Shown here piece after piece: positions 1-32,125 of a DNA stretch of 32,125 nucleotides. The notes under the pieces are model-generated. The model searched no databases. It saw nothing but the letters and a program-made list of their open reading frames with translations, and was not told the DNA's origin. The DNA lies in the IMG/VR virus record IMGVR_UViG_3300017747_000630, positions 1 to 32,125 of that record. One strand, written 5' to 3'. The position numbers were made by a program, and so were the translations under genes. The stretch's first letter is position 1, and each line of letters begins with the position of its first letter. The DNA is from a virus (Duplodnaviria; Caudoviricetes).

Positions 1-39
1 TACAGGTACTTCTTGTTGGAATTCAGCCAACGCTTTAAA
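1..39. repeat. Terminal overlap, left copy (matches 32087-32125); circularly permuted genome
   Basis: 36/39 identical to the last 39 bp; mismatches at positions 4, 7 and 22 are synonymous third positions in the ERF frame. Confidence 0.93.
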
Positions 40-51
40 TAAATGTTTCAT
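1..51 (-). CDS. 5' end of ERF-family single-strand annealing protein (wraps across the window ends)
   Basis: ATG at 51 gives MKHLFKALAEFQQEVPV, which overlaps the AEFQQEVPV start of ORF 31598..32116. Confidence 0.9.
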   Translation of the reverse strand, partial: MKHLFKALAEFQQEVPV

Positions 52-74
52 AGTGTTTAATTATTTATTGTTTA

Positions 75-102
75 CAAATATACTACTTTTCAACGAAAGC
101 AA
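75..102 (-). promoter_or_regulatory. Bacteroidota sigma70-type early promoter for the recombination operon
   Basis: TATATTTG (-7 TAnnTTTG consensus) at 82-75; TTG 17 nt upstream; ATG at 51. Confidence 0.72.
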
Positions 103-502
103 GTTTAGTTCTAATTAATTTTTCAAGGTGCATAAGTGAATTAATTTCACGTATTCCTATTTCGTCGTTGTACTCTATCTCTTGTTCTATTAGGTCAACA
201 ATTTTGTTTACTTTTTCATCTAAAGACGGATTCCACTTTCTATCCTGTACACACTTTAAAGAATGAACTACGGTTGAATGATTATGTCTAAAGAAAGAAC
301 CAGCTTCAGTAAGAGAGTTATATTCCATAGCGTACCAACTCATTCCTATCTGTCTCCATTGCATCACTTCTTGTTTACGGTTCTTCTGTCTTAAATACTC
401 AATAGAGAAAGGACAAGCTATTAAGAAATCCTCAAATAGAAATCGTTTGTTTTTACCGAATGTTTTTTTTGTGTTTCTGATCGTGTTTAGTTCGTAACTC
501 AT
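83..502 (-). CDS. DnaA domain IV (Bac_DnaA_C)-like HTH DNA-binding protein
   Basis: RKQEVMQWRQIGM...SLTEAGSFFRHNHSTVVHS resembles the DnaA C-terminal signature RxxxxxxxRQxxM...SLxxIGxxFxRDHTTVxHA. Confidence 0.7.
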   Translation of the reverse strand: MSYELNTIRNTKKTFGKNKRFLFEDFLIACPFSIEYLRQKNRKQEVMQWRQIGMSWYAMEYNSLTEAGSFFRHNHSTVVHSLKCVQDRKWNPSLDEKVNKIVDLIEQEIEYNDEIGIREINSLMHLEKLIRTKLAFVEK

Positions 503-503
503 T

Positions 504-722
504 TTACTCTTGTTTTAAGGTGTATTTTGTATTATAATAATCTCTATTAAATCTGTATTTATTTGAAGAGTCTGTATATCCGCTTGAGTAGGACTCTATT
601 ATCTGCTCTTCTTCCATTTCTTTGGCTTGTTGAATAATAGCTTCTCTATCTGTTTTATCAGCAAATTTCCATTTAGCTGTATTAACTTGATCTATAAGCC
701 ATTCTACTGCTGTCTGTTTCAT
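504..722 (-). CDS. Hypothetical early protein (MKQTAVEWL...AKEMEEEQI...YYN type), 72 aa
   Basis: ATG at 722 immediately after the upstream stop; similar to 724..951. Confidence 0.75.
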   Translation of the reverse strand: MKQTAVEWLIDQVNTAKWKFADKTDREAIIQQAKEMEEEQIIESYSSGYTDSSNKYRFNRDYYNTKYTLKQE

Positions 723-723
723 C

Positions 724-951
724 TTACTCTGATTTAAAGGTTTCGTTGTAGTAATTGCTTCCGTGATAAATAGCATTGCCTTCTTGCACACAAGCACCAT
801 TATCATATCCGATTTCAAAAGCATTAACTATCTGCTCCTTCTCTTTTTCTAATTTAAAATTGAGTAATTCTAATATCTGTTCTTTTGTGTATATAGATTG
901 CATCCTATCGTTTTCAATAAAATGTATTAGTTCTTGTATTGCCGTTTTCAT
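724..951 (-). CDS. Hypothetical early protein (MKTAIQELI...EKEKEQI...YYNETF), 75 aa
   Basis: ATGA coupling with upstream ORF at 948-951; similar to 504..722. Confidence 0.75.
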   Translation of the reverse strand: MKTAIQELIHFIENDRMQSIYTKEQILELLNFKLEKEKEQIVNAFEIGYDNGACVQEGNAIYHGSNYYNETFKSE

Positions 952-1091
952 ATCTCGTTTATATCTGTTATTAATCCTTTCCAAAGTGTAAAGCGTTCTT
1001 TAGCTTCTGAATGTGTGTAAGCACGAACTATTAAATAACGTGTCTCCCAATCTTTAACTTTTACTCTGTATGTTATCTTATAGCTTTTCAT
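948..1091 (-). CDS. Hypothetical 47-aa protein MKSYKITYRVKVKDWETRYLIVRAY...
   Basis: Manually translated; fills the gap and overlaps both neighbours. Confidence 0.7.
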   Translation of the reverse strand: MKSYKITYRVKVKDWETRYLIVRAYTHSEAKERFTLWKGLITDINEI

Positions 1092-1266
1092 AACTTCTGA
1101 TCTCTGAGATTCGGTTAACTAATGCTGCATTGTAATTATCCCAGTAGCGTTTTAAGTCTCCGTGTCTTACTCCGTTGTTAGGGATAAACTCGTTCTCTAA
1201 TGTCGTAGCTTTTAAGTGTTGGTTTAATACCTGTACTGCTTTCTTAAATGGGTTACGTGTTTTCAT
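1078..1266 (-). CDS. Hypothetical early protein
   Basis: ORF track; ATGA coupling with upstream gene. Confidence 0.7.
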   Translation of the reverse strand: MKTRNPFKKAVQVLNQHLKATTLENEFIPNNGVRHGDLKRYWDNYNAALVNRISEIRSYEKL

Positions 1267-1400
1267 AGCGATAATATTAGTTTGTGATACTCCTTAATTA
1301 AATTCTCTAATCTGTTTAACGTTTCTTTTGAATATACTTCAGCGTTCTCTTGTCGTTCAATTTCTAATTGTTCAACGTATTTAATTAAATCTTCTTTCAT
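1263..1400 (-). CDS. Hypothetical 45-aa helical early protein (MKEDLIKYVEQ...)
   Basis: ATG at 1400 overlaps upstream TGA; context ACGCTATGAAA. Confidence 0.7.
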   Translation of the reverse strand: MKEDLIKYVEQLEIERQENAEVYSKETLNRLENLIKEYHKLILSL

Positions 1401-1636
1401 AGCGTGTTTTCGTTGATATTGTTTACTAATACTCGGTAGCTTCTCCATATACGTTCTACTACTCGTTCTTGAAATTCAATATCCTCGTCAGAATGAGTTT
1501 CAAATCCGTTCGGGATTGCTACCTCTACATTCCATCTGCACATTGATTCTACTTTCTTTTGCGCTTCTTCGCAAAGTTCTAAAAGCTGGTCTGCTCTCAG
1601 GTGAAGCATACGGGCTTCTTTCAGTTGTTTTTTCAT
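1397..1636 (-). CDS. Hypothetical 79-aa protein, first gene of an early operon (MKKQLKEARM...)
   Basis: ATG at 1636 lies downstream of the promoter at 1660-1689; context AAGAAACACTATGAAA. Confidence 0.75.
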   Translation of the reverse strand: MKKQLKEARMLHLRADQLLELCEEAQKKVESMCRWNVEVAIPNGFETHSDEDIEFQERVVERIWRSYRVLVNNINENTL

Positions 1637-1659
1637 AGTGTTTCTTTTAATTGTTTTGA

Positions 1660-1689
1660 CAAATATAAGCACTATTTGTTAATAAGCAA
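1660..1689 (-). promoter_or_regulatory. Bacteroidota sigma70-type early promoter
   Basis: TTG-N19-TATATTTG, matching the Flavobacterium/Bacteroides -33/-7 consensus. Confidence 0.8.
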
Positions 1690-1732
1690 TTACTTTTAAA
1701 CAATTATTTAATTAACATTTGATTGTTAATAG
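1677..1732. promoter_or_regulatory. Cluster of DnaA-box-like 9-mers (TTATTAACA type) in an AT-rich intergenic region
   Basis: tgttaataa 1677-1685, ttttaaaca 1694-1702, taattaaca 1709-1717, tgttaatag 1724-1732; the last two are inverted. Confidence 0.4.
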
Positions 1733-1778
1733 CAAATACTCTTTACAAATAAAGGCTTTTATGTAAATACTATTTAAT

Positions 1779-1803
1779 AAAAAAGGGCAGCCAAAGCCAC
1801 CCT
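1779..1803 (-). terminator. Intrinsic terminator ending the late/lysis region
   Basis: AGGGTGGC-TTTG-GCTGCCCT followed by a T-run. Confidence 0.85.
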
Positions 1804-1827
1804 CTAAACACCTAAAAGAAACAAAAA

Positions 1828-2607
1828 CTATTTTATATTCTTGACTAAGATAAGATGTTTAAGCCAATCCTGATAAGTTTTGTTACTAACAGTATATGCG
1901 CTTCGACATCCTTCCTTACATACGAAAGAATGACGCATTACTCCGGCACTCGTTGTGTACGTCTTAGATAACTTAACATTGTACGTACCGCAATTAGGAC
2001 ACTCGAACTTATCCCCACCTCTTAACATAGCGTAGTTTAGTTTATGCTTTGAATATGGTCTTAGCTTATCAAATACCTTTTCTAAGATTACTACGTCTTG
2101 TTTACAATACTCCACCATATGTTCTAAGGCAGTTTCGTCTTTCTCTAAACACACTTTTTTCCATAGATCAAGCCCACCCGTTTCTAACTTTTTACCTACT
2201 CCTAAATATTGGGCAATATAGTCTAACTTATTAGAATTAAAAATAAAGCCACTTTTAGCCATTTTAAGCGTGTCTAACGTTTGATAGGTAGGGAACATAT
2301 CAACGCTATGGTAAACGCATCTTGTGCGCAGCCATTTGACATCAAATCTATCTGAGTTATGCCCGATAAGTTCATCTGCTTTATTTACCTCTTTTAAAAA
2401 GGTTTTTAGCATTGCTTTATCATTTTGCTTTTTATCCCAAGTTAAGGAATGTACTTCGTCTTTTCCTTCCCACTTCCAACAGATGCAAATAATAGCACGT
2501 TCCTGAATAATGTCAAATGGAGTTATAGTTAGATTATATCCAGTTCTCCAGCTTAAAACGACATTTGGGCTTACTTCAATATCGAAGAAGAGTCTTTTCC
2601 TTGTCAT
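1828..2607 (-). CDS. DEDD/DnaQ-like 3'-5' exonuclease (RNase_H_2/YprB-like) with C-terminal zinc ribbon
   Basis: FFDIE, GHNSDRFD, DTL and YCKQDV exonuclease motifs; CPNC...CKEGC. Confidence 0.82.
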   Translation of the reverse strand: MTRKRLFFDIEVSPNVVLSWRTGYNLTITPFDIIQERAIICICWKWEGKDEVHSLTWDKKQNDKAMLKTFLKEVNKADELIGHNSDRFDVKWLRTRCVYHSVDMFPTYQTLDTLKMAKSGFIFNSNKLDYIAQYLGVGKKLETGGLDLWKKVCLEKDETALEHMVEYCKQDVVILEKVFDKLRPYSKHKLNYAMLRGGDKFECPNCGTYNVKLSKTYTTSAGVMRHSFVCKEGCRSAYTVSNKTYQDWLKHLILVKNIK

Positions 2608-2617
2608 AGTTTAAATG

Positions 2618-2640
2618 AAAAAGCCGAGGGGTTACTCGGC
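2618..2640 (-). terminator. Intrinsic terminator after the endolysin
   Basis: GCCGAG-TAACCC-CTCGGC-TTTTT. Confidence 0.8.
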
Positions 2641-2641
2641 G

Positions 2642-3094
2642 TTATTTTCTTACGTAAGGTATGTAGGTAGTCTTTCCACCCTTCTTCACCATTCGAAGTA
2701 CTTGTTTTCTAAGTCTTCCTTTTCTATAAGAGATATGAAACCAATCTGCTTTATCAGTAGTTCCACCTTCAAAAATTAATTGATCGAACTCTACGTTATC
2801 AATAATCCACTCAAACAAGTTTCTATCGTGTAAATCTAAGTCTATTGCTTCGCCTAAACTATGCTGAGATGTAGTTGAAGCGTTGGCTATTGCCCTGTTT
2901 AAAGCACCACTTCTAAAACCTGAGTTAATACGTATAGGCGCACCTACTTTAGTACGTATAGGCTCAAAGCAATTCTCACATACTAACTTGGCTCTTTCAA
3001 TTTCCCATTCATTCATAGAGTTGTTAATACCTCTATTAATTGCAGTTTCGCTTCTTTCAAACTCTGCTAGAGTTACGTGTTTTGATAAATTCAT
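2642..3094 (-). CDS. Endolysin, peptidase M15A family (Zn peptidase)
   Basis: INSGFRS..LN.AI...TSQHSLGEAID...WFHISY motifs; follows the holin. Confidence 0.9.
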   Translation of the reverse strand: MNLSKHVTLAEFERSETAINRGINNSMNEWEIERAKLVCENCFEPIRTKVGAPIRINSGFRSGALNRAIANASTTSQHSLGEAIDLDLHDRNLFEWIIDNVEFDQLIFEGGTTDKADWFHISYRKGRLRKQVLRMVKKGGKTTYIPYVRK

Positions 3095-3097
3095 AGA

Positions 3098-3301
3098 TTA
3101 CTCTTTGGTTAGTTGGCTAAGTGTAGCTGTTACACCACCTACCGCTACTAAATACCCTGCTCCTGTAATGATCGAAGCGGGTAATGCTACCGGTGCAGCA
3201 AGTAAAGTAGCCCCAATAACTCCAGCTATTACTCCTACTCGTTGAACTTTCTTCCAAAACTCAGGAGTTTTAGCCTTCCATCTGTCTCTTAGACTTTCCA
3301 T
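3098..3301 (-). CDS. Putative holin
   Basis: RWKAKTPEFWKKV basic N-terminus plus two hydrophobic segments; directly upstream of endolysin. Confidence 0.75.
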   Translation of the reverse strand: MESLRDRWKAKTPEFWKKVQRVGVIAGVIGATLLAAPVALPASIITGAGYLVAVGGVTATLSQLTKE

Positions 3302-3518
3302 ATTTTTCTTCTTTTGGTAAAATTGCGTAGATAGGTTCGTATTTGTGTAGACTTGGCTTATGTACCGGTGTAGCTTTCATCTGTGCGCTATCTTCTAAGC
3401 AGTCATATAATTTAGCTTCTACGTTAGAAAGACGGTTATTAAGCCAAAATATAGCACAAATCAAAAGGAAAGATGTGCCGTGCTTTTTTGTATAATCTGC
3501 GACTATCTGAGGTGTCAT
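3270..3518 (-). CDS. Single-TM lysis-associated protein (holin/antiholin-like)
   Basis: N-terminal TM (SFLLICAIFWL), short coiled coil; position in the lysis cassette. Confidence 0.5.
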   Translation of the reverse strand: MTPQIVADYTKKHGTSFLLICAIFWLNNRLSNVEAKLYDCLEDSAQMKATPVHKPSLHKYEPIYAILPKEEKYGKSKRQMEG

Positions 3519-4543
3519 TTAATTATCTTTTGAATAGTTCCGTCTGAGTAAATAAGTAAATACACTTGCCCTTCTGTAAGCGTTTCTACTTGTTGCCCTA
3601 ACATATTAACTACTTTTAATAAGATTCGTTGTTTTTGTTCTTGAATAAAAATGATATCTAACTCAGTTTTAGTACCATCTTTATCCGTTTGTGATAGTTT
3701 AAAATAGCCTTTCCCTTCCGTGTTCTGAATAGCATAGCGTTTAGGCTCTATAGAGTAAACAAATCCGTTTACATATTCTACATCTTCAAAGGTATATCCA
3801 TCTAAACTATGGCTTATAGTATAGTAATCGTTATTAAATTCAGATGCGCTTTCCCACCATAGACTATCTAAGTTTCCTTTAAAAGAAACAAACTCTATAG
3901 GTAAGGGATTCGTGATTTGCCAAAGTTCAATGTTATCTACCCACCATTCTTCACCAGCTGAATTAACACGGGCTAAGATGTCTACCGCTATTTGAGTTAT
4001 TCCGCTAATCTTTAGTTTAATTGTAGAATATCCCGTACTTAATCCGTTATTATTTCCGCTTACACTTGCATAAACATCCGTAGAACTATTATATACTCCG
4101 TCTGCTGTGTGGTTTATAGTTGCTGACTGATAAGCCCACGTAGAGTTATTAAAGCCCGTTATACGTAATTCTGATGTATATGTTAGTTCGTTATCTCTAC
4201 TTACTTGCACTTCGATTAAATCAGCTACATCTACTCCCCTTGTTGTGGCAGTTGCATTACTGAAAGTGTACGATCCTAAACGAAATCTAAACTCGTATTG
4301 ATACAATGGATTTAAGCCCGTTACATTAGGTAATGAATACCAATTTTGTTCTGTTGCTGAAGTCCCGTTACCCGCACCTAAGATGGCTGCTGAAGTAGTA
4401 CCGCTTGTGGATGCGTTTGTATAATAACTCGCTGGTGTTATATTCCACCAAGCACCCGCCCAAGTCCAAGACTCTATGTTATCGTATTTTAATAGTGTCT
4501 GAGAAAAAGACGAAAAACTAATCAAAATAAATAAAAGTCTCAT
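3515..4543 (-). CDS. Secreted protein with signal peptide, LPIEF Ig-like domain and T9SS C-terminal sorting-like domain
   Basis: MRLLFILISFSSFS/Q signal peptide; NPLPIEFVSFKG..W.SASEFNNDYY.I..S.DG...YFKLSQTDKDG; C-terminus KVVNMLGQQV...VYLLIYSDGTIQKIIK. Confidence 0.8.
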   Translation of the reverse strand: MRLLFILISFSSFSQTLLKYDNIESWTWAGAWWNITPASYYTNASTSGTTSAAILGAGNGTSATEQNWYSLPNVTGLNPLYQYEFRFRLGSYTFSNATATTRGVDVADLIEVQVSRDNELTYTSELRITGFNNSTWAYQSATINHTADGVYNSSTDVYASVSGNNNGLSTGYSTIKLKISGITQIAVDILARVNSAGEEWWVDNIELWQITNPLPIEFVSFKGNLDSLWWESASEFNNDYYTISHSLDGYTFEDVEYVNGFVYSIEPKRYAIQNTEGKGYFKLSQTDKDGTKTELDIIFIQEQKQRILLKVVNMLGQQVETLTEGQVYLLIYSDGTIQKIIK

Positions 4544-4546
4544 AGC

Positions 4547-4570
4547 AAAAAAGGCAGTCTTTAAACTGCC
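4547..4570 (-). terminator. Intrinsic terminator after the fibre genes
   Basis: GGCAGT-TTAAAG-ACTGCC-TTTTTT, ending 3 nt before the ATG at 4543. Confidence 0.8.
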
Positions 4571-4581
4571 CTTGTATTAAG

Positions 4582-4839
4582 TTAATTCAATGGAGGAAAC
4601 GGAGGAGATGGCTTCGGCTTATATGCTATCAATTCCAAGTCCTTAACCCACATCACATCAGGATTCACGCATTGGCTCATCTCTTCTGTTGAAATGATCC
4701 AGTTGTCATCCGCATCTTGAATAGGATTGAAGTAGCTGTCAGGTGCGAACCATTGTCCTACAAGTTCGTCTTTCTGTGCGATTGTCAAAAGTCCTACATA
4801 GTTAGGATATTCTGCTTGTGTTATGTCTATTAGTTTCAT
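4582..4839 (-). CDS. Small protein following the fibre gene, possible fibre chaperone
   Basis: Position after the 270-aa fibre; acidic with Pro-rich tail. Confidence 0.5.
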   Translation of the reverse strand: MKLIDITQAEYPNYVGLLTIAQKDELVGQWFAPDSYFNPIQDADDNWIISTEEMSQCVNPDVMWVKDLELIAYKPKPSPPFPPLN

Positions 4840-4840
4840 A

Positions 4841-5653
4841 TTATACGTTTCTGCTTAATGTTGTTTGGAATGTCTGTACTGCTGTATAGAAGTTGTCTAT
4901 TTCAGTTTGTGTCAATGTATCTCCAATAAAAGCAAATGCAGTTTCTCTATCAGAATATACATTTGATGGTCCTGGATTTGTTGAATTACCTGCACCAACA
5001 TAAATGTTTACGTCTGAAATTGTACCTACCGCTTCTGTTTCTGAAGTATTAATAGTTACATTACCTCTTTTATGTTGTCGTTGAACACCGCTATCTCTTA
5101 CTACAGTATAAAAACCTCTTGAATCAGAATTGCTGTCTCCGCTACCAATTAAAGATGAACCCAATGCACATCCATAATATGTAGTACCAAGAAAAGAACT
5201 ATAGATCAGTATTCCCTCAGATGCGTTATTTGTATTTCCAGCACCCATATCTGCACCCTGAACAGAAGAATCAGTACGTAAATAAGTACCTATTGATGCA
5301 GTAGATGTACTTGTAAAATTAGATACTTGTTTAAAACCAGTATTACCGTAGGCATTAGTTCCATTTGGTAATGCTCCCGTACTTGAGTGAGTCCATCCTC
5401 CATTCCAAGTTATTTGATAAAGAGAAGTATTGATAAAATTATATGAATGCTTGGTACTTGTCCCACCCACAAACGGATACAAAGCCTTCATTTTAGAAGT
5501 TAGTCCATAGGTAGTCAGGTCACTCTCAAGTGTATTTAATGCACCGATGATAGTCAAATCAGTTTCTCCTGTGGCTGCTATCCAGGCAGTTGTTAATGTG
5601 CCGTAACCACCGCCTGAAACTTTAGCAGCTAATCCTAATAGTCCGTAGTACAT
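4841..5653 (-). CDS. Putative receptor-binding/fibre protein (LamG/concanavalin-like beta fold suspected)
   Basis: G/S/T/N-rich; ends ...AFAFIGDTLTQTEIDNFY, like LamG-type C-termini; location. Confidence 0.55.
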   Translation of the reverse strand: MYYGLLGLAAKVSGGGYGTLTTAWIAATGETDLTIIGALNTLESDLTTYGLTSKMKALYPFVGGTSTKHSYNFINTSLYQITWNGGWTHSSTGALPNGTNAYGNTGFKQVSNFTSTSTASIGTYLRTDSSVQGADMGAGNTNNASEGILIYSSFLGTTYYGCALGSSLIGSGDSNSDSRGFYTVVRDSGVQRQHKRGNVTINTSETEAVGTISDVNIYVGAGNSTNPGPSNVYSDRETAFAFIGDTLTQTEIDNFYTAVQTFQTTLSRNV

Positions 5654-6099
5654 TACGCTTCAGTTAAAGATGCAATAACATCAAATTTATCGTCTGTAGA
5701 ATTGTAAATACATCCTACATATGTAGTCTTACTAATAGTTGTAGTAGTAGGTAGAGTAACTCCGATAGCCCTAAACTTAGTACCAAACCCAATAGAACGT
5801 GCAGTACCATTATCTTTGATTCTAAAAATCAATGCTTGACCTTCTACAAAAGTTCCCGTAGGATTAGCCAAAGTAAGTCCAGCAGCTTGTGCCGTAACCT
5901 TTACTAAGTCATTTGCGGATGTAGCAGTTACTGTAGCTGAACTTGTCACAGATTGAACACGAGGGCTTAAAATGTTTGCACCAGTTACACTTTTAGTTGT
6001 ATATGAACCACCACCCGCATCTTCTGAAATTACAAGCAAATCCGTAGCTGCTATTGCTGCACCTTTCGCTGTTAACTGACTAATTTTTTTCTCTGCCAT
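5653..6099 (-). CDS. Short fibre/decoration protein with KISQL N-terminal module
   Basis: MAEKKISQL N-terminus; LTLANPTG...GQALIFRIKDNGT beta domain. Confidence 0.55.
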   Translation of the reverse strand: MAEKKISQLTAKGAAIAATDLLVISEDAGGGSYTTKSVTGANILSPRVQSVTSSATVTATSANDLVKVTAQAAGLTLANPTGTFVEGQALIFRIKDNGTARSIGFGTKFRAIGVTLPTTTTISKTTYVGCIYNSTDDKFDVIASLTEA

Positions 6100-6109
6100 T
6101 TTTTATATT

Positions 6110-6328
6110 TTATCTTTCAGGAATTGTATCTCCCCAATATGAATAATCGTATGCTTCACCCCATCCATTGTCTGCACTTGTAGGTGCTTCGGTAACTAAG
6201 AAATCGTCTGCTTCAGTCTCCAACAGATTAAGTGCAATCTCATCTATAAAGTTGTCCCCCTCTTCAGATGGTTTACCCCATCCAATTAAGTTACTTACTG
6301 CTGCTCCCCATCCTATGTCGTTCGCCAT
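6110..6328 (-). CDS. Small virion protein with GWG repeats and LxTExxDxLxTE motif
   Basis: IGWG x2, NGWG, YWG; LLETEADDFLVTE. Confidence 0.6.
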   Translation of the reverse strand: MANDIGWGAAVSNLIGWGKPSEEGDNFIDEIALNLLETEADDFLVTEAPTSADNGWGEAYDYSYWGDTIPER

Positions 6329-6398
6329 CTTTTTCCGCTTTCTGTAAGTATAACTTTAACTTCTTTATATTGTTGTCTTTCGGTTTGTATTTTTTCAT
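6291..6398 (-). CDS. 35-aa basic peptide MKKYKPKDNNIKKLKLYLQK...
   Basis: Manually translated; ACACTATGAAA start context; fills the gap after the adaptor gene. Confidence 0.6.
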   Translation of the reverse strand: MKKYKPKDNNIKKLKLYLQKAEKDGERHRMGSSSK

Positions 6399-6408
6399 AG
6401 TGTGTAAA

Positions 6409-6909
6409 TTAGAGAACCCAGCCTAAAAAGTTATTATCCGTTCTTGGGTACATATCCCCATTAGAATTAGAGTTATACTCAGGAAAAGACGATTGGTTAA
6501 ATGCCATATAGTCTACAAATCTTTGTGTATAGTGCTGAGCTATCTGACGTTCTTTTTCTACTAAGAAATCTACTTCGTTTTTATCTACCGTTACAGCGTT
6601 CTCTGATTCGTGTTTATACACTCCTTTATTTGCGATTGTATAAGCTGCAAAAGGTAAATACTCTACCATAGCCCAATGTATAAGCATAGGCTTAATATAA
6701 GACGTTAGAAGTGTTAAATATGGGTTAGCTAAAGTACTTGCTACTATGTCGGCTTTAATCTTATTTAAAAGATCAGTTCCTAAGATAGATTGAATATGTA
6801 CGTCTTGAGCAATTTTGATAAACTGAATAAATTTATCCGTGTCTACGTTGCCATTTACGGCAGTAAACTTAACTACATCTGCTCTCGTGATTAATAATGC
6901 TTCTGCCAT
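6409..6909 (-). CDS. Putative head-tail adaptor/connector
   Basis: 166-aa helical protein directly after the portal (TAATG coupling). Confidence 0.6.
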   Translation of the reverse strand: MAEALLITRADVVKFTAVNGNVDTDKFIQFIKIAQDVHIQSILGTDLLNKIKADIVASTLANPYLTLLTSYIKPMLIHWAMVEYLPFAAYTIANKGVYKHESENAVTVDKNEVDFLVEKERQIAQHYTQRFVDYMAFNQSSFPEYNSNSNGDMYPRTDNNFLGWVL

Positions 6910-8666
6910 TATTTATTTTCTTTTGGTAAAAATCCTTTGTTAGGCATATCAATAGGGCGAGTAGAAACTAAAGATGGATTCTTTACTACATAACCATACT
7001 GCTCCGCTTTCTTCCCAGCTATAATTTTAGCATTAGGGGAATTAACATCTATACCTACTCCTTCAAAACTTGCGTATACTCTTTTATTCCATCTGTGATG
7101 ACAAGCACCTCCACCTTTATATAACCAAATATCGTATGTATCAGCCCCTCTCGGCCCCCATCCTTCATTTACTACTTGCTTAGACATAAGTTGAATGTCC
7201 TCTTTACGATAAATCTTATTGGCAGTAGTCATATTCTTACAGAACTTTCTACTTTTCTCTGTAGTGTCTCCAGCATAAACATAACGAGTAATAAACTTTA
7301 CTCCGTCTATTTTTTCGTCTTGCTCTGATTTTGCGTTAGGTCTTGCCGTTCCTGTAGATACAAGGTTAATTATTTTGTCAAATAAAGATAATTTAAGCCC
7401 GTTAGAAAGTATTTCGTTCTCTTTATCGTCAGTATCATAGTCAACTTCAAATTCGTCTATTAGAAGCCAATTTTCATCAGGTTCTTCACCCAAGTCTATA
7501 AGAGCATTAGAGATTAAATCATCGTGTGAACTTAATTCTGTACCCGTCTGTTCAATTACTTGTTCTTGCGTCTGTGCGTTCTCAAGATCATTAAATTCAA
7601 GTGGTTTAAGAGTTCTAAAAAATAGATTAAGGCTAACTCCATTATAGGCTAAAACTTTATCAATAGCGTCTAAAATTACTTCTTGTTTAGGTCTAACTAC
7701 TAAGTTATCAAATAGGATGAAAGAGTTTTGTAACTCATCAGCGTTAGAACTAAAACCATTTGCCGAAGCAATACCAAAAAGCAAAGGAGAAGTAACGTTA
7801 TGCGATAGCATTATCTTACGCATACATTCTTCGCTCAAAGTATTGTACAAATCAGGTGCATCATTAACGGGCATTGCATCTACCGTAGTTTTGCTCTCTG
7901 CGTTGTTATTGAATGCTACGATAACCTTGTGTCCGTCTGTTCCTGAAAGTTGGCTAAGAACTTTAGATTTGATAATATCTTGTTCTTCGGGAGTAGGAAC
8001 TCCGTTGTTAAAGTTGACCACGATACGCCCCGAAAATCCTCTTTGAACCTCATTGATTAAATAGTTAGAAATCTCTTCCTCTAAGACTGCGTAAGGTATA
8101 CCACCTTGGTAGTCTACGTAACTAAAGTACTTCATCCCTACTGAATAAGGCTGAACAATTAGTATCTCTACCTTCTCGCTTCCATATCCAAAAGCTGGGA
8201 TTCTTTCGGGTGCATAGTTGCGTGTATCTTCCCAATTATTAGAATAGTAATACGCTTCTATCTCTCCGTCTTTATTACACTTCTCAGGTGCTAATAGATG
8301 TACCGGAATATGATATAACTTTTGTATCTTTTTTCTATCAGCAGTATAATGTACTTGGAACGCAGCTTGTCCTAACATCTCAAAGTCTAACACCACCTTA
8401 CGCAAGTCTTCAGCACTACACATAGCTTTCATCTGAGCGTACTCATTAGGCTTTTTGTTAGCATCCGTTGCACTAAGTCCTTTTCCGTAGATTAGACGAG
8501 AGATATTGTTTATTATAGCATTGTTTGTAGTAGAGTTTTTGTAACGCTCCATAAGGAAAGTATAGTAAGAATTGTTCTCACCATAAGTAACCCATTCGTG
8601 TTTTTTACTTTCTTCTACTACAGGCGGTTCGTATTGCGCCAGCTTAAGTACGTGTATATTACTCAT
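6909..8666 (-). CDS. Portal protein with C-terminal MuF/head-morphogenesis-like extension
   Basis: First ~370 aa portal-like (YGENNSYY, VTSPLLFGI, FSSNADEL); C-terminal RYVY..SRKFC..KIYRKEDI..YDIWLYKGGGACHHRW domain. Confidence 0.82.
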   Translation of the reverse strand: MSNIHVLKLAQYEPPVVEESKKHEWVTYGENNSYYTFLMERYKNSTTNNAIINNISRLIYGKGLSATDANKKPNEYAQMKAMCSAEDLRKVVLDFEMLGQAAFQVHYTADRKKIQKLYHIPVHLLAPEKCNKDGEIEAYYYSNNWEDTRNYAPERIPAFGYGSEKVEILIVQPYSVGMKYFSYVDYQGGIPYAVLEEEISNYLINEVQRGFSGRIVVNFNNGVPTPEEQDIIKSKVLSQLSGTDGHKVIVAFNNNAESKTTVDAMPVNDAPDLYNTLSEECMRKIMLSHNVTSPLLFGIASANGFSSNADELQNSFILFDNLVVRPKQEVILDAIDKVLAYNGVSLNLFFRTLKPLEFNDLENAQTQEQVIEQTGTELSSHDDLISNALIDLGEEPDENWLLIDEFEVDYDTDDKENEILSNGLKLSLFDKIINLVSTGTARPNAKSEQDEKIDGVKFITRYVYAGDTTEKSRKFCKNMTTANKIYRKEDIQLMSKQVVNEGWGPRGADTYDIWLYKGGGACHHRWNKRVYASFEGVGIDVNSPNAKIIAGKKAEQYGYVVKNPSLVSTRPIDMPNKGFLPKENK

Positions 8667-8991
8667 AAAGTATAAAGTCGTTATTTGACGTATTCACTAT
8701 GTATTGACCGTTGTTTACGCTAAAAGTCGGTATAGACTGATTAGTACAAAATACCTTGTCTTTGTAAACTATGTCCGTGTTTTGCTTTAGTGTTAGTGTG
8801 TAGTAATGATTCTGCTTTAAAGAAAACGTAGCTGTGATCGTATGGTAATACTGACCTATAACATAAGACGTGATAGTAACGTTTGATGTTACGCCCGTTT
8901 GCTCATCTGTAATCTGCAAAGTATTATAGCTATCCGAACGAGGGATAAATGAAAAACTTTGTGCCGTACCTACTTCCTGTAAGATAATCAT
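8659..8991 (-). CDS. Hypothetical structural protein (beta-rich), upstream of portal
   Basis: ORF track; first gene after a late promoter. Confidence 0.65.
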   Translation of the reverse strand: MIILQEVGTAQSFSFIPRSDSYNTLQITDEQTGVTSNVTITSYVIGQYYHTITATFSLKQNHYYTLTLKQNTDIVYKDKVFCTNQSIPTFSVNNGQYIVNTSNNDFILYE

Positions 8992-8999
8992 ACTATATT

Positions 9000-9022
9000 A
9001 ACTACACTTATCCCAAATTGTT
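9000..9022 (-). promoter_or_regulatory. Late promoter, ECF type AAC-N16-AGTT
   Basis: AAC-AATTTGGGATAAGTGT-AGTT; ATG begins 11 nt after the G. Confidence 0.7.
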
Positions 9023-9025
9023 TTT

Positions 9026-9053
9026 AAAAAGAAAAGGGAGACCGAAGCCTCCC
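9026..9053 (-). terminator. Intrinsic terminator after the major tail gene
   Basis: GGGAGGC-TTCG-GTCTCCC-TTTTCTTTTT. Confidence 0.9.
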
Positions 9054-9086
9054 CAATCTAACACTATGAAAGAAACACTATGAAGT
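9026..9086 (-). ncRNA. Candidate 3'-UTR-derived antisense sRNA with two UUCAUAGUGUU seeds
   Basis: Tandem AACACTATGAA on + strand (9060-9070, 9074-9084); 16/16 complementary to the start region of the 1636 gene. Confidence 0.45.
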
Positions 9087-9626
9087 GACAATAGTAGCGG
9101 AAGACATAACTGTAACCAATCCTGCTTCAGTAGAGCAGTTCAAGAAGTTAGCAGGGATGTTTTCCATACCCGTAAAGGTAAGTGTGTAACCGTTCAAATC
9201 TCCCATTGCAGTACCATTAGAGATAACACCGCTTGTTAAGTCCATTCCACGCTCAAGACCAGCAAGGAAATATTGACCAGCACGAGTTCTAACGATAACG
9301 TGAGGACGTCCGTAAGCCAACAATTTAACTAATTTGTGTTTTGCTGCGCTTTGTTGTTTAAGAGTAACAGTCAAAGTTTGCTCTACGTAAGTAGTTCCGT
9401 TGTCACGGCTCGAAGTAATAGTTTGCTCGAAAGAGTTTGCACCTTTCAATTCAAACTTGTAGATAGAAGAAACAGAATTGACGTCGTCAATCTGATCTGT
9501 TGCTGTTGCGTTGTACGTAATATCTGAAGCAGCGTAATCTCCGTAGTTAATTAGGTAAATTGCATCCAATCCACCAACTGCGGTTTTACACGGTTCTGCT
9601 ACACCATTTGCTATATCACAAGACAT
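9078..9626 (-). CDS. Major tail tube protein
   Basis: MSCDIANG...GGL...SSRDNGTTYVEQTLTVTL...GDLNGYTLTFTG.E pattern; follows the capsid gene. Confidence 0.75.
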   Translation of the reverse strand: MSCDIANGVAEPCKTAVGGLDAIYLINYGDYAASDITYNATATDQIDDVNSVSSIYKFELKGANSFEQTITSSRDNGTTYVEQTLTVTLKQQSAAKHKLVKLLAYGRPHVIVRTRAGQYFLAGLERGMDLTSGVISNGTAMGDLNGYTLTFTGMENIPANFLNCSTEAGLVTVMSSATIVTS

Positions 9627-9649
9627 TTTATTTAGTATTTAAAGTTATT

Positions 9650-9680
9650 AAAAAAAGGGTGGCAGATATTCCACCACCCT
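9650..9680 (-). terminator. Intrinsic terminator after the major capsid gene
   Basis: AGGGTGGTGGA-ATA-TCTGCCACCCT followed by a T-run. Confidence 0.88.
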
Positions 9681-9701
9681 CGTTAATTTAAGTCAGTAAT
9701 A

Positions 9702-10661
9702 TTAGTTAGCTGAGTTTGTTACTCCGTACGTTACGATGTCTCCAGCAAAACCATATTTAGCATCAGCTGTAAAACGCATAATTACTCGGCAATTTTCACT
9801 TCCGTCTAATTCACTCATATCCAAAACTTTAACTTGGTTTAGGTCACTCATCAAACCAGTCGCAAAGTGTAGGTTAGAAGTAGTAGTAGCCAAACCTTTG
9901 TTGTTATCCATACCGTTAGCAAGGAAGATTGGAATGCCATCGAAACTCAAAGAACCATTAGTGTACCATTGTGTACCTTGGTTATTAGTACCATTAGCAC
10001 CAAGACCTGAAGCACCAAATCCACCCAAAGCACGGATATAAGCACGTACGATGTTAGAAGAAAGATACAATTTAAGATCAGGCGCACCATACAAACGTGT
10101 AGGGATAGCGTCAACGATAGAACCCAACTGAGCAATAACGTTACCAGCATTTACACCACCACCAACAGCAGCGATTTCTTGTGCAGATGGAAGTTCGGCA
10201 TCTGTAGTCAACTGACGCATAATTCCTGAGAACTCACCAGCTGATGCGTTGTTACCTTCCCAAATAACACCTTCGATGTGAGAAGCTACTTTCTCAGCTA
10301 CGTGTGCGATAAGGAAATCTGCGAAAGATTTAGGAAGAACATCGAATGCTCCATAACCCATCTCAGCAGCTTGCCACGTAGAATGAAAAGATTTTTTACA
10401 CAATTGTAGGTTTACTTGGAACTCTTCAGGTTGAAGAACTTTCTCAGTAAGTGTTACTGTAGAAGTAGCATCAAAGTCACAAGTAGCGTCTTTAACGATT
10501 CCGTCAGTTGCTACCTTTTGGATAACTTGTTTGTACTTTACATTTGGATGGATAGTAAGTCCACCTTGCTCTAAAGTTGGAGCAGAAAGGAGAGCAGCAG
10601 CGATATATTTACCTGCAAATTCTCCCGCATACGTTGTGCTAATCGAAACAGTCGTATCCAT
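9702..10661 (-). CDS. Major capsid protein (HK97 fold)
   Basis: 319 aa after the scaffold, followed by a terminator; TTYAGEFAGKYI...LTEKVLQPEEFQVNLQLCK. Confidence 0.85.
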   Translation of the reverse strand: MDTTVSISTTYAGEFAGKYIAAALLSAPTLEQGGLTIHPNVKYKQVIQKVATDGIVKDATCDFDATSTVTLTEKVLQPEEFQVNLQLCKKSFHSTWQAAEMGYGAFDVLPKSFADFLIAHVAEKVASHIEGVIWEGNNASAGEFSGIMRQLTTDAELPSAQEIAAVGGGVNAGNVIAQLGSIVDAIPTRLYGAPDLKLYLSSNIVRAYIRALGGFGASGLGANGTNNQGTQWYTNGSLSFDGIPIFLANGMDNNKGLATTTSNLHFATGLMSDLNQVKVLDMSELDGSENCRVIMRFTADAKYGFAGDIVTYGVTNSAN

Positions 10662-10688
10662 AATTAATTGATTTTTAAGTTATTAATA

Positions 10689-11297
10689 TTATTTATTAAG
10701 TTTTTCAAGGATTACATCCATAGTAGTTCTTGGCTTCTTAGAAGCAAGTTTAAAGAACTCCGTAGGATTAGTTTTTTCAGGGTTGAAAGAAATAGGTTTT
10801 ACTTCTTCGAGTTCAACTTTTTCAGTAGCTTCTTCAGTAGTAACTTCTGTAGTAGGCTCAACTTTAGAAAACGTTTCCAATTTAGCTTTCAACTCTTCGT
10901 TCTCAAGTTTCAATGCTTCCATCTCAGAGAAGAACGTTTCTTTAATGATAGATTCAACAGTCTTCTTAGGAGTAGATACCTCTACTTCAGCTTCCGCTTC
11001 AACAGGCACTTCCGCTTCAGGTTGTTCCATTGGTGCTTCTTCTTCTTGTGCTGGTGCTTCTTTAACTTCAGCAATGATACCTTCTACTGCTACAACAAGA
11101 ATACGACCGTCTTCTAATTCATATTCACCTACAGGCAAAGGAATTTTTTGTTCGTCTTCTGTCACGATTACTACTGCCATCTCAGGATCAAAAGAATCCG
11201 CTTCGATTACAGTTACTCCATCAGCAAGTTTCATTTGCTCAAGTTTTACTTCCATTCCAAGAAGTTGTTTAATTTGGTTTATTACGTTTGTTTTCAT
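10689..11297 (-). CDS. Scaffolding protein
   Basis: Very acidic, coiled coil; PLPVGEYELEDG motif; directly before the capsid gene. Confidence 0.78.
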   Translation of the reverse strand: MKTNVINQIKQLLGMEVKLEQMKLADGVTVIEADSFDPEMAVVIVTEDEQKIPLPVGEYELEDGRILVVAVEGIIAEVKEAPAQEEEAPMEQPEAEVPVEAEAEVEVSTPKKTVESIIKETFFSEMEALKLENEELKAKLETFSKVEPTTEVTTEEATEKVELEEVKPISFNPEKTNPTEFFKLASKKPRTTMDVILEKLNK

Positions 11298-11303
11298 TAT
11301 TAT

Positions 11304-11711
11304 TTATTTAATAGAAACTCTAATATCAGCTAATCCTTTTGCTGTGTTTTGAATAGTTGCTGCGTTTGGTTTAAGAACTTTTAATTCGTCTTTCATCTTT
11401 TTTTCAATGCCTGTCATATCAGGATCTAAATCAATTCCTAATTCTTTTGCTTTTGCTTTCAATGTATTTAAATCACCAAGTGTAGCATTTGCGGCTCCAG
11501 CTAATGCAGCGTAATTATTATAGGCATCAATAACCACATTTTCAGCCTTGCTAATTGCTTTTTTAGCAGCATCTCTTTGACCTAAATATTTCTGAAATCC
11601 TGCAATAATGTCATCTCTCAGTCCTAATTCAACTCTATGATTAGCTAATTTAACCTCTTCAATTTTATTAGCTTTTTCAATCTTTGATAGAATGTTATTA
11701 ATGTTGCTCAT
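11304..11711 (-). CDS. Helical 135-aa protein, candidate internal head protein
   Basis: First gene after a late promoter; N-terminal EVKLA and RVELG motifs resemble motifs in scaffold and protease. Confidence 0.6.
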   Translation of the reverse strand: MSNINNILSKIEKANKIEEVKLANHRVELGLRDDIIAGFQKYLGQRDAAKKAISKAENVVIDAYNNYAALAGAANATLGDLNTLKAKAKELGIDLDPDMTGIEKKMKDELKVLKPNAATIQNTAKGLADIRVSIK

Positions 11712-11732
11712 AATACTATTACTTTTCTATTT

Positions 11733-11756
11733 AACTTATTCGTGTTTTGTCTGTTG
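11733..11756 (-). promoter_or_regulatory. Late promoter CAAC-N16-AGTT driving scaffold/capsid genes
   Basis: CAAC-AGACAAAACACGAATA-AGTT. Confidence 0.72.
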
Positions 11757-11761
11757 TATTT

Positions 11762-11962
11762 TTACCCGTTAGTAGTTACAATAGTTCTCGGTGCATTCGT
11801 GTTTACTACGGTAGATGTTTCTTGGTTAACGATGCTTCCTACTCCTTGTGCTTGTAGTGTTCCATCGCAGCATTCTGCCTTATACGTTCCGTCATCGCAT
11901 AGACATCCACGTCTACCACCTTTGGGAGATGTGTTACTTAATGTTTTTTGTTTTTTTGCCAT
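11762..11962 (-). CDS. Small Cys-rich head-module protein (66 aa)
   Basis: MAKKQK...TSPKGGRRGCLCDDGTYKAECCDGTLQAQG. Confidence 0.72.
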   Translation of the reverse strand: MAKKQKTLSNTSPKGGRRGCLCDDGTYKAECCDGTLQAQGVGSIVNQETSTVVNTNAPRTIVTTNG

Positions 11963-11977
11963 ATCTATTAGTTTGTA

Positions 11978-12036
11978 TAATATATTAGTCATTATCCGTC
12001 TTTTTAGTGCTTAATGATTAATATATTAGTCGTTAT
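11978..12036. repeat. 18-bp direct repeat containing the palindrome TAATATATTA
   Basis: taatatattagtcattat 11978-11995 and taatatattagtcgttat 12019-12036. Confidence 0.8.
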
Positions 12037-12653
12037 ACTTCGTTTACTGTTAAAATTATACTTGGTGTAGCAGGATAAGGAACCGTTGTATTAGCTGGAT
12101 CGTATCTTAAATCTATTGCATCGTCTTGTGTCCACATTAACTCGCAATATTGACCAGCGGTTAGCTTTATGAAAAAGTTCCACGCTGCTACTAAATAAAT
12201 AGCATTCGCTTGTACTGCTAAGTGAGTTGCCGTATATGCTACATCGGTTCCGTTTTTTCGCATCCATATAATTACTTGCTTACTCGCACCGCCCGTTGTT
12301 CTTTGTAGCTGAGCAGAAAACATTACATTATATACTCCCGTCTTAGAGACAGTAATACGTGTAGGATGTCCGCTTCCGTTATTTGCTATACTTACACCAC
12401 TTGTTGCGTCAGAATCCACAGAGTTAAATCTCATAGCTTCAATACCACCACTTGTACAAGTTTGCGTAGTAGTGTCATAAAACGAACCTCTGTCTTTTGT
12501 TAGAGATGGCTCAATAATTGGTGCTAATCCATCTGCAAAGTCCTGTACGCTAACTCGCTTTATTACATCACTATTTACATCGTCTAAATAAAGTAAGTCC
12601 GCTGGATCAATAGTGGTAAAATCTTTATATCTTATGAAATATGGAATTTCCAT
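12033..12653 (-). CDS. C1q/TNF-like (BclA C-terminal-like) head fibre/decoration protein
   Basis: ITVSKTGVYNVMFSAQL...IWMRKNG...LTAGQYCELMW jelly-roll pattern. Confidence 0.65.
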   Translation of the reverse strand: MEIPYFIRYKDFTTIDPADLLYLDDVNSDVIKRVSVQDFADGLAPIIEPSLTKDRGSFYDTTTQTCTSGGIEAMRFNSVDSDATSGVSIANNGSGHPTRITVSKTGVYNVMFSAQLQRTTGGASKQVIIWMRKNGTDVAYTATHLAVQANAIYLVAAWNFFIKLTAGQYCELMWTQDDAIDLRYDPANTTVPYPATPSIILTVNEV

Positions 12654-12788
12654 TTATCCTTGTCCTGTATAAAGTTTCTTGTAATTTTTACTTGACTTCA
12701 ATTTACTCGCTTTCGTCTTTGCGTGAACATTAGGTCTTTTAACCTTTGGCTTTTTAAGAAAGTTAGTGACGTTAGTTTGCTTCGCCAT
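12654..12788 (-). CDS. 44-aa highly basic peptide (...SKLKSSKNYKKLYTGQG)
   Basis: Manually translated; overlaps the protease end and abuts the next ATG; no acidic residues. Confidence 0.7.
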   Translation of the reverse strand: MAKQTNVTNFLKKPKVKRPNVHAKTKASKLKSSKNYKKLYTGQG

Positions 12789-13377
12789 TGCGGATAATCT
12801 CTTTTATTTTTTCAATAAGTTCGTCTTCTGTTTGTGGATCACTAATCGTATCTTTAAGGCTCATTTCGTATTTGTCTGCGAAGTAACCTTCTATTGAAAA
12901 GCCTTTAACCTTACCTTCTTTTACGTCTTTCCACACCTCATCGTTATTCACCTTCATAGAAATCATCCACGTTCCTACTGGCAAATCAAAACCATATAAT
13001 CTGCTTTTATCCGATTTCTCATCGTCAATGATCCAACTTTCTACTACGCTTAGACCTTCTAACTTGTCTTTGTGTTCGTAGGTAGCGTTATTTTGATTTG
13101 AACGCATAAGGAATAACTCAGAAGCCTTCTTAACCGTTTGCTCACTAAAGAAAATGTAATACTCTTCTTTCTTTTCGTTTACTCGGTAGATTTGTTTATT
13201 AGGAATTAAAGCAGCACCCATTAAGATACGTTTTTCTTCGTCTATCTTTTTAAGTTCTACTTCGTGTTTTCCTAATGCTATAAAGTTTTCCTCTATCGCT
13301 GGAGAATGAACTACGCTAACGGCATCTATACCGCTCATCTCATCTTTCTCGTCTATAACCAATTCTATAATTTTCAT
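12772..13377 (-). CDS. Prohead (serine) protease, XkdF-like
   Basis: PAIEENF, ALIPNKQIYR, ESWI, LPVGTW, GKVKGFSIEG motifs. Confidence 0.82.
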   Translation of the reverse strand: MKIIELVIDEKDEMSGIDAVSVVHSPAIEENFIALGKHEVELKKIDEEKRILMGAALIPNKQIYRVNEKKEEYYIFFSEQTVKKASELFLMRSNQNNATYEHKDKLEGLSVVESWIIDDEKSDKSRLYGFDLPVGTWMISMKVNNDEVWKDVKEGKVKGFSIEGYFADKYEMSLKDTISDPQTEDELIEKIKEIIRNGEAN

Positions 13378-13385
13378 ATCCTAAT

Positions 13386-13409
13386 AACTTTAATACTACC
13401 CGAACGTTG
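13386..13409 (-). promoter_or_regulatory. Late promoter CAAC-N16-AGTT
   Basis: CAAC-GTTCGGGTAGTATTAA-AGTT; ATG begins 11 nt after the G. Confidence 0.72.
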
Positions 13410-15237
13410 CGTAATTAATTCTATTCCTATCTAAGTTCTGTGCTGTCGTAACCTCACCACTCACTACATAGGCTTGTATAGGTTGGTTGCCTAATCCAGC
13501 TAATGGGTTTGTAGCTTGTGCGTTTCCTACTATGTTGAAGTTAGGTGTGATTACAGAAGATGTACCAGCAGCTGAACTTCCACCACTTGGAGAAGATGAC
13601 GTAGAAGAAGTAGCTGAAGATTTAAAATCAGACTTGGCAATGTTAGATATTTGAAGCAAAGCAAATGCCCCAGCAATGGCAGCGGCCACACCTTTAATTA
13701 CAGGACCACCTGGAGTATCTGCATAAGTAGACAAAACTGCTTTATATCCGTCAATAGTAGCACTCGCTATGTTAGCTGCTTTTCTTAATTGAAAGGCTTT
13801 CTTCTGTCTTGATTCGTCTTCACCAGCATTTGATTCTGCTATAGATGCAATTAAATCCAAAGCTAACTTAGCTTGTTGAACACCACTCTTTAAATTGTCT
13901 TCTCTGAGTTGTTTTTTCTTTGCTTCAGCTTCGTCAAAGTTGTCTACGTCTTGTTTGTATAGATCACCTTTAAACTGCATTAGCATTAATTCTTCTTCCT
14001 CTTGTTTAGCTATTGCTTCTTGACGTATTTCGTCTTTTGCTGCTTCAGAGTCTACAAGTTGTTGTCTTAATGCTTCCTCTATATCTTCGGTTAAGATGAA
14101 TTCCTTTTGCTTTTCTAAACGCTCTCTTTCTTCTTTTAATCTTTGCTCTTCTTCTTGCTTTCGTTTTTCGTTAGCTGCTTTTCTATCTTCTGCTTGTTGC
14201 TTCTGAACTTCTATAGCATTCTCACGTACTTTCTCTGCATTTTCTTTATTTTTTTGTACGTTCTCAGCATTAAAGATTTTATTGTCTTGAGATATTTGAT
14301 GGTAATAGTCTTTAGATTGTTTTTGAAGTTCTAAGTATCTTTCACGAGATGTTTTTAATTGCTCACGTACTCCAGCAGCTTCTTCTTCGTTGCCCTGATC
14401 CATTAACTGCTTGTATAGTCTACGTAAATTCTGATAGCTATACTTTTCTTTAACGTGTGCCTGTGCTTTAGCTTCAGCTAATTTAAGCGTGTTTTTAAGT
14501 TCTTGTTCAAAGATTTGTTGTTCTGTTGCGCCTTGCGCTTTCATTAAATCAATACGCTCTTTCTGACGTTTTTCTAAAGCATTGAAATTATCGTCTATTG
14601 CTCGTCTTTGATTCTCTAATGCTTGTGTATATTGTTCTGCTGCTTCTTTCGCGTTTCCAGTTTCTCTTGTGAAGAAAGCAATAGCACCTACCAAAGCTGT
14701 AATAGCAGTAATAACAAGTCCAATAGGATTGGCTTTTAGAACTACGTTAAATGCTTTCATAGCTACAGAAGCAATGTTCGTTCCTATAGCTAATGCTTTT
14801 TGTCCTAATGCAGTTTGACCTATAACGGCTTTTAATTGAACAAAGGAGTCTTTAGCTTCCATCAAGCCTTGTACACCTTGAGATAAAGCCATAGCACTTT
14901 GTACCTGAAGTAATGCTTTTTGTACTCCTTCAGATTCTACACCGATAAGACCTAATGCCCCTTCAAAAGCCTGAAAGCCATTTAACACACCACCAATAGA
15001 AGCAGATAAAGCATTAAACTTAGCGTCAGGGTTGAACGCATCTGTCAACGCTTTAGCATCTCCAATAGCATCTTTTAATTCAGCGGCTTTCTTGGCAGCG
15101 TTTACGGCTTCCTGAGATGTGGCACCGAACTTTTCAGATAATGCAGCTACTTCAGCTTGTGCCTTTCTTAATTCAGATTTTAAATTGCCTACAGAATCCG
15201 TTTTTATTTCGAGTTCTATTACTTTCTTTTCAGCCAT
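13396..15237 (-). CDS. Tape measure protein
   Basis: 613-aa Ala-rich helical/coiled-coil protein; ANPIGLVITAI motif; C-terminal QAYVVSGEVT. Confidence 0.85.
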   Translation of the reverse strand: MAEKKVIELEIKTDSVGNLKSELRKAQAEVAALSEKFGATSQEAVNAAKKAAELKDAIGDAKALTDAFNPDAKFNALSASIGGVLNGFQAFEGALGLIGVESEGVQKALLQVQSAMALSQGVQGLMEAKDSFVQLKAVIGQTALGQKALAIGTNIASVAMKAFNVVLKANPIGLVITAITALVGAIAFFTRETGNAKEAAEQYTQALENQRRAIDDNFNALEKRQKERIDLMKAQGATEQQIFEQELKNTLKLAEAKAQAHVKEKYSYQNLRRLYKQLMDQGNEEEAAGVREQLKTSRERYLELQKQSKDYYHQISQDNKIFNAENVQKNKENAEKVRENAIEVQKQQAEDRKAANEKRKQEEEQRLKEERERLEKQKEFILTEDIEEALRQQLVDSEAAKDEIRQEAIAKQEEEELMLMQFKGDLYKQDVDNFDEAEAKKKQLREDNLKSGVQQAKLALDLIASIAESNAGEDESRQKKAFQLRKAANIASATIDGYKAVLSTYADTPGGPVIKGVAAAIAGAFALLQISNIAKSDFKSSATSSTSSSPSGGSSAAGTSSVITPNFNIVGNAQATNPLAGLGNQPIQAYVVSGEVTTAQNLDRNRINYATFG

Positions 15238-15392
15238 TACTTATAGTCTTTTTCTTTTAACTTACGTTTGCCCTGTTTGTATGCTCCCTTAATACTCTTA
15301 GGTATTTCGTATCTTCCTTTAGCTATATCTATGTAGTCCGACTTTCCGTAGAAATCATCGAGTTTTAGGATGTCTAATATGTGTTTTATCAT
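15237..15392 (-). CDS. 51-aa hypothetical protein (MIKHILDILK...IDIAKGRYEIP)
   Basis: Manually translated; ATGA and TAATG coupling on both sides. Confidence 0.75.
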   Translation of the reverse strand: MIKHILDILKLDDFYGKSDYIDIAKGRYEIPKSIKGAYKQGKRKLKEKDYK

Positions 15393-17686
15393 ACTTCTTG
15401 TGTTAAAGTCATTGTTTCAGTTTCAATAGTTCCATTGTCATATGTCGTAGTCATATCAATTTGATAGACAATTGTATCATATTCTTCTGAACGGAAATAC
15501 TCAATACTTTCTTCAGTAATTAAATCGTCTGAGTTTTCAGCAATGATTGTATAGCTTGGTGTAGTAGATGGAAAAGTGAAAGTAATGTCCGTATCTGTTG
15601 TAATGGATAATGCGCTGGCTGTAATTCCAGTTGAACCCATATCTAAGTCAATTTGTGTAACTCCATTTCCTAAAGAAATTGGTGTTAATACTGACCCTAT
15701 TCCTTTACCTGCTTTGCCTAAACTTAATGGTCTTAAAGATCTAAAATCGTGCAATAAAACTAAATCTACATCACCAGTATTTAGATTCGTTTTTATCTCA
15801 TTAATAATATATCTTTTGTCACGAATGATTAAGCGATCATTCATTTTTAGACTCGTAAGTATTGGAGTAGGGAATAAGCCTTTACAATAGGTTAAACGTT
15901 GCTTTTTGCTATATAAATTCGCTAAATAATTATAATAGTAAGTAATAAAAATATTATTTTGAATAGGTGTTAAATGAAAGGAACTATTATCCCACCCAAA
16001 ATTTAAAGTATAATCTGAACCATTATATACTAAATCTTGACCAAATGGCATATATGATGTAACTTGGTTTGTTGCTGTTCCATTATTGAAATAAAACGAA
16101 CACGTTTTTTGTTCATTCATATATAATAGCACAGGCTGTGGAATAATAGAAGCAAAAGTTTTATCTAATGAATAACCAACTTGTAAATCCGTGTTTGTAA
16201 ATTTGGTATGTAAGATGTTTTCAAAAGGTAGTTCGATAGTATAATCTGTTCCGTCGTAGTCATATACTTGCTGCAAATCTCCATATTCACGAAAATTAGC
16301 ATCTCCAAATTCTCTACTTAGAATAGTTTCCCCCTTTTGATGCTTAAAATCTATCTTTTTATATAGCTTAACTCGTTCTATATCTATGCTATCTACATCA
16401 ATATGTTTAGTTATATCTATTAATCTTCCTTGAGCATACCAATTTTCTAATGGCTCTATTTTAAATGTAGTCGGATTAGTAGGCACACAAGTTAAATTAA
16501 ATTGTTTTAATACACCTGAGACAAAGTCTCCAATCTTCATATCGGGCATATTATCTATAATATCTAAATCAGATGTAAATGTGTTATTCGCTACAGTTGA
16601 AGATGCTATTGCTATTTCTGCACCAGATATTAAAAGTCTTAACTCAACTGTAGATACAATTATACAAGGTTCATTAGCCCTATTTTTAAAAGTATAAACA
16701 TCATTTGTACCAGGAACGTGTGGCACAATTACATCCCATACAGCCCACCATTGGCTTGTACTAGGGTTAGATACTGTACTAATTAAAGAACCATTTTTAT
16801 ATACATCAATGTAAATAGTATTGTTTAATAAAGTTGAACGAGACGCTGTTACACGTATTCTCATTTCACTTGGAACAGGAAATTGTGTATAATTTAAATT
16901 AATAGAATTCGTGTTTACATCAAACAATGGTGTTAACGACGTATCTCCAGAGACTACTAAAAAATCTAATTCTTTACTATCTGTTATAAATTCATAGCTA
17001 TCTTTATTCTTTAGCCATAAATAACAATTTGTAAATCTTTTATTAGTTAAAAATAAACCTTGAAAATCTATTCCATATTTTGTTTCTATTGCATCAAATA
17101 TTCGCGCTATTCTAATAGCTGGAAATAATTCAGAATAATGTATGTGACGTGAATTTTGAGATATATCTGTACTTGTGTTATCTCCGTAACTCCATAATCT
17201 CTCTGAACTAATTAAAGGATATCTTACATCATAGTCTGAACTTGAGTTTATTCGTGTTAAAACTTGTGTTCCATTATATGGATGCGTATATGGAGACATA
17301 TCTAATGTATTCAATTTATCCTCTCCAAAATAATCTTGAAGCGTTCTAATGTCACCATAGAATGTAATAGTGTAACTTTCTGCTCTACCCTTTTTTAAGT
17401 TTGCCTTTTCTAACTGAATCTTACCCGTTCTGAAAGTGACTAAGTCTATCTCTATCTTTGCGTTCCTTCTTAACTGATGGTCTACAGTAGCATCAACAGC
17501 ATTTTCGTAGAAATGCTGGAAGATTTGGTTGTTATGTTCGGAAGCGGGTACGGTAAAACTTTGCGAGAAGTCCGTAAATACTTTAGCTATATCCTGAACG
17601 TTCTGAACGCTTGAAGTAATTTGTATCTGTTCGTCTTCGAATAGTTCTAACCTTTGACCTTCTATATATACTTGTACCTTTCGCAT
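15389..17686 (-). CDS. Tail tip/baseplate hub protein
   Basis: 765 aa; DIAKVFTDFSQSFTVPAS hub-like N-terminus; next to tape measure. Confidence 0.7.
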   Translation of the reverse strand: MRKVQVYIEGQRLELFEDEQIQITSSVQNVQDIAKVFTDFSQSFTVPASEHNNQIFQHFYENAVDATVDHQLRRNAKIEIDLVTFRTGKIQLEKANLKKGRAESYTITFYGDIRTLQDYFGEDKLNTLDMSPYTHPYNGTQVLTRINSSSDYDVRYPLISSERLWSYGDNTSTDISQNSRHIHYSELFPAIRIARIFDAIETKYGIDFQGLFLTNKRFTNCYLWLKNKDSYEFITDSKELDFLVVSGDTSLTPLFDVNTNSINLNYTQFPVPSEMRIRVTASRSTLLNNTIYIDVYKNGSLISTVSNPSTSQWWAVWDVIVPHVPGTNDVYTFKNRANEPCIIVSTVELRLLISGAEIAIASSTVANNTFTSDLDIIDNMPDMKIGDFVSGVLKQFNLTCVPTNPTTFKIEPLENWYAQGRLIDITKHIDVDSIDIERVKLYKKIDFKHQKGETILSREFGDANFREYGDLQQVYDYDGTDYTIELPFENILHTKFTNTDLQVGYSLDKTFASIIPQPVLLYMNEQKTCSFYFNNGTATNQVTSYMPFGQDLVYNGSDYTLNFGWDNSSFHLTPIQNNIFITYYYNYLANLYSKKQRLTYCKGLFPTPILTSLKMNDRLIIRDKRYIINEIKTNLNTGDVDLVLLHDFRSLRPLSLGKAGKGIGSVLTPISLGNGVTQIDLDMGSTGITASALSITTDTDITFTFPSTTPSYTIIAENSDDLITEESIEYFRSEEYDTIVYQIDMTTTYDNGTIETETMTLTQEV

Positions 17687-18762
17687 TATACTACGTTATT
17701 GATTATATCAGTTGCGTATTGGAATTCTAAAGTGTAATTAATCATCTTAGTATTGATCTGTTTGAATAACTCAGTAGCTTTCGTGTTTATCTTCACAGGT
17801 CTGTTATCTAAAAGAATCCGCTCACTCGTCATTAACTCTTGTAAGTTATTAGAAAAGTCTTCGCTTACCCAATCCGTGTTTACAGTAATAACCTCAGTAT
17901 AGTTAGTATTGAATGTTTTACGTTGACCTTCTAATACATCGTAATTAACCAAGTTAGACTGAAGCAAATTGTACTCCGTGTTTTCTACGTTTATATTGCG
18001 CTTAGAAGCCTTAAAAAAGTATTCTCTTTGCCAAGCACCATAACGATTAATAAAGTCGCAGCAGATAGGCTTATATTGGCATTCTGTCTTAGGTTTAAAT
18101 GTAGCTTCCCAAAGTACGTTGTTAGATGCGTCTGTAATCTGCGTTAAACATCCGTTGTCGTAGTAGTTAGGGTGTACTCTATACGAAGTTACAACACCAC
18201 TTGACGGAATAGTTGCCGTGTTTGTAGTGCCTGTAACTAACTCCGTGTATTTAACCTTATAACCAGCTGTTGCATTCCAAGTTATGCTCCCAGCCCTCTT
18301 TAAAGTGTCGGTAGCTAAAACCGCAGCGGAATCATATAGATAATAGTACGTTTTCGCAGCTAATAAAATATCTCCTAAGTCTTCGTTATATCCTTCCGTG
18401 TAGAGCGTATACCCATCAAACGCTTTGTAGGTAGTGGTAGTTCCTACTTGAACAAAGGATGTGCTTATTTTCTTATATCTCTTCACAGATACATTACACC
18501 ACTCAGTAGTAGTTAACGCTTGGTTGCCTACGTTATAGTTATTCTGAAACTCTACGTGTGATAAATACTCTTTGATATATGGCGAGATGTTGTAAGTAGT
18601 TCGTGTTATTGTAGGTGCTGGAATCAACTTACTCAAAGTATAAGTAGGAGATGCTGGTGCTGATCCCGTACCATTCCAAATAAATAACTCTACCTTAGTT
18701 TCTATCTGTCCTGTTTCGTTTATTTCTACTATGAAAGGTGAACGTGCAAATATATTCGCCAT
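17686..18762 (-). CDS. Minor tail (distal tail-like) protein
   Basis: ARSPF N-terminus, FINRYGAW and C-terminal INYTLEF; position in the tail module. Confidence 0.6.
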   Translation of the reverse strand: MANIFARSPFIVEINETGQIETKVELFIWNGTGSAPASPTYTLSKLIPAPTITRTTYNISPYIKEYLSHVEFQNNYNVGNQALTTTEWCNVSVKRYKKISTSFVQVGTTTTYKAFDGYTLYTEGYNEDLGDILLAAKTYYYLYDSAAVLATDTLKRAGSITWNATAGYKVKYTELVTGTTNTATIPSSGVVTSYRVHPNYYDNGCLTQITDASNNVLWEATFKPKTECQYKPICCDFINRYGAWQREYFFKASKRNINVENTEYNLLQSNLVNYDVLEGQRKTFNTNYTEVITVNTDWVSEDFSNNLQELMTSERILLDNRPVKINTKATELFKQINTKMINYTLEFQYATDIINNVV

Positions 18763-19292
18763 TATTTAGGTTGTTTAATTATATCAAAAAATAGTTTACT
18801 CGCTTCGAGTCCGTATTTATCTATTAACTCTTCAGGTAAGTTTTTGTATGCTGCTTCAAATGGCTTAGTGAAAAACAAACTCGGTTTAATTCCTTTTGAG
18901 TATATACTTTTAGTCATTACCCACGCAGTAGATTTATACGACATAAATTTTCCATCCTTGTTCTTGAACTGAATCCTTCGTCTTTCTACCCATTTCTGCA
19001 TTGCTTCAGTAAGTCCGCCTTTTCTTCCGGTACCCGTACCAAACTTAAACGGAGAGTTAGGTGCTTTAGCAGAACTGCGCTTACCTCTCACCCCTTGATC
19101 TTGGTACGCTCCGTATTCTTCCATTTCAAAATACATCCCAATGGAATTAGGCATTACTTTAACATCACCTCTAATAGATTGATGTAGCTTCTTAGAAACG
19201 TTTTTATCCTTAGTGGTAAGGTTTCGTTTAGCTTGGTTTACTACGTGGTCTCTAAAGCGTTCTAAAGCCTTTTGTATTTCGTCTTTTTGCAT
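18762..19292 (-). CDS. Neck/tail completion protein (HK97 gp10-like)
   Basis: SKKLHQSI, YGAYQDQG, KGIKPSLFF motifs; ATG at 19292 overlaps upstream TAA. Confidence 0.6.
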   Translation of the reverse strand: MQKDEIQKALERFRDHVVNQAKRNLTTKDKNVSKKLHQSIRGDVKVMPNSIGMYFEMEEYGAYQDQGVRGKRSSAKAPNSPFKFGTGTGRKGGLTEAMQKWVERRRIQFKNKDGKFMSYKSTAWVMTKSIYSKGIKPSLFFTKPFEAAYKNLPEELIDKYGLEASKLFFDIIKQPK

Positions 19293-19747
19293 TAGCAAAT
19301 ACTCATTTCGTTAGGCACTATAATATCAAACGTCATAGTCCACCCAGCTAACAAGTTTTCAAAACGCTCTGTGAATGGTTCGCAGCTTGGTATTCCGTCT
19401 AACTGATAGTTTGTATCTGACAAATCACCATTAAACAAACTTGCTGCTAATCTTTGGCATACTGCTAACTGAGTATTTAACACATCCTGTTCGTTGTCGT
19501 TTCCTTTAAACACATCCGTTGTTTCACTCTTAGATATGTCTACGATGTCCATAGCAATAACGCTAATGTTAAACCTCATCACGTTCTGTTCTATGTTCAC
19601 ATTATTTACCATTATATGTGACAAAGGAAAGATCGTCTGTTTGTTTAAGTCTACTTCAAATATGCTACCTTCTGTAACCGTGTTTACAAACGGAGATGCT
19701 ATAAGTTCCGCCTTTATGTTATCAATTACGCTATAAAATCCTACCAT
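19292..19747 (-). CDS. Tail terminator-like protein
   Basis: 151 aa, acidic; FPLSH...PFTERFENLLAGW. Confidence 0.6.
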   Translation of the reverse strand: MVGFYSVIDNIKAELIASPFVNTVTEGSIFEVDLNKQTIFPLSHIMVNNVNIEQNVMRFNISVIAMDIVDISKSETTDVFKGNDNEQDVLNTQLAVCQRLAASLFNGDLSDTNYQLDGIPSCEPFTERFENLLAGWTMTFDIIVPNEMSIC

Positions 19748-20013
19748 TTCTGTTGTTGTTTTTTAATCTGTCTAATTTCAATCTCCGTCTTTTGCTTCTC
19801 AAATGTTAGAAACGTTAATGCTTTAACAAGGGGCTGCTTTGTGACTCTATCGAAGTCGAGAATATTTCCTTTAGCTGCTGCATAGATTGACTGATACCAT
19901 CCCCATTGCTTTCCAAACTGTGCTTGTTCGCTGTAGTCGCTTTGCTCATCTTCCTCGTCTCCTTCTCCAAATAGTCCGCTAAAGCCTCCAATAATTCGAG
20001 TCCTAAAGTCCAA
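19741..20013 (-). CDS. Tail assembly chaperone -1 frameshift extension (gpT-like); fusion product about 253 aa
   Basis: Opens only at a TTG within the T9 run; lies in the -1 frame relative to 19815..20501. Confidence 0.75.
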   Translation of the reverse strand: MDFRTRIIGGFSGLFGEGDEEDEQSDYSEQAQFGKQWGWYQSIYAAAKGNILDFDRVTKQPLVKALTFLTFEKQKTEIEIRQIKKQQQKW

Positions 20014-20501
20014 AAAAAAACCGAGGCACCCATTGCTATACTTACTGGCGTGAACTTCATTAGTTCGGCATACTCTCCCGTTCCTTCGTAGTCTATGATC
20101 TCGTACTTATCTCCTTTCGTGTTTTTGATAGGTCTGTAAAGCACCGCCATAGCTTTGTGCATATTATCCCAGCCACTTAAATACTTTTCAGCATCTATAT
20201 ACTCACCCCAAGAAATCTGCTCTAAGTTTGGAATGAACCCAAATTCAATGTCTTCTATTTTAAAGCGGTGTTTAAAGGTTGGTTTCACCGCAAATATGCG
20301 GTTAAAGTGTTCTACCATATCCGAAAGGTCAGTAGCTTTTATCTTTACTACATCCTTTAACTCTATGCCACAGAATAACTGCACCATCTTTTCAGATATG
20401 AACTCAGGATCGTTGGAAGTGTCAACAGTCTTTCTAAATTCCTGATAGTGCTTTAATGGAATCTCGTCTAAACTTGTTGGTATTAGTAATTCTAACTTCA
20501 T
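19815..20501 (-). CDS. Tail assembly chaperone (gpG-like)
   Basis: FGFIPNLEQISWGEYID...MAVLYRP; slippery GTTTTTTTTTGG at codons 161-164. Confidence 0.7.
   Translation of the reverse strand: MKLELLIPTSLDEIPLKHYQEFRKTVDTSNDPEFISEKMVQLFCGIELKDVVKIKATDLSDMVEHFNRIFAVKPTFKHRFKIEDIEFGFIPNLEQISWGEYIDAEKYLSGWDNMHKAMAVLYRPIKNTKGDKYEIIDYEGTGEYAELMKFTPVSIAMGASVFFWTLGLELLEALADYLEKETRKMSKATTANKHSLESNGDGISQSMQQLKEIFSTSIESQSSPLLKH
20012..20021 (-). other. Programmed -1 ribosomal frameshift slippery site (T TTT TTT)
   Basis: GTT TTT TTT TGG read as ASVFFW (0 frame) or ASVFFLDFR (-1 frame). Confidence 0.78.
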
Positions 20502-20509
20502 AGTATTAA

Positions 20510-20533
20510 AACTTTTAATTAGTGTTTGTGTTG
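20510..20533 (-). promoter_or_regulatory. Late promoter CAAC-N16-AGTT driving the tail operon
   Basis: CAAC-ACAAACACTAATTAAA-AGTT; ATG begins 11 nt after the G. Confidence 0.72.
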
Positions 20534-20697
20534 TTTCTATATGCTAATACATATGAATAGGCTTCGTTTAGCATTATTATATGCTTTCGCATACTCATAG
20601 GGTTGTCAAATACAATTCGTACTCTTACACGCTTTCTTTCGTATATATACTCTTGTACTATAGCTACCATTTCTTCAACGGATGGCGTATGTTCCAT
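20515..20697 (-). CDS. Hypothetical 60-aa protein
   Basis: ORF track; overlaps the TerL end. Confidence 0.65.
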   Translation of the reverse strand: MEHTPSVEEMVAIVQEYIYERKRVRVRIVFDNPMSMRKHIIMLNEAYSYVLAYRNNTNTN

Positions 20698-21832
20698 AGC
20701 TTGTGTTTAGTCCTAATGTTTCCATCTCGTGATACCTTAATGCATCTATAGCGTGATCTGTTCCCGTAGGTTTGTTTAATCTTACTCCAGTCTTATCCGT
20801 GTCCCAGCAATAGGCCCTAAGTTCTTTGATTAGGTTCGTGCTTGTGGATGTCACTAAATAGTCCTGACGTTGCATTACATCTATTCCGTAGTTAATAGAG
20901 TCCTTTCCTTTGGTTACTCCTTTAATCGTAATTCCGTGTCTGCGTATCTCTTCTATACTTTTTGGCTCTGCACTATCAGCGTATACCGGAACGTTCTTAG
21001 GTAGTTCCTTTGCTATGTCAGAATTAAGCATACCCGTTCTATACACTTTCTCGTTTACTATTCGCTGACCATTGTATTGATATACCTCTATTATCGAAGT
21101 AGGGTCTACGCTATAACCAAAGTCTAAACCTACACCTATTAGCCGTACATCTTTTGGCAATATGTCCACTATTTTCCAATTATTGAACACGACACCTTCT
21201 AAGCTACCTACTAATCCAAGTCCGTAAACATTCCACCAATTTCTCCAATACTCAGATGTATTCGCTTTCTCCTTATTCTTCTCTATCTGTTCTACTATAG
21301 ATTGGTCTAAGGCTTCGTTATCTAAGTAAGTAAGGATAATAAAGTCAGAATCTGATTCGTCTTTTAGTTCCGTATGCACCCAAAACTCATTGGCTGGATT
21401 AAAGTCTAAGTAAACCTCTTTCTTTGTACGTATAGCTAATTCGTTATATGATTCAAAAGTTACGTTATTACACTCGTTAATATAGAGTATGTCCCTTCTC
21501 GCACCTCTTAGCTTAGAACTATCGTCAGCACTAAAGAATTCAAAGTAGCTTCCGTTTTTAAATTGGTAAACAAGTAAAGATTTATTGAACTGATCGTCAT
21601 AGTACCTATTAGTCCACTTAAGTATTTTCAGAAAGTCTTTTAATGCTCCCCTTCTTAGGTGTGGTATTGTTTCAGCTACTACACTTATTTCTAAGTTAGG
21701 TGTTTGTATAGCCTTATTGATCAATACGGCTAATATAGAGTACGTCTTACTCGCGCTGCTGCCACCCTGAACTATTTTAATACGCTTCTTTAAAGAAAGT
21801 ATTTTATTCGTTGCCGTCGTTCTCTGAAACAT
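20675..21832 (-). CDS. terL: Terminase large subunit (PBSX/Terminase_3 family)
   Basis: QGGSSASKT Walker A, LYINE Walker B, LDFNP, GLDFGY..DP, DSAEP, DHAIDALRY; likely start MFQRTTA. Confidence 0.93.
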   Translation of the reverse strand: MFQRTTATNKILSLKKRIKIVQGGSSASKTYSILAVLINKAIQTPNLEISVVAETIPHLRRGALKDFLKILKWTNRYYDDQFNKSLLVYQFKNGSYFEFFSADDSSKLRGARRDILYINECNNVTFESYNELAIRTKKEVYLDFNPANEFWVHTELKDESDSDFIILTYLDNEALDQSIVEQIEKNKEKANTSEYWRNWWNVYGLGLVGSLEGVVFNNWKIVDILPKDVRLIGVGLDFGYSVDPTSIIEVYQYNGQRIVNEKVYRTGMLNSDIAKELPKNVPVYADSAEPKSIEEIRRHGITIKGVTKGKDSINYGIDVMQRQDYLVTSTSTNLIKELRAYCWDTDKTGVRLNKPTGTDHAIDALRYHEMETLGLNTSYGTYAIR

Positions 21833-22139
21833 CTGGGAATAAAGGTATTTCAATATTATGCTGCTCTATCTGCTGAACAGGCGCACCATATCCGCTATCC
21901 ATCAAAGCCTTATACGCTGCTACATCTCCTTCACGTGCTTTCTTAATCAATGCTAACGTCATTAAATCTTCCTGAGACATTGTTTCATTCTCACCTGTTA
22001 AAGGATTCTTTAGGTTCTGATTAACTTCTAACCATTGCCGTGCTATTGTGCTTCTGTTGCGGCTCCCTTTGGGTCTACCGTTGGGGTTTCCGCTTTCGCC
22101 TTTCTCCCAATTAGGTTTTAAATTGTCTTCTTTTGCCAT
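21804..22139 (-). CDS. terS: Terminase small subunit (GxSGNPxGRPKG type)
   Basis: KGESGNPNGRPKGS motif; overlaps the TerL start. Confidence 0.75.
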   Translation of the reverse strand: MAKEDNLKPNWEKGESGNPNGRPKGSRNRSTIARQWLEVNQNLKNPLTGENETMSQEDLMTLALIKKAREGDVAAYKALMDSGYGAPVQQIEQHNIEIPLFPDVSENDGNE

Positions 22140-22140
22140 A

Positions 22141-22162
22141 ATCGGTGTTATATCGGTGTTAT
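22141..22162. repeat. Perfect tandem 11-bp repeat (ATCGGTGTTAT x2) just upstream of terS
   Basis: 22141-22151 and 22152-22162. Confidence 0.85.
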
Positions 22163-23346
22163 TTTATTAATTCTCCATTCCTTTTAATAACTAAACTCGG
22201 GTCTAACTTTTTCATTCGGTCAATTATTACTTGACAATATTTTGGGTCTAATTCCATTCCGTAACATTTGCGTTTAAGTTGGTGTGAAGCTACCATTGTT
22301 GAACCACTGCCCAAAAAGAAATCTAAAATTAATTCATTAATGTTTGTTGAATTATTTATACTTCTTTCGCATATTTCTAAAGGCTTTTGTGTTGGGTGTT
22401 GCATTTGTAAACCTTTCATTCGATTAACTTGCCAAACTCCATTTTGTCTTTCGTGTAATTCTCGTCTACCAATCATTCCAAATATTGCCCATTCACTATC
22501 ACCATAAGAACCTTTTAAATCACCTAAACCAGGACCGCCTTTATCCCATACTACAACACTTTTAATTTTACCAATATTTTCACAAACTTCTTTAAAATCA
22601 TTAAAGCAATCCCACCTGCACCAAATATAAAAATGTCTATTATTTTCTAAAAATAATGGAATTAAACTTAATGCGTCTTGTCCTACATTTGTATTCTCAT
22701 CGTTTAAAATTTGTGTGTCAGTTCTTTTTTGTTTTACTTCGCTTTTCTTACTATCCCAAGCATTGCTTTCATATGCCATTCCATAAGGTGGGTCTGTAAA
22801 TACCATATCCGCTTTCTGTCCATTCATTAATTTAACCACTTGGTCGCTATCCGTACTATCTCCGCAAAGTAAACGGTGTTCGCCTATTTCGAATAAGTCA
22901 CCTAAAACAATATCGGTTGTTATTTCGTTTGGTATTTCGTAGTTATCTTCTTCGGCTTCAAGTTCTTCATTAATGCTTAAATCAATAGGTAAATCCAATC
23001 CCCATTCTTCAAGTTTTTCAACGTCCCATTCATTAGCTAAACTATCCCAGTCCCATTCACCAAATCCAACATTATCCTTTACTATGAATTCGTGTTTTTG
23101 TTCCTCGGTAAGATTCTCTGCCTTGACAATAAACACTTCTTTTAACCCTGCTTCTTTACACGCTTTTAAACGCATATTACCACCGAGTACGATATTATTC
23201 TCATCTACTACGATAGGTCTTATCTCAAGCATTTGAGGAAACTCCTGAATAGACTTAACCAGCTTCTTAAACTTATCATCCTTAATTAAACGTGGATTCT
23301 TTGGATTCGTCTTTACCTCGCTTATTTTTACTTTATCTACTTTCAT
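22159..23346 (-). CDS. ParB/Srx N-terminal domain fused to N6A/N4C DNA methyltransferase (beta class)
   Basis: NPKNPR...RPIVVD...GGNMRL; FTDPPY, HPTQKP, LDFFLGSGST, GMELDPKY. Confidence 0.9.
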   Translation of the reverse strand: MKVDKVKISEVKTNPKNPRLIKDDKFKKLVKSIQEFPQMLEIRPIVVDENNIVLGGNMRLKACKEAGLKEVFIVKAENLTEEQKHEFIVKDNVGFGEWDWDSLANEWDVEKLEEWGLDLPIDLSINEELEAEEDNYEIPNEITTDIVLGDLFEIGEHRLLCGDSTDSDQVVKLMNGQKADMVFTDPPYGMAYESNAWDSKKSEVKQKRTDTQILNDENTNVGQDALSLIPLFLENNRHFYIWCRWDCFNDFKEVCENIGKIKSVVVWDKGGPGLGDLKGSYGDSEWAIFGMIGRRELHERQNGVWQVNRMKGLQMQHPTQKPLEICERSINNSTNINELILDFFLGSGSTMVASHQLKRKCYGMELDPKYCQVIIDRMKKLDPSLVIKRNGELIK

Positions 23347-23423
23347 AGTGCTTTATATTGCTCTTTTTATTTCCTTTTACTCTTATTCTTTACGTTTACT
23401 TTCTAAAAGTGTATTTAACTGCA

Positions 23424-23663
23424 CTAATTAGGGTTGTAAGTGTATGCTTCAAATTCGTCTTTATCTACCGGATGCAGTTCCATTAGACCTATCTCGTAGT
23501 CATAGAATACTATGTACTTTGCTTCTGCTATAGTTAGCATAAGTTTTAGAGCGTTCCAAGTTTTAAGATGGCTCTCAGGGTTTATGAATACTATGTAGTA
23601 GTCACTTTCCAAACAGCCTACCGACTTCTCCGAGTTCCTTAACCACTTCCGCATTGTTATCAT
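23424..23663 (-). CDS. Hypothetical protein
   Basis: ORF track; ACACTATG start context. Confidence 0.65.
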   Translation of the reverse strand: MITMRKWLRNSEKSVGCLESDYYIVFINPESHLKTWNALKLMLTIAEAKYIVFYDYEIGLMELHPVDKDEFEAYTYNPN

Positions 23664-23683
23664 AGTGTATTGTTAGGTTTGTC

Positions 23684-24142
23684 TTAGGAATTGGCATCTT
23701 CGTACTCTTTATGTATTTTACGTAACTGCATTACTATATCTCTCCAGCAAGAAGAACAACTTGTAGGCTCTTGCTTTACATTTAAAACTCTATTGTATAC
23801 TTTTAGTAGTGCGTGTTGATCACTTGGGCTTATCTCTGCCGTGTTTCTACTAAAGAATGTTTCAAGTATTCCGTGTTCGTCTTCCGTTAGGCAGTTAATC
23901 TTTCTGTAAGGAAACATTTTATTTAACTTCTCCTTACGCTTATCACATCCGCAATCTTCTCCAGCTATCCACTTAGCTACTTTGTCTATACCCGTCTTCT
24001 TAAATACCTTCTCTAAAGTATCTCCCAAACCTTTGGAAACATCTTCTTTGATGTCGTTTACTAATTCTTGTACATCGTCTTTTACTATTTCTACGACTTC
24101 TTGAACTACTTTAGGCTGTCTACCCCTTCTTTTCTTTTCCAT
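23684..24142 (-). CDS. Hypothetical protein with Cys motifs (CGC, CxxC)
   Basis: GLGDTLEKV..TGI...DCGCDKRKEKLN...PTSCSSC. Confidence 0.75.
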   Translation of the reverse strand: MEKKRRGRQPKVVQEVVEIVKDDVQELVNDIKEDVSKGLGDTLEKVFKKTGIDKVAKWIAGEDCGCDKRKEKLNKMFPYRKINCLTEDEHGILETFFSRNTAEISPSDQHALLKVYNRVLNVKQEPTSCSSCWRDIVMQLRKIHKEYEDANS

Positions 24143-24296
24143 TTCCTAACTCTTTAATTAATAATTCTAAGTGTACTATTCTTTCTAAATAGTGTTTCCC
24201 ATTCAATAAGTTAACACCTTCGCCTTGCATACTCTGAGCAAATGCGACATAGGCTAACTCCTTTTGATTTTCTAAATACGCTCGTATTGTCTTCAT
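24120..24296 (-). CDS. 58-aa hypothetical protein (MKTIRAYLENQKE...)
   Basis: Manually translated; ATGA coupling. Confidence 0.65.
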   Translation of the reverse strand: MKTIRAYLENQKELAYVAFAQSMQGEGVNLLNGKHYLERIVHLELLIKELGNGKEKKG

Positions 24297-24475
24297 CGTG
24301 CTAAATTAATATATCTTTCTTTTAACTGGTTAAACTCTTCTTGTAACGCTTCGTGTTTATCTAATAACTGATTGTGTTCACGTAGCACATTATCTATCTC
24401 TCGCCTTAAATAAGCTATTAACTCACGGGCTTCTTCTTTACTGTAGTATTCGTTATCCATATTATAGTAACTCAT
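24293..24475 (-). CDS. Hypothetical coiled-coil protein
   Basis: ORF track. Confidence 0.65.
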   Translation of the reverse strand: MSYYNMDNEYYSKEEARELIAYLRREIDNVLREHNQLLDKHEALQEEFNQLKERYINLAR

Positions 24476-25022
24476 AATCGCCGTTAATGTAATCCTGATA
24501 GTCTTCTCCTATTGCTTCTCGTAATTGCTGCTTACAATGCTTTATGGTGTGGAATATAGAAGTTAGACTTATCTTGGTTTCTGCTTCTAATTCACGCATA
24601 CTCATTCCTGAATCTCTGTAAAGTTCAAATAACATCTTATCATACCAATGCCATCTCTTTATCTCTTCGGTTACTTTGTAGTCTATGGAGTTTTTAGCGT
24701 GTGTTTCGTGTTTATCTACCGAGTCATCAAAAACATAGATAGCTTCGTTTAGATCACACTTCTCTATTCTACTTTTTTGCTTACAGAAATCTACATAAAT
24801 GTTTCTTAGTACAAACCATACAAAGCCTTTGTTTACTTCTCCGTCTTTTACTATCTTATCCCACGTAGTGTACTTGTATAATCTCAAATACATTTCTTGT
24901 ACGATGTCTTCAGCGTAGAACTTTTCTCCGAAGCCTTCTACCACACCTACAAAAAACTTGTGATGTTTAGCAACCTTATTTAGCCACTCAGTCGATGTTT
25001 CTGTAGATTCTGCTAATAACAT
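24462..25022 (-). CDS. ECF-type (sigma70 family) sigma factor, probable late-gene activator
   Basis: AEDIVQEMYLRL...LRNIYVD region 2; GMSMRELEAETKISLTSIFHTI region 4 HTH. Confidence 0.82.
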   Translation of the reverse strand: MLLAESTETSTEWLNKVAKHHKFFVGVVEGFGEKFYAEDIVQEMYLRLYKYTTWDKIVKDGEVNKGFVWFVLRNIYVDFCKQKSRIEKCDLNEAIYVFDDSVDKHETHAKNSIDYKVTEEIKRWHWYDKMLFELYRDSGMSMRELEAETKISLTSIFHTIKHCKQQLREAIGEDYQDYINGDYELL

Positions 25023-25058
25023 ACACGTAGATTAATTCTATAGCCTTAAAAAGTTTTT

Positions 25059-25199
25059 TCATTCTTCAGGGTTTAGCCTTACAAACTGAAAGTTAGGACA
25101 AGTAACATCTGAACTAAAAAACCAAGAGCGCACCCAGTCTTTAGACCTACGATGCGCCCTATATTGACGTAGCTTGGTAAGGTATTGTTGCTTATTCAT
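25059..25199 (-). CDS. 46-aa hypothetical protein (MNKQQYLTKLRQYR...)
   Basis: Manually translated; overlaps the upstream stop. Confidence 0.55.
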   Translation of the reverse strand: MNKQQYLTKLRQYRAHRRSKDWVRSWFFSSDVTCPNFQFVRLNPEE

Positions 25200-25413
25200 A
25201 AAGATTTAATCCGTTTTCGTGTAGCAAATCGTTTAGTTTCTCCCTTGCTTCGTATAACGCATCTATCTCCTTCTCTTCCCTTTTCTCGTTATATTTACAT
25301 TCTGCTCTTAGCCATTGATCTAACTCCCACATACAATGGATAAAATCATTCACCTTTAAAGCCTTTATAGCTTCTTTGTGATCGTCATCTGAAAACGTTA
25401 TAGTCACCGCCAT
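25192..25413 (-). CDS. Hypothetical protein
   Basis: ORF track; WELDQWLR..KY motif. Confidence 0.7.
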   Translation of the reverse strand: MAVTITFSDDDHKEAIKALKVNDFIHCMWELDQWLRAECKYNEKREEKEIDALYEAREKLNDLLHENGLNLYE

Positions 25414-25555
25414 CTATCCAAAGTATTGTTAAACCAATCAAATTTAAACCTGCTAAAACTAACAGGATGTATGCAAAGGTAAAGTTTTCTGTCTTATATG
25501 CAAGATATGAAAACACCAAGCATAAGTATGTAACTATCAAAAAATACAAATACAT
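25385..25555 (-). CDS. 56-aa two-TM membrane protein
   Basis: Manually translated MYLYFLIVTYLCLVFSYLAY...FAYILLVLAGLNLIGLTILW. Confidence 0.6.
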   Translation of the reverse strand: MYLYFLIVTYLCLVFSYLAYKTENFTFAYILLVLAGLNLIGLTILWIDGGDYNVFR

Positions 25556-25558
25556 AGC

Positions 25559-25867
25559 TTATTGATGTAGGTTCATATACTCGTAGTACTCATCCCAATG
25601 GGTAGCATCGTGCATCCAGCTTTGAAGAGTAGTTAATTCGTCTTTTGTTAGGCTGTAGCTTACGTAGTCTTCTTTTGTAGCATCGTACATCTGTACATCT
25701 GCTTTGTCTAAGATCATTGTAAAGTTATCTTCAGGAGAATCATACTTAACGTGGTAGTCTGCCGTACAAGTAAACTCCTGCCATTTGCCATCTACCTTCA
25801 TACTAAAACCAAATTCTTTTTCAAATCCGGTAAAGTCATAAATTCTAAAGCTGTCGTAATCTTTCAT
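25559..25867 (-). CDS. Acidic hypothetical early protein (MKDYDSF...)
   Basis: First gene after the promoter at 25883; ACACACTATGAAAG start. Confidence 0.75.
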   Translation of the reverse strand: MKDYDSFRIYDFTGFEKEFGFSMKVDGKWQEFTCTADYHVKYDSPEDNFTMILDKADVQMYDATKEDYVSYSLTKDELTTLQSWMHDATHWDEYYEYMNLHQ

Positions 25868-25882
25868 AGTGTGTTTTTTTGT

Positions 25883-25890
25883 CAAATATA
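25883..25890 (-). promoter_or_regulatory. Bacteroidota sigma70-type promoter -7 element
   Basis: TATATTTG in the intergenic gap, 15 nt before the ATG. Confidence 0.7.
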
Positions 25891-25893
25891 AAA

Positions 25894-26043
25894 TTATTCT
25901 TTAATAAAAAAGTGCTTTCTTATACACTCGTGTTTGTTAACATCGTTTTTTATTACGTAGTAGTTTTCTGTTTCGCCTATGCATTTGTATTTATTTCCTT
26001 GTGTTATTATTCCTTCAACTGTTATTAGGGCTATTAGATACAT
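25894..26043 (-). CDS. 49-aa hypothetical protein (ITQGNKYKCI...YYVIKND)
   Basis: Manually translated; TGATG coupling to the MTase. Confidence 0.65.
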   Translation of the reverse strand: MYLIALITVEGIITQGNKYKCIGETENYYVIKNDVNKHECIRKHFFIKE

Positions 26044-26792
26044 CAAAAAAGTTTTTGTTGGCTAACGTGATTTTTAATTCTTTGTACCGCCTTTTCATAG
26101 TATTCAGAATCTAACTCACAAGAAACACATTTTCTGTTTAAATTAAAACATTCTTTAGCAGTAGTACCACTTCCGCAATATGGATCAAAAACAATATCAT
26201 TTTCATTCGAATAAGAATAAATTAAATCTCTTGCTAATTTTTCAGGCATTACTGCTGGATGACCAGTTTTATCATTTTCACTTGTGTTATATTTCCATAT
26301 ACTCGTTCTTGGAGAAAAATCTGCTACATTTTTTACTTTACCATCATAAGAAGAATGCCCAGCCCATTTATTTTTTTTATCAATAATTAAATTAACTGCT
26401 TTTGGTTTTCCTTTAGAAAATATAAAGATAAATTCAAAAATATTAGTATATAAATTTCCATCTTTTTTGGCATTAAAAGCAACACTATTTTTTTCATATA
26501 TTAAATATTGATGCAAATTAAAACCTACATCCATAAAATTTAATGCTTGTATCAAAGAAGTACCTGAATATCCTTCTTTTTTTTCATCAAAAACATTCCA
26601 ACATAAAATGCCCCCATCTTTTAATATTCTATACAATTCTGTAAAAATATTTTTATCTATATTACTTTGATATTTTCGTAAATTATCATAAGGGGGAGAA
26701 GTCACAATTAAATCAAAATACTTATCAGGATAACGACTCATCATTTGCATATTGTCCTCGTTAGTTATTTCTATATCATCTGTTAGTCTCAT
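26043..26792 (-). CDS. DNA methyltransferase, beta class (SPPY motif, possibly N4-cytosine)
   Basis: VTSPPY, HPAVMP, FDPYCGSGTT, CELD; ends QQKLF. Confidence 0.9.
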   Translation of the reverse strand: MRLTDDIEITNEDNMQMMSRYPDKYFDLIVTSPPYDNLRKYQSNIDKNIFTELYRILKDGGILCWNVFDEKKEGYSGTSLIQALNFMDVGFNLHQYLIYEKNSVAFNAKKDGNLYTNIFEFIFIFSKGKPKAVNLIIDKKNKWAGHSSYDGKVKNVADFSPRTSIWKYNTSENDKTGHPAVMPEKLARDLIYSYSNENDIVFDPYCGSGTTAKECFNLNRKCVSCELDSEYYEKAVQRIKNHVSQQKLF

Positions 26793-26925
26793 CTTTTATC
26801 TTTTGTTTGTATATACTAATAACCTCTTTTAATCCTTTTAAATGCTTTTCTGCTATCCTTGTACTAAACGTAATTGTAGGTTCGCCTTTTGGTCTACCTG
26901 CATTTTCTCTTTTGCCACCTCTCAT
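26776..26925 (-). CDS. 49-aa AT-hook-like/ribbon-helix DNA-binding protein
   Basis: Manually translated MRGGKRENAGRPKGEPTITFSTRI... Confidence 0.7.
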   Translation of the reverse strand: MRGGKRENAGRPKGEPTITFSTRIAEKHLKGLKEVISIYKQKIKDETNR

Positions 26926-26928
26926 AAC

Positions 26929-27183
26929 TCAAAATCCATTTGAATAGTAAACCTGTACACCTTCTCTAAATTGGTAATGCTCTACCTTTTCATAATCATT
27001 GTTACATACTTCAACCCATACGCATTCTTGACCATTCCACCCTTCAGGTGTCTTACCTTTAGCCTTATATTTTAAACTTAATTTCTTAGCTAAATTCAAG
27101 GATGCTTTTTTAGTTTTTCTTTTGTGCCATTGCAGTATATCCATACCACCATTTACACTCACCACTTCAATGTTGTAAATCAT
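26929..27183 (-). CDS. 84-aa hypothetical moron protein (MIYNIEVVSV...)
   Basis: ATG at 27183 downstream of its own promoter with an A-rich leader. Confidence 0.72.
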   Translation of the reverse strand: MIYNIEVVSVNGGMDILQWHKRKTKKASLNLAKKLSLKYKAKGKTPEGWNGQECVWVEVCNNDYEKVEHYQFREGVQVYYSNGF

Positions 27184-27221
27184 CTTTCTTGTTTTTAATT
27201 TGTTTATCAAAGAACTATATA

Positions 27222-27253
27222 CGAATATAAAAATTACTTTTGAATTACGCAAA
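27222..27253 (-). promoter_or_regulatory. Bacteroidota sigma70-type promoter of a moron cassette
   Basis: TTTG-N20-TATATTCG. Confidence 0.68.
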
Positions 27254-27267
27254 CTTTTTTCAATAAT

Positions 27268-27816
27268 TTAACATTTTTTAACATTTAGGCTTTTTAATAT
27301 GTTTTTGTATTTTTGTATTATTTCTTTTAATTCTTCTCGTGTGTACTTTCGTGTTTTTGTAGCATCTTCCGTTAAACGCTCAAACTCTTCAAAGCCTAAC
27401 TTAGCTAATAACCTTTCCCGATACATAAGCAAATTACCGCTTAAAAATGAATTACAATGTTCACATTGAAGATGCACGTTTCGTTCGTCAAACCTTACAG
27501 ATGTATGCGTTCCGGCACTGTAGAAATGTCCTGCGTTCTCTTTCTTTGGTTTCTGTCCGCAGCTAATACAATTTTTACCCTGATCTCTTAATCGGATGTA
27601 TTTATTAAACACTTGCTGGGCTACCTTCATTAAGTCCTGAACGGTGGTTAATTCGTCTTTAAGCACTTTCTTTTTCTTTGCCCATTCTTGAGACTTTTTA
27701 ACCTCCGTAAGAACCACCGCACATTTAACAGAACAAACGCTTTGTGTTGTAGCGTACGTAGGAGTAAACTCAGATTTACATACACGGCATTTTTTAGGCT
27801 TTAATACTTTATGCAT
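27268..27816 (-). CDS. ninG: NinG/Rap-family recombination endonuclease
   Basis: KKCRVC...CSVKCA; FNKYIRLRD...CISCG...AGH...RFDERNVHLQCEHCN..LSGN. Confidence 0.9.
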   Translation of the reverse strand: MHKVLKPKKCRVCKSEFTPTYATTQSVCSVKCAVVLTEVKKSQEWAKKKKVLKDELTTVQDLMKVAQQVFNKYIRLRDQGKNCISCGQKPKKENAGHFYSAGTHTSVRFDERNVHLQCEHCNSFLSGNLLMYRERLLAKLGFEEFERLTEDATKTRKYTREELKEIIQKYKNILKSLNVKKC

Positions 27817-28172
27817 ATGGCTTCTTTTATGTTTAGTAGGCAATAAGTTTTATCTATCTTCTCCGTGTTTTCAAATTCAGTTTGTTTAGGCATCTGATTA
27901 GTTACCCAGTTAGGAGTTATATTCTTTACATTGAATATATAGATTCCTTTAGGAGTAGAGTTTATGTAGTAAGGTCTTTCGTGTTTATTTAGCTTGTCGT
28001 ACTTGTACTTCTCTAACATTAATTTATCGTAATGTGTATTACGGCATTTTAACTCTACTACCATATTAAACCTTTTACTATAGCAGTCATACTCGCAGTA
28101 GGTGTCTTCGCTTTTTTGTAAATCATCTATGTAGTTTAGCGTTAAAAACTTTAATAACTGCGGTTCGTTCAT
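27801..28172 (-). CDS. PD-(D/E)XK nuclease-like protein
   Basis: YDC...VELKCR motif. Confidence 0.55.
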   Translation of the reverse strand: MNEPQLLKFLTLNYIDDLQKSEDTYCEYDCYSKRFNMVVELKCRNTHYDKLMLEKYKYDKLNKHERPYYINSTPKGIYIFNVKNITPNWVTNQMPKQTEFENTEKIDKTYCLLNIKEAICIKY

Positions 28173-28426
28173 AGGTCTATTATTAGTTTTAAATCATCAT
28201 TCATTCGTGTTAACCTAAGATTCTCTTCGTGTAGTTCAAGTAACTTTCGTTCTAAAACACGATTACTTGCTTCTAAAATAGTCAACACTTCACGTACTTG
28301 ATCTAAGTCTGCTACTTGCTTGTCCAGTTCTGCTTTCTTTTTAGGTTCGTATTTAGACCTAAAGAGTATCTTATTAGCAGTTAAGCTAAGATTTAAGTAT
28401 GCTAAGTTTAATTTTACTAAGTCCAT
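28169..28426 (-). CDS. Hypothetical coiled-coil protein
   Basis: ORF track; coupled to the helicase stop. Confidence 0.65.
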   Translation of the reverse strand: MDLVKLNLAYLNLSLTANKILFRSKYEPKKKAELDKQVADLDQVREVLTILEASNRVLERKLLELHEENLRLTRMNDDLKLIIDL

Positions 28427-29337
28427 CAGAAAGGTAATTTATCGTCAAAGTTAGTATTTATTGATAATGTCTTAGGTTCGTGTTTACCTGGTTTAATTGG
28501 ATTCACATTTTCAATGGTAAAACCTAATCCGTGATTATAATAAAACATTAAAGGATCATTACTCATAGTCTGACCGCCACCCGTATCTTTATCTTTTATT
28601 TTATCTATATCTATCAAAGTAAAATATTGCATTGATTCAAGTTTAGTTAATCTGTGAATATTAATCCAATCATCGCACATATTAGCAAAGATTTTTCCAC
28701 CTTCAGCCATAGATTTATTAGGAATCATTGGTTGACCTTCCCACATATGCTTTGCTGGATATTCACTTGCTTTCCTTCCTGAAGCTGTAACCGGGTGCAT
28801 ACTTAAATAAACCGTCTTTCTGTTAATCTTACACCATCGTTTTAAACTACGAATAAATTTAATGTTGCTCTCGTAATTCATATCGTGGTCTAATTGATTA
28901 AATGGATCAATAAAATAACCATCCGCTGGTATTGCTTCAAATTCTTTTAGCAAATTTTCAGGTTTATACTGCTGCCTATTATCAATAAAGAAAAAATAAT
29001 CTTCTAAGTAATCATTATAGAAATCTATTTCTTCGTGTGATAAGTTCTTAAACGGAATACCTGAATACATCTGTATCAAATCACGCAGCACTTGACCTTT
29101 AGAATTCTCATCCATCCATATACCCCATTTTAATTTATGGTTAGTAGTTAACGCTAACATATACCAAGTCATAAAATAAGTTTTTCCGACATTGTCTCCG
29201 CCAAGAATTCCGTTATACTGACCTATCTTAAATCTTAAATAGTCATCCAGCTTACAATCTATGCCAAGCCCTTGTGCTATTTTCCCGTCTTTGTAATCGT
29301 GCAGATATCTTCTCGCACTTCCGTTACTTAATACCAT
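28426..29337 (-). CDS. DnaB-like (SF4) replicative helicase, ATPase domain only
   Basis: GGDNVGKT Walker A, FIDPFN Walker B, SMHP, KIKD..TGG; downstream of the initiator. Confidence 0.8.
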   Translation of the reverse strand: MVLSNGSARRYLHDYKDGKIAQGLGIDCKLDDYLRFKIGQYNGILGGDNVGKTYFMTWYMLALTTNHKLKWGIWMDENSKGQVLRDLIQMYSGIPFKNLSHEEIDFYNDYLEDYFFFIDNRQQYKPENLLKEFEAIPADGYFIDPFNQLDHDMNYESNIKFIRSLKRWCKINRKTVYLSMHPVTASGRKASEYPAKHMWEGQPMIPNKSMAEGGKIFANMCDDWINIHRLTKLESMQYFTLIDIDKIKDKDTGGGQTMSNDPLMFYYNHGLGFTIENVNPIKPGKHEPKTLSINTNFDDKLPF

Positions 29338-29989
29338 ATTGCTCTTGTAATTTTTTAGCACGTTCAACTAATGGATCAACAACAGTAGGTTGTTTAGGTT
29401 GTTTAGGTAAAAATGGTATTGTATTATTTAAAGTTGATTTCCAATTTACAATTTTAATCATTTTACCATTCTTCTCCTTACACCAATCATTAACTAACCA
29501 ACTTTCATATTTTATTTTTAATGCTTCAATAGATACATCTTCAACAACAGAAATACCATAAGCAACAAACTCTTCAGATGAAGGAACTTTGTTTATTTGT
29601 TTAATTGTTTCTTGTTTATTTATACTAACAGTGCTTTGACTGTGCTTTGTACTGTGCTTTGACAGTGCTTTGTCTAGTGCTTTGGTAGGTGCTTTGGTAT
29701 TTTTTACAATAGCAACTATGTTGGATGAGTATTGATTTTTGCTAGTTTCAACCATCTCTATAAATCCAAAATCCACAAGATCATTTAAACCTGCTGAGTA
29801 TGTTCTCCAGTTCTTAACTCCTATGGCTTCCATAACCATCTGCGAAGGAAATCCAAATTTATTTTTCCATCCAAGTCTATTACAATGCTCAATAGAAAAA
29901 TAATATATTGCATAGTGTATTGGTTTAACCTTATCAGGATTTTCAAATGCCCAATCACAAAAGTTTCTACTTAGTTCGTATCCGTTCAT
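29324..29989 (-). CDS. Replication initiator protein (lambda O/DnaD-like) carrying the origin
   Basis: N-terminal wHTH-like region, internal iterons, C-terminal NWKS motif; precedes the helicase. Confidence 0.78.
   Translation of the reverse strand: MNGYELSRNFCDWAFENPDKVKPIHYAIYYFSIEHCNRLGWKNKFGFPSQMVMEAIGVKNWRTYSAGLNDLVDFGFIEMVETSKNQYSSNIVAIVKNTKAPTKALDKALSKHSTKHSQSTVSINKQETIKQINKVPSSEEFVAYGISVVEDVSIEALKIKYESWLVNDWCKEKNGKMIKIVNWKSTLNNTIPFLPKQPKQPTVVDPLVERAKKLQEQYGIK
29589..29696. repeat. Replication origin: six GTGCTTTG iterons plus adjacent AT-rich tract
   Basis: GTGCTTTG at 29631, 29642, 29654, 29665, 29677 and 29689 (11-12 bp period); TTGTTT-rich tract at 29589-29622. Confidence 0.85.
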
Positions 29990-29992
29990 AAT

Positions 29993-30184
29993 TTATTTTT
30001 TATTTTGAGTCATTTGTTTTTGAATATGGTGTAATACACCTAATAATTCATATACTTCATCCTCTCCAAAATAAATCATCTTATAACCACAATCATCTAA
30101 TATTGTGATGCAAACGCATCCAGCTTCAGGTTTTAATTCAAGAGATAATCCTTTCTCGTTAATGCAATCTAAAATGTACTTCAT
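29993..30184 (-). CDS. Hypothetical 63-aa protein, first gene after the structured leader
   Basis: ORF track. Confidence 0.65.
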   Translation of the reverse strand: MKYILDCINEKGLSLELKPEAGCVCITILDDCGYKMIYFGEDEVYELLGVLHHIQKQMTQNKK

Positions 30185-30200
30185 ATAAATTAAATAAAAT

Positions 30201-30291
30201 AAAAAACCCCATCGAATCCACAGCTTCCTACTTCTGCTTCATCGACAGGGTCGAATAAGTTTTTAAGTTCTTATAATGTAGGAAGAGAACT
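30201..30291 (-). ncRNA. Structured leader/sRNA with two hairpins, complementary loops and a terminator U-tract
   Basis: P1 AGTTCT/AGAACT, loop containing CTTCCTAC; P2 CCCTGTCGA/TCGATGGGG plus GCAG/CTGT, loop containing GTAGGAAG; then TTTTTT. Confidence 0.7.
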
Positions 30292-30297
30292 ATTACA

Positions 30298-30305
30298 CAA
30301 ATATA
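30298..30305 (-). promoter_or_regulatory. Bacteroidota sigma70-type promoter -7 element for the replication operon
   Basis: TATATTTG immediately upstream of the structured leader. Confidence 0.72.
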
Positions 30306-30327
30306 ACTATTCTATTTGACTTTTGTT

Positions 30328-30567
30328 TTAAAACGGAAGATCAGTTTCGTTCTTATTATTCACCTTATCGCTAAAGTTCTCCATCTTTTTAAATGGTTCT
30401 TGAATGCTACCAGCGAAGAATTTACCTGCTTTACCTTCTTTGATCCATAGGCTAACAGAATAGTCCTTACCTTCTACGTTTACAGTTCCTGTATAGTCAG
30501 GCTGTGTTTCTTTCTCTTTCTTGTTGTTCTTAAAGATTACAACTTTGTTCGTGTTGTCGTACTGCAT
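30328..30567 (-). CDS. Putative single-stranded DNA-binding protein (DUF736-like)
   Basis: QPDYTG...VSLW.K...GKFF; acidic DLPF tail; in the recombination operon. Confidence 0.65.
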   Translation of the reverse strand: MQYDNTNKVVIFKNNKKEKETQPDYTGTVNVEGKDYSVSLWIKEGKAGKFFAGSIQEPFKKMENFSDKVNNKNETDLPF

Positions 30568-30568
30568 T

Positions 30569-30751
30569 TTACTTTTGTTTTTGATTAATAAATTCTTTAC
30601 TTAATTCTTGTAAGTCATTTCTAAGCATTTGATTTTCTTTTATTAGCTTTTTGTTTTCTCTTTCTAATCTACAAAAATCGTGATAAAATTCTTTTGCCCT
30701 TAGTTTTCTTTTTTCAAATTCATTCTCTAATATTTCAAGTATGTTTGTCAT
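30569..30751 (-). CDS. Hypothetical coiled-coil protein
   Basis: ORF track. Confidence 0.6.
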   Translation of the reverse strand: MTNILEILENEFEKRKLRAKEFYHDFCRLERENKKLIKENQMLRNDLQELSKEFINQKQK

Positions 30752-30933
30752 TTCAATTCTTGTTTTAGTTTTTCAATATATAGCGTTGCATCCATTAATT
30801 CTTCTTGTAGATGTTTTAGCCATTCTAACGTACTTAAATCTGTTCTGTCAAGTGTTACTCCGTATTTATCTATTCCACGCTCTGAACGGGCTTTAAATTG
30901 CGTAATAACGGATTCTACTATGCTATCCTTCAT
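30748..30933 (-). CDS. Small MazG-like/all-alpha NTP pyrophosphatase-type protein
   Basis: RSERGIDKYG..L...EWLKHLQEELMDATLY (EExxD). Confidence 0.55.
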   Translation of the reverse strand: MKDSIVESVITQFKARSERGIDKYGVTLDRTDLSTLEWLKHLQEELMDATLYIEKLKQELK

Positions 30934-31601
30934 AATATACTTTTAAGTTGCTCGTAATACTCTCTCGCTAACTCTACCTTCTCTTTAATATTCTCAATAG
31001 CATCTTCGTTTCTTTCTACGATGAATCTTTTAATTCGTAGGTTATTTGGTAAGTGATCAAAAGTATGCTGAGATTGTACCGCCTCACGTAAATCTAAATC
31101 TTCGTCTATAAGACCAGCTTTCCAATGCGCTCTACGTACTTCGTCTTCTACTATTTGATGAGGTGTGTCCATTAAGCAATAAACTAACTCAGCTTGGTCT
31201 AATCCCGTTAACCACATATAGCCTTGTAGTTGCCAAAAGTAATCCTTATTCTTTAACTCGGCGTCAAATAGAGGAAAGGTATTGCCATCCCAAGAACATT
31301 TAATGTCGGCAAGTAAGTACTTTGTAATTACGTCAGGTGTTCCGCTTATCCAATCGTTCTCGTAGCCTTGTTCGTTTTTTACTACGAAATCCCATCCTAA
31401 GACTTGACCAGCGAAATCAATAGCTTCGTCTTCCATTTGTAGTCCTTTGTCGGTGTATCTGCTCCAGAACTCACGTGATATTCCTAACTCCTTTTCCTTA
31501 AACAAATCCTGTATGTAAGTTTTTGCCGTTTCTGAGAGTATCTCCCCTTTTGATCGGGGAGTACTCATCAACTTTCCTATTGCGCTACATCTAATTTTCA
31601 T
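30930..31601 (-). CDS. YqaJ/lambda-exonuclease-like recombination nuclease
   Basis: KG..MEDEAI, GTPD, DIKCSW, YFWQLQGYMWL. Confidence 0.85.
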   Translation of the reverse strand: MKIRCSAIGKLMSTPRSKGEILSETAKTYIQDLFKEKELGISREFWSRYTDKGLQMEDEAIDFAGQVLGWDFVVKNEQGYENDWISGTPDVITKYLLADIKCSWDGNTFPLFDAELKNKDYFWQLQGYMWLTGLDQAELVYCLMDTPHQIVEDEVRRAHWKAGLIDEDLDLREAVQSQHTFDHLPNNLRIKRFIVERNEDAIENIKEKVELAREYYEQLKSIL

Positions 31602-32125
31602 ATCGCTTCAAGTTGTTTAGATTGGTCTTCTGTTAGTTCATATCCTTTAACGGCTTTAAGAAACTGCTCTTTTGTTATTTCGCCTTTAAATACCATATTC
31701 ATTCCCGTTTCAAAACGTTCATTAGGGAATATCTTTTTCTTGGTAGTCTCTCCTACTGCATCCGTGTCTTTGTCCGTAACCAAACCAAGTATCTGAGAGA
31801 TGCCGTAACGTCTAAAGTAAGTAAGTTGGCTTCCGTAAGACTGGAAGATGTTTTGACCTTTTAACTCTACGTCAGGCATTAAACGTAACGATGTTTCTAA
31901 AGTTTCTCCGCTTTCTACGTGAAATACTACAGTTACTAAATAGTCAACTCCTTCTTTGTGGTTAGTTAGTTGGGTAAATCCTAATCCGTGTTTCTGCATT
32001 AAAGGATTAATCACGTTTAGAATAGCTGGAAGGTCTGCATACTGATAAGCAAAGTTTCCGCTTCCCGCTGTTGTACCTTTAAAGATTACTGGCACTTCTT
32101 GTTGGAACTCAGCCAACGCTTTAAA
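31598..32125 (-). CDS. ERF-family single-strand annealing protein (5' end at 1..51)
   Basis: YQYADL, GLGFTQ, HVESGE, QSYGSQLTYFRRY...LGL...DTD signature. Confidence 0.9.
   Translation of the reverse strand, partial: FKALAEFQQEVPVIFKGTTAGSGNFAYQYADLPAILNVINPLMQKHGLGFTQLTNHKEGVDYLVTVVFHVESGETLETSLRLMPDVELKGQNIFQSYGSQLTYFRRYGISQILGLVTDKDTDAVGETTKKKIFPNERFETGMNMVFKGEITKEQFLKAVKGYELTEDQSKQLEAI
32087..32125. repeat. Terminal overlap, right copy (matches 1-39)
   Basis: 36/39 identity with the window start. Confidence 0.93.

Follow-up and report, generated by a model that had tools for sequence, protein, structure and literature searches.

What does a short RNA that folds between a promoter and the replication genes of a small phage do for that phage? 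We addressed this question for a minus-strand locus at 30201-30305 of a 32,125-nt viral DNA, the whole of which is called the window here. A sequence-only reading had described this locus as a structured leader with two hairpins whose loops pair, and had proposed that it acts as an attenuator or small RNA. Judged by gene content and end overlap, the window is a nearly complete small tailed-phage genome. The N-terminus of Erf is encoded at both ends (1-51 and 32087-32125, with 3 synonymous differences in 39 nt), and the window reads as a near-complete circular genome put together from variants. The genes recognisable with PHROGs encode terminase, portal, tape-measure, endolysin, Erf, exonuclease, SSB, helicase, NinG and a sigma-like factor. 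As the earlier reading had claimed, neither an integrase nor a CI-type repressor was recognised among the 61 window ORFs scanned (36 in PHROGs, 47 in Pfam), most of which had no family. The promoter box, by its consensus, and relatives suggest a host among the Bacteroidota.

All features listed for the leader were found in place on the minus strand, where it runs from 30305 to 30201. It opens with a predicted promoter box, TATATTTG (30305-30298), which we take to be a Bacteroidota-type -7 box through the consensus TAnnTTTG. Homologues picked by protein and cultured Flavobacteriia phages have this same box in the corresponding position; taken alone, it occurs in the window no more often than expected (38 times, against 43). 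Hairpin P1, placed by the earlier reading just past the promoter with a pairing loop, is present at 30266-30291, with 6 bp (30291-30286 paired with 30271-30266) around a 14-nt loop, and is weak by itself (-3.0 kcal/mol). The 5' side of the P1 loop holds X, the 8-nt pairing segment CUUCCUAC (30285-30278). The 6 nt after X (30272-30277) form an unpaired A-rich remainder, which measures 5 nt in 73, 6 nt in 13 and 4 nt in one of 87 family sequences and is predicted to span the loop-loop helix.

An A/U-rich linker (30252-30265; 13-18 nt across the family) leads to hairpin P2 (30206-30251, -18.1 kcal/mol), a predicted intrinsic terminator. Its lower stem (30251-30242 with 30215-30206) has 10 bp, including the bottom A-U and two G-U pairs, rather than the 9 bp first described; the internal loop UGAA/GGAU (30241-30238/30219-30216), the 4-bp upper stem GCAG/CUGU and the U6 tract (30206-30201) were all present as described. 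In the 10-nt loop of P2, two unpaired purines (AA) are followed on the 3' side by X', GUAGGAAG (30231-30224), the 8-nt complement of X. The perfect complementarity claimed between the loops (30278-30285 and 30224-30231) was found and covaries in homologues, and as a free duplex X:X' has an energy of -10.2 kcal/mol. By prediction, P2 has the G+C-closed stem directly before a U-tract that is expected of an intrinsic terminator; the hairpin was absent from the output of a simple terminator scan. The internal loop was also compared with kink-turn and SECIS-core modules, whose consensus is tandem G-A pairs beside a 3-nt bulge. The 4x4 loop is symmetric, compatible with tandem G-A pairs and without a 3-nt bulge, and other modules replace it in divergent members.

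Folded by itself, the element is modest (-24.1 kcal/mol, z -1.83), with 7 of 200 shuffles equally good, and a loop match of at least 8 nt arose by chance in 79 of 20,000 loop shuffles. A plus-strand fold was weaker (z -1.34) and was rejected. We count the element as more than chance because the loops covary in homologues. The comparison with Rfam that the earlier reading had called for returned no match to the element: at gathering thresholds Rfam 15 gave 0 matches in the window, and in the element region, searched up to E 10, the best E was 0.26, with no family. The 20 homologous loci scanned gave 0 matches, and the 8 cultured-phage loci only a tRNA (E up to 0.5). The X and X' 8-mers recur only sporadically elsewhere in the window and in three whole cultured genomes; a third copy in the window, at 11835-11842 within a 76-aa ORF, is at chance level (0.89 expected).

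Homologues were collected with a search pattern that fixed the promoter box, the internal loop (UGAA, GAU) and the stem base and contained no loop letters; the columns fixed by the pattern were given no weight as conservation. In viral DNA the pattern matched at least 121 loci and at least 90 distinct sequences. Among the 90 distinct matches listed, 83 had a 5' region complementary to the P2 loop over 6-9 nt, and the other seven (L147, L171, L183, L190, L192, L222 and L260) were judged to be chance and excluded before alignment. The resulting alignment A1 comprised 87 sequences, namely the window, 82 of the 83 loop-matched sequences and four loci found by protein; L166, with a variant layout, and L283, which is the same as the window, also stood outside it. 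A separate scan for the exact 8-mer yielded 119 loci, mostly chance, with five family members among them (L039, L042, L050, L125 and L136).

The results showed that the loop-loop helix is kept while its letters change. In A1, 97.7% of its cells were paired and double-sided changes occurred at 7 of 8 pairs, and the whole structure scored 0.551, against 0.174 in shuffles and at most 0.079 with slid partners. The 87 sequences carry 24 different 8-mers, the commonest in 24 of them, and loops matched their own partner over 7-9 nt, whereas 552 non-own pairs averaged 3.9. To correct for kinship, a tree was built with the loop-loop columns left out; on it, 64 of 65 changes in X' coincided with a change in X (mean 16 and maximum 25 for deranged partners). 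Covariation of the 8-nt loops, the main check suggested by the earlier reading, was thus observed both in the alignment and on the tree. The pairing was nearly all Watson-Crick (676 of 696 cells, with 3 G-U), and changes in these columns were nearly always double, unlike in the terminator stem with its many wobbles; this could reflect strict selection, or else templated copying from one inverted repeat to the other. In the lower-stem columns, mostly outside the pattern, 398 of 522 cells were Watson-Crick, 123 were G-U and 0 were A-C, and this presence of G-U without A-C fixes the strand, indicating an RNA of the minus strand. All 5 aligned pairs of P1 showed double-sided changes, with 87% of cells paired in a region that is partly misaligned, and P2 was recovered unaided by RNAalifold. 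Three further positions of the U-tract, free in the pattern, were all T in 79 of 87 sequences. Judged by this comparative evidence, the leader is a real structured RNA whose loop-loop pairing is under selection.

A second set of homologues was selected by protein. An alignment of the initiator led to 79 metagenome loci, 75 of them with sufficient upstream DNA; these loci were not dereplicated, and L287, whose initiator is identical to that of the window, was excluded. A terminator-like hairpin with a loop match of at least 7 nt to the upstream 60 nt was found at 44 of the 75 (6.1 on average and at most 11 in shuffles), and the remaining 31 scored below 7 nt. There were 33 different 8-mers in these loci, and a few A/T-rich matches among the 44 are probably chance. 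Divergent members kept the layout with all else changed, the internal loop included, and have only the shape in common. At L004, L017, L018, L019 and L377 the P2 internal loop is exchanged for an AGUA/GAA module, presumably loop-E or sarcin-ricin-like, and this swap suggests selection for a non-canonical spacer, not for a sequence. A subgroup of loci (L004:2160-2190, L018:2120-2150, L279:2500-2520, L280:1040-1065, L288 and L291) carries the partly palindromic TAGTACTTA...TAGTAG in place of the promoter box TATATTTG; this type of box is perhaps read by another sigma factor or host. Near-identical flanks surround wholly different versions of the element in L021:356-460 and L022:1920-2030, and likewise in L372 and L378, indicating that the leader is exchanged as a cassette, sometimes together with the initiator.

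No cultured phage was found by blastn with the element, and cultured members were reached through proteins. Nine cultured-phage records were picked by initiator similarity, one per group, before their upstream DNA was viewed. In all eight records with Flavobacteriia hosts, the initiator gene is preceded by a promoter box, a match of 7-9 nt and a U-rich terminator-like hairpin: Polaribacter phage Danklef_1, Flavobacterium phages elemoA_7-9A, 11b, tooticki6-1 and FCOV-F14, Olleya phage Harreka_1, and Cellulophaga phages phi18:3 and phi13:2. The family model R1 detected seven of the eight at E <0.05, with phi18:3, whose element lies around positions 3183-3074 of NC_021794.1, scoring best (49.5 bits), and the elemoA element was detected by folding and complement search alone. 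The ninth record, Dulem virus 39, gave no match. Two copies per genome occur in L039, L166 and tooticki6-1, and the loops of each copy match only each other.

In cellular DNA, a search of 185,579 species genomes with the pattern gave 3 matches, each on a 1.6-6.5-kb contig of a metagenome-assembled genome, and the model matched in 1 of 151 genomes. A single relative of the initiator (L369) was found among 401 genomes, and it had no model match. The strict subfamily is thus nearly absent from cellular genomes, which argues against a common prophage element among those searched. Six RNA runs shared only 7-10% of the sequence words. Of the four examined further, all in the form of assembled contigs, the two true metatranscriptomes contained exact contigs on the ssb gene (30334-30665 and 30298-30574) and none on the element; such contigs show no starts, ends or strand, and this evidence is neutral, also as regards habitat.

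We then examined the genes around the element. Immediately upstream in the window lies the gene for the ssDNA-binding protein (SSB; 30328-30567, minus strand; PHROGs 18154 and 7364), the last of an Erf-exonuclease-SSB unit. This gene is co-oriented with the element, so transcripts arriving from upstream would also meet the leader. Past the element, the earlier reading had placed an initiator and a helicase. The helicase assignment was supported, with a DnaB-like or primase-helicase-type domain protein at 28426-29367 on the minus strand (PHROGs 18375, 239 and 19; E 1e-15 to 8e-7), but a 63-aa ORF (30184-29993, minus strand) comes first, starting 16 nt after the U-tract, and the 221-aa product of the gene at 29324-29989 (minus strand) is only a putative initiator. 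Homologues have unrelated small ORFs in the slot of the 63-aa ORF, or none. The element is single-copy in the window, where the other TATATTTG boxes, at 82, 1667 and 25890, run straight into start codons.

The position of the element was consistent among the 73 pattern-selected loci with full flanks, taken from the matches listed. Within the first three downstream ORFs, 64 of these 73 had an initiator-cluster gene, 56 had a helicase and 7 had neither, so the claimed position before replication genes holds for most of them. The first ATG lay 14-28 nt beyond the pattern end in 68 of 73 loci. On the upstream side, the nearest ORF was co-oriented in 67 of 68 loci and ended at most 21 nt from the promoter box in 53 of them. 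At L157, L169, L173, L188, L191, L197 and L200, other genes follow the element (for example what seem to be thymidylate-synthase-like, primase-like or methylase/helicase ORFs, labelled by eye), which suggests that other early units are gated as well.

The 221-aa protein had no Pfam or PHROG match, and its low-confidence structure model (pLDDT 64) gave no fold match. Its look-alikes in the Atlas include HTH_36 clusters, and proteins of the same slot and cluster match DUF6291, DUF1376 and Phg_2220_C, with GenBank relatives annotated as replication protein or DnaD-like. The gene itself holds six 8-mer repeats at 11-12-nt spacing; they lie at 29628-29696, resemble lambdoid origin iterons and mark a candidate origin, and repeats also occur in the gene in L002, L004 and Danklef_1. 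We call the protein a putative replication initiator because of its HTH_36 neighbours, the iteron-like repeats and a cluster with relatives annotated as replication or DnaD-like proteins. Elsewhere in the window, CACT immediately precedes the ATG of six genes (minus strand; 55, 1640, 6402, 23350, 23667 and 25871), often after an A-rich run, and could serve as a regulator site or as a context for strong translation initiation. A protein with a DnaA C-terminal HTH (83-502, PF08299) is a candidate transcription regulator, and DnaA-HTH genes are annotated upstream of the element also in Danklef_1, phi18:3, phi13:2 and tooticki6-1. A sigma-factor-like phage protein (24462-25022, phrog_1740) is a candidate late-gene activator.

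With about even confidence, we propose that the leader is a cis-acting, RNA-only transcription attenuator before the predicted initiator and helicase genes, in which the kissing helix of X and X' favours read-through. This reading was adopted because the guanidine-IV riboswitch has the same layout. Host RNA polymerase would start immediately past the promoter box, P1 would fold first and expose X, and X' would pair with X on emerging. Folding of truncated transcripts, computed at equilibrium and without pseudoknots, favoured X:X' in transcripts of 74-86 nt and the terminator once they reached 92 nt. The kissing helix would then hinder a long terminator that is probably slow to nucleate, because its 10-nt loop caps an upper stem of 4 bp that a non-canonical loop separates from the rest, and part of the polymerases would read through. 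The split between termination and read-through would be set kinetically, by pausing, polymerase speed, Mg2+ and temperature, and the gate would throttle or delay the synthesis of initiator and helicase as well as transcription across the origin in the initiator gene. Several points run counter to this attenuator. A fixed leak, without an input signal, could be attained by simpler means. The 7 of 73 listed loci with neither initiator nor helicase nearby, and the 31 of 75 protein-selected loci that scored below 7 nt, also weigh against it. By geometric reasoning, moreover, kissing on fully formed P2 is within reach of a 2-nt bridge in its loop and a linker of 13-18 nt, so the pairing could instead aid termination or stabilise a released RNA.

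Such a role, in which the kissing helix aids termination or compacts and protects a released RNA of ~90 nt that is itself the product (for example a decoy or sponge), seems to us unlikely, though worth weighing. Transcription would then reach the downstream genes through leak or with the help of a separate antitermination factor. Besides the geometry that permits kissing atop a complete P2, the full-length RNA folds preferentially into the complete terminator and the internal loop is retained as a non-canonical module; terminated phage leaders that act as RNAs are also described in the available parts of the reports on IsrK (PMC4825925) and StxS (PMC7547250). Against it, the wider family conserves no sequence able to act on a target, its divergent members sharing shape, and the tight link to replication-type genes (64 of the 73 loci listed) fits a role in cis. 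The released RNA might also act on its own leader. In this CI-like feedback, to which we give a little less credence, terminated RNAs would build up with genome copy number and free X' would capture nascent X in trans, blocking the kissing in cis, raising termination, and so capping replication or excluding superinfecting phages with the same 8-mer. The 8-mers indeed differ between close relatives (in 29 of 42 pairs with helicases 85-95% identical and in 5 of 18 pairs with at least 95% identity), as they do between tandem copies, and the pairing is almost purely Watson-Crick; P4, too, stops its own replication genes by RNA pairing (PMC4825925, as far as its available text goes). But X is no more variable than other stems (0.93 bits against 0.92-1.24), and a code in which one 8-mer serves 24 of 87 sequences and 20 of 276 8-mer pairs differ at a single position offers poor specificity. 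Intramolecular pairing should also beat pairing in trans, unless the released RNA is unable to kiss. A downstream target is lacking as well: among 57 downstream flanks, each spanning at most 1.5 kb, none contained the element's own 7-mer of X, where non-own 7-mers predict 1.1, and 5- and 6-mers stood at background. An apparent upstream excess of X (7 against 1.8 expected) was rejected, as it consisted of coding-sequence matches in a few related lineages. Opposite-strand TAnnTTTG boxes, the one antisense promoter type searched, occurred in 16 of 57 elements with 200 nt added, against 39 of 161 control stretches, with none in the element of the window. The same absence of a downstream target copy and of an antisense promoter excess, together with the lack of an Rfam C4 match, speaks against membership in the P4 CI or P1 C4 kind, of which the element had seemed reminiscent from sequence. 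The carrier-state or immunity role suggested with it also lost ground: the pairing letters are no more variable than the stems, and the element is present in 11b and tooticki6-1, whose complete annotations list no integrase or repressor (in Danklef_1, a 43-codon ORF is labelled integrase). Several of these cultured phages are propagated lytically. With equally low credence we entertain the broader idea that the terminated leader, as its own antisense regulator, is a widespread protein-free replication governor of Bacteroidota phages. If true, first transcripts would pass by kissing in cis and released leaders would later close the gate in trans, giving copy-number feedback and sequence-specific superinfection control without a repressor or a separate antisense gene.

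The switch could instead be triggered by a protein or small molecule, riboswitch-like or lambda N/nut-like, that binds the internal loop or the kissing junction, which we hold to be rather improbable. In favour of a trigger, the subfamily shows next to no variation in the UGAA/(G/U)GAU loop or in the bases at one end of the kissing helix, and the guanidine-IV architecture is ligand-driven. The search pattern itself, however, fixed UGAA and GAU, and members selected by protein or found in cultured phages have another module (for example AGUA/GAA) in place of the loop, or none. Moreover, no RNA-binding regulator was recognised among the 61 window ORFs, though most have no family, and the downstream genes are neither metabolic nor transport genes. 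A reading at the DNA level, with X and X' as inverted sites such as operator half-sites or initiator boxes, or with the fold acting in single-stranded DNA, is very improbable. The 8-mers do form a nearly wobble-free inverted repeat ~54 bp apart over the promoter-proximal region. They always lie in hairpin loops, however, recur only sporadically elsewhere in the window and in three whole cultured genomes, and differ in sequence from the iteron-like repeats of the initiator gene; the G-U-rich stem, promoter box and U-tract indicate one RNA strand. Binding sites for the initiator were rejected, since a single 8-mer core can accompany as many as five unrelated types of initiator N-terminus.

Returning to the attenuator, these findings indicate a real, widespread RNA family outside Rfam 15 that likely works like a ligand-free attenuator of the guanidine-IV type. 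Bacteroidota phages are abundant, and to our knowledge the timing of replication in those without a recognisable repressor or antiterminator is little understood. Placed at the head of the replication module in dozens of genomes from uncultured phages and in each of the eight cultured Flavobacteriia phages examined, which span several genera, the element may be a general control point overlooked by annotation. Pairing into a terminator's own loop had previously been tied to one ligand-sensing riboswitch; here it occurs in dozens of sequence variants without a fixed pocket. Because cultured phage-host pairs carry the element, for example phi18:3 on Cellulophaga baltica, the mechanism is directly testable, and the self-matched, mutually non-matching loop pairs are possible tunable terminators for Bacteroidota genetics.

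Among known systems, lambdoid pR-tR1 with N/nut, the HK022 put RNA, plasmid rep attenuation (pT181, pIP501) and the repZ pseudoknot offer comparisons. As in lambdoid and plasmid rep control, a terminator gate lies between a promoter and an origin-carrying initiator gene; unlike there, neither an N-like gene nor, in the element of the window, a distinct antisense RNA promoter of the TAnnTTTG type was recognised, and the regulatory pairing reaches into the terminator loop itself. The c4 antisense RNA of P1/P7 is a phage RNA with loops complementary to sites in its own leader. The leader here differs from c4 in having no match to Rfam, either in a search of the element up to E 10 or among 28 homologous loci, one pairing segment rather than two, no antirepressor (icd/ant) genes downstream, and Bacteroidota rather than Proteobacteria phages; the c4 family names (RF01695, c4-2, c4-a1b1) are those in the available parts of PMC2864571 and PMC5737381. 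In P4, with CI RNA, seqA and seqC, and in its relative IsrK of Gifsy-1, pairing of the leader RNA controls premature termination, according to the available text of PMC4825925. The likeness lies in promoter-proximal leader pairing before replication genes, with X in the P1 loop as a seqA-like upstream partner. CI, however, has targets on either side and acts in trans after processing, whereas here a single upstream partner lies within the same ~90 nt, its complement is in the terminator's own loop, and there is no seqC-like copy.

No description of the element was found in the literature, with thin coverage of subscription papers, or in the available parts of PMC2864571, PMC5737381 and PMC10690425. 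In the last of these (Fremin et al. 2023), the material available lists DNAVirus_1270 as 80 nt with 115 viral sequences and 6 covarying bases, upstream of Phg_2220_C and HTH_36 genes. Its size and downstream domains fit the leader, a likeness based on the supplement's description, where it is listed without a terminator call; the available text mentions a pseudoknot only for gp32 leaders. The family may thus already be listed there as an anonymous candidate (DNAVirus_1270, with DNAVirus_187 also named), without the loop-loop pairing or a function.

The guanidine-IV (mepA motif) riboswitch differs from the leader in several respects. Here the wider family has no conserved ligand-binding bases around the kissing helix and no fixed ligand pocket, the pairing letters change freely, Rfam gives no match, and phage replication genes lie downstream, where the riboswitch has mepA or guanidine exporters. 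The two nevertheless share their architecture, with two hairpins of which the 5' loop pairs with the loop of an intrinsic terminator, here through a predicted, covarying 8-bp helix. In the riboswitch, as the available parts of PMC11611296 and PMC10907184 describe it, the kissing loop hinders the terminator stem and competes with its completion during transcription, and elongating P2 disfavours the kissing loop. The guanidine-IV riboswitch is thus a closer structural precedent for the leader than P4 CI or P1 C4.
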